Of a DNA stretch of 64,000 nucleotides, positions 1 through 64,000 are shown piece after piece (position 1 is the first letter of the stretch; each line of letters begins with the position of its first letter). The position numbers were made by a program, and so were the translations under genes. The notes under the pieces are model-generated. The model had not been told where the DNA came from. It made no database searches and was given only the letters and a program-made list of their open reading frames with translations. This DNA comes from Candidatus Poribacteria bacterium (lineage in GTDB: Bacteria; Poribacteria; WGA-4E; WGA-3G): NCBI GenBank assembly GCA_965197475.1, contig CBDANF010000003.1, positions 2,272,001 through 2,336,000 on the forward strand, written 5' to 3'.

Positions 1-342
1 GCAGACTATGGCGACGGACCGCGTAAGTTAAGAAAAAACCCTGAAGGGTACGGGTTTAATATCACCTTAAGTGATGGTGATATAACACAATTTGCGCAAA
101 CTGCTGTTCCCTGTTTTGATTACGACGACGACGGACAGTCCGACAGACCCTGTAACGACGATGGAAACACATACAGCGTTCAAATCTACGTTAAAACAGG
201 TGAACCGACAATAAGGATTACTATAACGTGGAATCCGCCCCACAACGGTCACAATGCAACATACACTCTTGATAGAAACATTAACATGGCAAAGTATTAT
301 GAGATAGGTTACAGCGAAGACCATACCAGCCAAGAAAGATAA
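1..342 (+). CDS. Hypothetical protein, C-terminal part (5' end outside window)
   Basis: Frame 1 is open from base 1 to TAA at 340-342 (ADYGDGPRKL...EDHTSQER*); same orientation as obgE. Confidence 0.6.
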   Translation, partial: ADYGDGPRKLRKNPEGYGFNITLSDGDITQFAQTAVPCFDYDDDGQSDRPCNDDGNTYSVQIYVKTGEPTIRITITWNPPHNGHNATYTLDRNINMAKYYEIGYSEDHTSQER

Positions 343-400
343 TCTACTAGCGTAAAACACGGAGAAATCTCGGTGTTATGCATTCTGAAGTGCGGCATAT

Positions 401-1684
401 ATGGACACAGCAAGAATCCAGGTCAAGGCAGGCAATGGAGGCAACGGGTGCATCAGTTTTCGCCGAGAAAAATATGTGCCTCGTGGTGGTCCCGATGGTG
501 GTGATGGGGGTAATGGTGGAAACATCATCTTTGTTGCTACCTTGGGGATGAGCACACTGATTGATCTGCATCATAACCCTCGGCAAGTTGCTGAAAACGG
601 GGGACACGGTACCGGCAAGCAGCGATATGGTGCCGATGGCATAGATCGCATCATTAAAGTTCCTGTCGGCACTATCGTCCGAGATTTTGACACAAGTGAG
701 ATGCTTGCAGACCTTACAGAGCCTGACCAAACTGTTGTGGCAGCACGCGGCGGTATCGGCGGCAAAGGCAATTCTCGTTTTAAGAGCAGCACCTTTCAGG
801 CACCGCGTGTTGCAGAAAAAGGTGAACCGGGACAAGAACGCGAGATTAGCCTTGAGGTCAAACTCATTGCCGATGTAGGTTTGGTGGGCTATCCCAACGC
901 TGGAAAATCAACACTACTTACGCGAACCTCTGCCGCTACACCTAAAATCGCATCTTATCCCTTTACAACCCTTATACCAAATTTGGGTGTTGTCCGTATT
1001 GATCAAGAGCAGAATTTTGTACTTGCGGACATCCCTGGGCTGATAGAGGGAGCACATAAAGGCGCAGGTTTGGGTCACCAATTTTTGCGACACATTGAGC
1101 GCACCAAGATGTTGATTCATGTCATTGACCTCAGTGCTACAGATGGTCGTAACCCCATACAAGACTATGAGCAGTTAAACCTTGAACTTGGTCACTACAA
1201 TCATAAGTTGATCGATCTACCCCAATTGATTGCACTCAATAAGATTGATATGCCAGAGGCAGAAGCGAATTTAGCACGTGTACAGGCATATTTCGGTAAG
1301 CGAAAAGTATTCCCTATCTCTGCAATTACGGGTGAGGGCGTGAACGCTTTGATGCAACAAGCATACCGTTCCTTACAGTACCTTGAAGCAAAGGTGCGTA
1401 AAGAAGCAGAAACGACGATTACCTTTGAAGATGAATTGCCACCGGAACCGCGTACACGGTTTGAACTCGAAAAAACTGAGTCAGGGTATGTTGTCAGCGG
1501 AGATGAACCGAGACGCGCTGTTGTGATGACCGACATGGAAAATGAGCAAGCGTTGATGCTACTGTTTCGGAAGTTAAAAAAGATGGGTGTGATAAACGCT
1601 CTCATCCGTGCAGGCATCAAAGAAGGTGATACAATTCTGATTGACAAATTTGAGTTTACCTATAGTCCAAGAATAATTAAGTGA
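401..1684 (+). CDS. obgE: GTPase ObgE/CgtA
   Basis: Gly-rich Obg fold (GGPDGGDGGNGG), G1 GYPNAGKST, YPFTT, DIPG, NKID, C-terminal OCT domain. Confidence 0.98.
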   Translation: MDTARIQVKAGNGGNGCISFRREKYVPRGGPDGGDGGNGGNIIFVATLGMSTLIDLHHNPRQVAENGGHGTGKQRYGADGIDRIIKVPVGTIVRDFDTSEMLADLTEPDQTVVAARGGIGGKGNSRFKSSTFQAPRVAEKGEPGQEREISLEVKLIADVGLVGYPNAGKSTLLTRTSAATPKIASYPFTTLIPNLGVVRIDQEQNFVLADIPGLIEGAHKGAGLGHQFLRHIERTKMLIHVIDLSATDGRNPIQDYEQLNLELGHYNHKLIDLPQLIALNKIDMPEAEANLARVQAYFGKRKVFPISAITGEGVNALMQQAYRSLQYLEAKVRKEAETTITFEDELPPEPRTRFELEKTESGYVVSGDEPRRAVVMTDMENEQALMLLFRKLKKMGVINALIRAGIKEGDTILIDKFEFTYSPRIIK

Positions 1685-1695
1685 AGTAACGCAGA

Positions 1696-2892
1696 ATGGG
1701 AAATTCCGACGAAATTTTTACTAAAGCGCAATCGCGTCAACATGTCAACGAGATTGATCAACATAAGCGGATTCAAAATCGTGAATGTTTATCAAATGTC
1801 CAACGCATTGTTGTGAAAGTTGGCAGTAGCACGATTTCAGACGACTTACGGCTCAATGAAGCTGCGCTTGATGGATTAGTCCACGATTTAGCAACTGTCA
1901 AACAGAAGGGTGTTGAGGTTATTCTTGTTACGTCGGGGGCAATTGCTGCAGGTTGGCCTCACCTCGGCCTTGCCACACGACCACAGACGATACCAAGATT
2001 ACAAGCCTCTGCAGCTGTCGGACAAATTCGGTTAATGGCTGCTTACGAAGAACGTTTCCACCACTATGAACAGTGTCCTGCGCTCATGTTGCTCACCCAA
2101 GACGATTTCTCCGACCGGAAACGTTACACCCGCATGAATGACACTTTGCATACGCTGCTCCAACTCGGTGCAATTCCTATCATCAATGAAAACGACAGTG
2201 TCGCGGTAGACGAAATTAAGGTTGGGGATAACGATACGCTTTCTGCTTATGTAACAAACCTCGCGCAGGCGGATCTCCTTGTCATCCTTTCCGATCAGCA
2301 AGGCTTTTTCACAGAAGATCCGAGGCAAAATCCAGACTCGGAATTGATTCACACCGTCAAAGTTATTTCGGAGGATATCTGGCAAGCTGCAGGGCATGCT
2401 GGCACAGCAAGTGGCACAGGCGGAATGATAACAAAGTTACAAGCCGCAGAGATTGTCACCGCTTCCGGCGAAATGATGGTTATCGCTTACGGACGAGAAC
2501 CGCTTGTTATCACTCGTATCCTAAAAGGTGAGCTGCTTGGCACCCTTTTCCTTCCGAATACCCGTATCTCCGGACGCAAACGATGGATCGCCTACTCGCG
2601 CCCACCCAAAGGTTACCTTGTTGTAGATAACGGCGCACGGGACGCACTTGTGCAAGGTGGAAAAAGTTTACTTCCCGCTGGTATTCGGCGCGTCGAAGGA
2701 CATTTTAATTACAGTGATACGGTCTCGTGTTTCACCGAAAATGGAGTGGAATTCGCTCGAGGCTTGATAAACTATAACTCCACAGAGGTTTCAAAACTCG
2801 CTGGCAAGCAAACGCAAGACATAGAAAAAATCCTCGGGTACCACGATTACGATGAAATCATACATCGAGATAACCTCGTATTGCTCGGTTGA
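1696..2892 (+). CDS. proB: Glutamate 5-kinase with PUA domain
   Basis: VVKVGSS, SGAIAAG, INENDSV, GDNDTLSA, GTGGMITKL, PUA domain ending IHRDNLV. Confidence 0.97.
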   Translation: MGNSDEIFTKAQSRQHVNEIDQHKRIQNRECLSNVQRIVVKVGSSTISDDLRLNEAALDGLVHDLATVKQKGVEVILVTSGAIAAGWPHLGLATRPQTIPRLQASAAVGQIRLMAAYEERFHHYEQCPALMLLTQDDFSDRKRYTRMNDTLHTLLQLGAIPIINENDSVAVDEIKVGDNDTLSAYVTNLAQADLLVILSDQQGFFTEDPRQNPDSELIHTVKVISEDIWQAAGHAGTASGTGGMITKLQAAEIVTASGEMMVIAYGREPLVITRILKGELLGTLFLPNTRISGRKRWIAYSRPPKGYLVVDNGARDALVQGGKSLLPAGIRRVEGHFNYSDTVSCFTENGVEFARGLINYNSTEVSKLAGKQTQDIEKILGYHDYDEIIHRDNLVLLG

Positions 2893-3106
2893 GGAATGAT
2901 AGTAATTATTAGGATATCAACACCTATGGCCGTGTTATTTATTACCCTTTTAATTCCCAATAAATCTAAGAAATAATTAGGGAATCTTTATTCACTGTTT
3001 CTCCAAAACCAACTTTTTTGCTGCATCGGTTATTAGGGTTAACGTATCTCCCTGCGGAGTAGCGGTGGACTGCTAAACATTTTCAGAAAATCATTCCTGA
3101 AATCCG

Positions 3107-3620
3107 CTATAAACTGCTGTTGTGTTCTACATCTGTTATACCAGATGTCATCTCCAAAAAATCTTGAGGTTCAGGGGTTAAGCTCACATCTGTCTCCTCA
3201 TCTGGGATTAAGGATAGGGTCGAATCCTCAACACGATAAGTTCCCGACCAGACCCCAATTACCCCAAACTTACCATCAGGCAGCACTAACCCCGGACCAG
3301 GATACAGATCTCCTCTAAATTCGATCCCATACCAGTTATTTGACCCAATAGAAATTACCGCCAGAAGCTGGCCAGTCAAGAACATACAGATTTTCCGCTT
3401 TTGTTCCATATTTCTTAACTTCATCACGGATATTTGCCCAACGTGCTTGCATTTCATCAGGTTCAAGGTTATTATAGGTTTCTGCATTCTTGTATTCTGG
3501 AACAACCTCCTGCCAGCATGTCATCGCAAGATGCTGTAGACTTTCAATTTTCTTTTGTTGAGGCGTGTGTGTATCTCTAATCACTTCGTCTATTTGGTGG
3601 ATGATTTGTTTCACTGACAT
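3107..3620 (-). pseudogene. Hypothetical protein split by a 1-nt frameshift near 3340
   Basis: ORF 3336..3620 has an AGGAG RBS; removing one A from gtcaaataac joins it to the 3107 frame (NFYWV-NNWYGIEFRG). Confidence 0.5.
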
Positions 3621-3637
3621 TCAGTTTCTCCTTGATA

Positions 3638-4057
3638 TTAACATCTTGCTGTGATGAATGTTCGTTGGTGAATGACTCTCCACCGTACTGAGAAACCTGC
3701 TTTGCTTAGGGCATCACTTATTGGAAACTCGCTAAAGCGTTCCTGTCGTAATAACAATTCGTTTTACCTGCAGACTTTGTGTCTGCTTCACAAAAGCAAT
3801 AGGTTCAACAAATGCTCCCGTTGGTACGGCAACAAAAGGAACATTTGACGCTCGTAGGAATCGGACGTGCGATCCGAAAATAGTCTTCAACTCCACTTCA
3901 ATTAACATTTGCAACGGTTGTATCGATCCAGGATTCAGATCAACGGGTCTAAAATCCGGACGCTGGCTTCGGGATGTGACAAAATTATCCAGAGGTCCTC
4001 CAATGTTTACAACGTGGACTCGTAGTTGTTGACTTTCTATGTTACCTCTACAGCCAT
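3638..4057 (-). pseudogene. Degraded hypothetical gene with two compensating frameshifts
   Basis: ATG 4057 (MAVEVT), then a long open frame IESQQLRVHVV...ITTGT, then FSEFPISDALSKAG...C*; total 420 nt. Confidence 0.3.
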
Positions 4058-4153
4058 AGTCCGATTATTCCGTCCTTAACCCCAGATCTGAAGCATCGCC
4101 TAGGGAGGCACCTACTACAATCCGAACAGAAAAAAACGCATTTAGTTCCGACA

Positions 4154-5293
4154 TCACTCAGTTTGATAGACCTGTTCACGTGAGTGAAACCCATCTTTAA
4201 TAACAACCTCATCAAGATTGTTTTTGTCTACTTGGATAGGCGTGAGTAGAATAGATGGCACATCAATTTTGCCGTTATTAACAGTTTGATCCGCTTTTTG
4301 AATAGACTCTCCGTTTGCGAGTGCAACCGCAGCACGCGCAGCTTCCTTCGCAATTAGGTTAATCGATTTGTATACCGTCATTGTTTGTGTGCCTTTCACA
4401 ATCCGTTGGCAGGCAGCAAGGTCAGCATCCTGTCCAGAGACTAAAACGCTCCCAGCGAGATTCTGTCCCTCAAGCGCTTGGATAACACCGCCTGCTGTCC
4501 CGTCATTGGAGGCAACAACAGCATCTATCTGATTGTTCGTCTGCGTCAAGACCTGCTCTGTCTTGTTGAGCGCGTCGAGTGGATCCCAATTAACTGCCCA
4601 ATGTTTCTGGTCTGCTACAAATTGAATATCGCCTTTATCAATTCCTAATTGCAATGCACGAAGTTGTCCCTTCCGTAGGAGCTTTGCATTATTGTCGCCT
4701 GGGTCACCACCAAGTAGGAAGTAGTTCCCTTTCGGTTTGTGTCGAATTAGATATTCCGCTTGCAGATATCCAACCCGCTCGTTATCAAAAGAGATATAAA
4801 GGTCAGGTTCACTTTCGCGAATCAATCGGTCATAAGCGATGACCTTGATCCCCTCTGCATGCGCGGCTTTTACAATTTGGGCGGAGGCGACACTATCTTG
4901 AGGAATCACGACGAGGACATCAACACCTTGCGTAATCATGTTCTCCGCTTGTTCGTTCTGTTTTCGTTCATCCTCATCGGCAGATTGAACAATAACTTCC
5001 GCACCCAGTTTTTCAGCTTCTGCTACGAAAATATCTCTGTCCTTCGGCCAACGTTCTACGCGTAATGAACTTATGGACAATCCTATTTTAATTTTTTTAT
5101 CCGATGGGTTCGCTTGCTCGCACGGTGTTGTTGAATCAGATTTCTTCGGCGTAGAAGGGTCTGCACAACCTAACAACATCATAGAACAACACATCACAGT
5201 TATGAGTATAGGAAACAAGGAGCTAATTAATACATTTCTGTTTTTATACACAGATTGAATGATTTTGAAATTCATTGATAATTCCTCCAACAT
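4154..5293 (-). CDS. xylF: Sugar (D-xylose-type) ABC transporter substrate-binding lipoprotein
   Basis: Lipobox LLGC; ERWPKDRD, IAYDRLI, SFDNERVG, DNNA, ASNDGTAGG, SGQDADL, QTMTVYK. Confidence 0.85.
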   Translation of the reverse strand: MLEELSMNFKIIQSVYKNRNVLISSLFPILITVMCCSMMLLGCADPSTPKKSDSTTPCEQANPSDKKIKIGLSISSLRVERWPKDRDIFVAEAEKLGAEVIVQSADEDERKQNEQAENMITQGVDVLVVIPQDSVASAQIVKAAHAEGIKVIAYDRLIRESEPDLYISFDNERVGYLQAEYLIRHKPKGNYFLLGGDPGDNNAKLLRKGQLRALQLGIDKGDIQFVADQKHWAVNWDPLDALNKTEQVLTQTNNQIDAVVASNDGTAGGVIQALEGQNLAGSVLVSGQDADLAACQRIVKGTQTMTVYKSINLIAKEAARAAVALANGESIQKADQTVNNGKIDVPSILLTPIQVDKNNLDEVVIKDGFHSREQVYQTE

Positions 5294-6588
5294 TATTCTT
5301 GCTTAGCATCTTCACTTGCGGGTATTGATTTTAGTAAATCCCCTCTTTTCAGGTCATCTTTCTTTTCAACAATCTTAACAACAGAAAGCCTGTCGTTGCG
5401 GATTTCCACAACAGCAACAGTCGCAATTTTCTTTGGCACGTAATCAAGAATGTCACCGGTGTCAACATCGAGAATTGGCTTACCATGTGTATAAACTGCA
5501 AACTTTTGGTCTATAGCTAAACCTCTGGCGGAACCAGCGTTGATATAAATCATATCTGGATTTTCGCTATCAACGTACGTTATTTTAATAGGTCGCTTCA
5601 ACGCTTCTTCGTCTGCTTTCTTCTCCTGCGCTTCACTCGCGACCTGTGTTTCCCAAGGTGTAATAAAGTTAGGACCAAAGTTATCTCGGAGTGCCACAAT
5701 AACCTTAATCAAAGCTTCGTTTGTTACCATACCAAGGAGGGTTCTATCATACTCAGGCGTGGCGAATTTAATTTTATTGAGTTCTGTCGATTTAACAATC
5801 GGACGTATATTTTTACCGTATATCTCTTTCGTCTGCCCAAAACGCAGGTTCGCCCCATCTTCTGTGATAGATGCTTCTAAACCAGCAACCCGTGTTCCAG
5901 CGAGACGGTGGTTACGAGCAGCTGAAATCGGAACAGTTGTAATTTCATTTCCTGACGCGTCATAAAATTTCATATTCAATTTTACTCTAACGCGATATTG
6001 ATAACCCACGGCCGAAAAACCTGTCATATAACTCGCAGTGATCGATGTGGATTGTGATTCTCTGCCGCTATCTGTTAAGGAACGGGAGGCGTCAGCTTTC
6101 ATCCCTGACTGATTGAACTCGCGGATATCCCCTAATACAATAACATCGGCATTGAGGTGTTTGGCAAGTGCTGCCCGTTGGGCTTTGTTAAGTTTTTTCA
6201 AACTATGTCGAGAAAGCGTCATCTTTGCCATTGCATCCAGCAACTCATCGCGTGAAACCGGTTGGTAGACAGTAGTTTCAGCGAGTCTACGTTTGAGCAG
6301 TGTAGCAAAACCTGCTTCCAAATCCCATTTTTTCTTGGTGCCAAATATTTTTCCAATGAAGTTTGGCACGCAACCGCATCCTGTTGACGAATCAAAACGG
6401 CTATGGTCCTCAAAATATAAAACTGCTACGCGTTTTGTGGATGGGTGAGGTTTATTATCTTCCGGTTTTTTATCTTCCGTAGTCGAATTACTTTTATCTT
6501 CCGTAACCGTATTACCCTGAGAAACAGCAACACCCACGAAACTTATGCTAATCCCGATCAAAAATAAAAATAAAATGAAACGTTTCAC
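5293..6588 (-). CDS. Secreted CsgG/HfaB-like protein with FlgT-C-like beta domain
   Basis: Signal peptide; KRVAVLYFED, LNADVIVLGDIREF; C-terminal IYINAGSARGL...DVDTGDIL. Confidence 0.6.
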   Translation of the reverse strand: MKRFILFLFLIGISISFVGVAVSQGNTVTEDKSNSTTEDKKPEDNKPHPSTKRVAVLYFEDHSRFDSSTGCGCVPNFIGKIFGTKKKWDLEAGFATLLKRRLAETTVYQPVSRDELLDAMAKMTLSRHSLKKLNKAQRAALAKHLNADVIVLGDIREFNQSGMKADASRSLTDSGRESQSTSITASYMTGFSAVGYQYRVRVKLNMKFYDASGNEITTVPISAARNHRLAGTRVAGLEASITEDGANLRFGQTKEIYGKNIRPIVKSTELNKIKFATPEYDRTLLGMVTNEALIKVIVALRDNFGPNFITPWETQVASEAQEKKADEEALKRPIKITYVDSENPDMIYINAGSARGLAIDQKFAVYTHGKPILDVDTGDILDYVPKKIATVAVVEIRNDRLSVVKIVEKKDDLKRGDLLKSIPASEDAKQE

Positions 6589-6748
6589 TGTTTTTATCTC
6601 CTTATTTCCAAAATCACACTGTTTTTATTAGTTTATCAACTTTTGGAACATTTATCAAGAGAATTATAGCAAACTTACGTAAAATATTTGACATGAGATT
6701 ATCTAAAACTGAAGTGCTACCGTTTATTCAGACCAAAATTTAGCAAAG

Positions 6749-7578
6749 TTAAGACAAGTTTTTTTGCTCAAATTCCACAGGTGTCAAATACCCTAACGCA
6801 GAGTGAGGGCGTTTGTGATTATACACTTGTGTAATAAAATGCCCAATGCGGGTTCTTGCTTCGTGGATGTCCTCATAGTCATTGAGATGAACTTCTTCTT
6901 CCTTGAGCGTGCGGATAAGTCTTTCAGCATATCCGTTCTCCCAAGGACACCCTCTCCGGGCGACTGAAATCTCAATCCCATGATGCCTAAGCAGTGAGAT
7001 GGACGCATTTGAAAGATATTGAACGCCTTGATCAGAATGATGGATCTCTGGGACACTTTGACATAATGCTGTCTCCAAGGGTTTCAACGTCAGAGATTGC
7101 GTCAAGTGTTGACTGATATGCCACCCTCTGATCATGCGAGTGAAGACATCCATGAGCAGACAAACATAGATAAAGTGTCCTTTGAGGCGGACGTAGGTAA
7201 TATCGCCCACCCAGGCCTGATTACATCGGGAGACATCAAGGTTTTCAAGGCGATTGCTCCAGGGACGCACACCCGCAACGGATGTCGTGGTTTGACAGAC
7301 ACGCTTGACAGAAACCGAGAGGTTGGCGGACTTCATCAATCGGGCAACACGTTTATACCCGATGGTGATCCGTTACGCACCAACAACTGTGTGGGACGCC
7401 TATATCCGTATGTTGGATATAGCAAAGATAACGTCTCTATTTCATCCTGGAGGCCCGCTTCACACGGGGCCTGCTTGGAGTGATAATAGAGGTTGCTTCG
7501 GTTGAAACCGAGTGTCTCACATATCTGCCGAACCGAAAAGTCTGTCCGTAATGCCGTAACCATTTCTCGCTGCTCCAT
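6749..7578 (-). pseudogene. IS3 transposase OrfB (DDE), with an extra frameshift near 7372
   Basis: YGYRR, WVGDITY, HHSDQGVQY, NGYAER..RTLKEE; a 1-nt loss breaks N-G-ITIGYKRVARLM. Confidence 0.85.
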
Positions 7579-7583
7579 CGAGG

Positions 7584-7874
7584 CTAACTCAAGTAAGTTG
7601 AGGCTTTTTTTTGGATGTCAAGTGCCAAGGTCAACCGCCCAACGAGTTGCTCAAGTTGGGCGATCCGCTCCGCAGAGGCATCAGACTGTTTATCAGCGGG
7701 TTCAAAGAGGGTCGCCGCTTTTTCAAGAAGCTGTCGCTTCCACTTTGAAAGTTGTTCATCGCTGAGGTTATGTCGCCGACACACTTCTGCTTGGGAACTT
7801 TCAACGCTGAGAGCCTCAAGAACAACTTCGGCTTTAAACTCGGGGGTGAAGTTTCTTCGTTTTCGTTTCGCCAT
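7584..7874 (-). CDS. IS3 transposase OrfA (HTH)
   Basis: RRNFTPEFKAEVVLE...VCRRHNL...KWK; A8G slippery run at 7604-7612 puts the -1 frame in phase with orfB. Confidence 0.9.
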   Translation of the reverse strand: MAKRKRRNFTPEFKAEVVLEALSVESSQAEVCRRHNLSDEQLSKWKRQLLEKAATLFEPADKQSDASAERIAQLEQLVGRLTLALDIQKKASTYLS

Positions 7875-8044
7875 CGGATACTCCTTTCAAGGAGATGGAT
7901 ATTATACCATAATCTTGTCTTAGAGAGCGGCCCGAATTTCCGGTGGCAGTACAGGTGCAAAACAAGAAAAAATATGAAAATATCTAAAAATTGGCAAAAC
8001 CGCATCAAATTGTGGAAATTTGTAAAGGAAAATAAAAGGGTCTC

Positions 8045-9030
8045 CGCTCATGTCAAGAGTAAGTGCTTTTGACGAGTTTTGCTATAAAATCAACACTGAC
8101 AGCTTTTAGATTCATGACGAACTCACAGATTGCGACGTAACCGGCGAGGAACTTTTTATGAACGCCACGAAAGGGACGAAGGAAGTTTCGCAGCGTCGTC
8201 CAGGCACCTTCAATCGTCCTTGTATGGATCTCGTAAAGACCATCACCGTCTGCGTCTCTTGCCCACTCGCCATCCTTATGGAGAACAATCTCACGGGCGC
8301 GCTGAATACGGTTATAGCCACGCCAACCATCCGTATACACCGTTGAAGTCGGCAACGTCCACTGATGAACGTGTGTTGAAAGCGTCGCAGAATCGGTGTG
8401 CCGCACAACACGTAATCTCAGGAGACCGCTTTCGCGACCTTTCGTCCCAACAATAGGCGGACGATCATTGTCATAAGTCCCATGTCCCCTGCGTTTATTG
8501 CCACGCCGACGCGGCGGATCCGAAGCATCAACGTGCTTATCGCCTTTTTCACCGGCGTTTTGAAACATCTCATCTGTTTCGACTTCAGCATCAGGTAAAG
8601 CAGCTTCGGGTTGTATCTGCTCTGCCGAAGTTTGGAGTTTACGTCTTATAGAAAGAACGGTTTGACGACTTAGACCCAGTTCACACCCGAGTTGTGCACT
8701 TGAAACACCTTGACAGACACCGCGCAAAAGCAGAACGACCTGTGAGGGACGAAACTGCGTGCCAGCAAAGACCGTCCCGGTATAGAGGTTGTAGATGCTC
8801 TCACAGTGTTTGCAGCGATACACTTGTAGACCACTTGTTTCAGTCGGACGGAACTTGCGTGCCTCCGCCACGCTCGCTTGGCATTTTGGGCAACACAGCC
8901 CTTGAAGGTGGAAATGATCCAACACCCACGCTTGAGTTTTTTCTTCATCCAGGAGAGATTGTATTGGAAAGTCCATAGGTAACACGCTAACATAACTTTG
9001 AAAAAATAGCACTTACTTTTTACATGAGCC
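8045..9030 (-). mobile_element. IS1595-family element (986 bp) with 9-bp target duplication
   Basis: IRs CGCTCATGTCAAGAGTAAGTGCT / GGCTCATGTAAAAAGTAAGTGCT; AAGGGTCTC at 8036-8044 and 9031-9039. Confidence 0.92.
8053..8976 (-). CDS. IS1595-family transposase
   Basis: Zn ribbon CPKC..CKHC, HTH, VETDEMF, YTDGWRGY, HTRTIEGAW. Confidence 0.9.
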   Translation of the reverse strand: MDFPIQSLLDEEKTQAWVLDHFHLQGLCCPKCQASVAEARKFRPTETSGLQVYRCKHCESIYNLYTGTVFAGTQFRPSQVVLLLRGVCQGVSSAQLGCELGLSRQTVLSIRRKLQTSAEQIQPEAALPDAEVETDEMFQNAGEKGDKHVDASDPPRRRGNKRRGHGTYDNDRPPIVGTKGRESGLLRLRVVRHTDSATLSTHVHQWTLPTSTVYTDGWRGYNRIQRAREIVLHKDGEWARDADGDGLYEIHTRTIEGAWTTLRNFLRPFRGVHKKFLAGYVAICEFVMNLKAVSVDFIAKLVKSTYS

Positions 9031-9405
9031 AAGGGTCTCTTTCATGAAGTATATCTTAAATCAGACAAAAGGACTCCAGAATTTCATCTTTTATATAAGT
9101 TCAAAAGGTTTAGTTAATTCCTTTTCAACAAGACAATCCCATTTTTTACACTTAATCTACAATAATCCAAGATTCAGATAGAAAAATAATGAATTACCTT
9201 TGATAGCCACTTCAATTTAAACTTTTGACAAACTTTTTACACACCCTATATTTACAGAAAGGCATTCAGCTATCGGTTTCAAGGTTACAAACCTCCAGAT
9301 ATAAATACTTCAAATTAACTTGAAATATCATGAAACGTTTGGTATTATCTTTCGCAATGAGTAGTTTTGGACTTGAGAAAAATTTTAAAAAATCGCTATA
9401 AAGCC

Positions 9406-9434
9406 TTGTGTCCACTGGGTTTATATGGTATAAT
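9406..9434 (+). promoter_or_regulatory. Sigma-70-type promoter for the transposase
   Basis: TTGTGT-N17-TATAAT with extended TG. Confidence 0.55.
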
Positions 9435-9440
9435 ATAGAT

Positions 9441-9512
9441 AAGAAAATAGGGGGTTGGTAGCCCCCTAAATGAACACAAAAAGCGAGTTGCTTTTTGACG
9501 GTTCTAATCTTA
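9441..9512 (-). ncRNA. Predicted ~70-nt antisense RNA to the transposase leader
   Basis: Minus-strand TTGCTT-N18-TATAAT with extended TG (9519-9548); 7-bp hairpin 9448-9468 followed by TTTTCTT. Confidence 0.45.
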
Positions 9513-9571
9513 TCTGGTATTATATCAGAAATCCGTCAGAAAAAGCAACTCCTATTTCAAGGAGTTATCTG

Positions 9572-10453
9572 ATGGATTTGTTGAAGGTGATGGAGCGTTT
9601 TCCCGATCAAGAGAGTTGTATTTCGCATTTAGAGAAGATTCGGTGGCGAGGTAAACCTGTGTGTCCGCATTGTGAAAGCGATCATATAGGAGAACGGACA
9701 GAAACAGAAATCGGTCGTATCGGTCGTTGGAACTGCCACGAGTGCCAAGTGAGTTTCAAGGTGACGTGCAGGTCGGTGTTTCACGGGACAAAGATAGCGT
9801 TACAGAAGTGGTTTTTGGCTATTTCGTTGATAACGAATGCGAAGAAAAGTTTGTCAAGTCATCAACTTGCGCGCGATTTAGACTTGAATCAAAAGACAGC
9901 ATGGTATATCATGACTCGTATCCGTGCTGAAATGGCAAAGAAAGGTAACGTGCTACTACAAGGCATCATAGAGGCAGATGAAACTTACATCGGGGGTAAA
10001 CCTCGTAAGCCTAATAAGAAGGAAGACCACGTGCCTGCCAAGCGTGGACGTGGAACAGAGAAAGACGCTATTATCGGGGCAGTACAGCGGGGCGGGAAAG
10101 TTGTAGCACAACTCGCTAAAGATTTGACAGGACGGACTATTTTAGACTTTATCCGAAGAGTCGTCAAAGTTGAGGATTCGGAGTTGATGACCGATGAGTA
10201 TAAGGCGTATCTCGCTATCGGCAAGGAGATGAAACACCATATCATAGATCATCAAACGCAATTTGTTGAGGGTGATGTCCACACAAACACAATTGAGGGG
10301 TTTTGGAGTCTACTCAAACGAGCTTGGTATGGAAGTCATCACCACTACTGGACTGAATATACGCCCCTGTATGTAGCAGAGGCGTGCTATAAATACAACT
10401 ATAGGAGCATTGACAGTATCTTTGATAAGTTTGTTAATGAAAGTATGCGGTGA
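9572..10453 (+). CDS. IS1595-family transposase
   Basis: AGGAG RBS; CPHC..CHEC, HTH, IEADETYIGG, MTDEYKAY, HTNTIEGFWSLLKR. Confidence 0.93.
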   Translation: MDLLKVMERFPDQESCISHLEKIRWRGKPVCPHCESDHIGERTETEIGRIGRWNCHECQVSFKVTCRSVFHGTKIALQKWFLAISLITNAKKSLSSHQLARDLDLNQKTAWYIMTRIRAEMAKKGNVLLQGIIEADETYIGGKPRKPNKKEDHVPAKRGRGTEKDAIIGAVQRGGKVVAQLAKDLTGRTILDFIRRVVKVEDSELMTDEYKAYLAIGKEMKHHIIDHQTQFVEGDVHTNTIEGFWSLLKRAWYGSHHHYWTEYTPLYVAEACYKYNYRSIDSIFDKFVNESMR

Positions 10454-10462
10454 TGGACACAA

Positions 10463-10735
10463 CTAAAGGTATGCCTTATCAATCTTGTTCTTTTTGTCAT
10501 CAGGATTTGAGGGAAAATGCTGTGGAAGTTCAAAAGTTGGCTTTCCATCTTTCAGAGCATCGATCATGTCAAGAGCAAATTCCAACCTCTCATTGTCCGT
10601 GTCAAAAGGTTTCTGAATCACTACGCGAAAATTTGTATCAAGTTTTACAAGGGCGAGTTCTACAAAACTCTCTGTATGTAAGGCTAAAAGTGAAAAATCA
10701 ACAGGATCGGAAGGCGGCTTGAATATTACCCACAT
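10463..10735 (-). CDS. Hypothetical passenger protein (90 aa)
   Basis: AAGGAG RBS upstream of the ATG; lies inside the IS IRs. Confidence 0.6.
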   Translation of the reverse strand: MWVIFKPPSDPVDFSLLALHTESFVELALVKLDTNFRVVIQKPFDTDNERLEFALDMIDALKDGKPTFELPQHFPSNPDDKKNKIDKAYL

Positions 10736-10791
10736 GGGTTTAGTCTCCTTTGGGGTTAGAGGGGACAGAGTCCCCTCGTTGGTTGGAATTG

Positions 10792-11173
10792 CTAATACCC
10801 GTATGGAGAATCAGCAGCTGAAATTAAAATTATCCAAAGTCCCACCATAGTGCCAGTTCCAATAACACATCCTATTGTAGCATGTGTTATTTGGTCGTTT
10901 TTCACAAGTTTTTGATAAATGCTTGTGTAATAAGCAACATATTCTGGTGATTTTCCAAGCAATTTTTCTGGTAGTACCGTTGGTGTGACAACATACGCAA
11001 TTAACATACCGGTAACACCAAGTAGACAACCAACAGTTCCCCATATTTGAGTGTTTGCAAGTGTTGCATCACGTCGTGCATCAAATTTGCGCAGCATCAC
11101 TTGTTTGTTGTGCAAGTGTGAGATATGGCGTAGTGAATAACATCACAACCATTATAAACGACAAAGTTTTCAT
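10792..11173 (-). pseudogene. Secreted/membrane passenger protein, frameshifted near 11085
   Basis: Signal peptide MKTLSFIMVVMLFTTPYLTLA-QQ stops after 30 aa; continues in another frame as KFDARRDA...LLGKSPEYV..Y with two TM segments. Confidence 0.6.
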
Positions 11174-11243
11174 CAATGTTCCTTTTGTGAGGTAAAATGT
11201 GTATGTAGGGGATCAAAAGACCCCCTACATGTTTGCAAGCGGA

Positions 11244-11375
11244 TTATTTACACCGCTTGTGAGGTTTGACAGTTTCTTTCACCGTTGTGGCGGGACGGCG
11301 TTTGTCCGTGCCTTTGGGAAGGAACCGTCTGTCTTTGGCATCGCGTACACGCGTGCCAGTGGCTTTTTTAGCCAT
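11244..11375 (-). CDS. Small basic protein (43 aa), absent from ORF track
   Basis: GAGG RBS; MAKKATGTRVRDAKDRRFLPKGTDKRRPATTVKETVKPHKRCK*. Confidence 0.65.
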   Translation of the reverse strand: MAKKATGTRVRDAKDRRFLPKGTDKRRPATTVKETVKPHKRCK

Positions 11376-11398
11376 AGTATACCTCAACTACTCATTGC

Positions 11399-11740
11399 GA
11401 AAATAAATGGCAGCATATTGCCGTTTCTTTTCAGAGGGCAGAGTGGTGGACGGTATATCTTGATGGTGAGGTGTTAATTGATCATCCGCGACAAAATGGC
11501 AAATTATTTCCTGTTGAATCACCACTACTGCTGGGAACTGAAGAACCGCTTGATTTAAATCGTTATTATAATGGCGATATGGATGAATTCGCGATTTTTA
11601 ACCATGGGCTTTCTGAAAAAGAAATTAAAAAGATTCAGAGAGGTATTGAGGATATCTTGGCAGTTGAGCCTAATGCTAAATTGTCAACAACATGGGCAAA
11701 CCTGAAACAGAAATACAACATTCGTGGTGTGTCAAATTGA
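11399..11740 (+). pseudogene. 3' remnant of a LamG-like jelly-roll protein
   Basis: KWQHIAVSF...VYLDGE...NGDMDEFAIFNHGLSE and C-terminal AVEPNAKLSTTWANLK; 5' part lost at the IS right end. Confidence 0.75.
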
Positions 11741-11787
11741 CATTAGCAATCAAAAGTTTTATTGAGGCTAAAACTGCCAATTTGGCA
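11730..11787. promoter_or_regulatory. Pair of related 13-bp palindromes, candidate enhancer-binding-protein sites
   Basis: TGTCAAATTGACA (11730-11742) and TGCCAATTTGGCA (11775-11787). Confidence 0.45.
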
Positions 11788-11826
11788 CACTTACTGTGAA
11801 AACCACTTAATCTAAAGGATTAATGT

Positions 11827-11842
11827 TGGCATAAATATTGCG
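11827..11842 (+). promoter_or_regulatory. Sigma-54 (-24/-12) promoter
   Basis: TGGCATAAATATTGCG has GG-N10-GC spacing, ~50 nt upstream of the metallopeptidase start. Confidence 0.6.
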
Positions 11843-11893
11843 TTAATATTTTAGTTTAGCAATATCCTTTCAATCAAATGAGGAAATCTGACC

Positions 11894-13792
11894 ATGAAAA
11901 TCATACGTTTATTTGTAACAATAACTGTTTTCTTAACTATTTTGCTTCTAAGTTTCGCAGAGGAATCGGAACCGGAAAAGTATATAGTCAGAACTGTTTA
12001 CTTTCTCCCCAAAGGCCGTGAACCTCGGAAAGACATAGACGCGAAAATAGATAATATGCTAAAACGGGTGAATACGTTTTATGCGGACCAGATGGAAAAC
12101 TACGGGTACGATAGAAAAACGTTCCGGTATGAAGCCGATCCAGACGGTAAAGCTGTGGTACATCATATCGTAGGAAAAAAAGATGACGCACAATATCGAA
12201 AAAATCCTGCAAGTTCGTTTGGTGAATTTGCTAAAAAGATTCAAACACCGAATACTATATTATTAGTTTTCATAGATGTTAGTGGGGGCACAATAGGCGG
12301 CAATGCGTGTGGGGTGACTTATTCAGGCGGACGTATACTTATCCCCGCCTACGGTGGTTGTTTTAATTGGATAACCACTGCCCATGAACTCGGACACACC
12401 TTTCTGTTACAACATGATTTCCGAAACGGTAGTTATATCATGTCCTACGGTCCAGGTCCCCAAAACAAAATTTCTCAATGTGCTGCAGAGTGGTTAGATG
12501 TTCATCCTTACTTCAATCCTAATCGAATTAAGTCTAACAAACGCGGCCAGATTAAAATGCTTTCATCATCAATCGCGTATCCACCGAATGATGTCCATAC
12601 CTTTTTTGAGATAACAGACCCTGATGGACTCTATCATGTCCGATTTTTGCACGGGTATCTGACTATGCATAGTTGTAAGTCCTTAGAGGGCGAGAGAGAG
12701 ATCGTTAAATTCACTACGCCTGTCCAAACATTAGAGACTGACAGAGTAAATGTTCAGGTTGCTGATGTCAATGGACACATCACATGGGGAGGAGGGTTTT
12801 CGTTTAAGAATTTGGAGCCGACTCTGATATTAGACATTTCTGGTGGGGTCACAGATGTGCCAGATAAAAGCTACACTAGCATTCGCGGTCCTTGGCTTTG
12901 GATGATTGCGCCAACTAAACAAAATCAGGGCGGAAAGGATTCAACTCATATTGATTCTTTAGCAGTTGTCAGTGCCAATACGGTTAATGAAGAAACAGTA
13001 TCTAAACACGGTGCAAATGAAGGAGACACCGTCGGTAATTATGCGTGGACGATCGGTGAAATTCCTCCAAATGGAAATATCAACACGATGCTCGTCAATA
13101 TAGGAACGACAGAAAACACCGATCTTGACGATTTTACGTCTTATGCGTTCACTACACTTGTCTCGGAAACAGACCAACCCAATGTCCTGATGAGAGTTGG
13201 GAGTGACGATTCTATAAAAGTTTGGCTTAACGGTCAAGTCGTTTGGAGTAACGCAACAAACCGATCCTATAGGAAAAACGATGATGTTTTCCCTGTTAAC
13301 CTGAAAAAAGGTGATAATCTCTTGCTCGTGAAGGTTAGTGACCGGTCCGGCTCTTGGGGCATGCATGTTGGAGTGGATGCTCAGGTATTCCCTGTCTATA
13401 GAGTTCCAACAACTAATCCTGTTTACGGTGTTGCTTTAGGATGTGTGTGCAATGTGACACCTGAAATAATAAATGCAAGTGCAGATATTAAGTATATCGT
13501 TACACTCATGAACACTGGCAACACAAAAGACACAATATACTTAACGACATCAAGCAGTATCCCGTATCTACGTAGTAAGAAAGAACCTGATCAAGATAAT
13601 CTATTGACCGGTTCAACATTCAGTTCGGTGTCGGTATCGCTTGCTCCCGGTGCTTCTTCAAAAATGACATACTTGGTCCCAGCGTTTGTGCGTGAGACTG
13701 CTGGTGATTATGTCGTTTACATCACAGCCACTTCGAAGAGTGATAACACGAAAAAAGATCATATCACAGTCAATACTACTATTAAACCCTGA
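11894..13792 (+). CDS. Secreted metzincin-type Zn metallopeptidase with beta-sandwich (PA14-like) and Ig-like domains
   Basis: Signal peptide; HELGHTFLLQH, Met-turn YIMSY; GPWLWMIAP...GSDDSIKVWLNG domain; NTGN Ig/NEW3-like domain. Confidence 0.8.
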   Translation: MKIIRLFVTITVFLTILLLSFAEESEPEKYIVRTVYFLPKGREPRKDIDAKIDNMLKRVNTFYADQMENYGYDRKTFRYEADPDGKAVVHHIVGKKDDAQYRKNPASSFGEFAKKIQTPNTILLVFIDVSGGTIGGNACGVTYSGGRILIPAYGGCFNWITTAHELGHTFLLQHDFRNGSYIMSYGPGPQNKISQCAAEWLDVHPYFNPNRIKSNKRGQIKMLSSSIAYPPNDVHTFFEITDPDGLYHVRFLHGYLTMHSCKSLEGEREIVKFTTPVQTLETDRVNVQVADVNGHITWGGGFSFKNLEPTLILDISGGVTDVPDKSYTSIRGPWLWMIAPTKQNQGGKDSTHIDSLAVVSANTVNEETVSKHGANEGDTVGNYAWTIGEIPPNGNINTMLVNIGTTENTDLDDFTSYAFTTLVSETDQPNVLMRVGSDDSIKVWLNGQVVWSNATNRSYRKNDDVFPVNLKKGDNLLLVKVSDRSGSWGMHVGVDAQVFPVYRVPTTNPVYGVALGCVCNVTPEIINASADIKYIVTLMNTGNTKDTIYLTTSSSIPYLRSKKEPDQDNLLTGSTFSSVSVSLAPGASSKMTYLVPAFVRETAGDYVVYITATSKSDNTKKDHITVNTTIKP

Positions 13793-16746
13793 CCTCTACA
13801 GAAGACAGGGTTATTTAGTTTTAAAAATTATCAGTTGATGAGTGTTACTGATAGTTTATTTCGTCCGTCGGGTAGAGCGGTATTGAAACCCACAAGAACT
13901 AAACGTGTCTAAATCAACGTTTAAAGGAGAACATAATGAAATACATACAATTTTTGGCGATCTTCTCTATACTGATAACTTGTTTACAACATAGTTTCGC
14001 GCAAGAAAATAAACCGAAAGCAAACTACGTAAAGGCACTATACTTTAGACCTAATGATCGTTCAGCAAAAAAGAACATAGACGATGATATTGACAAACTA
14101 ATGAAACACGCTCAAAAGTTCTATGCCGATAATATGGAAAAACACGGCTTCGGCAAAAAAACATTTGAACTTGAAACTGATAAAAACGGTAAAACAATCG
14201 TGCATCACATAATAGGCGACAATAACTACGAATTCTACAAAAAAGACGAACCTAAAATATCAAGATTTTTTGATAAAATAAAGCACACAGACCATATCCA
14301 AGTAGCATTCATAGATGTACCAGGAATTGGATTATGTGGAATAGCATTCGGACTACGCGCATTTGTCAACGCCAACGGTTACTGTTTTAACTGGAACGCA
14401 GTAGCACACGAACTTGGACACACCTTCGGATTACCTCACGATTGGCGCAGCGGTAGGTATATCATGTCTTACGGCCCAGGTCCCCAAGACAAAATATCTG
14501 AAGCGGCAGCTCTATGGTTGGATGTTCATCCATATTTCAATAAGCACAGAGTTGATGCTGAAGACCGCACCTCTACGTCACCTCCACAGATTAAGGATCT
14601 ACCGGTTATTGCGTATCCACCGGATGTTTACCACGCCTATTTTGAGGTGACTGATGATGGACTCCATCACGCTCAGCTGCAGTCTCTACCGTCCTGGAGA
14701 AAAAATGAGTTGTCAATGCATGGATCTCAAACCTTGCAAGGAGAGAGAGATTTCGTTGAATACATTTCTGCGGGGAAAGGTGCTAGACTTACTGTTATGG
14801 ATGTTTATGGGAACAGTAATTCAAAGTGGATTTCGTTCAAAGATGTAAAGCCGAGTCTGATATTAGACATTTCTGGTCAGGTCACAGATGTACCTGATCG
14901 ACTCTATAGTAACATTCGTGGTCCATGGCTCTGGATGATTGCGCCGACTAAACAAGATCAAGGTGGAAAGGATTCAACTCATATTGATTCTTTAGCAGTT
15001 GTCAGTGCCAATACGGTTAATGAAGAAACAGTATCTAAATACGGTGCAAATGTAGGAGACACCGTCGGAGAATATACGTGGGCACTCGGTGAAATTCCTG
15101 CAAATGGAAATGTCAACACGATGCTCGTGAATATAGATATGACAGAAAACACCGATCTTGACGATGTTACGTCTTATGCGCTCACTACACTTGTGTCAGA
15201 AACGGATAAACCCAATGTAATGATGAGAGTTGGGAGTGACGATTCTATAAAAGCTTGGCTTAACGGTGAAGTCGTTTGGAGTAACGCAACAAACCGATCC
15301 TATAGAAAAAACGATGATGTTTTCCAAGTTAACCTGAAAAAAGGCGATAATCTCTTGCTTGTGAAGGTTAGCGAGCGGCGCGGCACATGGGGCATGCATG
15401 TTGGAGTAGATGCTGAGGTATTCCCTGTCTATAGAGTTCCAACGACTACTCCTGTTTATGGTGTTGCTATAGGAGGTGTGTGCAATTTGACACCTGAAAT
15501 ATGCAATGCAAGTGCAGATATTGAGTATATCCTTACAGTGATGAACACTGGCAATACAAAAGACACAATAAAATTGGCAACATCAGGCAATACCACTTAT
15601 CTACGTAGTAAGAAGGAATTTGGTGACAACGATGTATTGACTGATACGACATTGAGTCCAGTATCTGTATCGCTTGCTCCCGGTGCTTCTTCAAAAGTGG
15701 CATTGGTGGTTCCGGGGTTTGTGCGTGCTACTGCTGGCGATTATGAGGTCAAAGTCACAGCTGCTTCAAAAAGCGATAGCACAAAAACCGCTCAAATTAA
15801 AACTACTGCTACCATTAAGCCTTTTCACGGTGTCGTTTTAGCAGGTGTGGACGACTTGACTACTAAGACGATTGATGTGAATATAGATGTTAAGTACGCC
15901 CTTACAGTGACAAACACTGGCAATATTAACGATACAATAAAATTGGCAACATCAGGCAAGGTAACCTCAACACTAAGTCAGAAATCTGTATCGCTTGCTC
16001 CTGGTGCTTCTTCAAAAATAACATTGACGATTTCGGGTACAGCACTTGCTACTACTGGTGATTATACGACTAATGTTATAGCCACTTCAGAAGGTGATGA
16101 CACGAAGACAGATCAAATCAAAACCATCACCAATGTTCATTCAGATACTGTCCCTGATGCAGAAAATATTGTGGATCCTCCAGTGATGCCGATTTATAAA
16201 GTCTATAATAGCATTCGTGGTCCGTGGCTCTGGATGATTGCGCCAACTAAACAAAATCAAGGTGGAAAGGATTCAACGCATATTGATTCTTTGGCAGTTG
16301 TCAGTGCCAATACGGTTAATGAAGAAACAACATCTAAATACGGTGCAAATGAAGGAGACACCGTCGGAGATTATGCGTGGACGCTCGGTGAAATTCCTCC
16401 AAATGGAAATATAAACACGATGCTCGTCAATATAGGGACGACAGAAAACACCGATCTTGACAATTTTACGTCTTATGCGCTCATTACACTTGTGTCGGAA
16501 ACGGATCAACCCAATGTAATGATGAGAGTTGCAAGTGACGATTCTATAAAAGTTTGGCTTAACGGTGAAGTCGTTTGGAGTAACGCAACAAACCGTGGCC
16601 ATAACGACACCGTAGATATTTTTCCGGTTAACTTAAAAAAAGGTGATAATCTCTTGCTTGTAAAGGTTAGCGAACGGCAAGGAATATGGGGCATGCATGT
16701 TGGAGTGGATACTGAGATATTCCCTGTCTATAGAGTTCCACCGACT
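12878..16746 (+). repeat. Three highly similar ~540-bp domain-coding repeats (about 12878-13414, 14911-15447, 16210-16746)
   Basis: Long shared tracts such as gcagttgtcagtgccaatacggttaatgaagaaaca in all three copies. Confidence 0.9.
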
Positions 16747-17076
16747 ACTCCTGTTTATGGTGTTGCTATAGGAGGTGTGAGCAATTTAACAACTGAAGCA
16801 ACGGATGCAAGGACAGGTATCAAGTATATTTTTAAAGTCACAAATACCGGCAATACAAAAGATACGATAAAATTAGCAACGGCAGGTAATGTCACTGCAA
16901 TGTTAAGTCAACCCTCAGTATGGCTTGCGCCTGGTGTTTCTTCAAAAGTGACGTTGACGATTCCGGCTACTGCACTTGCCGCTGTCGGTGATTATGAGGT
17001 CAAAGTCGCAGCCACTTCGGAAAGTGATAGCGCGAAAACAGACCAAATTACAACCAAAACCACTATTAAACCCTGA
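13936..17076 (+). CDS. Paralogous secreted metzincin with two beta-sandwich and three Ig-like domains
   Basis: Signal peptide; HELGHTFGLPH, YIMSY; duplicated GPWLWMIAP domain; three NTGN domains. Confidence 0.8.
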   Translation: MKYIQFLAIFSILITCLQHSFAQENKPKANYVKALYFRPNDRSAKKNIDDDIDKLMKHAQKFYADNMEKHGFGKKTFELETDKNGKTIVHHIIGDNNYEFYKKDEPKISRFFDKIKHTDHIQVAFIDVPGIGLCGIAFGLRAFVNANGYCFNWNAVAHELGHTFGLPHDWRSGRYIMSYGPGPQDKISEAAALWLDVHPYFNKHRVDAEDRTSTSPPQIKDLPVIAYPPDVYHAYFEVTDDGLHHAQLQSLPSWRKNELSMHGSQTLQGERDFVEYISAGKGARLTVMDVYGNSNSKWISFKDVKPSLILDISGQVTDVPDRLYSNIRGPWLWMIAPTKQDQGGKDSTHIDSLAVVSANTVNEETVSKYGANVGDTVGEYTWALGEIPANGNVNTMLVNIDMTENTDLDDVTSYALTTLVSETDKPNVMMRVGSDDSIKAWLNGEVVWSNATNRSYRKNDDVFQVNLKKGDNLLLVKVSERRGTWGMHVGVDAEVFPVYRVPTTTPVYGVAIGGVCNLTPEICNASADIEYILTVMNTGNTKDTIKLATSGNTTYLRSKKEFGDNDVLTDTTLSPVSVSLAPGASSKVALVVPGFVRATAGDYEVKVTAASKSDSTKTAQIKTTATIKPFHGVVLAGVDDLTTKTIDVNIDVKYALTVTNTGNINDTIKLATSGKVTSTLSQKSVSLAPGASSKITLTISGTALATTGDYTTNVIATSEGDDTKTDQIKTITNVHSDTVPDAENIVDPPVMPIYKVYNSIRGPWLWMIAPTKQNQGGKDSTHIDSLAVVSANTVNEETTSKYGANEGDTVGDYAWTLGEIPPNGNINTMLVNIGTTENTDLDNFTSYALITLVSETDQPNVMMRVASDDSIKVWLNGEVVWSNATNRGHNDTVDIFPVNLKKGDNLLLVKVSERQGIWGMHVGVDTEIFPVYRVPPTTPVYGVAIGGVSNLTTEATDARTGIKYIFKVTNTGNTKDTIKLATAGNVTAMLSQPSVWLAPGVSSKVTLTIPATALAAVGDYEVKVAATSESDSAKTDQITTKTTIKP

Positions 17077-17437
17077 CCGCAGCAAGGCGATAGCACGAAA
17101 ACCGTGCAAATTACAACTACAATACCAGAAAACTTCTACTATGGCACCTCAATGCTGATTGACATTGGAGATTTTAAATTGGCTGGTTGCCTCACATTCT
17201 GGCGAACACAGGCGGATGGTGGGCAACTGGTCAGTAATAAAGAGGTCTGTCTGTGATAAAACAAGCTAAACTTATTGATAAATGTATTCTGTACCTAATT
17301 GTGTTTACTTATGAAGTGAATTATCATCTTTTAATCTACGCAAACAGGAAAGGACAAACGAATTTTCTGTTCGGACACACTAAATATTTACGTTAAACTT
17401 ACGTTAGAATTAAACGATTTATAAATTGGAGATAAAA

Positions 17438-19363
17438 ATGAGCAAAGTAATTGGAATTGATTTAGGAACAACAAATTCTTGTGTAGCTGTTTTAGAGAGC
17501 GGCGATGCGAAGGTGATCGAAAACGCGGAGGGGAATCGGACGACTCCCTCGATTGTCGGTTTCACCAAAGAGGGAGAACGTCCCGTCGGGCAGGTAGCCA
17601 AAAGGCAAGCCATCACAAACCCTGAAAATACAATTTTTTCCATTAAACGGTTCATGGGACGAAAATATAACGAACTCGGAGACGATGCTTCCCGCGTGCC
17701 TTATGAATTAAAAAGCGATAAAGATGGTGACGTTGCTGTAAACATTGATGGCAAAGAATACTCGCCCCCCGAAATCTCAGCAATGGTTTTGCGGAAAATG
17801 AAGGGAACCGCCGAAGCGTATCTCGGGGAAGATGTCACACAAGCCGTTGTCACCGTGCCTGCCTATTTCAATGATTCTCAACGCCAAGCCACAGCAGATG
17901 CTGGCAAAATCGCGGGTTTAGAGGTTTTACGGATTATCAATGAACCGACTGCCGCATCGCTCGCTTACGGATTGCAAAATGAAGGCGACAAGAAGATCGC
18001 TGTTTACGACCTTGGTGGTGGTACGTTTGACATCTCTATTCTGGAAATCGGTGATGGTGTCTTTGAAGTAAAAAGCACAAACGGTGACACGCACCTCGGT
18101 GGTGATGATTTTGACCAAGCAGTTATCGATTGGATGGCACAGGAATTTCTTAGTAGTCAAGGCATTGACCTGCGAAATGATCAGATGGCACTGCAACGCC
18201 TGAAGGAGGCAGCAGAAACGGCAAAATGTGAGCTTTCCAGCACGTTACAGACTGATATTAACCTGCCATTTATCACTGTTGATCAAAGCGGTCCAAAACA
18301 CCTTAATCTAACACTCACCCGCGCAAAATTAGAACAAATAACAGATGATTTGGTAGAACGTTCCCTTGAACCGTGCCGACAAGCACTCAATGACGCTGAG
18401 ATGCAACCTGCCGATATTGATGAAGTTATACTCGTTGGTGGACAGACGCGGATGCCAAAAGTGCAGGAAGCCGTGCAGCAACTCTTTGAAAAGGAACCGC
18501 ACAAAGGTGTTAATCCTGACGAAGTAGTCGCAGTTGGTGCAGCGATTCAGGGTGGTGTGCTTGCTGGTGATGAGGAAGTCAAAGACATTCTGCTTTTAGA
18601 TGTGACACCGCTCTCACTCGGTATTGAGACGCTCGGTGGAATGTTCACGCGGTTAATCGAAAAAAACACCACGATTCCAACAAAAAAATCCGAGAAATTT
18701 ACAACAGCCGAAGACAGTCAAACCGCAGTTGATGTACATGTCCTGCAAGGTGAACGGGAGCAGGCAGTTTACAACAAAACGATCGGTCGGTTCCGACTTG
18801 GCGATATTCCGCCAGCACCCAGAGGCATCCCACAGATTGAGGTTACGTTTGATATTGATGCAAACGGTATTCTCAACGTGTCTGCCAAGGATACGGCAAC
18901 GGGCAAAGAGCAGAAGATTACAATCACTGCCTCCTCCGGTCTCAGCGATGCGGAAATTGAACAGATGGTGAAAGATGCGGAAGCACACGCTGAAGAGGAT
19001 AAACAGAAGCGGGAAGAAGTTGAGACACGCAATCGTGCGGATTCTCTGGTTTATGAGACAGAGAAAAACCTGAAGGAATTCGGTGACAAGGTGGACGATG
19101 CGACTAAGGAAAAGGTTAACGCTGGTGTTGAACGTGTCAAGCAGGCACTGGAAGCGAACAATAATGCCGAGATTAAATCTGCAACCGATGACCTGATGCA
19201 GATATGGCATGAGGTTTCAGCGAAACTTTACCAACAGGCTGCAGATGCTGACCCGGGTGCTGCACCTGAAGACACTCCTTCTGAAGATGCTGCGGATGGC
19301 GATGATGTCGTTGACGCTGAATACGAAGTTGTTGATGAGGATGAGGATAAGGATAAAAAGTAG
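17438..19363 (+). CDS. dnaK: Chaperone DnaK (Hsp70)
   Basis: [33 protein letters not shown]; GGAG RBS before ATG 17438. Confidence 0.99.
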
Positions 19364-19404
19364 CAGTCCCAACTAACCCCTATTCTATCCAAGAGGTGTT
19401 ATTG

Positions 19405-20010
19405 ATGCCTTATAGCGAGTTTACCTTAGAATTGGTAATTCCGACGTTTCAACTGGAAAAGATTGACACCGTAGGTCTGTTTTCTGACGTAGAGACGGTG
19501 CCCCCCAGTGCATATCTCACAACAGGGTTGGAGAGAAAGGCATCATTAGCTACCGCTATCGGCACAGAGAAAGCACGGTCGGAACTGATTGTCGCTGATG
19601 TACTGGTTGAACTCCGCGAGCATTGTGAAAAACGCATCAGTTTCTTCTCTGGAATTGACTTCAATGTGGATGTAGAATCGGGATTAACAGGTGTGTGTGA
19701 TTTTTTAGTAAGTCTATCACCAAACCAATTTTACTTGGAAGCACCTGTCGTCATCCTTGTTGAAGCAAAAAATCTTGACTTGAAACTGGGACTTGGACAG
19801 TGTATCGCGGAGATGATCGCCGCCCAACGCTTTAATGCCGAGCAAGGAAATGACATCCCTATTGTTTATGGTGCTAGTACAACAGGGGTTGAGTGGTTAT
19901 TCCTCAAGTTGCAAGGAAAGTGTCTACATATTGATATGGGAACATATACAATTGAACGGTGTGACAGAATCCTCGGCATCCTCTCCAGCATGGTATCACA
20001 AAAGGCGTGA
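19405..20010 (+). CDS. PD-(D/E)xK restriction-endonuclease-like protein
   Basis: EKARSE, GVCDF, LVEAK, GLGQCIAEMIAAQRFN, YG..TTG..W. Confidence 0.7.
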   Translation: MPYSEFTLELVIPTFQLEKIDTVGLFSDVETVPPSAYLTTGLERKASLATAIGTEKARSELIVADVLVELREHCEKRISFFSGIDFNVDVESGLTGVCDFLVSLSPNQFYLEAPVVILVEAKNLDLKLGLGQCIAEMIAAQRFNAEQGNDIPIVYGASTTGVEWLFLKLQGKCLHIDMGTYTIERCDRILGILSSMVSQKA

Positions 20011-20099
20011 TATAACGTTTGACAGTGTCTTCAATATCATAGAAATAATGTTTTGTTCACAAACCCACAACGCACAAATAATTACAAAGGAGAATAATA

Positions 20100-20392
20100 A
20101 TGGCTACTAAACATGACAAAACCGCCCAAAGTATTGCTGACCAGAAAGGTGCCGATTATAACAAGGGACCAGGTCCAGATATAAAGACACCTCGTCAAAC
20201 CATTGAAGTAGAAACGGGTAACACTATTGGTGACGCTGGTCGTCAACTTCAGGGCACAGAGGCCCTGTCTATGTCGCAGTAACAGATGACAAGGACATTC
20301 CTAAAGCTGTGGAGCGATACGATGGCACATCCATTGGTGTTATGGATTCTGCAGGCGAGGTTATAAAACCGTCATCACGTAAAAGGTCATAG
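20100..20392 (+). pseudogene. Small PD-(D/E)xK-like protein (~97 aa), frameshifted near 20255
   Basis: AAGGAG RBS; GPDI..IEVET..RQLQG; adding 1 nt continues as RGPVYVAV...IGVMDSAGEVIKPSSRKRS*. Confidence 0.55.
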
Positions 20393-20435
20393 TAATTTTG
20401 ACAACAAGGGGTTGCATGCAAGTGTAGTTTTGATT

Positions 20436-22760
20436 ATGAACGAAGCCGAAACGCGTATCAGAAATATAGACCCAATGTTAAAGGAGTCTGGTTGGAGCGA
20501 TTCAAAGAACCCGGACGTACCGTCGTTTAAACGTGAACATTATTTCACCGATGGTAAAATAAAAGGCGAAGGGATACGCGGGAAAGCAAAACGTGCCGAT
20601 TATCTTCTTTACTACAGGCAACCCCATTTTCCTATTGCTGTTGTTGAGGCAAAAGCAGACTACAAACTTCCATCTGATGGTCTCCAACAGGCAAAAACCT
20701 ATGCTCAAATGTTAGGGCTTAAATTTGCGTATTCTACAAATGGTGAACTTTTTGTAGAGCATGATTTCATTTTAGGTGAAGAAACTAAATTTCACAAAAT
20801 ACCCTCACCGTCAGAACTTTGGAAACGTCTGAAAGAGCATGAGGGTTTTACTTCACAACAAGAAGAAGACCTTATTCTGTCACCGTTTGACCTCACTGGC
20901 GGCAAGACACCCCGATACTACCAACAAATTGCGATTAATAATGTTATTTCTGCCATTGTGAAAGATCAAAGACGAATTCTTCTTACAATGGCAACTGGAA
21001 CAGGAAAAACCACCACCGCCTTCCAAATCTGTTGGAAACTTTGGCAGCAGCGTTGGAATCTCAAAAGGAACCCGCGTCACCCGAAAATTCTCTACTTATC
21101 CGACAGAAAAATCCTTGTTGATGACCCAATGAATAAAGAATTTGCTGCTTTTGGTGAGGCACGGCATCGGTTAGAACATGGTGAAGTTGTCAAAAGCCGA
21201 GGTATCTATTTCGCGCTTTATCAGTCTATCGGTCCCAGAGAGAATAATCCTGGCATCTATCGCGAATACGAAAAAGATTTCTTTGACCTCATTATTGTTG
21301 ACGAATGCCACCGCGGCTCTGCTAAAGATGATAGTTTGTGGCGGGCAGTTCTGGAATACTTTGAGCCTGCGGTGCAACTTGGCATGACTGCTACTCCCTA
21401 TAATGAAGAAACCCGAAACACCTATCAATATTTTGGCAATCCTGTCTATATCTATACGCTTAAACAGGGGATTGAAGACGGATTTCTTGCACCTTATCGT
21501 GTTCGGCACGTTAAAACTACGGCAGATGCGGAGGGTTGGCAACCTGATCCAGGGCAAACTGATCGACATGGTGAAAGAATACCTGAGAGGGAGTACAACA
21601 CTGAAGACTTTGAAAATACGCTCGCTTTAAGACCGCGTACAGAAGCGATTGCTAAACATTTGACAGGTTTATTGGAATCTGATCCGTACGCCAAAACTAT
21701 TGTTTTCTGTGTTGACCAAGAGCATGCAGACACCATGCGGGAAATCCTCTCTAATCTAAACGCTGAGCATGTCCAAAGATACCCCGACTATGTGAGTCGC
21801 ATCACCGCAGACGAAGGTGATTTTGGACGTGAACGTCTTAGTCGATTCCAAGATATTGAGGATGATTCTGTTATCATTGTAACTACCTCTAAACTCCTCA
21901 CTACTGGTGTTGATGCACCGACAGTGAAAAATATCGCCATTGCACGCGGCGTTGGTTCAATGGTTGAATTTAAGCAGATGATTGGTAGAGGTACTCGTGT
22001 CTGTGAGGAATACAAAAAATTTACTTTTAATATTATTGATTACACAGGAGCTTCGTTTAAACATTTTGCAGACCCTGATTTTGATGGCGAACCAATAGAC
22101 GAAGATGAAGAGATTATAGAAACAGAACCCGATGGTAAGCAAAGCAAAGGTGGGAGAACTGGTACTACTGTTGAACCATCAGGAACACGAAAGTTCTATG
22201 TTGATGAAGGCACTGTGACAATTGCTGAAGATGGGGTTTATATTCTGAATCCTGATGGAAGTCAGCAACATAAAACTTATGTAGAATATGTTGGAGGAAA
22301 AATCATTTCTCTGTACAATTCTGAATCAGAACTTCGCAAAAAGTGGGTAGACCAGCAGTCTCGGAGTGAAATTATTGACGAATTGGAACAATTCAGTATT
22401 GAAAGAGAACAGTTAGTGAAAGAATTGCAACTTCCAGATGGTGACACCTTTGATTCAATTGATCTGTTTTGCCATGTTGCTTTCGGAGCTGACCTCCAAA
22501 CAAGAGAGCAACGCGCGCAACGAGTACGAACAGACACTGATTTTTTAAGTCAGTATACCGTTAATGGCCAGTTTGTGCTTCAGACATTACTTGATAAATA
22601 TAGTCAACACGGACCCGATGAACTGAAAATTCCCGATGCTTTACATGTTCCACCTATTTCTGAGTTTGGCAATATCCGTGAAATCTTAAAAGTATTCAAA
22701 GGAGCAAACCAACTCCGAAATGCTGTTGAAAAACTTCAGAAGTTGATTTATGAGGCATAA
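20436..22760 (+). CDS. hsdR: Type I restriction enzyme R subunit (EcoAI/EcoEI-like)
   Basis: NEAETR, ADY..VEAK nuclease, MATGTGKT, DECHR, TATP, QMIGRGTR, EcoEI-type C-terminus. Confidence 0.92.
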   Translation: MNEAETRIRNIDPMLKESGWSDSKNPDVPSFKREHYFTDGKIKGEGIRGKAKRADYLLYYRQPHFPIAVVEAKADYKLPSDGLQQAKTYAQMLGLKFAYSTNGELFVEHDFILGEETKFHKIPSPSELWKRLKEHEGFTSQQEEDLILSPFDLTGGKTPRYYQQIAINNVISAIVKDQRRILLTMATGTGKTTTAFQICWKLWQQRWNLKRNPRHPKILYLSDRKILVDDPMNKEFAAFGEARHRLEHGEVVKSRGIYFALYQSIGPRENNPGIYREYEKDFFDLIIVDECHRGSAKDDSLWRAVLEYFEPAVQLGMTATPYNEETRNTYQYFGNPVYIYTLKQGIEDGFLAPYRVRHVKTTADAEGWQPDPGQTDRHGERIPEREYNTEDFENTLALRPRTEAIAKHLTGLLESDPYAKTIVFCVDQEHADTMREILSNLNAEHVQRYPDYVSRITADEGDFGRERLSRFQDIEDDSVIIVTTSKLLTTGVDAPTVKNIAIARGVGSMVEFKQMIGRGTRVCEEYKKFTFNIIDYTGASFKHFADPDFDGEPIDEDEEIIETEPDGKQSKGGRTGTTVEPSGTRKFYVDEGTVTIAEDGVYILNPDGSQQHKTYVEYVGGKIISLYNSESELRKKWVDQQSRSEIIDELEQFSIEREQLVKELQLPDGDTFDSIDLFCHVAFGADLQTREQRAQRVRTDTDFLSQYTVNGQFVLQTLLDKYSQHGPDELKIPDALHVPPISEFGNIREILKVFKGANQLRNAVEKLQKLIYEA

Positions 22761-22783
22761 TATTTGCATCGAAAGGAAATAAT

Positions 22784-24997
22784 ATGACACAAAACCCAAA
22801 ACAGTTGCAACTTTTAGAGAAATTAGAAAACTCACAAACAACGGCTCAGGAGTTAAGTACCCTTATCAAGTCTGCCCGTGACATCATGCGTAAGGACAAA
22901 GGCTTGAGCGGTGAGTTGGACCGCATTCCAATGCTAACTTGGATTATGTTTCTCAAATTCCTTGATGACATGGAACATATTCGAGAATCAGAAGCTGAAC
23001 TTGCAGGCAAAGATTTTTACCCACTTATTGAAGAACCGTACCGTTGGCGAGATTGGGCAGCAGATGAAGGCGGCATCACTGGGGAGGATCTAATAAACTT
23101 TATCAATCTTGAAGAGGCAAATCTTCCAGATGGTACTAAAGGACAGGGACTTTTCCACTATTTACGTAGCCTCCGTTCTGCAGATGGGGAGGGCCGCGAA
23201 GATGTCATTGCAACTGTTTTCAGAGGAATCATTAATAGGATACAATCCGGTTACTTACTCAGAGATGTTGTTAACAAAGTCAACAGTATCCATTTTGATG
23301 CTTCTGAGGAAATGCATACACTAAGTCGATTTTATGAAACGATGCTTCGGGAAATGCGTGATGCAGCTAAGGGCTCTGGGGAATTTTATACGCCTCGTCC
23401 GGTTGTCAAATTTATCGTAGCTGTAAGCAATCTTCAACTCGGTGAAACTGTGCTTGATCCTGCTTGCGGTACTGGCGGCTTTCTCGTTGAGGCATTTACG
23501 CATCTTGAAAAACAGTGTAAAACCATTGCTGCTCGGCAAACTCTCCAGGAATCGACTATTTATGGGATAGAAGCTAAACCAATGTCTTATCTTCTCGGTC
23601 AGATGAATCTACTTTTGCATGGGTTGGAAAATCCACAGATTGACTTTGGAAATTCTCTCACTGTCAAGAGGTACAACGAAATTGGTGACAGTGACCGATA
23701 CGATGTTATCCTTACCAATCCGCCCTTTGGTGGTGAAGAAGAGGTTAGCGTTAAAAACTTTTTCCCAACCAACATGCAAACCGCAGAAACCGCGTTACTA
23801 TTTCTCCAGATCATCATGCGAAGACTCAAACGTCCCGAACGCAATAAAGGGAAGTCGGGACGTGCCGCTGTTGTCGTGCCAAATGGGACGCTTTTTGAAG
23901 ATGGAGTCTGTGCCCGTATTAAAGAAGAGCTTCTTACTAATTTCAATCTTCATACAATTGTCAGACTGCCAAAAGGAGTTTTCGCGCCATATACTGGCAT
24001 ACCAACTAATTTGCTCTTTTTCGATCGTGCCCATCCGACCAAGGAAATATGGTTTTATGAGATTCCACTTCCTGAAGGTCGAAAGAACTATACCAAGACA
24101 AAACCAATGAAATTTGAGGAATTCTCAGACTGTATCAATTGGTTCCATCCAATCACAGAACGGGAAGAAAATGAGTACGCGTGGAAGGTTAACGTTGAAG
24201 CTGTCTTGAAATACAATGAAGAAGGTCAGATTGCCTCCGCGGACTTAGATATCAAGAATCCAAACAGCACGGAAACTTTAGAGCATCTACCTCCTACGGA
24301 AATAGCTAACAGTATTATCCATAAAGAGCGCAACATTTTGGAATTAATAGAGGAAGTCAGCTCGGAATGTCAATCAGTTTACAGCGACGCTTTAATGCCA
24401 AACGAAGATTGGACTGTTAAATACATTAGCGAATTGTGTGAGAAACCACAGTACGGGTACACGGCTTCTGCCACGACTGAACAAATTGGACCTCATTTAC
24501 TCCGCATTACAGATATTCAAAACGGTTCGGTCAACTGGGAAACAGTACCTTACTGTGATTGTCCAAAGCCTGAAAAATATCTTCTCCAGAAGGACGACAT
24601 CTTATTTGCTCGTACTGGACCAACAGGTAAGAGTTTCCTTGTAGAAGAGTGTCCAACAGCCGTGTTTGCTTCATACTTAATTCGCCTTCGCGTTCGCGAG
24701 TGTGTCACACCACAATATCTCTATGCGTTTTTCCAGTCTCCAGATTATTGGGCACAGGTTTCAGCAAGCACCAGTGTGAGTGCACAACCTAACTGTAACG
24801 CAACGAAACTTGCAAACCTTAAAGTGCCAATTCCACCACTTGAACAACAGGAGAGCATTGTAACATATCTGGATGGTTTTCAGGAGCAAATGCAGGAGAA
24901 AGTAAATCGCATCAAAACTCTCCAAGCTCAGACAACCCACGAACTTGATAGGATTCTGCCTTCCGTTTTTGATAAAATTTTTCGGCAGGCTGGGTAA
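22784..24997 (+). CDS. hsdM: HsdM methyltransferase fused to a single-TRD HsdS half
   Basis: GEFYTPR, DPACGTGGFL, NPPFGG; the last ~200 aa are HsdS-like (QYG, LRITDI, DILFART, FASYLIR, PIPPLEQQ). Confidence 0.88.
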   Translation: MTQNPKQLQLLEKLENSQTTAQELSTLIKSARDIMRKDKGLSGELDRIPMLTWIMFLKFLDDMEHIRESEAELAGKDFYPLIEEPYRWRDWAADEGGITGEDLINFINLEEANLPDGTKGQGLFHYLRSLRSADGEGREDVIATVFRGIINRIQSGYLLRDVVNKVNSIHFDASEEMHTLSRFYETMLREMRDAAKGSGEFYTPRPVVKFIVAVSNLQLGETVLDPACGTGGFLVEAFTHLEKQCKTIAARQTLQESTIYGIEAKPMSYLLGQMNLLLHGLENPQIDFGNSLTVKRYNEIGDSDRYDVILTNPPFGGEEEVSVKNFFPTNMQTAETALLFLQIIMRRLKRPERNKGKSGRAAVVVPNGTLFEDGVCARIKEELLTNFNLHTIVRLPKGVFAPYTGIPTNLLFFDRAHPTKEIWFYEIPLPEGRKNYTKTKPMKFEEFSDCINWFHPITEREENEYAWKVNVEAVLKYNEEGQIASADLDIKNPNSTETLEHLPPTEIANSIIHKERNILELIEEVSSECQSVYSDALMPNEDWTVKYISELCEKPQYGYTASATTEQIGPHLLRITDIQNGSVNWETVPYCDCPKPEKYLLQKDDILFARTGPTGKSFLVEECPTAVFASYLIRLRVRECVTPQYLYAFFQSPDYWAQVSASTSVSAQPNCNATKLANLKVPIPPLEQQESIVTYLDGFQEQMQEKVNRIKTLQAQTTHELDRILPSVFDKIFRQAG

Positions 24998-25028
24998 CTC
25001 CCAATCTTTATAAGTTTTATAGAAGGTC

Positions 25029-25910
25029 CTATTGATTTTTCTCCGCTTGTTTTCTTTCTTGAATTTCTTTTTCTATCTGGGTGTTTTCTTCAAAATTATT
25101 ACGGATTTGTTCTTTACTCCGATAATCCCCAGGGTACCACGTGTGTACAGGATAAACCGGCAGTTTCAAATGAAGTGATGTCCAATCATTATAAGGATAT
25201 TTCGCGAAAAATGAAATGTCAGTAAGTTCACTATCAAGAGGTTCTAAGCCAAAACTCAACACATAACCTAATGGGGGAAATGCAATCTCACTGGAGTAAA
25301 GACTTTTCGCGTAATTGTGCTGGTACTGACTGAGTAGGTTGTCCATTGTATCAAGACTTACTTCATCTGGATCGATCTCAATTGCTGATATTGATGTTCC
25401 ACCTGCATAACGCGCATGTGGACCAAGATTAAAATAAACTAAAATTCGTATGTCAGGATGCAGATAGCGTTCATTTTTGTCAAGAACAAACTTAACCAAG
25501 TCAGGATGGCTGAATCTAAATTGATCCTTGTTAACGCTAAAGAACATAGTGATAATCTGTTTAATCACTCGCAAAGGATAGATGTGAAATGGATAGTAGA
25601 GCGATGGACACCCCTTTGCATGTTTAAGGATATAAAGACTTTGGTGTGCAAAGTTGGCAAATGCATCTCCGTACCATGCACCAGTATCGGGATTGCATTT
25701 CTCGCAAAGCGTATAAGCACCAGCACCCCGTTGAGATATATGCCCCTTTCCATCAAAATAGTAGTCAGGATCCTTGTTGATAAGTTCAAAGATGTGTTTT
25801 CCTACTACGCGATGGTTGTTAAACGCTGCTTCAGGTGGCACATGCTCAAAAGATAATTTCGCATATATTCCACAGATACGGCAGATGCCAAATATTTTTT
25901 TGCGCGCCAT
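25029..25910 (-). CDS. HNH-type Zn-finger endonuclease
   Basis: CRICG...EHVPP...LCEKCN. Confidence 0.7.
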   Translation of the reverse strand: MARKKIFGICRICGIYAKLSFEHVPPEAAFNNHRVVGKHIFELINKDPDYYFDGKGHISQRGAGAYTLCEKCNPDTGAWYGDAFANFAHQSLYILKHAKGCPSLYYPFHIYPLRVIKQIITMFFSVNKDQFRFSHPDLVKFVLDKNERYLHPDIRILVYFNLGPHARYAGGTSISAIEIDPDEVSLDTMDNLLSQYQHNYAKSLYSSEIAFPPLGYVLSFGLEPLDSELTDISFFAKYPYNDWTSLHLKLPVYPVHTWYPGDYRSKEQIRNNFEENTQIEKEIQERKQAEKNQ

Positions 25911-25930
25911 TCAAAATATCTCCCCCATCC

Positions 25931-26031
25931 TTAGTACTCCAACAATGCAATCCCCTCACGATAAGTCTGTGCGGATGCCTGCAAAGCACCTAACTCGTCA
26001 TCTGTCAATTCAATCTCAATAATCTCTTCAA
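25931..26031 (-). repeat. 101-bp duplicate of the mdh 3' end including the stop codon (other copy 26324-26424)
   Basis: Hand alignment shows 5 mismatches; encodes ...QTYREGIALLEY* versus ...QTYRAGIALLGY*. Confidence 0.95.
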
Positions 26032-26035
26032 CCCT

Positions 26036-26272
26036 TCAATCCAACGCTTCAGTGTCGGCAGATTTCGAGATTTTTGGCTCCGCATTCGGTAGATCTGCGA
26101 ACCTATATTCGCCGGACTTTCGCATCTTTTCCTGTAATTCTTGATAATGCGCGACTAATTGACTGACATCGTGGTTAAATCGTGCTGATATTTTGTGCCG
26201 AATTTCGCGAACTTCCTTAACTATTTCGCATTCGATACTTTCTTCAGTTTCTATAATTTCTCTGTCTTTCAT
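26036..26272 (-). CDS. Small helical protein resembling antitoxin partners of PIN toxins
   Basis: EIVKEVREIRHKISARFNHDVSQLVAHYQELQ; TAAGG RBS; no toxin gene adjacent. Confidence 0.55.
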   Translation of the reverse strand: MKDREIIETEESIECEIVKEVREIRHKISARFNHDVSQLVAHYQELQEKMRKSGEYRFADLPNAEPKISKSADTEALD

Positions 26273-26323
26273 TGAAACCTTACGCAAAATTTCGCGATTA
26301 GCCCTTGTTATGATGTCAGCTGC

Positions 26324-27250
26324 TTAATACCCCAACAACGCAATCCCCGCACGATAAGTCTGTGCAGATGCCTGCAAAGCACCTAACTCGTCATCTGTCA
26401 ATTCAATCTCAATAATCTCTTCAATTCCATTTGCCCCGAGTTTAATCGGAACGCCGATATAGAGATCATCAATACCGTATTGTCCCGTAAGATGTGCAGA
26501 ACACGGCAGTAGACGTTTCTTATCCAAGATAATCGCTTCTGCCATCTGTGCTAACGATGCACCAGCGGCGTAATAACCACTTGTCTTGAGTAGATTGACT
26601 ACCTCAGCACCACCATCGCGGGTGCGTTGTGCCATCGCTTCAATCCGTTCTGCTGAAATCAACTGCGGAATTGGGATGCCGTTGACGGTTGTATAACGTG
26701 GTAGCGGTACCATCGTATCACCGTGTCCACCAAGAACGAGGGCATGGATGTCTTCAACCGATACGCCAAGTTCAAGCGAAATAAAATAACGGAACCGTGC
26801 TGAATCCAGCACACCCGCTTGCCCTACGACTCGGTGTGAAGGAAATCCTGATACCTTCCAAGCGTGGTAGGTCATGATGTCAAGCGGATTTGTCAGCATC
26901 AAGAGGATAGTGTCTGGTGAATGTTTCACCACATTTTCTGTGACACTCCGAACGATGTTGGCATTTGTTTGCAATAGGTCTTCGCGTGTCATCCCGGGTT
27001 TACGTGGAGAACCTGATGTGATAATCACTAAATCGGATCCTGCGGTAGCGGAATAATCAAGATCACCACTAATCGCAGCGTCAAACAATTCTATCGGTCC
27101 CATCTCTGCCATATCCAACGCCTTGCCTTGCGGGACTCCATCAACGATGTCTATCATGACGACATCACCAAGCTGCTTCTGAGCGATAAGAAATGCTGCT
27201 GTCGCACCGACGTTGCCAGCTCCAATTACACTAATTCTTTTTCTTGCCAC
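26324..27250 (-). CDS. mdh: Malate dehydrogenase (LDH-like)
   Basis: IGAGNVG, PRKPGMTREDL, TNPLD, LDSARF, LGGHGD. Confidence 0.97.
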   Translation of the reverse strand: MARKRISVIGAGNVGATAAFLIAQKQLGDVVMIDIVDGVPQGKALDMAEMGPIELFDAAISGDLDYSATAGSDLVIITSGSPRKPGMTREDLLQTNANIVRSVTENVVKHSPDTILLMLTNPLDIMTYHAWKVSGFPSHRVVGQAGVLDSARFRYFISLELGVSVEDIHALVLGGHGDTMVPLPRYTTVNGIPIPQLISAERIEAMAQRTRDGGAEVVNLLKTSGYYAAGASLAQMAEAIILDKKRLLPCSAHLTGQYGIDDLYIGVPIKLGANGIEEIIEIELTDDELGALQASAQTYRAGIALLGY

Positions 27251-27356
27251 TTCTTCCTCCGTTTTGGAAATACATACTAGAAATTAGAAAAAATTACACA
27301 ATACATCCAGTTTCAATGAACATAAGTCCACTCACAATTCCTCATGTCGCTTTATG

Positions 27357-28448
27357 TTATTGCTTGATAACAAAAACTACATCCGCTTCGGTTGAGTAAG
27401 TTTCTCCCTCCCAGTAGAAGTCAAGTTGAAAACCCACATCTGAATCAACTTTTTCCAGATAATTGGTTACGTATTTAGAAATTAAAGACCTAGCTCTTTT
27501 TAACTTCCACGAATCAAAAAAGTTGCTTTTATCTACCAACACTAAAAATAACCGATTTGAAGCATCAAAACGCCGCACGCCTTGATTTTCATAAAACCAT
27601 CGTCCTAGTGGTTTAGGATCCGCGATAGATATGTTTAATAACTCTTCCCTACATGCGTGTAGTTCACTTATCAATTCGCGCGCCTTATCACTGGGATTGT
27701 CATCAAGTTTACGCCGTAAATCAGGAATTAGGACTGATTCCGGAACAGATACGTCAAAACCAATATTCAGTTTTCGCGCTAAGCCTTTCATTAAGGTCAA
27801 CTCAGGACGTAATCCATTATCCTTTCGATAGTCTTTTATGTAGCCTTCAGGTAAGTATGTGACTTTCAAATCAAACGGTTTATTATTTACAAAAAAGTCG
27901 ATTTTCTTAATCTGTCCTACTGCTGGAATTACGTTCACATGTTCCTTAAAAATGTCCTCAATAATGATGGAAGTCCAATGGTTGTACCATGAAGCTAATA
28001 CGTAAGCGCGTAAACTATTGTGAAGATCTCCTTCTATTGCATCATACAATGAATCATAAGAAGTTATCTTCTTCACATATCTGTTTACAATAGTCGTTTC
28101 CAAACTGTTTTGATGTAAACCGCCCCATTCAAAAGACTGAACTTTGTACAACTCATTTATCAATTGCGATTCGTTTTCACGGCGTGCTTTTCGATCTTTT
28201 TCAAACAATTCTTGTATAGTGTCGTTTATATTTTCCGAATGTAGGTCTGAATCATAAATTAACTCTAACTTCTCATTGATTAACTTGCTGTTTCCTAACT
28301 CTATTCCAAATTTATTGATAAGGTAATCAAGATACTCTTTTCGTGAGAGCGAACGCAGTTTTAAAAATCGCATTCCCTCATCTGTTGCGGAGAGTTCGCG
28401 AATTTTATCATTCTTGAACAGACTCACAGCAGTACTAAAATCCAACAT
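27357..28448 (-). CDS. Putative Type II restriction endonuclease
   Basis: IEDIF...KIDFF...FDLKVT PD-(D/E)xK-like motif; starts 2 nt after the MTase stop. Confidence 0.65.
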   Translation of the reverse strand: MLDFSTAVSLFKNDKIRELSATDEGMRFLKLRSLSRKEYLDYLINKFGIELGNSKLINEKLELIYDSDLHSENINDTIQELFEKDRKARRENESQLINELYKVQSFEWGGLHQNSLETTIVNRYVKKITSYDSLYDAIEGDLHNSLRAYVLASWYNHWTSIIIEDIFKEHVNVIPAVGQIKKIDFFVNNKPFDLKVTYLPEGYIKDYRKDNGLRPELTLMKGLARKLNIGFDVSVPESVLIPDLRRKLDDNPSDKARELISELHACREELLNISIADPKPLGRWFYENQGVRRFDASNRLFLVLVDKSNFFDSWKLKRARSLISKYVTNYLEKVDSDVGFQLDFYWEGETYSTEADVVFVIKQ

Positions 28449-28450
28449 CT

Positions 28451-29938
28451 TTAATTACTTTCCTTGGGATAGCAGGTTGTCCAACCTTTTACATCGCTAA
28501 AGGCGGCTAAGGTCTTGAGTCGCTTCTCCTCACTATTCTGCTTTCCGTACAACAAAACGTAATCCGATTTCAATCCACCTTTTCTATTATCTTGAAGAAC
28601 TGATCCAGCGGAATAGGCATTTGGATAACATCCAATATATGCAAGTCCAGTAGTTGCCTCCAATTCGCGCAGGCTTTGCCAATAACACTCAGATCTCGCG
28701 TTAAACAGAATTGCCATAAACCCGTTTTTTTTCAGAACGCGAGCACATTGATAAAAAATAGAAGATAATTTTTCATTATATGATCGGATATCTTTGCCAC
28801 GTTCCTTTGCATTTGAAACAACAAGCTCGTGTTCATAGTTAGAATCAAGTCCTATGATGCTGTTCCACATCTCACTAAGTTCTAAATACGGAATCCTATC
28901 TCCGTGAGGTGGGTCTGTTAAGATGACTTTGATTGATCCTGTTGGAATATCCTTGAGAAGCTGTTCTGAGTCTCCCTGTTGGAGATAAACAGTTTCTTCG
29001 CTATCTAAAAAATCATTCAGAATGGGTGAAATCTTGACAGGCTTCGAAACTCCAACCTCTCCAATTGCCTTTAACAATTTGTTGGCTTTGGTTGCATAAC
29101 AATTCCAGGCATTTATCTCAAAGTGCTGCGCGGGACACCAATATCCAACTACCCAACTCCCTACCTCAATTTTATCAGTTTCGATGCCTTTGGTTTTCCC
29201 TCTCTTTGAAACAGCAAAAACCATATTTGACATTTGACCTACTGATGCCGATAGTATAAGATGCAACGCACTCTTTAAGTTTCCAGAGTACTGCTCTATT
29301 TCACCCTTGATTATGTCAATTGTCCTCAACGCCCGTGGAGTAAAAAGTTTTGTAACGGAAAGAGTTTTTTGTGAGTTTATTCTTGAATTGTCAAACAACC
29401 GGAGTTCCCTTAGTCTTATTGGTCGATATTCTTCTGTACTTTGGAGATTCTCAAGTTCCAATTTTGTCAGGTTAAGCTCTACCCTTTTCCTACCACGTTT
29501 TGTCCATACTCGGGTTATCTGGTTATTGTCCCATAGGAAATGCGTAGCTATATTTCCATCTGATAATAGATATATAGAATTAATAAGCGGCCTTATACGT
29601 CTCTCAATTTCATAAATAGCGTTTCTCAAATCTATGTAGTCTGGATGGAGTAAATAAAGTTTTGTTAACTCAATACTAATTGGGTTGACATCAAAACCAA
29701 TAAACCGGCAATTGTGCCTAATACACTCTTTCGCGATAAGACCCGAACCGAGGAAAGGATCTAAAACAATATCATGGGGTAACGTCAGATTTTCTATCAG
29801 AAACCTCCACACCTCGGTAGGTTTTTTCCCCCAATACTTGTGGAATCCGGCAAATCCTTTGTAACCTTCAGGGGATAATTGGTTGTCCTGTACGTCGTTT
29901 CCACCAAAATTGAATTGTGTTTGTAAGTCATTCAACAT
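28451..29938 (-). CDS. Amino (N6A/N4C) DNA methyltransferase
   Basis: FHKYWGKKP, motif I DPFLGSG, motif IV TDPPH, RVLKKNG. Confidence 0.88.
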   Translation of the reverse strand: MLNDLQTQFNFGGNDVQDNQLSPEGYKGFAGFHKYWGKKPTEVWRFLIENLTLPHDIVLDPFLGSGLIAKECIRHNCRFIGFDVNPISIELTKLYLLHPDYIDLRNAIYEIERRIRPLINSIYLLSDGNIATHFLWDNNQITRVWTKRGRKRVELNLTKLELENLQSTEEYRPIRLRELRLFDNSRINSQKTLSVTKLFTPRALRTIDIIKGEIEQYSGNLKSALHLILSASVGQMSNMVFAVSKRGKTKGIETDKIEVGSWVVGYWCPAQHFEINAWNCYATKANKLLKAIGEVGVSKPVKISPILNDFLDSEETVYLQQGDSEQLLKDIPTGSIKVILTDPPHGDRIPYLELSEMWNSIIGLDSNYEHELVVSNAKERGKDIRSYNEKLSSIFYQCARVLKKNGFMAILFNARSECYWQSLRELEATTGLAYIGCYPNAYSAGSVLQDNRKGGLKSDYVLLYGKQNSEEKRLKTLAAFSDVKGWTTCYPKESN

Positions 29939-30674
29939 TTTGTGTATCCGGTGTCATTGGCGGTTCGCCACTACCAAGTTCTTGATCAATGTGCTTTGAT
30001 TCCTCAGATTCTGCTTTCTTTCTATTCGCTTCGTCAATAGACTGAACATGACTTGCTACATCATGAAAATGAGAAACATCTTGTGCAATAAGAAGTCCTG
30101 GGAGTGTTTCTCCTGTTACTCTATTGGCATGATATGCTGAGACTGTGCCAACAATTTGAATCCCATCTGCTTCCGTAGCATGGATCACCGGACCGCCACT
30201 AACACCGTTAATAGCCACTCCGTCGATCAAATATGCTTTTCGATATTCTTGCTTTGCACTGATATTGCCAGAGAAAAAACAGAGGTCATAAGGAGCAACG
30301 GAGGGAAAGCCGAGCCAACCAACTTCAAAACCTATACTAATTGTAGAATCGCTTGGAAGAAGATTTTTAGGATCTTCTGGGAGAGAAGGCAAATCGCTTT
30401 TCTTGAAAAGAATTACCGCTGAGTCAGTTTCCCAGTCTGTATAAATTACCCTGTGACTCGCCTCTAAAAAGACCGTTTCACCTGATAAATGATGTCGAAT
30501 CCGAATAGGTTGCTGCCAATCATCGGCGTTCCTAACAACATGTAGTGCTGTTGCTACGCGACAAACACTCTTGTCTTGGTTATAAAGGGATAGGAAACCG
30601 GTTCCATGACCAGATTGAGTTTCAATTTTCACAATATGCGGTGTAATTTTGTCAACTATTTGGTCCCAATTCAT
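29928..30674 (-). CDS. Trypsin-like serine protease (no signal peptide)
   Basis: GTGF, TALH, TDSAV, GVSGGPV give the catalytic triad; likely start MNWDQIV. Confidence 0.85.
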   Translation of the reverse strand: MNWDQIVDKITPHIVKIETQSGHGTGFLSLYNQDKSVCRVATALHVVRNADDWQQPIRIRHHLSGETVFLEASHRVIYTDWETDSAVILFKKSDLPSLPEDPKNLLPSDSTISIGFEVGWLGFPSVAPYDLCFFSGNISAKQEYRKAYLIDGVAINGVSGGPVIHATEADGIQIVGTVSAYHANRVTGETLPGLLIAQDVSHFHDVASHVQSIDEANRKKAESEESKHIDQELGSGEPPMTPDTQNVE

Positions 30675-30684
30675 AATAGTATAC

Positions 30685-30822
30685 CTACCTCTCACCCTGC
30701 TCACGAATCGCAACCAACTCTTCCAAGATACGTTTATGAAGTCGATATAACTCAACCCCTATCCCGAAGCCAATACCGACTAATACACCGACTCCTACAA
30801 TAAATACGGTTTTTCGAGACAT
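30685..30822 (-). CDS. 45-aa single-pass membrane peptide, absent from ORF track
   Basis: AAAGGA RBS; MSRKTVFIVGVGVLVGIGFGIGVELYRLHKRILEELVAIREQGER*. Confidence 0.65.
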   Translation of the reverse strand: MSRKTVFIVGVGVLVGIGFGIGVELYRLHKRILEELVAIREQGER

Positions 30823-30855
30823 GTGCCGATCCTTTATTATGTTTAGTGTGTGTTT

Positions 30856-32103
30856 TTACGAAAAGTTTTCAATAATCGCTTCACCGAATTCAGATGTGCG
30901 AACCTTCGTTGCACCTTCCATCAACCGTTCCAGATCGTACGTTACCTTCTTTTGGAGAATAGTCTTCTCAAGTCCAGCAATAATCATATCTGCAGCCTCC
31001 TGCCAACCGATATGTTCCAACATCATCACCGCAGAAAGGATAAGCGAACTCGGATTGACAACATCCTGATCCGTATATTTCGGGGCAGTGCCGTGTGTCG
31101 CTTCAAAAAGTGCCACTTCATCGTTGAGATTACCACCGGGTGCCATGCCAATTCCACCGACCTGTGCCGCCGCTGCATCAGAAAGATAATCCCCATTCAA
31201 ATTAGGCGTGGCAATAACATCGTATTCATCGGTTCGCGTTAGAATCTGTTGTAACATGCTATCCGCGATCCTGTCCTTGATAATGATTTTACCTTCTGGG
31301 ACGTTACCGTCGTATGTGTCATAGAGTTCCGCCTCCGTAATAGTTGAGTCAGCAAACTCCTCTTTAGCGAGTTCATATCCCCAGGCACAGAAAGCCCCCT
31401 CAGTAAACTTCATGATATTCCCTTTGTGGACAAAGGTAACGCTGCGTCTGCCGTGTTCAATTGCGTATTGAATTGCCATCCGTGCCAAACGTTTCGTGCC
31501 GAAAATGCTAATCGGTTTAATGCCAACGCCAGAGTCCTCTCGAATCTCAACACCCATTTCAGTTCGCAGCAGGTCAATAACCTTTTTCACCTCCGGTGTC
31601 CCCTGTTCCCATTCAATACCAGCGTATACATCCTCGGTATTTTCACGGAAGATGACAACATCCATCTTTTCAGGATGCGTAACAGGGGCAGGCACACCTT
31701 GGAAATAGCGGACAGGTCTCACACAAGCATAGAGTTCAAGTACCTGACGTAATGTCACGTTTAAACTGCGAAAACCGCCACCGACAGGGGTTGTTAGTGG
31801 GCCTTTCAGAGCAACACGGAAATGCTCAATTCCTTTGAAGGTATCTTGTGGCAACCATTCATTATATTTATCCATGGCATTTTCGCCAGCGTATATATCA
31901 AACCAAACGATTTGATTCTTACCACCGAAAGCATTGTGGACAGCTGCATCAACGACACGACGGGTTGTTTTCATGATGTCTCGCCCGATACCGTCGCCCT
32001 CAATCACAGGAATAATCGGGTTATTTGGGACAACCATCTGCCCATTTGCAGATTCTATTTTCTCACCCGCTGTCGGGACTTTTAATTGGTCAAATTCAAT
32101 CAC
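30856..32103 (-). CDS. icd: Isocitrate dehydrogenase (NADP, E. coli type)
   Basis: [54 protein letters not shown]; GTG start after AAAGGA. Confidence 0.97.
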
Positions 32104-32196
32104 TGGGATTCCTTTCTGATTCACACAGAATATCTGTAGGATCTGCTCACATTTTTTATTAGTATTTATAGGGGAGTCGTGCCAGAAAACCTTCTA

Positions 32197-33753
32197 TCAG
32201 TTAAATATGTCAACTCCTGCCATCCGGTTGTGTAATGAAACGACCTCATTCGCGATGGTCATGTCATCGGAAGGCTTAGGAATAATTTCAGGGTCTGGGG
32301 GAATGACTGGTCGGATAATTTTCATTTGGAGTTGTTCGCGCGCATCCATTATCCAACCAAATCCGCGGAAGATGTAAGTCAGGAATGTCCTATCGCTTTC
32401 ATAGATATCCAAGCCTTCTTGAACTGCCCATCCGCCAAAGTCTGTATTAGGGGTTAAGCGGAGCGGCGGTTCGTTTTCACGACCGGGACGAACGATTCCC
32501 TCAATGAACGCTATTTGGTAGATGCGTTGCATAATTGCTAACCGCTTTTTCTGTTTATCGCTGAGTTGAATTTCCCCTGTTTCAACAGCATCTATGAAAG
32601 GATTAAAATAGATTGCTGGTCTTGGGTCTTGTTGAATTTCATCAGATCTGCCCGCAGCGGCGATTTCTGGATGTCCAAAGGTTGGTAGTGCCACACGCAT
32701 CCGTTCTCTGATTGCCGTTTCTCTGGCTTCAGTATTGAGAGATTCTATCTGATTGATGAATGCTGTCATATCGTGAATCGCGCCGAAATGTCGATCACCG
32801 TCTAAAGCCATCTGTGAGGCAACAAAGAAATCGGAAACTGCACCGGCGTATAAAGTGGCGAGATAACGCGCAACAACGTTTGAACCTGCAGAACCGTGGT
32901 GCGTTTGTATAACCCCCATACGTTCTAAAATGGACGATTCAACAGAGCTTGCTTCCCTACCTAAAAGAAGACTATAACATGTTTGGAAGGCTGTTTTTTC
33001 GCTTTTTTGGTGTTCAACAATAAGATCGTTCGCTCGCATCGCAAGAACTTGGGGATGTAAAGCACTGCTATTTCTCAACTGGTGACGCATGTAGACAGAG
33101 ATTGTGCCAAATGCAACGTTCTCCATGTGCGTTCCGATGAGTTCTAACAACAGAGAACCGGAATTCCTTGTGCCTTTAATTCCTTTCTGATGCGGGATAC
33201 TTAGTTTGCGAAGTGTAGAAAAATGTTGGATGACTGCTTCAGGTCCAGCTTCTGGAAAGGATTTTACAAATTCTGCGACCTGATTGATGAGGCGTTGATT
33301 ACCTGATAACCCTTCTCTTCGGAGGTCAGTAAACCGGTAAAACTTTTTATCTATTAAGTCTGACAAAATCGTTTCTTCATCTAAACCATCAGAATGTTTC
33401 TCAGGTTTTCTGCCAAAGAGTCCGGCAAAGATAACGGACGCGGGGGTAAGTCGGTTGGCAATAATCTCGCTTTCTGTAACAACACCGCGAATTCCAAAAC
33501 TTCGGATATTCAGGGTTATCTGCGTCTTCCCACAGTCCACGGAGGCCTTGTGTAACGCGGGATTAGCGAAAACGTTTGTGGATTGCGGCATTGAACTAAA
33601 ACTTTTTAATGCCGCTGCAATTTTTTCTTCCCCCAACTCTGTCGCCCTAACCATCGACTCTGTTACAGGGGAATACACCGAGGCTGCGGGAACTTCAGAC
33701 AGGATTTTTCTGACCGCCGCTACCTGTTTCGCCTCCAAATTCTTATTCAACAT
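32197..33753 (-). CDS. Divergent citrate-synthase-family enzyme
   Basis: HFGA, FGH, DPR, PNTDF and R..GW...REQ match citrate synthase catalytic motifs; first gene of the icd-mdh run. Confidence 0.75.
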   Translation of the reverse strand: MLNKNLEAKQVAAVRKILSEVPAASVYSPVTESMVRATELGEEKIAAALKSFSSMPQSTNVFANPALHKASVDCGKTQITLNIRSFGIRGVVTESEIIANRLTPASVIFAGLFGRKPEKHSDGLDEETILSDLIDKKFYRFTDLRREGLSGNQRLINQVAEFVKSFPEAGPEAVIQHFSTLRKLSIPHQKGIKGTRNSGSLLLELIGTHMENVAFGTISVYMRHQLRNSSALHPQVLAMRANDLIVEHQKSEKTAFQTCYSLLLGREASSVESSILERMGVIQTHHGSAGSNVVARYLATLYAGAVSDFFVASQMALDGDRHFGAIHDMTAFINQIESLNTEARETAIRERMRVALPTFGHPEIAAAGRSDEIQQDPRPAIYFNPFIDAVETGEIQLSDKQKKRLAIMQRIYQIAFIEGIVRPGRENEPPLRLTPNTDFGGWAVQEGLDIYESDRTFLTYIFRGFGWIMDAREQLQMKIIRPVIPPDPEIIPKPSDDMTIANEVVSLHNRMAGVDIFN

Positions 33754-33912
33754 GAAATCTCCTTCGTTCAGAATCTGATTCGTCCAAGAACACATAACTA
33801 CCTAAAAACGCAGCTACCAAACCGACATAAAAAACCGCATGTGGACGGTGAGGTTTCTCAGATTCCATCTTTTAAGAAAGTTTGCTGACTGATTGTTTTA
33901 CGTCTTTAAAAT

Positions 33913-33941
33913 ATGTTATCAAAAATTTGATTAAAAGTCAA
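33913..33941 (-). promoter_or_regulatory. Sigma-70-type promoter for the TCA operon
   Basis: TTGACT-N17-TAACAT on the minus strand. Confidence 0.5.
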
Positions 33942-33971
33942 GATAAAAGTTAAAGCCCTCGATCAGAAAAT

Positions 33972-34000
33972 TGGACAATAACATACTTATATGTTATACT
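33972..34000 (+). promoter_or_regulatory. Divergent sigma-70-type promoter
   Basis: TGGACA-N17-TATACT with extended TG. Confidence 0.5.
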
Positions 34001-34927
34001 GATGTTACAGTTTCAACTCAAGGCATAATCCCAAGGCAAAACCAAGGGCACCTAATCCCAACACGATGAAAAGCGATTTATGAGATTACCTGCTAACAGG
34101 AAACAACGGACAAAGCAAATGAAAAAACTTGCGATTATTGTTTTAATGTTAACAGCGTTGCTTTACGTATGTAGCATCGCACAAGAATGGACAAAACCGG
34201 AAAACACATTGCACAAGTACGATATAGCAGTTGAGACTTATCATCCACCTGATAACGTTGGACATCCTACGTTCATGAGTCCACACGCATCGCCAATTGT
34301 AGTCCGCAATGGCTACGTCTTTGTCGTGAATACACCAGCAGATACAGTCGATATCATTGACACTAAAACCCGTGCCATCGTGAAACGTATCAACGTCGGC
34401 ATTGATCCAGTCGGTATTGCAGTCCGCCCTGATGGCAAAGAGGTCTGGGTAGCAAATCACGTTTCCGATTCAGTTAGCGTAATTGATACGAATCCTACGA
34501 GCCCGACGTGGTTACAGATTATCGCTACGGTGCAGAATTTTGACCCCAAAACGCGTGCAACCCGTTTTGATGAACCCGTAGGAATCGCTTTCGCGAGTAA
34601 TGATAAAGCCTACGTCGCATTCTCTTCTGAAAATCAGATTGCCGTTATCAACGTAAGAACACGCCACGTGAACAAAAGACTTGACATCACAGCACAAGAC
34701 CCGCGCGCTATCACCGTCCGTGATGACCGCCTCTACGTCATTCCCTTTGAGTCTAACAACAAAACACAGCTTTCAGGTGGCACCGGCCCAATTGACGGAA
34801 AAATGACCACCTTTGATGCACAGAAGCATGTGATTGATAACAATAATGTTTTATCAATAGGCGCAGTATTAGACATCATCAAACACCCCAAAGTGCCAGA
34901 TCGGGATTTGTATGTTTTTGATACCCG

Positions 34928-36019
34928 CAGGACTTACGCAATAATCTACAATTATGTTATACTGTTCTATTATGACTACATTTACACTTTCTAAAAAGAA
35001 GCACCACTTATTTTCTGATTATTGTCAATTTTTGTTAGCGAGTTTCACTAATTTTACACAAACCTATTTTGCAAACCATACGGAGAAGTGGAGCCATGAT
35101 CAACTCAATCGTTTCCTGAGAAACGAAAACATTCCTTCAAGCGAACTCTGGGAATCTGTCAAAGACGACATTGCGTTTGATAAAGATGGATACCTTATCT
35201 TTGACGATGTTGTGCTGTCAAAAATATATTCAAAACTGATTGAAGCTGCCTACCCTCAATGGAGTGGTAGCGACAAAAAGGTCATTGAAGGCATCGGTAT
35301 TGTCACGTGTGTCTATGTTAACCCAAAGACACACGAGTATTGGATCATTGATTACCGCATTTTTGACAAAGACCCTGATGGTAAATCCAAAATTGATCAT
35401 TTACTTGATATGTTGCACGATGCTTACTTCAAGAAACAACTCTCGTTTCGGACAGTGCTAATGGATGCTTGGTATGTATCCATGAAAGTAATGAAAGCGA
35501 TTGCGGCACTTTCCAAGGTCTACTATGCGCCCCTGAAACGAAACAGGCTTGTAAATGATACGGATGGTGTTGAACCGCACCAGCAAGTAAAAAGATTTAT
35601 CTTGGTCTCCATCAGAAACGACACAAGGCAAACGCGTGCATATCAAAAGGTTTCCAAAAGGGTATCAAGTGAAGTTGTTCCGGATTGTGTCTGATACAGG
35701 ACGCACGGAATATATTGTGACAAACGATTTATCTCAATCGGATGCGAAAGCGACAAAACAACAGTGTCGGGTTCGCTGGAAGATTGAGCAACTTCATCGT
35801 GAAATCAAACAATTAACCGGTATTGACAAATGTCAATGCCGCAAACTGCGTGCCCAACGAAACCATATTGCGTGTTGTTTCCAGGTCTGGGTCTGCTTGA
35901 AGCGTGCTGCCCGGAAAATCACTCAAACGATTTACGAACTCAAACAAAGTTTATTGGATGATTACGGACGACATCAACTCTCTAATCCTTCAATAATCTT
36001 CAAAACTGCGTAAGTCCTG
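34928..36019 (+). mobile_element. IS701-family element (1092 bp)
   Basis: IRs CAGGACTTACGCA / TGCGTAAGTCCTG; 5-bp TSD ACCCG. Confidence 0.93.
34972..36013 (+). pseudogene. IS701-family transposase with a +1 frameshift near 35590
   Basis: SHDQLNRFL, FDDVVL, MDAWY, RWKIEQLHREIKQLTG; extra A in gtaaaaagat. Confidence 0.85.
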
Positions 36020-38137
36020 ACCCGAACTGATGAACTCGTTGAAGTCGTTGACACGCTTGGTACGCTGCTTTACGGTTTGACAGTCGACTCCAAAGGACGT
36101 GTATTCATTGCACAGACAGATGCCCGCAACGATGTTAACGGGCTTTCAGGCACAAAAAACCACGGTTTAGCAGAATTAGAAAATCGCCCGTTTCTGAACC
36201 AGATTACGAGCGTCAGTTTCAGCGGTGATTCTGCTAAAGATCCAAAATTCATCAATCTTGAACCGTTGCCACCGTTGCATCCGAAACAAGGAGAGGCTTT
36301 GGCTACACCGTTCGCTATTCAAATCAGTGAAGACGATAACACATTAGTTGTATCCGCTGCAGGGTCGGACCAACTCTTTACTGTGAATACCAAAAGCGGT
36401 GAAATTCTCGGTCGTGTAGATGTTGACGCAGTCCCGCGAGGTATTGCGCTTGAGTCTGATGCTAACGGTAAACCTGCCAGTGCCTGGGTTTTCAATGCAG
36501 TTGCTAATACGGTATCTCTCGTTAATCTATCGAATCTCACCCGTCCAGAGGTGGTTAAGAGCATTTCGTTAGACGATCCCACGCATCCCGCAGTTAAGCG
36601 CGGACGGATTGCCTTCAACGATGCCAACGCATCAACAACCGGCACCTTCTCTTGCGCGAGTTGCCACCCTGATGGACACACAGACCAGTTACTTTGGGTT
36701 TTACAGACACCGATTGTTACAGGAGCTAAACAGATCATGCCTCGTTCAACGATGCCGGTTCGCGGCTTGCGTGATACTGAACCTTACCATTGGGATGGTA
36801 TCCCCGGCGACCCTTACGGTGGTAATAACAGTGCCAATGTTTACAAGAGTGTTGAACCCAACAGCACTCTTGGTGACCCGGAAAGCAGCGTTCGACATCT
36901 CATAGATGGAAGTCTCGCTACAACTATGAGCATGGTAGGTGCTGAGGTTGAAAACGATGAAGGCAAACTTGGCGCATTAACCGGTGCCGAACGCGATGAT
37001 CTGGCAAAGTTTCTGTTAAGCGTGCTTTATCCACCCGCACAAAAACGCGCTTACACGAACGTCTTATCAGACGAAGCGACTAACGGATTCAAACTTTTTC
37101 ATATTGATGGTGACTTACAAGGAAAGCCTGAACCGAATGTCTGCGGTGACTGTCACCGTATGCCGTTTTGGATGAGTACTAATACACCGGGAACTGGCAT
37201 GGAAGCACCTACATGGCGCGGTGCTTATGACCGCTGGCTGATTCTACCACAAGGACGGTTGAACCTAATTGATTTCGATTTCTATCGCGCTGTTGCCGAA
37301 CGTGGAATTCCGGAACAACGTGTGTGGCAATTTTCTTGGGCTGGCAGAAGACGCTTCTACCCTGTTTGGAACATGGTATTGGAAGGCAGCACTGGATTCT
37401 CAGGTGCTTTTGCTCGGCAAGTCACACTCAACAATACATCTGCACTCACGCGACCTACCCGCGACCTATTGAATGCATTGGAACTGTCTGCTAAAGAAGG
37501 CGGCATCATGCTTCTCGGTGAAGGTGTGTTCATTGATGGTGACAAATCCACACCTGTCACGCTTCAGTTCAAAGAGAAGACCTACGTCAAAACAGATGGC
37601 GATAGTAAAACTTTCACCAGAGCACAATTGGTTTTGCTTGCTTCTGAAGGAAAATTTGTTGGCACCTTCACTGCTCGGCATGGTGCAAAGGTAGGTATTG
37701 ATAATCCACAACCGGGGATTTGGACATTGGGACCAATTGAGGCGCAACGCGGACACCAAGATTTTCCAGTCCTGTCTCCTGACAATACCGACATGACAAT
37801 CAGTGGTAGACATATTCACGAGGGTGCCCACCTTTACGTTGATGGTAGGCGAGTAACTGGTACCATTACCTCCCAACAAGGGGAGTTTCTCGACCCAGAT
37901 ATTACCGTAAAATTGGAAACACTGCCTGAGGTTGGAATGCATCTCCTCCAGATTCAAAATCCGGATGGGATGTTCAGTAACGATTTCATCTTCCATGTCA
38001 CTAAAGAAAAGAAGAACGATACTACCAAAGCAAGTTCTCAGAAACCTAAAAACGGTGTTGCATTTCTAAAGCAAGTTCTCGGAAAATCTAAGAAATAGCG
38101 ATTAGCAAACGTATATCCACAAGGAGGTAACGTTATT

Positions 38138-38350
38138 ATGGAAGGTCTCGCTTTAGGTCTCGCTTTAGGTCTCAGCATAGGTTTAGCTGTAGGAGTAGGA
38201 TCTACAAGCCGGAACACGCGAAAGAAAGTTGAACGGCAGCTACGCAACGCAATTGTTGATAAAGAAATTTCTATTCGGGATAAAGATGGTGAACCGTTGA
38301 CGACTGATGCACTTTTTGCCCTTCTTGACAAGAAATATAAGAAGACGTAA
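38138..38350 (+). CDS. Small single-TM protein
   Basis: AGGAGG RBS; Gly/Leu-rich TM followed by a charged tail. Confidence 0.7.
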   Translation: MEGLALGLALGLSIGLAVGVGSTSRNTRKKVERQLRNAIVDKEISIRDKDGEPLTTDALFALLDKKYKKT

Positions 38351-38439
38351 CGATGCTATGAACACTCTCAACAGCATCCTTTAAAAGTTCGTAGTAAGGA
38401 TATTCATCAGCCATTCGCTAAACAGACATTAAAAATTGC

Positions 38440-39840
38440 ATGCCTATGAAAAACGTAGTCGTTGTCGTCATGGCATTAGTGGCGATCATTTTGGTTTCCC
38501 ATGCGGAGGATAGTGTCGTCGGCCACTGGGAAGGAAAAATCAATGTTCCGATCCAAGCACTGACCATAAAGGTTGATCTTTCCATCAAAGACAACAATTG
38601 GAAAGGTACTATTGATATTCCAAGTCAAGGTGCTAAAGGCTTACCGTTATCCAACATCCATATTGAAGAAAGCGATGATAATATAAGCGTCAAATTTGTG
38701 ATCCGTGGCGTACCGGGCAATCCAACTTTCGACGGACACCTACACGAAGGTATCATCAGTGGCAAATTCACCCAAGGTGGTGCTGCATTCAATTTCACAC
38801 TTTCCCGAGACATCGTAACCGATCTTGCCAGACCCCAGGAACCGAAACCACCGTTTCCCTACAAAATCGAAGAAGTCACGTTTCAGAACGGACTTGTTAA
38901 TCTTGCGGGTACTTTAACGTTACCACCTGGCGATGGGCCTTTTCCGGCAGCACTGCTTATTTCCGGTAGTGGTTTGCAGGATCGCGACCAGACGATATTC
39001 GGACACAAGCCGTTTTGGGTGCTTGCCGATTACTTGACCCGTGCTGGTATCGCTGTGCTCCGCGTTGACGATCCAGGCATAGGCAAGTCAACACCACATC
39101 CGAAATCACCAACCACAGCAGATTTCGCAACCGATGCGGAAGCAGGTGTAGCGTTCCTCAAGAAGGACAATCGAATGAAGTCTATCGGTCTGATTGGTCA
39201 TAGTGAAGGTGGTGCCGTCGCTGCCATCGTTGCAAGTCGGGGTGACGACATAAACTTTATCGTGCTGATGGCTGCTCCTGGAGTCCGCGGTGCGGAACTT
39301 TTGCGTAAACAGAACGAACGCATCTTTGATGCTATGGGAATCGTGGAAGAACGTAAGCAAACCTTACTAACGCTTCTTGATCAGTTATTTACAACATTAG
39401 CCTCAGATATGGCAGATGATGAACTACGGCAGCAGGTTGGCGCAATTGTCCGCAAGCAGTTTGAAGTCAACGGTGTTCCCATTGACCAACAAGACAAAAC
39501 ACAAGTGCAAGCAGCGGTTGAACAAATCCTTAACCCATGGATGCGATATTTTCTGGCATTCAATCCGCAGCTTTTTCTCAAGAAAGTTAAATCTCCCGTG
39601 TTAGCACTTAACGGCGAACTTGATGTGCAGGTCGATGCAGAACAAAATCTCACTGGTATCGCTACTGCTCTTGACCAAGGCGGAAATCGCAATGTCACAA
39701 TACATCGCTTACCGAAACACAATCATCTATTTCAACGTGCAACTACAGGACTGGTCAATGAGTACGCTGTTATTGAAGAGACAATCTCACCAAAAGTTTT
39801 GAATCTAATTCGAGACTGGGTGTTGTCAGTGACGCAATAA
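38440..39840 (+). CDS. Secreted alpha/beta hydrolase (S9/S15-like)
   Basis: Signal peptide; ISGSG.QDRD, GHSEG, GELDVQV, NHLFQ. Confidence 0.88.
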   Translation: MPMKNVVVVVMALVAIILVSHAEDSVVGHWEGKINVPIQALTIKVDLSIKDNNWKGTIDIPSQGAKGLPLSNIHIEESDDNISVKFVIRGVPGNPTFDGHLHEGIISGKFTQGGAAFNFTLSRDIVTDLARPQEPKPPFPYKIEEVTFQNGLVNLAGTLTLPPGDGPFPAALLISGSGLQDRDQTIFGHKPFWVLADYLTRAGIAVLRVDDPGIGKSTPHPKSPTTADFATDAEAGVAFLKKDNRMKSIGLIGHSEGGAVAAIVASRGDDINFIVLMAAPGVRGAELLRKQNERIFDAMGIVEERKQTLLTLLDQLFTTLASDMADDELRQQVGAIVRKQFEVNGVPIDQQDKTQVQAAVEQILNPWMRYFLAFNPQLFLKKVKSPVLALNGELDVQVDAEQNLTGIATALDQGGNRNVTIHRLPKHNHLFQRATTGLVNEYAVIEETISPKVLNLIRDWVLSVTQ

Positions 39841-40002
39841 ATTGGGATTTGGAAGGGACGTATTCAGTTGCTGTCTCTAATTCATTGCGGTTTCTAAATC
39901 CTAACTTTTATTTCACCCTCTCTACTTTAATTTGCGATTTACATTTCTATTCTGATATACTGTTATACTACCTGACACCTCCAATCTTCCGCAACGAGGT
40001 TA

Positions 40003-41450
40003 TTGACGGCTATGAATCGCTCTAAAAAGATAACATTTCTGATTGTAGGTGGCATCCTGCTATCCATACTCGGAAATTGCTTCACCGATAGTCCCCATCA
40101 ACCCTATCAATCAAGAAGAACCGTGAATCGTCAAGATTTTGCGAACCGTCAAAGTTCTGTGAACATCCCCTGGCCACACACATCAAATTTACCAATCGTC
40201 ATTATTGATACTTATGGCAGATGGATTCCCGATGAACCCAAGAACCCGGCGCGGATGAAAATTATTTACGATGAATCCGGTGGTAGAAACGGTTTGGATA
40301 GTCCCCACGTCCATTTTGAGGGAAAAATCGGGATAGAGGTAAGAGGACAAACCTTACAAGGGTTTCCAAAAAAGCAATACGGTTTTGAATTTCAGGACGA
40401 AAGCGGCAATGACAAAGATGTATCCATATTTCAATTGCCAGCTGAATCCGATTGGGTGTTGAATGGTCCCTATACCGACAAAAGCCTCATGCGGAACTAC
40501 TTGGCTTATGAGTTCAGCAATCGGATCGGCAGATATGCAAGCAGAACAAAATTCGTTGAAGTGTTCCTCAACACTACAGGGGATAAGACCATTCAAGCAC
40601 GACATTATGTCGGAGTCTATCTACTTATAGAAAAAATTAAGCGAGGAAAAAATCGCGTCCCTATCCAATCGTTGAAACCGACCCACAAAACATCTCCCGA
40701 AATCACTGGGGGATATATCATAAAAATCGATAAGATGGATCGAAATGAGACTTTCTTCAATACTCGGCGCGGCACGAATCTTGCCCATGTATATCCGAAA
40801 GGGCACGAAATGCCTCATGTCCAAAGAGCGTGGATTCGGGATTATATGAGTGTGTTTGAATCTGTGTTAGCTGGAACGCATTTTAGAGACCCAGAGCACG
40901 GGTATGCCAAGTATATTGATGTGGATTCTTTTATCGATCATTTTATCATCAATGAACTTTTCAAAAACACAGACGGATTTCGCTTCAGCGCATACATGTT
41001 CAAAGATAGAGGTGGAAAACTAACGATGGGACCTGTTTGGGATTTCAATCTATCTATGGGTAATACTATTTTCTATGACGCTTGGCAAACCGAGAATTGG
41101 CTTATTTATACAAACCCCGTTCCTTTTTGGTGGGACCGACTGCTATCAGATACCAACTTCAAACATAAACTTGTCAAAAAATGGAAAACACTGCGAAAAA
41201 ACGAACTCGCCACACCAAAAATTCTTGGTGAAATCGATCGAACCGCTGAATACCTGTCCGAAGCACAAAAACGTAACTTCCAGAGATGGCGTGTACTGGT
41301 CGCTCACTTTTTGGTAACCCCGGACCGGGACACTCCACCTATCAAGGAGAAGTGAACGAAATGAAGACCTGGCTGCAAGCTCGACTGAAATGGATGGATA
41401 AACACATTGAATTGCTACCTCAAAAGTATCAATACTCTCGAAGGTATTGA
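40003..41450 (+). pseudogene. CotH kinase family protein with a frameshift near 41298
   Basis: IEVRGQ, PKKQY, DKSLMRNY, YVGVY, NTDG, GPVWDFN; the expected tail EVNEMKTWLQARLKWMD lies in another frame, ending at 41450. Confidence 0.8.
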
Positions 41451-41665
41451 TACTAAGGTAAAGTAATCAACTATGGTGAAGCATAGAATGAATAAACATT
41501 CTTGATTTTGAATTACACTCTTCAGAATTATGCAACCATTTTACCCTTAACCGGCGTCACTATATATGACTCGCGTAATAATTAAAATTGGAGAGAGTCC
41601 TTCAATTTATCTCAATATCGCGCAAGTCAATCTTACAACTATCATAACCGATAACCGATAGCCAG

Positions 41666-43201
41666 ATGAAACATATACGTCTAACAACCCTGATATTTGC
41701 CTTAATTGTGACGTTAGTTTTACGCGCTACTACTTATGCGCAAAACATTGAAGATGAAACGCATTGGAATCAGTTTCGCGGTCCGAATGGGAGCGGTGTG
41801 ATAAAAACTGCCGATATCCCAGTTCATTTTGGACCCGACACAAACATCTTATGGAAAAAGCAAATCGGTGGCGGGCAGTCGTCTCCTGTTATTTGGGGCA
41901 ACCGTATCTTTGTCACGACCTTTTCACCGGAAAATAGGGATCAACTTACAGTCGTTTGTCTTGATCGTCAGCAAGGAGACATTCTATGGCGTAAATCAAT
42001 CAGTTCCCGAAAGAACGCGCAGTATTTTCCGTTGCTGAACGGCCCCGCATCACCGACACCTATAGTTGACGATAAACACGTTTACGCCTACTTCGGCATC
42101 TACGGCATGCTCTGCTATACCCATGATGGGACTAAGGTTTGGGAACGTCAAATTGATCCGCCAGCAAGCCAATACGGGATGTCGGTCTCGCCGATACTTT
42201 ATAGAGACAAGGTTATCCTCGTTTTAGACGACAACAGAGGCAATTCACGACTTCTCGCGATGAATCGTGACACAGGTGACATCGCGTGGGAACAACCGAG
42301 CCCCTTATTCCGTGCAGGTTGGTCTACTCCAATGATCTGGGAACATAAATTCTGTGATGAACTTATCGTTCTGGGTTATAAGAAGTTGACTTCTTATAAT
42401 CCTGTTACTGGTGAAGAGATATGGTGGGCGGGTGGGTTTTCTGTCGAAACCATCGGTGTTCCTGTGGTAGGGGAAGGGCTTCTGTTTGTAAGTGATGCCG
42501 CTGCGGGTGGTCGCGGTGAAATCGAATGGGATGCAGAGTTGTCATGGAAAACTACACTTGAAGATTTTGACAAAAACCGAGACAACAAAATACAACGCGA
42601 AGAGATGGCAGACGGCTTTAGAATCCCTTTGCGAAGCGAATTGGAAAAGCACGAACTCGGAGCAGCGTATCCGATCGGGCCCCGGCAGGTCAGCGGTTGG
42701 TTCAAACACTTGGACAGAGACAAAGATGGTGTGCTGAGCAAAACAGACTGGCTGGAACTTATGTCCGAGTTTGCTATGGAAAGTCAACCGACGCTCATAG
42801 CGATAAAACCGGGCGCGGAAGGAAATGCGCGACCACTGAACGTGGCATGGGAAATACATAGTGGCATACCTGAAATACCATCGCCGCTTTATTGTCAAGG
42901 GAAAATTTACCTGCTGCGAAAAGGGGGTATTCTGACATGCATTCGGGCATCAGACGGTAATCAACTCTTCCGTGAACGAATCGGGGCAAGAGGTCAGTAT
43001 ATCGCTTCACCTATCGCTGCAGGAGACAAATTGATCACGGCTTCTCAACAAGGCACAGTCACGGTTATTCAAATTGGCGATACACTTGAAGTCCTCGCAA
43101 GAAATGATTTCGGAGAAGAGATTATCGCGACACCTGCAATTGCCGAAAACGCAATATATCTGCGAACCGTCAAACACTTATATGCCATCGGTAAAAAATA
43201 A
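41666..43201 (+). CDS. PQQ-like (BamB-type) beta-propeller with EF-hand insertion
   Basis: Signal peptide; WNQFRGPNGSG, SSPV, W-repeat blades; DKNRDNKIQREE and DRDKDGVLSKTD. Confidence 0.85.
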   Translation: MKHIRLTTLIFALIVTLVLRATTYAQNIEDETHWNQFRGPNGSGVIKTADIPVHFGPDTNILWKKQIGGGQSSPVIWGNRIFVTTFSPENRDQLTVVCLDRQQGDILWRKSISSRKNAQYFPLLNGPASPTPIVDDKHVYAYFGIYGMLCYTHDGTKVWERQIDPPASQYGMSVSPILYRDKVILVLDDNRGNSRLLAMNRDTGDIAWEQPSPLFRAGWSTPMIWEHKFCDELIVLGYKKLTSYNPVTGEEIWWAGGFSVETIGVPVVGEGLLFVSDAAAGGRGEIEWDAELSWKTTLEDFDKNRDNKIQREEMADGFRIPLRSELEKHELGAAYPIGPRQVSGWFKHLDRDKDGVLSKTDWLELMSEFAMESQPTLIAIKPGAEGNARPLNVAWEIHSGIPEIPSPLYCQGKIYLLRKGGILTCIRASDGNQLFRERIGARGQYIASPIAAGDKLITASQQGTVTVIQIGDTLEVLARNDFGEEIIATPAIAENAIYLRTVKHLYAIGKK

Positions 43202-43246
43202 TTAAGGGTGTTCATAAATACTTCAATGTTAATTGTGTGCTTAAAA

Positions 43247-43273
43247 GTAGTAGGCACGCTCCGCGTGCCGTAA
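43247..43273 (+). repeat. GTAG-type REP-like hairpin
   Basis: GTAGTAGGCACGCTCCGCGTGCCGTAA; degenerate copy at 57331-57355. Confidence 0.6.
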
Positions 43274-43383
43274 CCGAATTCAACGGAGCGCGTAATTACG
43301 CCTCTTTTTAACCTTTTGATGTAACATTTCTGGCTTCTGGATTAGGAAAACGGAAAACTGAATGGCTCGCTTCGCGGTGAACC

Positions 43384-43412
43384 TTGACATATTCCCCTGA
43401 GTACGCTACACT
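43384..43412 (+). promoter_or_regulatory. Sigma-70-type promoter
   Basis: TTGACA-N17-TACACT, then AGGAGG and ATG 43438. Confidence 0.6.
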
Positions 43413-43437
43413 GTATTTTAAGCAGGAGGGAAAACAC

Positions 43438-44085
43438 ATGGCTTTTAGTGATTTCAAAACAATCCCAGAAGTGTTAGAAAAATTCAGAATCACATACACA
43501 GTAAAAGATTTCGTCCGGATTGAGGAAAACTCATGCATCCCTTCAGAACAATTTTTGCAAGATTTTGAGTTTTGCACACAACATATTGATGTTTTTGCCT
43601 CCGAAGCAGCACGTTGTGAGGCTATTATCTTTCCGATTTTAAAGGAGGTCTACAAAGCCTACGCAGCCGATTACGCGCTCTGGATTAAGAAAGCCATCAC
43701 CTACGATGAAACACTAAGCGGAACACCTGATTACCTCATCTCCACACGGTCTGAGTTAGGCATCCCTGTTGTTGGAATACCGCTGATCATCCTTGTTGAA
43801 GCAAAGAAGAACGATTTTGATCAAGGTTGGGGACAATGCATAGCGGAGATGCTCGCTGCGCAAAAGATAAATGGGGATCCCGACACTCCGGTTTACGGAA
43901 TTGTAAGCGACGGGACAACCTGGCAATTTGGACTACTCCTTGATGATGCCTTCACTCGAAACAGAGCAAGTGTGACAATGGATAATTTGCCCCGCCTCTT
44001 CGGGGCAATTGATGCTGTCTTCAAGGCGAGCTGCAATGGACATCGCGCGCATACGCCGCAAGAGAATATATCCTCAGATTTGTAG
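43438..44085 (+). CDS. PD-(D/E)xK restriction-endonuclease-like protein (same family as 19405..20010)
   Basis: EAARCE, GTPDY, LVEAKK, GWGQCIAEMLAAQKIN, YGIVSDG..W.FG. Confidence 0.72.
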   Translation: MAFSDFKTIPEVLEKFRITYTVKDFVRIEENSCIPSEQFLQDFEFCTQHIDVFASEAARCEAIIFPILKEVYKAYAADYALWIKKAITYDETLSGTPDYLISTRSELGIPVVGIPLIILVEAKKNDFDQGWGQCIAEMLAAQKINGDPDTPVYGIVSDGTTWQFGLLLDDAFTRNRASVTMDNLPRLFGAIDAVFKASCNGHRAHTPQENISSDL

Positions 44086-44233
44086 GAACTGAATGCCTGC
44101 AGCGGTAGCGTTAACTGTAAGCACTTTTACACCGAATCTAAATTAAAAATATGGGACGGACCTGGTTAGATGATGGAGATCCGATCTTCCACATTTCCAC
44201 ACCTTCTACCTCTTTTCACAAAAAGGAAATCTT

Positions 44234-45256
44234 ATGCAATCAACACCACAACACACTGACGCAATGGATGCCGACGACGTTGCTGCCATTGATGATCTTC
44301 GCGATGTCTACGACCAATTAAAAAAATCACTTGCCAAGATCATCATCGGTCAGGAGCAAGTCATTGAAAACTTATCAATCTGCCTGTTTTCGCAAGGGCA
44401 TGCCCTATTGATGGGTGTCCCCGGCTTGGCGAAAACACTTTTAGTACGCCGGTTTGCCGAAACCATGGCATTGAAGTTCAGACGAATCCAATTCACACCT
44501 GACCTCATGCCGATGGACATCACCGGCACAGACATCCTGCAAGAAATTCCGGGCGGTAGACGCGAGTTTGAGTTCGTAAAAGGCCCGCTGTTTGCCAACC
44601 TTATTCTCGCTGATGAGATTAACCGCGCCCCTTCCAAAACACAAGCCGCAATGCTTGAGGCGATGCAGGAACACAAAATCACGGTAATCGGTAGAACTTA
44701 TCAACTGGATCCCCCATTTTTTGTGTTAGCAACGCAAAATCCGATTGAACAGGAAGGGACATATCCGTTGCCGGAAGCACAATTAGACCGATTTATGTTC
44801 AGAATTGAGGTGGACTATCCGTCACGATCTGAAGAAATCGAAATTGCTCGAACAACAACCGGTATGTCACTTCCTACGTTAGAACACGTCCTGACAGGTG
44901 AACGGGTCATTGCATTTCAAAACCTTGTTCGGCGCGTCCCCGTGTCCGAGCACATCTATGAATTTGCCGTTGACTTAGCACGTAGCACACGACCGAAAGG
45001 CGACGCAGCACCCGATTGGCTGAAACCGCTCGTTGCTTGGGGTGCCGGTCCACGTGCTGTCCAATACCTAATACTCGGTGCTAAGGCACGCGCCGCACTC
45101 AGCGGTAGCTACATGGCACGGCTTGAAGATGTGACCGCAGTTGCAAATCCAGTGCTGGCACATCGCGTTATTACTTCCTTCGCTGCCGAATCCGAGAATA
45201 TTACCAGCCAAGATATCGTTGAACGCCTCGTTGAAGAGCTTTCTGAGCAAGGGTAA
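44234..45256 (+). CDS. moxR: MoxR-family AAA+ ATPase
   Basis: GVPGLAKT, RIQFTPDLMP, DEINRA, ATQNPIEQEGTYPLPEAQLDRF. Confidence 0.95.
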   Translation: MQSTPQHTDAMDADDVAAIDDLRDVYDQLKKSLAKIIIGQEQVIENLSICLFSQGHALLMGVPGLAKTLLVRRFAETMALKFRRIQFTPDLMPMDITGTDILQEIPGGRREFEFVKGPLFANLILADEINRAPSKTQAAMLEAMQEHKITVIGRTYQLDPPFFVLATQNPIEQEGTYPLPEAQLDRFMFRIEVDYPSRSEEIEIARTTTGMSLPTLEHVLTGERVIAFQNLVRRVPVSEHIYEFAVDLARSTRPKGDAAPDWLKPLVAWGAGPRAVQYLILGAKARAALSGSYMARLEDVTAVANPVLAHRVITSFAAESENITSQDIVERLVEELSEQG

Positions 45257-45259
45257 AAC

Positions 45260-46165
45260 ATGGCACTGCAACTCAAACGGGATTACCTCAATCAGAAAGT
45301 GTTAGAACGGCTTTCTACGCTTCAACTGCACGCTCGGTTGCCGATGATAGGAAGCGTATCCGGCAAACATCGCAGTCCTATTCGCGGTTCAAGTCTTGAG
45401 TTCGCGGAGTACCGTAAGTACGTGCCGGGTGATGACACACGGCGACTCGATTGGCGGGCTTATGCCCGTAATGATCGATACTACATCAAGGAATTTGAGG
45501 CAGATACGAACCTGCGCATGTGTTTAATCGTTGATACCAGCGGCTCAATGGGGTTCGCTCACAACGGCACGAGCAAACTTGACTATGCACGACGTATCGG
45601 CGGCACCTTAGCCTATATCGCCGCGCTTCAAGGCGATGCGGTCGGACTCTACTGTGCGGGCACACAGTTTCAAAAGGAGATCCCGCCTAAACGGAGTGCG
45701 ACACACCTGAGTGTGGTACTTGATGAACTTGGAGCAGTTGAACCGACTGGTGAGACCGGATTGGCAGATGTTCTTCACGAAACCGCCGAACGTGTCCCAC
45801 AGCGCGCACTGATTGTCATCATCTCAGATCTTTTCATTGAACCAGAAGTGGCGCGGAACTGTTTTGAGCACCTACGATTCCGTAAACACGATGTAGCAGT
45901 GTTCCATCTTATAGAACAGAACGAACTGGATTTTGAGTTTGATCGTCCAATGCGCTTTGTTGATATGGAGGGTGGCGAACCTATATTGGCAGACCCACTC
46001 ATTGTTGGCACACAATATCGCCGCGCCCTTGAAGTATATCTCGAAAGTATGAACGAGGTCATCCGAGACACCGAAATTGATTATCATCGTGTCTGCATCC
46101 ATGAGGACTACGGCGACGTATTGGCAAAATTCCTATTAGGGCGAACACCAAAAAAGCGTAAGTAA
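45260..46165 (+). CDS. DUF58 (vWA-like) protein
   Basis: G.S.EFAEYRKY.PGDD.R.LDW; DTSGSM; ISDL. Confidence 0.92.
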   Translation: MALQLKRDYLNQKVLERLSTLQLHARLPMIGSVSGKHRSPIRGSSLEFAEYRKYVPGDDTRRLDWRAYARNDRYYIKEFEADTNLRMCLIVDTSGSMGFAHNGTSKLDYARRIGGTLAYIAALQGDAVGLYCAGTQFQKEIPPKRSATHLSVVLDELGAVEPTGETGLADVLHETAERVPQRALIVIISDLFIEPEVARNCFEHLRFRKHDVAVFHLIEQNELDFEFDRPMRFVDMEGGEPILADPLIVGTQYRRALEVYLESMNEVIRDTEIDYHRVCIHEDYGDVLAKFLLGRTPKKRK

Positions 46166-46171
46166 GGCTTT

Positions 46172-46202
46172 TAGCTATCGGCATTCGGCTGTCGGCTTTC
46201 AG
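46172..46202. repeat. Degenerate heptamer tandem repeat (GCTATCG-type)
   Basis: gctatcg-gcattcg-gctgtcg-gctttca; related inverted arrays at ~41645-41665 and ~53853-53877. Confidence 0.55.
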
Positions 46203-46328
46203 AGAAGACTGGCCTCCGTAAGCCAATAGTTATCTAAAGAATACTATCGTTTGGACAATTAACAAGTTATTCAAGTTGACTTGTTGAGATACTGTGAGGT
46301 GTGTCCAGTCAAAATGCTGGACACCTGT

Positions 46329-46392
46329 CGCCCCGCTGGGCTCAGTATCCTGGAACACCGCTTTTCTATAAACATTCCGCCCTGCTGGGGCT
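46329..46392 (+). repeat. Two REP-like CGCCCCGCTGGGGCT-type hairpins
   Basis: cgccccgctgggct (46329-46342) and cgccctgctggggct (46378-46392). Confidence 0.55.
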
Positions 46393-46413
46393 GCTCAAAA
46401 GTATTTTTCTACT

Positions 46414-48423
46414 ATGAATTTTCTACAACCTTTTGCATTAATAGCACTTCCCTTGATGTTGCTACCTGTAATCATTCATCTCATCAATCAACAGCGGCAT
46501 CGTACTGTCCCTTGGGCAGCGATGATGTTCCTGATGACTGCGAAACGTATGAGCAAAGGCATGGCACGTCTTCGCCATATTCTTATATTGCTGATGCGCG
46601 TACTTGCGATTGCAGCTCTGATTTTTGCCATTAGTAGACCACTTTCTGGTGGATGGTTAGGGAGTATTGGATTAGCGAAACCAGACGTAACTATGGTGCT
46701 GCTTGACCGATCCGCCAGTATGGAAACGCAAGACCTACAAGCAGGTGAGTCGAAAAGATCCACAGCACTAAAACGGCTTGCACAGTTACTGGAGCAAGGC
46801 GATTACGGAACGCATTTAATTCTGATTGATAGTGCCACTGGACAGCTGCAGGAAGTAGATTCACCGAAAGCGTTATTGAGCATACCTATGACCGAATTGA
46901 GTGCCACGAGTGCCAATATTCCGGGCATGCTTGAATCCGCTTTAACCTACCTCAAGGCAAACAATTCTGGACGTGCCGATGTCTGGCTCTGCTCCGATCT
47001 TCATGAAAACGATTGGGCTGTTGACAGCGGGCGTTGGGATGCAATACGCGGGGAATTTGCGCAGCTAGACGGTGTACATCATTTCTTGCTTGCATATTCA
47101 ACACCATCTTCAAACAATTTATCGGTGAGAGTAGAAAACGTTGAGCGGTGGCAACGCGGCAACGAGGCGGAACTCATTCTTGATGTGATGGTTCGCACTG
47201 AAGGCAGCAATACCGCAATACGAGACGTGCCGATTGAGTTTGAAGTCAACAACGTTCGCTCTGTGGTAGAAGTTGAACTTGATACACGCGGGGCATCTTT
47301 GCAAGGACATCGTATCCCAATTGATGGCACGCTCACTTCGGGATGGGGATCCGTAGGGTTGCCGGGTGATGCGAATCCGTTGGACAATCGATTTTTCTTT
47401 GTGTTTTCAGAATCGCCGGTGCGAAGATCGGTTATCGTTAGTGATGACGCAAGAACTGGCGAAGCGTTTCGTCGCGCACTCACCATTCCAACAGATGCTC
47501 GACTTCAACATCAAGCAGACGTGATTTCCGTGAACCGCGTTGGAGAGATTGATTGGGAAAGGACAGGATTATTGATCTGGCAGGCAGCCTTGCCTAAAGG
47601 GTTGGTTGCGGAACAGATTCAGAATTTCGTCAATAGCGGACGTGTTGCTATCTTCTTCCCACCAAATCAGCATGCTGGTGATCAGATATTTGACTCGCGT
47701 TGGAACGACTGGCAGACACCTGATGATGAGCAAATTTCCCAGATTTCGTGGTGGCGTGGCGATGCGGATCTGCTGGCGCATGTAAATAGTGGTAACCCTT
47801 TGCCTTTGAACGAACTACGCACCTACCAATATCGTGCCCTTGAGAGCACTGGAACAACGTTAGCGAAGTTTGGCAACGATGCGCCGCTGCTAACCCGTAT
47901 AAATACTGACCGCGGCGCAGTTTATTTCTGTAGTACACTACCTACAGCGCAATTCTCATCTTTTGAACGGGACGGTGTTGTGTTTTATGTGATGTTGCAG
48001 CGTGCATTAGCAGATGGTTGTCGTGTATTGACAGAAGCATCTCAACGCGACGCAGCACCTGACGTGCTCGTAGACCGTGAACAATGGAAGGCGGTTGCAC
48101 CTGAAGAGAACGCTACATCCCTTTCACAACGCGGATTACATGCTGGAGTCTACCGAGACGAGGCGTATTGGGTAGCCGTAAACCGTAGTCACGCTGAAGA
48201 CACCGCAAAAGCAGCACCTGTTGATGCAGTTGACACACTATTTGATGGATTGTCGTATCGAAGAATAGATGTAGAAGTCGGAGATACCTCCTCCTTAGCC
48301 AGCGAACTTTGGCGCACCTTTCTCATTGCGATGGCGTTAGCACTCATTGTGGAAGCAGTGCTGAGTTTGCCGAGTAAGAAAGCTGAAGCTAATCCTGTGG
48401 CAGATTTTGCAACAGCGGATTGA
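46414..48423 (+). CDS. BatA N-terminal plus vWA domain membrane protein
   Basis: LPVIIHLI...WAAMMFL...R.LAI...RP; DRSASM; C-terminal TM ELWR...VEA. Confidence 0.85.
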   Translation: MNFLQPFALIALPLMLLPVIIHLINQQRHRTVPWAAMMFLMTAKRMSKGMARLRHILILLMRVLAIAALIFAISRPLSGGWLGSIGLAKPDVTMVLLDRSASMETQDLQAGESKRSTALKRLAQLLEQGDYGTHLILIDSATGQLQEVDSPKALLSIPMTELSATSANIPGMLESALTYLKANNSGRADVWLCSDLHENDWAVDSGRWDAIRGEFAQLDGVHHFLLAYSTPSSNNLSVRVENVERWQRGNEAELILDVMVRTEGSNTAIRDVPIEFEVNNVRSVVEVELDTRGASLQGHRIPIDGTLTSGWGSVGLPGDANPLDNRFFFVFSESPVRRSVIVSDDARTGEAFRRALTIPTDARLQHQADVISVNRVGEIDWERTGLLIWQAALPKGLVAEQIQNFVNSGRVAIFFPPNQHAGDQIFDSRWNDWQTPDDEQISQISWWRGDADLLAHVNSGNPLPLNELRTYQYRALESTGTTLAKFGNDAPLLTRINTDRGAVYFCSTLPTAQFSSFERDGVVFYVMLQRALADGCRVLTEASQRDAAPDVLVDREQWKAVAPEENATSLSQRGLHAGVYRDEAYWVAVNRSHAEDTAKAAPVDAVDTLFDGLSYRRIDVEVGDTSSLASELWRTFLIAMALALIVEAVLSLPSKKAEANPVADFATAD

Positions 48424-48459
48424 AGATCGGAATAGTATTCTGTTTCGATAGACATTATA

Positions 48460-48488
48460 TTGACTTCTTATTGTGAAACAAGTATAAT
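48460..48488 (+). promoter_or_regulatory. Near-consensus sigma-70 promoter for the inserted RM gene
   Basis: TTGACT-N17-TATAAT. Confidence 0.65.
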
Positions 48489-48588
48489 TTGTTATATATA
48501 ATTTTACAATTAGATTATTGTTGCGTTTCCGCTTTTACAATAGTGGTAACAGGACAGAATCTCCACAGAAAACAGATCACGAAAAACT

Positions 48589-51540
48589 ATGTCAAACAAA
48601 GAAGACCTTATCACAACAGCATTCGTTAAAGTGCTCCGTCCGATGCGGCACGGATGGACGCTCACCCAACATCCATCAGCACCGTTCATTGAAAATGACA
48701 GGGAGCCCGATGTCATCGTCACTGAACCGAAACGAAATCCCATTGCTATTGAAGACAAAGTTGACAATCAACGCAGTGCTGACCTTAGTGGTGAAAAACA
48801 ACTTAAGGACTTCTACCTCGGCAAAACACTTGAGACCATAGGACATACAATTCACACTGGCATCGCCGTTCGATTTCCCTACAGATTCAGAACGATGGAA
48901 CAAGCTGGACTTGATGAAAAAATGAAAGAAGCAGTGGATATCGCTTACTGCCTACTTAGTATAGATAAACCTTATCGTTTTCCCAAAGAAGGTTGGTTAA
49001 CAGGCAGCATAGCAGACATCGCTACCGCTATCCGTGTCGAAGCAACTCCTATTTCAAAAATCGAGGAGGCTGTCCAAACGCTTAAAAACGGTGTCAACCA
49101 CGCTGCAATGCGTGCTGAACAAACTATTGAAGAGCGGCCTGATCTTGGAAAACAGATTGCCAAGATTCTCTATCAAGAGCCCGGTAAGCAAACGATACAG
49201 ATGGCAATGCTAATCATTGGAAATGCCTTTGTGTTCCAGAGTCTTCTTGCACATAGACCCGATATGAAAACTGTGCCAAGTCTCAGTGAAATCAACGAAG
49301 AATATGGAAAACTGTCTGTCTCGGAAGTCTTAAAAGTCTGGGGACATATTCAAAAAATCAACTATACCCCTATTTTCGGTGTAGCCGACCGACTTGTTCG
49401 CGTTCTCAGCGGTGATGACCAATTAGTTGGTGATGTATTGCGTATTTTGCGAAAAACTGCTCTTACCCTACAAAACATGGGGCTTGCTCATGAGCATGAA
49501 CTCGCGGGGATTGCATTCCAAGATTTTATCAAAGATCGGAAAACTATCAAGGCTAACTACACACGCCCCGAATCGTCTACGCTCCTCTGTGCGCTTGTCT
49601 TACCAGAACTAAAGCAAAAAGCGAAAAATATCAAGGTCGCGGACTTTGCTTGCGGCACTGGTACACTCCTTAACGGTATGTACCAATGCATCCTTAACTT
49701 TCACGAACAATCAGGTGGTAAAGGGGAAGACATCCACAAACACATGGTAGAGAAAAATCTCCTCGGTTGTGACATCCTTCCCAATGCTACACACCTCACT
49801 GTTTCTATTATTGCTGGCACTTATCCTGACATCCGCATTGGCGACACCCGTATCAAAACAATGGCTTATGGAACACCACATGGCGATGGAAGTTACGCAA
49901 TCGGAGCACTTGATCTACTCAACAACCCAGAGCAAGCTACTCTTCTTGACTTAGAAAAAGTTGAAGCTGTGAGTGGAATCGGAAATCGATCCGAACCGCT
50001 TCGTAAGCAATTTAAGCCTCATGAATTTGACATAGTGATTCAAAATCCACCGTTTACTCGAATAGGTGCGGATAACAACTCGGATACGCCAAAGCACATT
50101 TTTGCTGATAAGAAAGTGGCTGAGGAGATGCGCAAAGCACTCAAAGGTCAAAAAAGCAGAATTGGTCATGGGCAAGCAGGTCTCGGTTCTTACTTCGTTG
50201 ATCTTGCAGACAAAATGCTTAAACACAAAGGAAGAATGGGAATTGTGCTTCCCGCGGCAGCACCGGCTACTACTAGTTGGCGCAAAGTTAGAGCTCTCTT
50301 TGCTCAAGAATACCACGGTGTAGTTGTTGTCACAATTGCTGACCCTGATATTAAAAAATGTTCTTTTTCTGCAGACACAAAAATCGCTGAATGTCTCATC
50401 ATTGCTACAAAGGGAAAATCAACTGACACGGGCCGTGGAACCTTTGTTTGTCTACGTCGTCGCCCAAATAGTGAATTAGAAGCTCTGGAAATTGCAAAGC
50501 AGATTAATCAACTCAAAGAAATCCGTCAACTTGAAGATGGCACTGTCGGAGGAAATTCAATCAAGGTTGGTGATGAAATTGTTGGACACGCAGTAAACGC
50601 GCCCCTTACTCAAGTAAATGACTCCTGGCCTGTAACACGAGTGAAAGATTTGGTTGTAGTCCAATCCGCCCACCAACTCATTAATAGTCAATTGTGGCTT
50701 TCACATCAAGACAAACCTGTTAAGCTTCCAATTTGCTCCCTCTCTAAAATTGCTACGATTGGTAAGAGGATTTTGGATATAAAAGATGACGCTGGAGGAA
50801 AAGCTTTTGATGTTGAAAAAGGGAGCATTGAAACAGCAGATTATCCATGTTTGTGGCATGTAAAGTCCGAAATTCAGAGAGCAATGGTCGTTGTTCCTGA
50901 TGCTCACGCTTTACCCCGGCCAAATGCGATTGAAAAGGTTGCAGAAATAAAAACATGGAATGGTAGGTGTCACTACAACAGTTGTATACAATTTAATGCT
51001 AATTCTCTTGTCGTAATGTTTACTGAACAAAATACGATAGGAGTAGCTCTAATTCCAAACGTTGTTTTTAAAAACAAAAATTATGATTATGCGTGGACAC
51101 TTTGGGGGAATTCAACCTTGGGTTTGTTATGCCATTGGATGCATTGTGGTAAACAACAAGAAGGACGGGGAATTATTAGAAAAGAGTCGCTAAGTTCTTT
51201 GCCTACTTTAGATGTTCGTAAGCTCAATCCGTTTCAGTTAGCAATGGCAGAGTCTATTTTCCATGAATTAAAACACAAGCGCATGCTTCCGTTCAACGAA
51301 ATGGTAGATGATCCAGTACGCCAAGAACTTGATCGACGGTTGTTATCTGAAGTCCTTGGTTTTAAAAAAGATACCTATCCAGATGTACATAAGGGTATGG
51401 ATCTCCTTCGTGCCAAATTGTGCGCTGAACCCAGCATCTATGGAACTAAAAATTCGAAAAGTGATTTGGAGGCGGAAGCACAAAAGCTTGAACTTCAGGA
51501 CGAAAACCTAGCTCCAGTGCAAGATGAGTTATTCCTATAA
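48589..51540 (+). CDS. Type IIG-like single-chain restriction endonuclease/N6-adenine methyltransferase
   Basis: N-terminal PDVIV..IEDK; YTRP, DFACGTG, QNPPF; C-terminal TRD-like region. Confidence 0.8.
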   Translation: MSNKEDLITTAFVKVLRPMRHGWTLTQHPSAPFIENDREPDVIVTEPKRNPIAIEDKVDNQRSADLSGEKQLKDFYLGKTLETIGHTIHTGIAVRFPYRFRTMEQAGLDEKMKEAVDIAYCLLSIDKPYRFPKEGWLTGSIADIATAIRVEATPISKIEEAVQTLKNGVNHAAMRAEQTIEERPDLGKQIAKILYQEPGKQTIQMAMLIIGNAFVFQSLLAHRPDMKTVPSLSEINEEYGKLSVSEVLKVWGHIQKINYTPIFGVADRLVRVLSGDDQLVGDVLRILRKTALTLQNMGLAHEHELAGIAFQDFIKDRKTIKANYTRPESSTLLCALVLPELKQKAKNIKVADFACGTGTLLNGMYQCILNFHEQSGGKGEDIHKHMVEKNLLGCDILPNATHLTVSIIAGTYPDIRIGDTRIKTMAYGTPHGDGSYAIGALDLLNNPEQATLLDLEKVEAVSGIGNRSEPLRKQFKPHEFDIVIQNPPFTRIGADNNSDTPKHIFADKKVAEEMRKALKGQKSRIGHGQAGLGSYFVDLADKMLKHKGRMGIVLPAAAPATTSWRKVRALFAQEYHGVVVVTIADPDIKKCSFSADTKIAECLIIATKGKSTDTGRGTFVCLRRRPNSELEALEIAKQINQLKEIRQLEDGTVGGNSIKVGDEIVGHAVNAPLTQVNDSWPVTRVKDLVVVQSAHQLINSQLWLSHQDKPVKLPICSLSKIATIGKRILDIKDDAGGKAFDVEKGSIETADYPCLWHVKSEIQRAMVVVPDAHALPRPNAIEKVAEIKTWNGRCHYNSCIQFNANSLVVMFTEQNTIGVALIPNVVFKNKNYDYAWTLWGNSTLGLLCHWMHCGKQQEGRGIIRKESLSSLPTLDVRKLNPFQLAMAESIFHELKHKRMLPFNEMVDDPVRQELDRRLLSEVLGFKKDTYPDVHKGMDLLRAKLCAEPSIYGTKNSKSDLEAEAQKLELQDENLAPVQDELFL

Positions 51541-51608
51541 CCTAATCTTTAATACACCACGTAATCTATAAAAAAAGAGTTTTAGCACACTCGGAGACCT
51601 AACAAAAA

Positions 51609-53816
51609 ATGCAAGACCAGCAAGGACACCTTGAATTCTTTTCAAGCGGTTCCGTCATAATTTTAGGGCTGATTATCGTAATTGTAACCGGTGCATTGTG
51701 TTGGTTTGCATGGCACCGTAGTGGTTATCGCAATCGAATCGGATGGCTTGAGTTGCTACGTTTTGTGCTCGTTTGCCTCGTGGTTCTTACACTAAATCAA
51801 CCGGAATGGTTAGAGTCACAGCCTCCGGAACGACGTTCCACACTTGCAGTTTTGTGGGACAAATCTAATAGCATGCAAACACAGGATGTCATTGACGATC
51901 AAGACACCACAGCAAACCGCAAAAGCCGTGCCGAAACGATTCAAACGTTGATGTCCGAGGATGTTTGGAAACCCGCGGATGATACCGAACTCAACGTAGT
52001 ATTTGAACCGTTCTCTTCACTGTTGGACTCAGCAGAAGAAGCTACAGATTTAAACGCAGGACTGTCGCACGTTTTGGACAATCATTCCAACCTTCGCGGC
52101 GTGGTACTACTGTCGGATGGTGATTGGAACGTTGGCAACTCACCAGTGGAGGCAGCGACACGGTTTCACATGCAAGGGATTCCCGTTTTCACGGTGGGAG
52201 TCGGCAGTGAAGTCCCATTGCCTGACCTTGAGTTAGTCAGTATGGACGCACCAACTTACGGCGTAACAAAAAAGCAGTTACGCATTCCGTTTGTCGTCCG
52301 TAATACCTTGGGACAGGATAGAGATGTAACCCTCACGTTAAGCGTCAATAACGAGGCAAAGGTTACTAAAACTATCACTGTTCCCGCTATGGGACAAGCA
52401 CAAGAAAATATGGCTTGGACACCAAAGGAAACTGGTGATTACGACCTAAACCTACGGATTGCGAAGGATATACAGGAGCTGATTCCCGAAAATAATGAAC
52501 TCTCTGCACCTATATCCATACGGAAGGAGCAGTTGAAAGTCCTCGTCATTGAATCTTATCCACGTTGGGAATATCGATACCTACGCAACGCTTTGGAACG
52601 CGATGCGGGTGTTGATGTAACATGTTTGCTCTTTCATCCTAAGTTACCGAAGGTCGGAGGCGGACGCAGTTATATTAAACGTTTCCCTGATGCCAGAGAA
52701 CTTAGCAATTTTGACGTGGTGTTCCTTGGCGATGTCGGTATAGCCCCCGAACAGTTAACGGTCGAACAAACACAAGACTTACGGCAACTCGTCAGTGCGC
52801 AAGCTACTGGCATCGTCTTTCTACCGGGACGCACCGGGGCACAGGATTCGTTGACTGTCGGCCCACTTGCGGACCTCTATCCTGTTGTCTTAGACCCTGC
52901 GGCACCGAATGGTGTCGGTTCAAGTGTACAAGGGTATTTTGCACTCACCGAACCCGGACAGCGAAGTTTGTTAACACGTCTTGGAGATACTGACCTTGAC
53001 AATAGTGAGGTATGGCGCATGTTACCAGGGTTTTTCTGGTACGCTGGCATCCAACGCGCGAAGGCAGGCACTGAAATTTTGGCAGTGCACGATCAAGCTG
53101 CCACAGTGTCCGGACGAGTGCCGCTAATCGTTACAAAGACCTACGGCACAGGTAAAGTCCTATTTATGGGGACAGACAGCGCATGGCGTTGGAGGCATGG
53201 TGTGGAAGACAAATACCACTACCGCTTCTGGAGCCAAATCGCACGCTGGATGGCGTACCGCCGACAGATGGCGCAAGGCGAAGCAATACGACTGTTCTAT
53301 TCACCAGATAGACCACACGTTGATGATGTGCTAACGTTAAATGCTAACGTGATGGACAACGTTGGCGGTCCGTTGGATAGGGGCACTGTTACTGTGCAAG
53401 CGATTTCACCTTCAGGGAAAACAGAGACAATTCGACTTCAGCCGGGCATAGAGGATGCGTTAGGGTTGTTCGTCGGGACGTTTGTGCCGAAAGAGGCTGG
53501 TGACTATCGTCTTGTTGCGACCAGTAGCGAAACAGGTGCCTCTGTTCAAACAGAGCTTTCTGTGCAAGGCTTGAACCGGGAACAGCAGGGACGTTTGGCG
53601 CGTTTTGATGTTTTAGACGAAATCGCCAAAATTACCGATGGGAAATTGGTCTCGATTGCTGAGGTAGGAACGCTATTAGATCATCTGGCAGCCTTACCAG
53701 AACCCGAACCGATTGTTAAGCGAACACGAATCTGGGCACATCCGATCTGGGGCGGATTGATTATCTTACTGCTTGGATTATTTTGGGTTGCACGCAAAAT
53801 GGCAGGTACGATATAG
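51609..53816 (+). CDS. vWA plus glutamine-amidotransferase-like membrane protein (Bat cluster)
   Basis: DKSNSM, LLSDG, PRWEYRYLRNALERD, G.GKV...WRWR. Confidence 0.8.
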   Translation: MQDQQGHLEFFSSGSVIILGLIIVIVTGALCWFAWHRSGYRNRIGWLELLRFVLVCLVVLTLNQPEWLESQPPERRSTLAVLWDKSNSMQTQDVIDDQDTTANRKSRAETIQTLMSEDVWKPADDTELNVVFEPFSSLLDSAEEATDLNAGLSHVLDNHSNLRGVVLLSDGDWNVGNSPVEAATRFHMQGIPVFTVGVGSEVPLPDLELVSMDAPTYGVTKKQLRIPFVVRNTLGQDRDVTLTLSVNNEAKVTKTITVPAMGQAQENMAWTPKETGDYDLNLRIAKDIQELIPENNELSAPISIRKEQLKVLVIESYPRWEYRYLRNALERDAGVDVTCLLFHPKLPKVGGGRSYIKRFPDARELSNFDVVFLGDVGIAPEQLTVEQTQDLRQLVSAQATGIVFLPGRTGAQDSLTVGPLADLYPVVLDPAAPNGVGSSVQGYFALTEPGQRSLLTRLGDTDLDNSEVWRMLPGFFWYAGIQRAKAGTEILAVHDQAATVSGRVPLIVTKTYGTGKVLFMGTDSAWRWRHGVEDKYHYRFWSQIARWMAYRRQMAQGEAIRLFYSPDRPHVDDVLTLNANVMDNVGGPLDRGTVTVQAISPSGKTETIRLQPGIEDALGLFVGTFVPKEAGDYRLVATSSETGASVQTELSVQGLNREQQGRLARFDVLDEIAKITDGKLVSIAEVGTLLDHLAALPEPEPIVKRTRIWAHPIWGGLIILLLGLFWVARKMAGTI

Positions 53817-53896
53817 TTATGGTATTCATTTACTCTCTTCAGAAAATCCTTTAACCGACAACTGATAACCAACAGCCACATAAAAGGAGAACTTCA

Positions 53897-56800
53897 ATGA
53901 ATCAAACACAGTCAAAAGAAAATACTATCAACCTACCCCCGCGCATGAAAAAAGCACTGGAACAGTACCGAAAACGGGTATGGATAATCAAACTTGCCGA
54001 AGGCACATTAGCAGCAATTTTTGGTATCATCATTTCGTATCTCATCGTATTTGGCTTAGACCGAATTTTTGATACGCCCACGCTTTTACGCGCGCTCATC
54101 TTGGTAATCGGGATGGTGGGTATGGTGATTTTTCTGCCACTGAAGTACTACAATTGGGTGTGGCAGAATCGGCAACTTGAAGGAATCGCTCGGTTGTTGC
54201 AGCATAAGTTCCCCCGTTTTGGCGATCACGTGCTTGGCATCGTGGAACTTGCGTCAGAAAGGTCAGATCGGTCATCAAGTCCTGCGCTTGTTGCAGCCGC
54301 TATGCGTCAAGTTGATGAAGAGGTAGCAAAACACAATCTCGCAGATGCTGTGCCGAATCCTCAGCACCGTCGGTGGGCATTGGCTGTAGGTCTGCCTTTA
54401 GTCTTAGTCATCATCGGAGTGCTTGTGATCCCCGCAACAACTCGGAACACGCTTGCTCGATGGTTGACCCCGTGGCGTAACGTGGATCGATATACCTTCG
54501 CGCAATTGGACGGTGAATCGGATCTTCGAGTGGTGGCTTATGCGGAACCTTTTGATGTTGAAGCGCGCCTGAAAGACGAGTCACCATGGAAACCCGAGTC
54601 GGGCGAGGCACGATACGCAAACCAGATACCTATAACAGCAGAACGAGATGGGGCAGCCTACAAATTTCAGTTGCCGCCGCAAACCGAAGACGGCAGCGTT
54701 AATCTTCGAGTAGGAGATGCGCGGCGTTCTATACCAGTTGAACCCAAATTAAGACCCGCGCTGAAAGAACTTATTGCCAAGGTTCAGCTGCCCGAATACC
54801 TGCAACGCCAAGAACCGCAAATAGATGATGTGCGAGGCGGAATAGTAAACTTAGTGAAGGGAAGTACCGCGACCTTAGAAGCCACTACGACACGCGAACT
54901 GTCAGAAGCAACGTTAAACAATCGTCCTCAAAAGGTGGATGGCGCACGCGTGATGACCGAACCTATATCAACAGATACAACGATAGAGTTGCGCTTGACA
55001 TGGCGTGATCGTTTTGGACTCGCCGCCAGTGAACCACAGGTGCTACAGCTTGAGGTGGAAGACGATGCAGAACCGACAGTTGCCATCAAAAAACTAAAGA
55101 ACAATCAAGTTATCCTTTCTACGGAGACACTTGCCTTTGAGATTCAGGCGAGGGATGACTTCGGGGTGAAGCGGATCGGTTTGGAATGGGAAGGCATTAA
55201 GAACCCTATCCAAAACCCTGATCCTGCCATTGGCGAAAAAATCGTGTCATCAGGAAGCCCAACTTCGGAGGAACTCAACGTTCCGGCAACATTATCTGTT
55301 GAACGTGAAAATGTCAAACCCCAAAGTCTGCGTTTGCGTGCCTTTGTGGAGGACTATTTTCCTAAACGCGAGCGTGCCTATTCACCGCAAATCGTGCTAC
55401 ATGTCCTTGCACCAGCAGAACACTTTAAGTGGGTAATCGGACAAATGCAGCGTTGGGCAGGCGCGGCGAAGGATGTCCACGATAAAGAGTTGCAATTACA
55501 CCAAACCAATCGTGAACTGCGCGACCTACCTGCTGAAGCACTTGATGACCCAGCACAACGCAAAAAGTTACAGAATCAAGCCGCGGCAGAACGCGCTAAT
55601 GCAGCAAAACTTGATAGCCTCATCGAAACCGGCATGGGCCTGCTTCAAGAAGCAGCGAAAAACGATGAATTTGATGCGGGACAACTCGACTCGTGGACTG
55701 AAATGCTCAAACAGTTAGAGGAGATAGCAGGAAAGAAGATGCCTTCTGTCGCAAATTTACTTGCACAGGCATCCGAAGCACAAGGACAATCCTCCAATCC
55801 CTCTCCATCTGGTGAACCTACTAATCCCTCACAAACTGATCCTACACAACAGGGAAACCAGACACCAAATGGAAAATCTCAACCGTCTGATAGCAAATCG
55901 GGTAAGTCGGAAGACGATATCAAAAAATATGGTCCCGATAGTAATAAATCATCTGAGAAGGCAGACGAGAATCCTGATGATCCAAACAAACCCGGTGATT
56001 CGGCAAGCGTGAATCGGAGTAAACCGGCAGATGGTAAGCCAGGTTTTTCACCTGCGAATCCCACACCTGGTGTGTCAGATGTTGAATCAGGATTCAACAA
56101 GCCTGATAAACCACCAGGGGGAGAACCCTCACAAGTCGTTGGTGGGATGGGGATTCCTACCACTACTCTCAAAGGGAGCGGTAGAAATGATCAAGATCAA
56201 AGCACAGAAACGCCGCAAGCATCAGAACTTGTTCTGGAGGCGTACGAAGAACAACAGGAATTGCTGGATGCCTTTGCCAAACTATCGGATGAGATGAAAA
56301 AGCTGCTTGTCGGTTTTGAAAACAGCACATTTGTGAAACGCTTGAAAGCAGCCTCACGAAAGCAGGTTGATATTGCGGATGATCTCAACAATCTGGATAG
56401 TTTCGGTCTTGCTGACAGAGGAACAAACAATCAGACCGAACGAAAACGTTTAGCAGAACTTGAAGACGCTGAGTCAAAAAAAGTGACAACTATCATACAA
56501 GACATGGCGGCATATACCGACCGACGTCCGTCTGCCAACTACTTGCGTGTCCTTTCGGAGATGGAGGACGCTTCTGTCGCGAACCAGATGCGTGATCTTA
56601 TAAGGTCAATTAACAGAAATTTTGTCGGGCAATCAACTATTGAGGCAGAATTTTGGGCAGATACACTGGATCGATGGGCTGAACAGTTGGTAGACCCGTT
56701 ACCCGAAGCAGAACCTGGAGAAGGAGGAATGACCGTCCTCCCGAACCTGCCACCAGAAATCATCCTGAAAGTGTTGCGCCTGCTCAATCGCGAGATTCAA

Positions 56801-57334
56801 TTGCGGGAAGAAACGCGCGAGGCTGAGCAAGCAAAGGAAGCACTCAGTAACGACAAATATTACGAGCGAAGCGAAGCATTGAGCGATACACAATACGATA
56901 TCACAGAGGATACTCGGGAAGTCGCAAGGGAAATAAGTCTGCTACCCAATGCCGACGAACCGCTGATTCAGCAACAATTCGCCAAGGTATCACGGGCATC
57001 CTTGGTTATGGACGAGGCAGAATCAATCCTTGCGAAACCTGACACCGGACCCAAAGCAATCGCAGCTATTTCAGAAGTGATCGAAATTCTACTTGAAACA
57101 CAACGTGTTCCAAATACCCCCGGCGGTGGAGGTGGCGGACAATCGCCAGGTGGTGGACAAGGATTAGCTGCAATAGTTTCCGCATTAAGACTCATGGGTG
57201 CTGGTGATGACAGCGGCAAAGCCTTCATTGAAAATCGGGCACCGAAACAAGCGACAGGCAAAGCTGGGCGTGTATTACCCGAAGAATTTCGCCAAGGATT
57301 GGACGCTTATTTCAACGTTTTAGAAGGAAAGTAG
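53897..57334 (+). CDS. DUF4175-like membrane/coiled-coil protein (Bat cluster)
   Basis: Three N-terminal TMs, A.DDFGV, low-complexity linker, C-terminal LPEEFR..LDAYF. Confidence 0.75.
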   Translation: MNQTQSKENTINLPPRMKKALEQYRKRVWIIKLAEGTLAAIFGIIISYLIVFGLDRIFDTPTLLRALILVIGMVGMVIFLPLKYYNWVWQNRQLEGIARLLQHKFPRFGDHVLGIVELASERSDRSSSPALVAAAMRQVDEEVAKHNLADAVPNPQHRRWALAVGLPLVLVIIGVLVIPATTRNTLARWLTPWRNVDRYTFAQLDGESDLRVVAYAEPFDVEARLKDESPWKPESGEARYANQIPITAERDGAAYKFQLPPQTEDGSVNLRVGDARRSIPVEPKLRPALKELIAKVQLPEYLQRQEPQIDDVRGGIVNLVKGSTATLEATTTRELSEATLNNRPQKVDGARVMTEPISTDTTIELRLTWRDRFGLAASEPQVLQLEVEDDAEPTVAIKKLKNNQVILSTETLAFEIQARDDFGVKRIGLEWEGIKNPIQNPDPAIGEKIVSSGSPTSEELNVPATLSVERENVKPQSLRLRAFVEDYFPKRERAYSPQIVLHVLAPAEHFKWVIGQMQRWAGAAKDVHDKELQLHQTNRELRDLPAEALDDPAQRKKLQNQAAAERANAAKLDSLIETGMGLLQEAAKNDEFDAGQLDSWTEMLKQLEEIAGKKMPSVANLLAQASEAQGQSSNPSPSGEPTNPSQTDPTQQGNQTPNGKSQPSDSKSGKSEDDIKKYGPDSNKSSEKADENPDDPNKPGDSASVNRSKPADGKPGFSPANPTPGVSDVESGFNKPDKPPGGEPSQVVGGMGIPTTTLKGSGRNDQDQSTETPQASELVLEAYEEQQELLDAFAKLSDEMKKLLVGFENSTFVKRLKAASRKQVDIADDLNNLDSFGLADRGTNNQTERKRLAELEDAESKKVTTIIQDMAAYTDRRPSANYLRVLSEMEDASVANQMRDLIRSINRNFVGQSTIEAEFWADTLDRWAEQLVDPLPEAEPGEGGMTVLPNLPPEIILKVLRLLNREIQLREETREAEQAKEALSNDKYYERSEALSDTQYDITEDTREVAREISLLPNADEPLIQQQFAKVSRASLVMDEAESILAKPDTGPKAIAAISEVIEILLETQRVPNTPGGGGGGQSPGGGQGLAAIVSALRLMGAGDDSGKAFIENRAPKQATGKAGRVLPEEFRQGLDAYFNVLEGK

Positions 57335-57371
57335 TAGACATACGGTGTGCCGTAAAGCAGAGGGGAAACCG

Positions 57372-57710
57372 ATGGTTGATGCGCAAGAAGACTCTATCCC
57401 GTTTGAAGTATTCGCCAGTTTCAAGCGGATAGAGACAGGCAATCCGATCATTTCGCTTCCACCACCCCTCTGGGCAGCAGCGACTCATGCTATCGTTGTT
57501 GATGACAAGGCACACTACATCTGGTGCAAACGCGAACCGGACAACGTTTGTTGGGTGATGATGCATGCGACAGCACCCATTAGTGACCTAACGGACATCA
57601 CACAGGATGCGCGTAATCCTATTCTTGAACCTTCAGCGGACGGCTTTGATAACGCAGCTGTTGAGTATCCATTTCCCTTTCTAAATCCTGCTGATGGCAA
57701 GTTCTATATG
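57372..57710 (+). pseudogene. N-terminal fragment of a five-bladed beta-propeller glycosidase-like protein, cut by IS5
   Basis: GNPII, RNPILEPS.DGFD..AVEYP, DGKFYM; stops at the IS end and no continuation is present in the window. Confidence 0.55.
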
Positions 57711-57824
57711 GAACTCATAGCGAGTAAGAGCTAAGCATCGTTGAAAGTTCTCCGAAAGTTTATCATTGAACTCATAGCGAGTAAGAGCTAAGCATCGTTG
57801 AAAGTTCTCCGAAAGTTTATCATT
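57711..57824. repeat. Exact 57-bp tandem duplication of the IS5 terminus
   Basis: gaactcatagcgagtaag...tttatcatt at 57711-57767 and 57768-57824. Confidence 0.92.
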
Positions 57825-58540
57825 GAATATGCTAAATTACGAAAACCTAAACGGGTTTCTTTGAGTTTATCATAACTAAGGGCAAGTTTCCGATAAGTCT
57901 CTTGCCAACCCAAGGTTCGCTCCACTTTATATCGGTCTTTGTCCATTTCTTTGTTAAACCACCGGAACGGACGGGCAATTACAATAGGTTCTTTGGCATT
58001 CCGCCGGTTCGGATAGATCACCGGGAGCAGCCCGTGTTGTTTGATAATCTTATGATTCTTTTTGGAATCAAAACCGGAGTCCAGTGTTAGAGCGGAAGCA
58101 TTGAGGTCCATTCCAATACGATTAGCAAAGGCGATAAGATCGGTGAGTGTTTCGGGCAAAATCTTTGTCCCATCTTGGTTGACAGGTTTGATGGTTATCG
58201 GGCTGATGATGAACCCCTGATTGTCAGTGATGATCAACTCTTTTTCACCTTTTTGATGTTTGTGGCCTGAATAACCGATGTTGTCCCCTTTTTTCACGAC
58301 GGTATTTGACCCATCTCCATGAAGTTGAGAGGTGTCAAGTTGGTCGGTGTCAAGCAGGTGTATCACTGATGCCTCAAAAAGTTTCTGATACGAGCCATCT
58401 TTTGACCACCGATTATGCCATTTATAGATATTAGACCAATGGAGTTCAGGATGCCGGGTTCGGAGTTGATCCCATTGAATACCCGTATGTAAAACATAGA
58501 GGATATAGTTGAATATCTTGTCCAAGGAGAGTTTCGGCGG
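57711..58540 (-). mobile_element. IS5-family element, 5'-truncated (transposase remnant 57788..58540)
   Basis: PPKLSLDKIFNYILYVLHTGIQW, HGDGS, LDSGFDS, RYKVERT; N-terminus missing. Confidence 0.8.
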
Positions 58541-58612
58541 GTGTGTAAAGTTTTTGTACAGGTATGAATTGGAAAGATGTTACAAGTTTTACCCAAAAAT
58601 GGTATCCTATCC

Positions 58613-59629
58613 TAACGTGAGTTTGATAAATATTTTTAGAAGTTACATATCATTGGCAACTGACAGTCTTTTTCCTGAAGTTCTTTATGTTTGAGTGAAG
58701 GTTTCTTCTTCAGACAGGTATAAGCGATCAAGGCAGCAACTGTGTTCACTTGAAAGTTAACAGGACTTCTATGTCGTGTGTGTTGTCCCTCTGTCTGACT
58801 TTTGAGTTCTTTATTTACGGACTCAACGAGCATCCGTTTCTTCAAGAGTGCTGTATCAGCATCAGACAAAGGTTCAGGTTTCATATTCGGACGCACTTTG
58901 TAAATGAGGGACACGCCTTCTTCTTGGAGTCTCTCCCGCAGATTTTTGGCGATATATCCTTTATCGGCAAATAGTTTGCCAAAGAGCCCACGACACAACT
59001 GTGGCACGGGTTGCCTGTCATCTACGTTTCCCCGTGCCACCATAGCGGACAACAGTTCACCTTGGTCGTTGATGACGACATGTAGTTTGAACCCATAGAA
59101 CCATCCCATAGAAGTTTTAGCACGACCCGCACACTCAGCGAAGACGCGATGCGTTGAAATCCGACGATTGTGGCAGACCGGAAGGGGTGTTGAGTCTATG
59201 AAGGAAATCCCACGACATTCACCGAAACGGGTGTTCAGAAAAATAGACAGCGGAACCAATACCTCTTGTGAGAGCTGCACAAAACGACTATAGCTGACAA
59301 GTTTTGGAAACGCCCAACGCAACTGGCAGCAAACATAATCCTGATAATAGGCTTTAAAGTTTTTATACCGCTTCTGATGAAAATGCACAAGTATCGTCAT
59401 GACTTCGCTCGGATGAAGACACCGAAGTCTGCCACGGGTATTGCTTGTTCCGGGGATTTCCGGTAACTGGTGTTGTGCTTGATATTGTTCGGACGCAAGA
59501 AAAAAGTCGTCAATTCCACAGAAAAGTGTTATGATATCCATCAGAGAACTCCTTTGTCCGTATTTGATATACTTCATAATAACAAAGGGGTTCTCTATTT
59601 ACCAGTTTTTAATTATCAAACTCACGTTA
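58613..59629 (-). mobile_element. IS982-family element
   Basis: Perfect 17-bp IR TAACGTGAGTTTGATAA at both ends; no TSD seen. Confidence 0.92.
58636..59541 (-). CDS. IS982-family transposase
   Basis: IDDF, SYSRF, IDSTPL.VC, GWFYGFKLH, ADKGY, KR..VE. Confidence 0.92.
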   Translation of the reverse strand: MDIITLFCGIDDFFLASEQYQAQHQLPEIPGTSNTRGRLRCLHPSEVMTILVHFHQKRYKNFKAYYQDYVCCQLRWAFPKLVSYSRFVQLSQEVLVPLSIFLNTRFGECRGISFIDSTPLPVCHNRRISTHRVFAECAGRAKTSMGWFYGFKLHVVINDQGELLSAMVARGNVDDRQPVPQLCRGLFGKLFADKGYIAKNLRERLQEEGVSLIYKVRPNMKPEPLSDADTALLKKRMLVESVNKELKSQTEGQHTRHRSPVNFQVNTVAALIAYTCLKKKPSLKHKELQEKDCQLPMICNF

Positions 59630-59654
59630 AATTAGTTAGATGGAGAAACATCAG

Positions 59655-60695
59655 ATGTTAAATTGGGGAGTTATCGGTGCTGGTGGCATCGCTTATGTAT
59701 TCTGCAACGGTATGCGTTTTACAGACACAGGACAGATATTTGCCGTTGCGAGCCGCACTACATCCAAAGCGGAGAAGTTTGTTAATGATTTTGAAATACC
59801 GCGTCAATACAGCAGCTATGAAGAACTGTTGGCAGATGATGATATTGATGCAGTCTATATTGCGACAATTCATCCATTTCACGCGGAGTGGGCAATAAAG
59901 GCAGCGGAAGCAAAGAAGCATGTTCTGGTTGAAAAACCGATTAGCATGAATCACGCGGAAGCTGCATCAATGGTTGAAGCAGCGCGTAAAAACGATGTGT
60001 TTCTGATGGAAGCGTTTATGTACCGTTGCCATCCACAAATACAACGTATGGTTGAGTTGATACAGGATGGGAAAATCGGTGAGGTGCGACTTATTCGGGC
60101 AACGTTCGGTTTTCAATCAAATTTCAATTCCGAGAGTCGGCTTTTTAATCGTGAAATGGGTGGCGGTGGAATCCTTGATATTGGGTGTTATACCGCCTCA
60201 ATGGCACGAAAAGTGGCAGGCGCAGCGGCGAACAAACCGTTTTTAGACCCGATTTCGGTAAAGGCGAATGGAAAAGTAGGACCAACCGGTGTTGATCATA
60301 TCGCTGCTGCAACGCTCAAGTTTGAGAATGATATTATTGCGGAGATCATTTGCGCAGTTGAATGTAACATTGGAAGTGGCACTACTATCTACGGGTCTAG
60401 CGGAACTATCACGATTCCAAATCCTTGGCTTCCGTCCTCGCCTTGCCGTGGTGTGAGAAATCCTGCGCCATTAGATACAACCTTTCCGCCAAGTCAAATT
60501 ATCCTAAACTCCTATCAACGCCGAGAATCATCCGAGATAACCGTTGAGGTAGACCGCGATCTTTTTACCTACGAAGCAGATATGGTAGCAAACCACATTG
60601 CTGATCGGCAAACACCGGCGATGTCTTGGGACGACACCTTAGGCAACATACAGCTATTAGACGCTTGGCGCGAAGAAATAGGCGTTGTTCATTGA
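59655..60695 (+). CDS. Gfo/Idh/MocA oxidoreductase
   Basis: WGVIGAGGIA, HVLVEKP, EAFMYR.HP, GGGILDIGCY. Confidence 0.92.
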   Translation: MLNWGVIGAGGIAYVFCNGMRFTDTGQIFAVASRTTSKAEKFVNDFEIPRQYSSYEELLADDDIDAVYIATIHPFHAEWAIKAAEAKKHVLVEKPISMNHAEAASMVEAARKNDVFLMEAFMYRCHPQIQRMVELIQDGKIGEVRLIRATFGFQSNFNSESRLFNREMGGGGILDIGCYTASMARKVAGAAANKPFLDPISVKANGKVGPTGVDHIAAATLKFENDIIAEIICAVECNIGSGTTIYGSSGTITIPNPWLPSSPCRGVRNPAPLDTTFPPSQIILNSYQRRESSEITVEVDRDLFTYEADMVANHIADRQTPAMSWDDTLGNIQLLDAWREEIGVVH

Positions 60696-60714
60696 AATAA
60701 CGTCATTATGTCGG

Positions 60715-60739
60715 TATGCGCGCTTACAAAGCGCGCATA
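60715..60739. other. Perfect 11-bp intergenic hairpin
   Basis: TATGCGCGCTT-ACA-AAGCGCGCATA; no U-tract, so REP-like or a processing stem. Confidence 0.5.
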
Positions 60740-60760
60740 GATAAATTGGAAGGACACACG

Positions 60761-61534
60761 ATGTTAACAATCTGTTATGACCCGTATTCTGGGACATTGG
60801 GAAGATTTACACGTGCAGAGATTTTTAGTCTTGTCGCAGATGCAGGTTACGAAGGTATCAACATTCCCGTGAATTCGGCGTTCCTCGGTGAACTTTCAAC
60901 TGCAGAAATAGAGGATGCAGTGAAACTTGCTGAGAAGCACAACCTTGTCGCACCAACAATTGGTTTCGGCAACCATATTTTGACAACCCCTACCCGAAAA
61001 GATGAGGCGTTGCAGTATTTTGAGATTGTACTTGATGTCGCACGCCAATTTGAGGCTGACTTTATCGGGGTTTGGGTGAATCCGTCAGCAGATGTCTCGC
61101 GACAGGATTCTCTGGATGCACTCGCCGATAATCTGTCTCAGATGGTACCTGCTTGTCAGGAACACAACATAAAAATCGCCCTTGAGTTTGAGAAGGGATG
61201 TCCGCTTGATAACTATCGCGAAGGTGTTGCATTTATTTCGGACACAGGATTACCTGTCTATTTGACGTGTGATACGTACCATCTATTCAACGATGGCACG
61301 GAGCCTCACGCTGCAGCACTTGCGATGAAAACGTGTTTAGGAGATGTGCATGTATCAGGGAGCAACCGTGGTGAACTGGGTGGCGGTGTTTTTGATTTTG
61401 AGACTTTTGCGAAAGGTTTGAAAGAGATAAATTTTTCGGGGCCGCTTGTGGTTCAATATAAGATGGAAGATGTAACGAGTATAAAACGAAGTTGCGAATT
61501 TACACAGAAATTCCGAGAGATGATACAGTCGTGA
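60761..61534 (+). CDS. Sugar phosphate isomerase/epimerase (xylose isomerase-like TIM barrel)
   Basis: AGYEGI, ALE, DTYH, DVHVS..NR..G.G..DF. Confidence 0.85.
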   Translation: MLTICYDPYSGTLGRFTRAEIFSLVADAGYEGINIPVNSAFLGELSTAEIEDAVKLAEKHNLVAPTIGFGNHILTTPTRKDEALQYFEIVLDVARQFEADFIGVWVNPSADVSRQDSLDALADNLSQMVPACQEHNIKIALEFEKGCPLDNYREGVAFISDTGLPVYLTCDTYHLFNDGTEPHAAALAMKTCLGDVHVSGSNRGELGGGVFDFETFAKGLKEINFSGPLVVQYKMEDVTSIKRSCEFTQKFREMIQS

Positions 61535-61571
61535 GATTACAATTCGAACGGGTTAAAAAGTCTCAGTTTTT

Positions 61572-62933
61572 CTATTGTTCCTTCAAAAGACGTTCAATTT
61601 CTAAAGCGACTTCAGGATCAGTTTTCTTGAGACGTTGGACACCTTCTTTTCCTGGGTATCGTGTAGTGATTTCATAAGCACGCACGATGCGTTCGGGATC
61701 AAACATGGGTTTTCCACCTTCAAGATGTCTCTCTACCTCTATGATGAGGAAGTCACTCCTTCGATTAACGAGTTTCCTGCTTAGGATATTTTGCACCCAA
61801 TCTCGAAATTGGTAGAATTCCCGTATTTCTCTTTCCTGTTGCGCATTAACCGATTGAAACGTTAACACCTTGCGAATTGTATTCTCGTTAGGATCGGGCA
61901 CCAATTTAATTGCTGACTTCCAGTACTTCCCTCCTTCAATCGCATACAAATTGCTTTCATCAGCATAGAAATAATCGACATGTATTAGAGAAGGGGGAAA
62001 TTTCTCCTTTTCACGGTTTTCACGGTTCCGTATTGTTATACTCTTTTTGTAGCAAAACCATGCAGTCTTTACATCACCGAGCCTTTCGTATTCCCTGCCT
62101 AAGCCCATAAGTCCGAGTGTGGGATCAAGAAGGTTCGCCCTCTTGAGATATTGAAGTGCTTCCTCAGGAGAGTGGTCAAGCAAACGATATCCTAATCCGC
62201 TCAGTGTAGGTGGATGATTGGGGTGCTTGATGAGAATCTTGCGGTATAGCGCGGCAGCTTTCGTATTGTCTTTTTCATAACGAACCATGTGTGCTTGAGC
62301 ATCAGGGTTGTCCGGATCTTTGGCGAGAATACGTTCCGCGTAGGCTTTGACTGTATCCCTTGATACCAGTATTCTATTGAAGTATCTAAAAGCACGGCGA
62401 GGTTCCAGTTTTTCTAATATGGTAGGTTTGTAAATATGCTGGGATTCAAGGAAGTCAACAACATATTCAAGGTCTATCTTTCCTTGTTTGTATTTGCCCA
62501 TTATAACTGCAAGTGTGATATCCACATGCATTGGGTCAAGAAATGCTTGAATATCGGGTATAAGTTGTAAGGGGAAGATCACAGTATTGGCATCCGACAG
62601 GGGTTGTAGTTGTGGTGAGATTACATCATTGATGTCAGTCGAAAGTTGTACTGGTGATGAAATTTTATCACTGACAGGACGGGGCAGCACCCGTTTTTTC
62701 GGGATAGCGTGTTGACGGGCGCGCTTTCTGGTCAAAAAAGGTCGTTTTTTAGGCGTTTCAACGCGCAATTGTTCGTTTTGTGAGGTATTGTCATCAGTTT
62801 TTGTCTGTTGGCTAATACTCGGTAATTCTACATCATTATTGCGATTGGTGTTGTATGGTCTAAGTAAAATATAGCCAATCACCAGAATGCAGACGCTAAG
62901 AACACTAATGAGAAGTTTTGTGGTTTTTGACAT
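61572..62933 (-). CDS. Membrane-anchored TPR protein
   Basis: N-terminal TM; repeats ILAKDPDN, ILIKHPNH, LG..YERLGD..A..YKK. Confidence 0.75.
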   Translation of the reverse strand: MSKTTKLLISVLSVCILVIGYILLRPYNTNRNNDVELPSISQQTKTDDNTSQNEQLRVETPKKRPFLTRKRARQHAIPKKRVLPRPVSDKISSPVQLSTDINDVISPQLQPLSDANTVIFPLQLIPDIQAFLDPMHVDITLAVIMGKYKQGKIDLEYVVDFLESQHIYKPTILEKLEPRRAFRYFNRILVSRDTVKAYAERILAKDPDNPDAQAHMVRYEKDNTKAAALYRKILIKHPNHPPTLSGLGYRLLDHSPEEALQYLKRANLLDPTLGLMGLGREYERLGDVKTAWFCYKKSITIRNRENREKEKFPPSLIHVDYFYADESNLYAIEGGKYWKSAIKLVPDPNENTIRKVLTFQSVNAQQEREIREFYQFRDWVQNILSRKLVNRRSDFLIIEVERHLEGGKPMFDPERIVRAYEITTRYPGKEGVQRLKKTDPEVALEIERLLKEQ

Positions 62934-62966
62934 GGTATCCTCCAAGCACTTTCCACATTTACCTTT

Positions 62967-62995
62967 AATTTATCACAATTTTGTGTCAAAGTCAA
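62967..62995 (-). promoter_or_regulatory. Sigma-70-type promoter for the TPR gene
   Basis: TTGACT-N17-TAAATT with extended TG. Confidence 0.45.
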
Positions 62996-63022
62996 GAAAT
63001 TTGCTTTTCTGATAACCCTTCG

Positions 63023-64000
63023 TTAAGGATCAAGAGATAAGGGTTTGAGTTCGTTCGGTCCCGCTTCATACAGATATGGGTCCCTATCACTGTTTGGAAA
63101 ATACTGCGTGTAGACCGCTTTCCAGTCGCTGTTTGTCAACTTCCACCGTGGTGCAGGACCGAGTTTAAAGTAAATTATATCTGCTTCTTCCAAACTCTGA
63201 AAAGGGTAATCCCCTATTGGTGCGTCGCGGGTGCCAGGAATGAAAATTACAACGTTGTGAATATCTTCTTTCTTAACCAGCGGTGGTAATTTCTGATAGA
63301 CTCCACTCCAATTCTGATACACTTTCCCGATACGGACATAACTCCACACCGTGTTTACACTGAGCAACAAGAGACATATTCCAGCGACATAGGCGAGTTT
63401 GTTTTCCAATATCGGTTTTTTGAGTCGCTCATATAGGATAAACATTCCCTTCGCTGCAAGCGGAATGAAACCGAGAAATATCGACTCTGTGTAGTAGCGT
63501 GCATTGACCGGTGTAAATCCCCATGTTGACCCTTCAAAATAGAAAAACGCGTAAAGCAACAGACTCCCCACAATTAAAGCAATACATAACACATCATATC
63601 TGTTGCGTGAGGCATGAAAAAAGGGTATGAGGACAAAAAACCACGGTAATAGTAATGGCAAAAAGTCAAGAATGAAACTGAAGGACGCTTTAGGCTCTAC
63701 AAGCAAGTTCGGACGATAGTTTCCCCAACCAAGAGCATTGAAACTGATACATGGGAGAATGTGTCGCCAAGTCCTTTTAACTGCCCATTCGGGTTTAAAA
63801 TCAAAGGCATGCTCAAGATTCGGTTCGTAGCCTTCTGTGCGTTTCCCGAACCCTATTTTATCGTAAGGTTGCGCGGCGGTATGTGTAAACGTGAACGGGT
63901 TCCCGGTAAAATGGTGATTCCATGCCATACACACCAAAATCATGGCAGTAAATGGAATCAAGAAAATCCCTAACCGAAACATTAACTGCTTGCGTGTAGG
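63023..64000 (-). CDS. Polytopic membrane protein, GT-C/ArnT-like glycosyltransferase (5' end outside window)
   Basis: WN...TGNP, multiple TMs, RYY motif; frame open to the window edge. Confidence 0.6.
   Translation of the reverse strand, partial: PTRKQLMFRLGIFLIPFTAMILVCMAWNHHFTGNPFTFTHTAAQPYDKIGFGKRTEGYEPNLEHAFDFKPEWAVKRTWRHILPCISFNALGWGNYRPNLLVEPKASFSFILDFLPLLLPWFFVLIPFFHASRNRYDVLCIALIVGSLLLYAFFYFEGSTWGFTPVNARYYTESIFLGFIPLAAKGMFILYERLKKPILENKLAYVAGICLLLLSVNTVWSYVRIGKVYQNWSGVYQKLPPLVKKEDIHNVVIFIPGTRDAPIGDYPFQSLEEADIIYFKLGPAPRWKLTNSDWKAVYTQYFPNSDRDPYLYEAGPNELKPLSLDP

Follow-up and report, generated by a model that had tools for sequence, protein, structure and literature searches.

A conserved, structured leader with facing promoter sequences and rival folds precedes the transposase gene of an IS1595-family element in Candidatus Poribacteria

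The element and its transposase gene

The window analysed here is a 64,000-nucleotide stretch of the genome of Candidatus Poribacteria, a sponge symbiont. It carries an insertion sequence with the following principal features.

9353-11399, plus strand: IS1595-family element, a 2047-bp copy delimited by copy boundaries, inverted repeats and transposase Pfam domains
9353-9376, plus strand: left inverted repeat, starting CGCAATGAGTAGTTTTGGACTTGA and mirrored at the right end in full-length copies
9572-10453, plus strand: transposase gene, 293 aa, with DDE_Tnp_IS1595 (E = 8e-36) and Zn_ribbon_IS1595 (E = 1.5e-9) domains
11387-11399: remnant of the right inverted repeat, 13 nt, in the window copy

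The element belongs to the IS1595 family, and its transposase carries an N-terminal zinc ribbon (PF12760, E = 1.5e-9, residues 11-59) and a DDE domain of the IS1595/ISXO2 type (PF12762, E = 8.3e-36, residues 129-276). Six other copies in the same genome are full-length at 2296 bp, and in these the inverted repeats of the two ends agree over about 24 nt; compared with them, the window copy lacks about 249 bp ahead of the right inverted repeat remnant. The genome holds about ten near-identical copies in addition to diverged subfamilies. An 8-bp target-site duplication is a trait of the IS1595 family; no such matching flanks were found around the window copy or the six full-length copies, where the flanks are A/T-rich.

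The ATG of the transposase occupies 9572-9574 and thus falls within the interval, 9406-9574, that an initial annotation of this DNA had described as a regulatory leader. An in-frame ATG at 9470, which would open a 327-aa ORF, was considered as the start and rejected because subfamily leaders carry 1-nt indels that break the frame.

Promoter sequences on both strands

Three candidate promoters lie upstream of the gene.

9373-9402, plus strand: putative relic of an ancestral promoter (TTGAGA, 18-nt spacer, TATAAA), adjoining the left inverted repeat
9406-9434, plus strand: the element's own predicted sense promoter (TTGTGT at 9406-9411, 17-nt spacer, extended -10 TGgTATAAT)
9519-9548, minus strand: predicted antisense promoter (TTGCTT, 18-nt spacer, extended -10 TGATATAAT)

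The second and third of these had been proposed in the initial annotation, and the elements of both can be read in the sequence where it had placed them. The sense -10 hexamer lies at 9429-9434, with a start site predicted near 9441, and a regular expression for the sense extended -10 (TGnTAnnnT) matched 31 of 42 distinct leaders, a count in which the matches in two TGGTAAAAT rows (L045 and L079) may be another site. Read on the minus strand, 9519-9524 gives the -10 TATAAT; the TGA extension lies at 9525-9527, and TTGCTT, the reverse complement of 9543-9548, stands 18 nt upstream of the -10; here the start is predicted near 9512. This minus-strand geometry (TTGnnn, a spacer of 16-18 nt, TAnnnT) is kept in relatives, namely in 59 of 60 alignment rows, one match being on the reverse strand and really a sense promoter. 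Forty rows have a spacer of 18 nt, 18 rows one of 17 nt and a single row one of 16 nt, and one row has none. As sequence, two convergent promoters whose predicted transcripts would overlap at their 5' ends are present and conserved.

A consensus promoter scan listed neither the sense nor the minus-strand promoter because each -35 fits only 3 of the 6 consensus bases. Both calls rest on extended -10 elements, and a promoter with a consensus extended -10 can usually dispense with a -35. As to the sequence at 9373-9402, its -10 lacks the final T, and distant relatives carry, as judged by eye, TTGACA-17-TAGAAT at the matching place just past the left inverted repeat; that it is the relic of an ancestral promoter is something we infer only.

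Alternative folds of the leader

The leader contains the following helices and helix arms.

9426-9444, plus strand: 5' half of the fold-back helix P0ext, comprising the sense -10 and AGATAAGA
9448-9468, either strand: hairpin P1, a 5'-proximal mRNA hairpin on the plus strand and a predicted intrinsic terminator with tail UUUUCUUAUC on the minus strand
9477-9497, plus strand: local hairpin P2, CAAAAAGC / GCUUUUUG with loop GAGUU, holding the PL 5' arm in the OFF fold
9485-9501, plus strand: 5' arm of the inverted repeat PL (anti-anti-SD)
9508-9527, plus strand: 3' half of P0ext, whose complement on the minus strand includes the antisense -10 and the predicted antisense transcript start
9514-9528, plus strand: small apical hairpin P3, the near-palindrome CUGGUA UUA UAUCAG, in the MFE fold
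9529-9540, plus strand: 5' strand of P5, AAAUCCGUCAGA
9533-9551, plus strand: 3' arm of PL, overlapping the anti-SD and the P5 5' strand
9547-9566, plus strand: P4, with the anti-SD (9547-9553) paired to the SD region AGGAGUU (9560-9566)
9568-9579, plus strand: 3' strand of P5, UCUGAUGGAUUU, holding the start codon 9572-9574

Leader 9441-9600 has an MFE of -55.9 kcal/mol against -34.2 +/- 3.9 in 200 shuffles, none of which was as good (z = -5.6); all folding energies are for 37 C, and the host is an uncultured sponge symbiont. The MFE fold comprises P1, P2, P3, P4 and P5. Within it, P4 is the AACTCCT/AGGAGTT stem that had been said to bury the transposase SD, and stacked on P4 is P5, a 12-bp helix absent from the initial annotation, which buries the AUG.

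The long hairpin that had been proposed between 9485-9501 and 9533-9551, here PL, stood only in part. Its pairing is present in the sequence, with 9485-9496 perfectly complementary to 9540-9551 (inverted repeat I15) and 9497-9501 pairing with 9533-9537 past a 2-nt bulge, but it is not in the MFE fold of the window copy. With PL enforced the energy is -48.5 kcal/mol as against -55.9 for the OFF fold, a difference of 7.4, and P(PL) is 0.00; taken in isolation, PL with P3 is worth -26.6, P4 with P5 -22.7 and P0ext -19.4 kcal/mol. In these models, the ground state of the window copy is the RBS-buried fold, not PL.

P0ext had likewise not been listed before. It is a fold-back helix of about 19 bp that joins the two mirror-image promoter regions, and because its 5' half lies almost wholly upstream of the predicted start, the full helix would be open only to transcripts begun further upstream.

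Conservation and covariation

An alignment of homologous leaders had been suggested as a check on two mutually exclusive folds, one freeing the SD and one burying it, and covariation among 60 distinct leaders supports both. For the OFF structure together with P0, 87.9% of cells are paired and 33 of 43 pairs have changed on both sides (60 distinct rows); since alignments A2 and A4 had been built to fit this very fold, the counts are inflated. In slid controls 43-53% of cells were paired, with two-sided changes at 10-17 pairs. None of 500 shuffles matched the observed value on any of the five measures, and such shuffle counts are not probabilities, since many rows are related copies. Alignment A4 replaced A2, which had taken in truncated copies without a transposase and with non-homologous 3' parts. 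Examples of compensation are a change from GGGGG/CCCCC to GGGAGG/CCTCCC in P1 of related leaders, from G-C to A-U in P2 (6 rows), and from C-G to U-A in P5 (11 rows), the last coupled to a change of codon 2 from GAT to AAT.

The alignment was not fitted to PL, and its eight core pairs are 95.7% paired, four having changed on both sides, compared with 29-48% paired in slid controls; shuffles did as well in 0-1 of 500 cases for four measures and in 30 of 500 for pair types. Only these eight unambiguous pairs were counted because the alignment is unreliable in the inner stretch of PL, the inner 5 bp of which (9497-9501/9533-9537) are 44.6% paired on a plain MAFFT alignment.

P0ext was examined through duplex energies of 49 distinct pairs of 5' and 3' segments from the 60 rows, with means of -15.7 kcal/mol for cognate and -12.4 for non-cognate pairs and -5.1 +/- 2.3 for shuffled ones. 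Lineages with wholly different transcript-start sequences still match their own P0ext partner. By rank the result is modest, the cognate duplex being best or tied in 8 of 49, since nearly the same arms are common to many subfamilies.

The inverted repeats might be sites at the level of DNA, for example operator pairs bound by the transposase or by a protein of the host, or a cruciform, and several exact DNA palindromes do overlap the promoters. We consider this highly improbable: G-U intermediates are seen when the repeats are read as plus-strand RNA (six rows each at pairs 4/99 and 3/100, for example), some compensatory changes are indels that do away with bulges (L064, L068), the SD and start codon lie in P4 and P5, and the leader repeats have no sequence in common with the left inverted repeat, which is presumed to be where the transposase acts. 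Judged from sequence comparison, the left-end 220 nt of the element is a real multi-layer structured leader, conserved among related elements of the genus.

P0ext also bears on how the minus-strand promoter is to be read. Both -10 hexamers and their TG extensions pair base for base within this helix, and since it covaries strongly, complementarity alone would yield a minus-strand TGnTATAAT; the minus-strand -10 and TG complement the sense -10 and would exist under selection for the helix only, so that they could be in part a mirror image imposed by it. Taken further, this leads to a scheme of control purely in cis, in which the RBS/AUG hairpin, P0ext and PL are real, P1 is an mRNA 5' hairpin, the minus-strand 'promoter' is only the mirror image of the sense one, and a functional antisense RNA does not exist. 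The weak minus-strand -35 fits such a scheme. However, lineages with unrelated spacers are among the 59 of 60 rows in which TTGnnn stands at a distance of 16-18 nt from that -10, a TG persists on the minus strand of at least 7 leaders that have no sense TG and in which the helix is mismatched at this point, the absence of a strong -35 matters little for a consensus extended -10, and a terminator-like sequence follows downstream in every distinct leader (see below). We therefore regard purely cis control as the less probable course, with perhaps the best claim among the alternatives to a regulatory antisense RNA.

Predicted effect of the transcript start

In a series of folds of the growing transcript from the element's own start, PL is the MFE structure at transcript ends 9552-9567 and the OFF fold takes over from 9575 onward; with starts further upstream PL is absent at every transcript end. 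P0ext forms in silico only with starts upstream of 9426, and there it excludes PL, giving a silencing fold confined to read-through transcripts. For the window copy, then, PL is predicted only in the nascent own-promoter transcript, not in read-through.

The same tendency is seen among the 42 distinct leaders. P(PL) exceeds 0.5 in 29 of them when the own-promoter transcript is nascent and in 14 when it is full length, against 12 and 3, respectively, for read-through; in 13 of the 42, PL is unfavoured even in the nascent own-promoter transcript. Mean SD pairing is 0.55 (own, nascent), 0.74 (own, full length), 0.75 (read-through, nascent) and 0.85 (read-through, full length). With PL at a disadvantage of 7.4 kcal/mol to the OFF fold in the window copy, the ON state would depend on a proposed kinetic window. 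The models suggest that the transposase most likely stays off in every transcript but those begun at the element's own promoter.

The predicted antisense RNA

9442-9512, minus strand: predicted antisense RNA of about 71 nt, its ends placed from the geometry of promoter and terminator

The minus-strand transcript had been proposed to end near 9441 at a hairpin followed by a U-tract, and a consensus scan independently found the same terminator (stem 9468-9448, minus strand, tail TTTTCTTATC). The pattern of a G/C-rich hairpin and T-rich tail about 45-70 nt downstream on the minus strand was matched in 42 of 42 distinct leaders, cut mid-stem in the distant L044:2447 and with a U-poor tail in some lineages (e.g. 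L055, L096). The predicted RNA forms two stem-loops (-23.7 kcal/mol), its strand folds with z = -5.1, and the own-promoter mRNA is fully complementary to it over its first ~70 nt. From these sequence features, an antisense RNA of about 70 nt probably exists.

This RNA would cover the 5' arm of PL and leave 48 nt between itself and the SD, and it could therefore influence translation only by an indirect route. When its target was masked in folding, mean predicted SD pairing over the 42 distinct leaders rose from 0.74 to 0.88. The earlier proposal that antisense pairing switches translation off through the PL arm has partial support from these predictions; in the window copy, however, the RBS is already buried at equilibrium, and since that fold is the ground state the antisense RNA is not needed there for switching off. 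In this copy the models leave room for it to act solely on nascent or trapped transcripts, and any effect on translation would be an indirect one.

The antisense RNA and its promoter could also be real and work otherwise, through interference between convergent promoters or through cleavage and decay of a 70-bp duplex, with no refolding of the leader. The predicted starts face each other across ~71 nt, the antisense terminator ends at the sense +1, and burial of the RBS at equilibrium without antisense RNA in the window copy means that a structural switch would add little. Nevertheless we think it unlikely that refolding plays no part, slightly more so than purely cis control, since covariation of PL calls for a role of its 5' arm, the same arm is what the antisense RNA covers, masking the target raises predicted SD pairing where PL competes, and interference or decay does not exclude refolding.

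Proposed mechanism

The reading that we favour, with middling confidence, is that the leader is a multi-layer riboregulator that limits translation of the transposase by means of an RBS-burying ground state, a window for PL, fold-back and an antisense RNA. It is built on the sequence elements, their conservation, the covariation of both folds and the predicted energies. In the ground state a compound hairpin, P4 inside P5, would hide the SD and AUG while the PL 5' arm is parked in P2. In a transcript begun near 9441 PL would form first, and the SD and AUG would briefly emerge free because PL occupies the anti-SD and half of P5. A read-through or relic-promoter transcript would instead carry 9426-9444, which could pair with 9508-9527 before the PL 3' arm is made; PL would then be topologically excluded and the RBS buried from the outset, a proposed form of fold-back inhibition. 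From these sequences and models we infer both start sites and the antisense RNA, as well as the kinetic window and all effects on translation. The convergent extended -10 promoter and the terminator at 9468-9448 would yield the ~71-nt antisense RNA, whose pairing over the PL 5' arm would block PL and favour the buried state, and which could, in addition, set off decay or hinder transcription by the opposing promoter.

A stronger version of this mechanism is put forward tentatively. The leader might be a three-input RNA device in which the facing promoters double as fold-back arms, the own transcript is briefly ON and upstream transcripts are OFF, and the ~70-nt antisense RNA senses copy number and represses indirectly by removing the anti-anti-SD arm. 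The antisense target (the GAGUUGCUUUU region) is nearly invariant across diverged subfamilies that share the genome, so a single antisense pool could police roughly 35 or more copies.

Comparison with known systems

How antisense RNA and mRNA structure control transposase synthesis is understood for only a few elements, among them IS10, IS200 and ISPpu9. In IS10/Tn10, fold-back inhibition silences read-through transcripts, and the present leader has in common with it a helix that is open only to longer transcripts and would guard against outside transcription. It also shares facing promoters at the transposase end and a small structured antisense RNA, both predicted in our case. According to PMC4513863, RNA-OUT of IS10 forms 35 bp with RNA-IN across its RBS and thereby keeps the ribosome off directly. 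By contrast, the predicted antisense RNA at 9442-9512 avoids the RBS and AUG (SD 9560-9566, AUG 9572), again by 48 nt from the SD; the fold-back helix here would exclude the anti-sequestering hairpin PL without pairing to the RBS, and both promoters are themselves its arms.

The transposase of IS200 is an HUH enzyme of the IS200/IS605 family, a different kind from the one considered here. PMC4513863 describes three independent layers for IS200, namely a left-end terminator hairpin that is bidirectional and stops incoming transcription, an SD-hiding 5'UTR hairpin, and the cis-encoded antisense art200, which covers the SD and first three codons and blocks 30S binding. Our element likewise has three predicted layers at its left end, namely a terminator hairpin, an antisense RNA and an SD-sequestering 5'UTR stem-loop (P4/P5, in the MFE fold and covarying). 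Unlike art200, however, the predicted antisense RNA reaches neither the SD nor the first codons, and unlike IS200 the U-tract is found on the minus strand only, incoming transcripts being neutralised, by prediction, through folding.

A further comparison is with ISPpu9 of Pseudomonas putida and its RNAs Asr9 and Ssr9, the latter sponge-like. In PMC8450116 Asr9 is described as antisense to the part of the 5'UTR that precedes the RBS and is proposed to act indirectly, by changing an RBS-hiding structure; Asr9 is reported to raise translation by aiding unfolding (PMC8450116). Our predicted antisense RNA also lies on the 5'UTR upstream of the RBS and would act through mRNA structure, but its predicted effect is the opposite, the anti-sequestering arm being removed, and the IS family differs. 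In the full-text literature, IS1595 papers being judged by title and the start of the abstract, no comparable control was found for transposases of IS1595 or Poribacteria. By analogy, then, the leader appears to be control of the IS10/IS200/ISPpu9 style in a new form that we did not find reported for IS1595.

If the proposal is correct, the leader would be a case of indirect, structure-mediated antisense repression and of an economical arrangement in which the same DNA serves as promoter and encodes a regulatory RNA helix, and it would suggest how dozens of copies might be kept silent in the IS-rich genomes of sponge symbionts. Since the leader is short and has ordinary sigma-70-type signals, it should be testable in E. 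coli reporters.

Distribution of the leader

An Rfam scan of 9300-11450 (E <= 1) gave only two sub-threshold chance matches, both outside the leader. A search of 36 further genomes of the genus showed leader DNA in 34. A search with a leader model matched 22 of 55 related loci, all of them from Poribacteria records; it gave no match among loci from other phyla in that set and missed the distant Poribacteria loci L111, L120, L150, L157 and L159. A MITE-like origin of the module at 9426-9527 was considered and rejected, as all 30 BLAST matches in this genome lie within copies of the element and no free-standing copies were seen.

Four sponge metatranscriptome runs contain the element, as contigs without strand or ends and with DNA carry-over possible. 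Word depth over the leader is about 2-13 in three of these runs (contigs), and there is none in run X4. Depth is higher over 9900-11386 in the metatranscriptome contigs, a difference that is not interpretable.

Sixteen distant loci were folded and inspected by eye. In most of them, though not all, the left repeat and a TTGACA-type promoter lie within about 100 nt of the start codon, and because the promoter is mostly so close to the start codon in distant loci, the long leader appears to be specific to one Poribacteria lineage of the element. Several of the 16 have an SD-containing hairpin.

The element and its copies

The putative regulatory leader lies at the left end of an IS1595-family insertion sequence, in which ORF 9572-10453 encodes a 293-aa protein with an IS1595-type DDE domain (E = 8e-36) and an IS1595 zinc ribbon (E = 1.5e-9). 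Candidatus Poribacteria are sponge symbionts, and the source genome (5.7 Mb, 3 contigs) contains, by comparison of copies, about ten near-identical elements along with diverged subfamilies of roughly 83%, 70% and 68% identity. The same comparison places the left end at 9353, starting CGCAATGAGTAG. Six full-length copies are each 2296 bp and end in inverted repeats some 24 nt long; relative to these (for example L002) the window copy (9353-11399, 2047 bp) lacks about 249 bp adjoining what is left of its right repeat, 13 nt at 11387-11399. It is a deletion variant, and possibly an immobile one because its right inverted repeat is reduced to those 13 nt. No target-site duplication was found in the seven copies examined (window copy and six full-length), and their flanks are A/T-rich.

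Promoters and predicted folds of the leader

The initial annotation described convergent promoters, a minus-strand hairpin with a U-tract, a long inverted repeat and an anti-SD/SD stem; all are present where it had placed them, and its observation is confirmed and extended by two helices that it overlooked, P5 and P0ext.

Features of the leader (P1-P5 from the minimum-free-energy fold of 9441-9600)
9406-9434, plus strand: sense promoter (TTGTGT, 17 nt, TGgTATAAT)
9548 down to 9519, minus strand: promoter (TTGCTT, 18 nt, TGATATAAT)
9468-9448, minus strand: hairpin stem with U-tract, tail TTTTCTTATC, found independently by scan
9485-9501/9533-9551, plus strand: long inverted repeat (long hairpin PL), 12-bp core perfect
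9448-9456/9460-9468, plus strand: P1
9477-9484/9490-9497, plus strand: P2, local hairpin using the PL 5' arm
P3, plus strand: small apical hairpin
9547-9553/9560-9566, plus strand: P4, anti-SD/SD stem
9529-9540/9568-9579, plus strand: P5, 12 bp, stacked around P4, buries the AUG
9572-9574, plus strand: start codon, within the interval initially annotated

Compared with shuffled controls, the leader has a much more stable fold (z = -5.6; z = -5.1 for the predicted antisense strand), and no Rfam family matches it. PL is absent from the minimum-free-energy fold of 9441-9600, the OFF fold, in which SD and AUG are buried; enforcing PL, which frees the SD, gives -48.5 versus -55.9 kcal/mol, a cost of 7.4 kcal/mol. 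In the second long-range helix, P0ext, 9426-9444 (sense extended -10 plus AGATAAGA) pairs with 9508-9527 (duplex -19.4 kcal/mol). Read as its reverse complement, 9508-9527 consists of the antisense extended -10 and, again, AGATAAGA. This makes the two promoters mirror images of each other, and jointly they are predicted to form this fold-back helix.

No site in the region fits the consensus better than a second plus-strand promoter-like site at 9495-9523 (TTGACG, 17 nt, TGgTATTAT; 10/12, plus TG), which is kept only in subfamilies retaining GACGG. Transcription from there would begin near 9530, and the RNA would fold directly into the RBS-burying hairpin.

Conservation and covariation

Leader DNA occurs in 34 of the 36 other genomes of the genus searched; among 24 genomes representing three further families of the order, one has it. 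We gathered 42 distinct intact leaders, or 60 distinct rows once more divergent Poribacteria copies were added. The OFF structure with the 8-bp P0 core was tested on a model-fitted alignment of the 60 rows. Paired cells make up 87.9%, 33 of 43 pairs are changed on both sides, and 0/500 shuffles attain any of five measures; the alignment leans towards the tested structure, the rows are related, and the shuffle counts are not probabilities. Slid controls are 43-53% paired with 10-17 doubly changed pairs. Compensation is seen in P1 (GGGGG/CCCCC to GGGAGG/CCTCCC), in P2 (G-C to A-U in 6 rows) and in P5 (C-G to U-A in 11 rows, along with codon 2 GAT to AAT). In P0ext the transcript-start sequences of divergent lineages are wholly different, each matching its own partner, and bulge-removing indels are also compensated. 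Across 49 distinct 5'/3' segment pairs from the 60 rows, the cognate duplex mean is -15.7 kcal/mol, against -12.4 for non-cognate pairs and -5.1 +/- 2.3 kcal/mol for shuffled partners.

The 60-row alignment had not been fitted to PL, which was tested on it in its eight core pairs only. This core is 95.7% paired with four pairs doubly changed; shuffles reach it 0-1 times in 500 for four measures and 30 times in 500 for pair types, and slid controls are 29-48% paired. The changes lie in the P2 loop and the anti-SD, positions not expected to be constrained by P2 or by the -35 box. The other stem initially proposed, the anti-SD stem, lies within the covarying OFF structure. Covariation in both the OFF helices and PL thus indicates that the two mutually exclusive folds are under selection.

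A proposed switch by transcript origin

The growing transcript was folded stepwise from its own start (~9441) and from starts upstream of 9426 (read-through). From its own start, PL is the best fold for transcript ends 9552 to 9567, when the SD has emerged and is free, and the OFF fold prevails from end 9575. From the upstream starts, P0ext has formed by 9520-9530, P4 closes once the SD is out, and PL never appears in the series.

Predicted pairing by transcript class (leaders with P(PL) > 0.5; mean SD pairing)
Own start, nascent: 29/42; 0.55
Own start, full length: 14/42; 0.74
Read-through, nascent: 12/42; 0.75
Read-through, full length: 3/42; 0.85
Antisense target masked, across leaders: mean SD pairing 0.88

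The predicted fold series and leader counts fit a translation opportunity open to own-promoter transcripts only. Such transcripts alone would gain a brief chance of translation from the leader, which would silence transcription coming from outside and could also be closed by an RNA covering the PL 5' arm. A plus-strand promoter-like site at 9320-9348 (TTGAAA, 17 nt, TATTAT, with TG) lies just beyond the left inverted repeat and faces the element. Read-in transcripts could originate there, which makes read-in transcription a realistic threat for the window copy.

The predicted antisense RNA

The predicted antisense RNA runs from ~9512 to ~9442 (71 nt, two stem-loops, -23.7 kcal/mol) and probably exists. 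In its favour, a -35-like TTGnnn and a TAnnnT -10 are spaced 16-18 nt apart on the minus strand in 59 of 60 rows (spacer 18 nt in 40, 17 in 18, 16 in 1); in one of the 59 the match is really a sense promoter on the opposite strand, and the row without a match is one defective copy. This geometry is kept even where the spacer sequence is unrelated, the TG extension survives in seven or more leaders that have no TG in the sense promoter, and a pattern of hairpin plus T-rich tail follows downstream in 42/42 leaders. Against it, the minus-strand -10 with TG would exist anyway, because it mirrors the sense -10, its pairing partner in a covarying helix; the -35 is weak and some terminator tails are U-poor. 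The element is present in four RNA-library runs, as contigs in which neither strand nor ends are visible and DNA is possibly included.

The initial annotation had this RNA bind the 5' arm of PL, free the anti-SD and switch translation off. That interpretation is partly supported: the exclusive folds covary and masking the target raises predicted SD pairing, but PL carries the energy cost noted for the enforced fold. As the main mode of action the indirect mechanism is doubtful, and transcriptional interference and duplex-triggered decay are live alternatives.

Many copies in other genomes of the genus (L036, L041, L049, L050, L052, L054, L057-L060) have the left end and leader and no transposase gene. 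They keep ~200-213 nt, to about the antisense-promoter -35, followed by unrelated sequence, and if expressed could still provide antisense RNA in trans.

Distribution and comparison with known systems

IS10, which is subject to fold-back inhibition, has facing promoters and a small antisense RNA, as in the layout of the IS1595 leader. With IS200 the leader shares the combination of a terminator, a hairpin hiding the SD and an antisense RNA, predicted here and named art200 in IS200 (PMC4513863). The antisense RNAs of IS10 and IS200 cover the RBS, whereas the one predicted here ends 48 nt before it. The nearest precedent for an indirect, structure-mediated effect is Asr9 of ISPpu9, reported to raise translation (PMC8450116); the sign predicted here is opposite. 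In openly searchable full text (subscription-only papers and ISfinder entries lie outside it) no such control is described for IS1595 elements or Poribacteria. Judged by sequence, conservation, covariation and thermodynamic prediction only, the leader would be a variant form of transposase riboregulation.

Of 55 related loci, the leader model picked out 22, every one in a Poribacteria record, and the long leader appears to be a lineage-specific elaboration. Transposases 45-60% identical (L114-L160) occur in MAGs titled Chloroflexota, Dehalococcoidia, Alphaproteobacteria, Entotheonella, Latescibacterota, Binatia, Gemmatimonadota and others; these copies are without the long leader. Of 16 distant loci folded, most, not all, have by eye a short leader and a TTGACA-type promoter next to the IR, and several an SD-containing hairpin. 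If the MAGs named above share the sponge habitat, the presence of such transposases in them would suggest element exchange among co-resident microbes.

Neighbouring and internal features

Three minus-strand ORFs within the element (10463-10735, 10792-11115 and 11244-11387; 90, 107 and 47 aa) are convergent with the transposase gene and may be passenger genes. None has a Pfam match; by eye, the 107-aa product looks membrane-spanning. Their transcription would cross the transposase gene in the antisense direction and first meet the reverse complement of P4, a terminator-like hairpin on the minus strand (9567-9546).

The region around the window copy is a cluster of insertion sequences. ORF 8053-9012 (minus strand, 319 aa) is a second, distant IS1595-type transposase, since it matches the IS1595 DDE domain (E = 2e-12), and ORF 7584-7874 (minus strand, 96 aa) resembles, by eye only, the first ORF of an IS3-type element. 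Elsewhere, at C3:2473603-2476084 (L010, L017; C3 is a contig of the source genome), a copy of the 83% subfamily abuts a window-subfamily copy truncated at the equivalent of 10695, which looks like one element inserted in another. Copy L011 (C3:2815828-2817653) has lost an internal stretch equivalent to 9425-9639. The deletion starts precisely where the fold-back helix begins and takes out the entire regulatory module together with the start codon.
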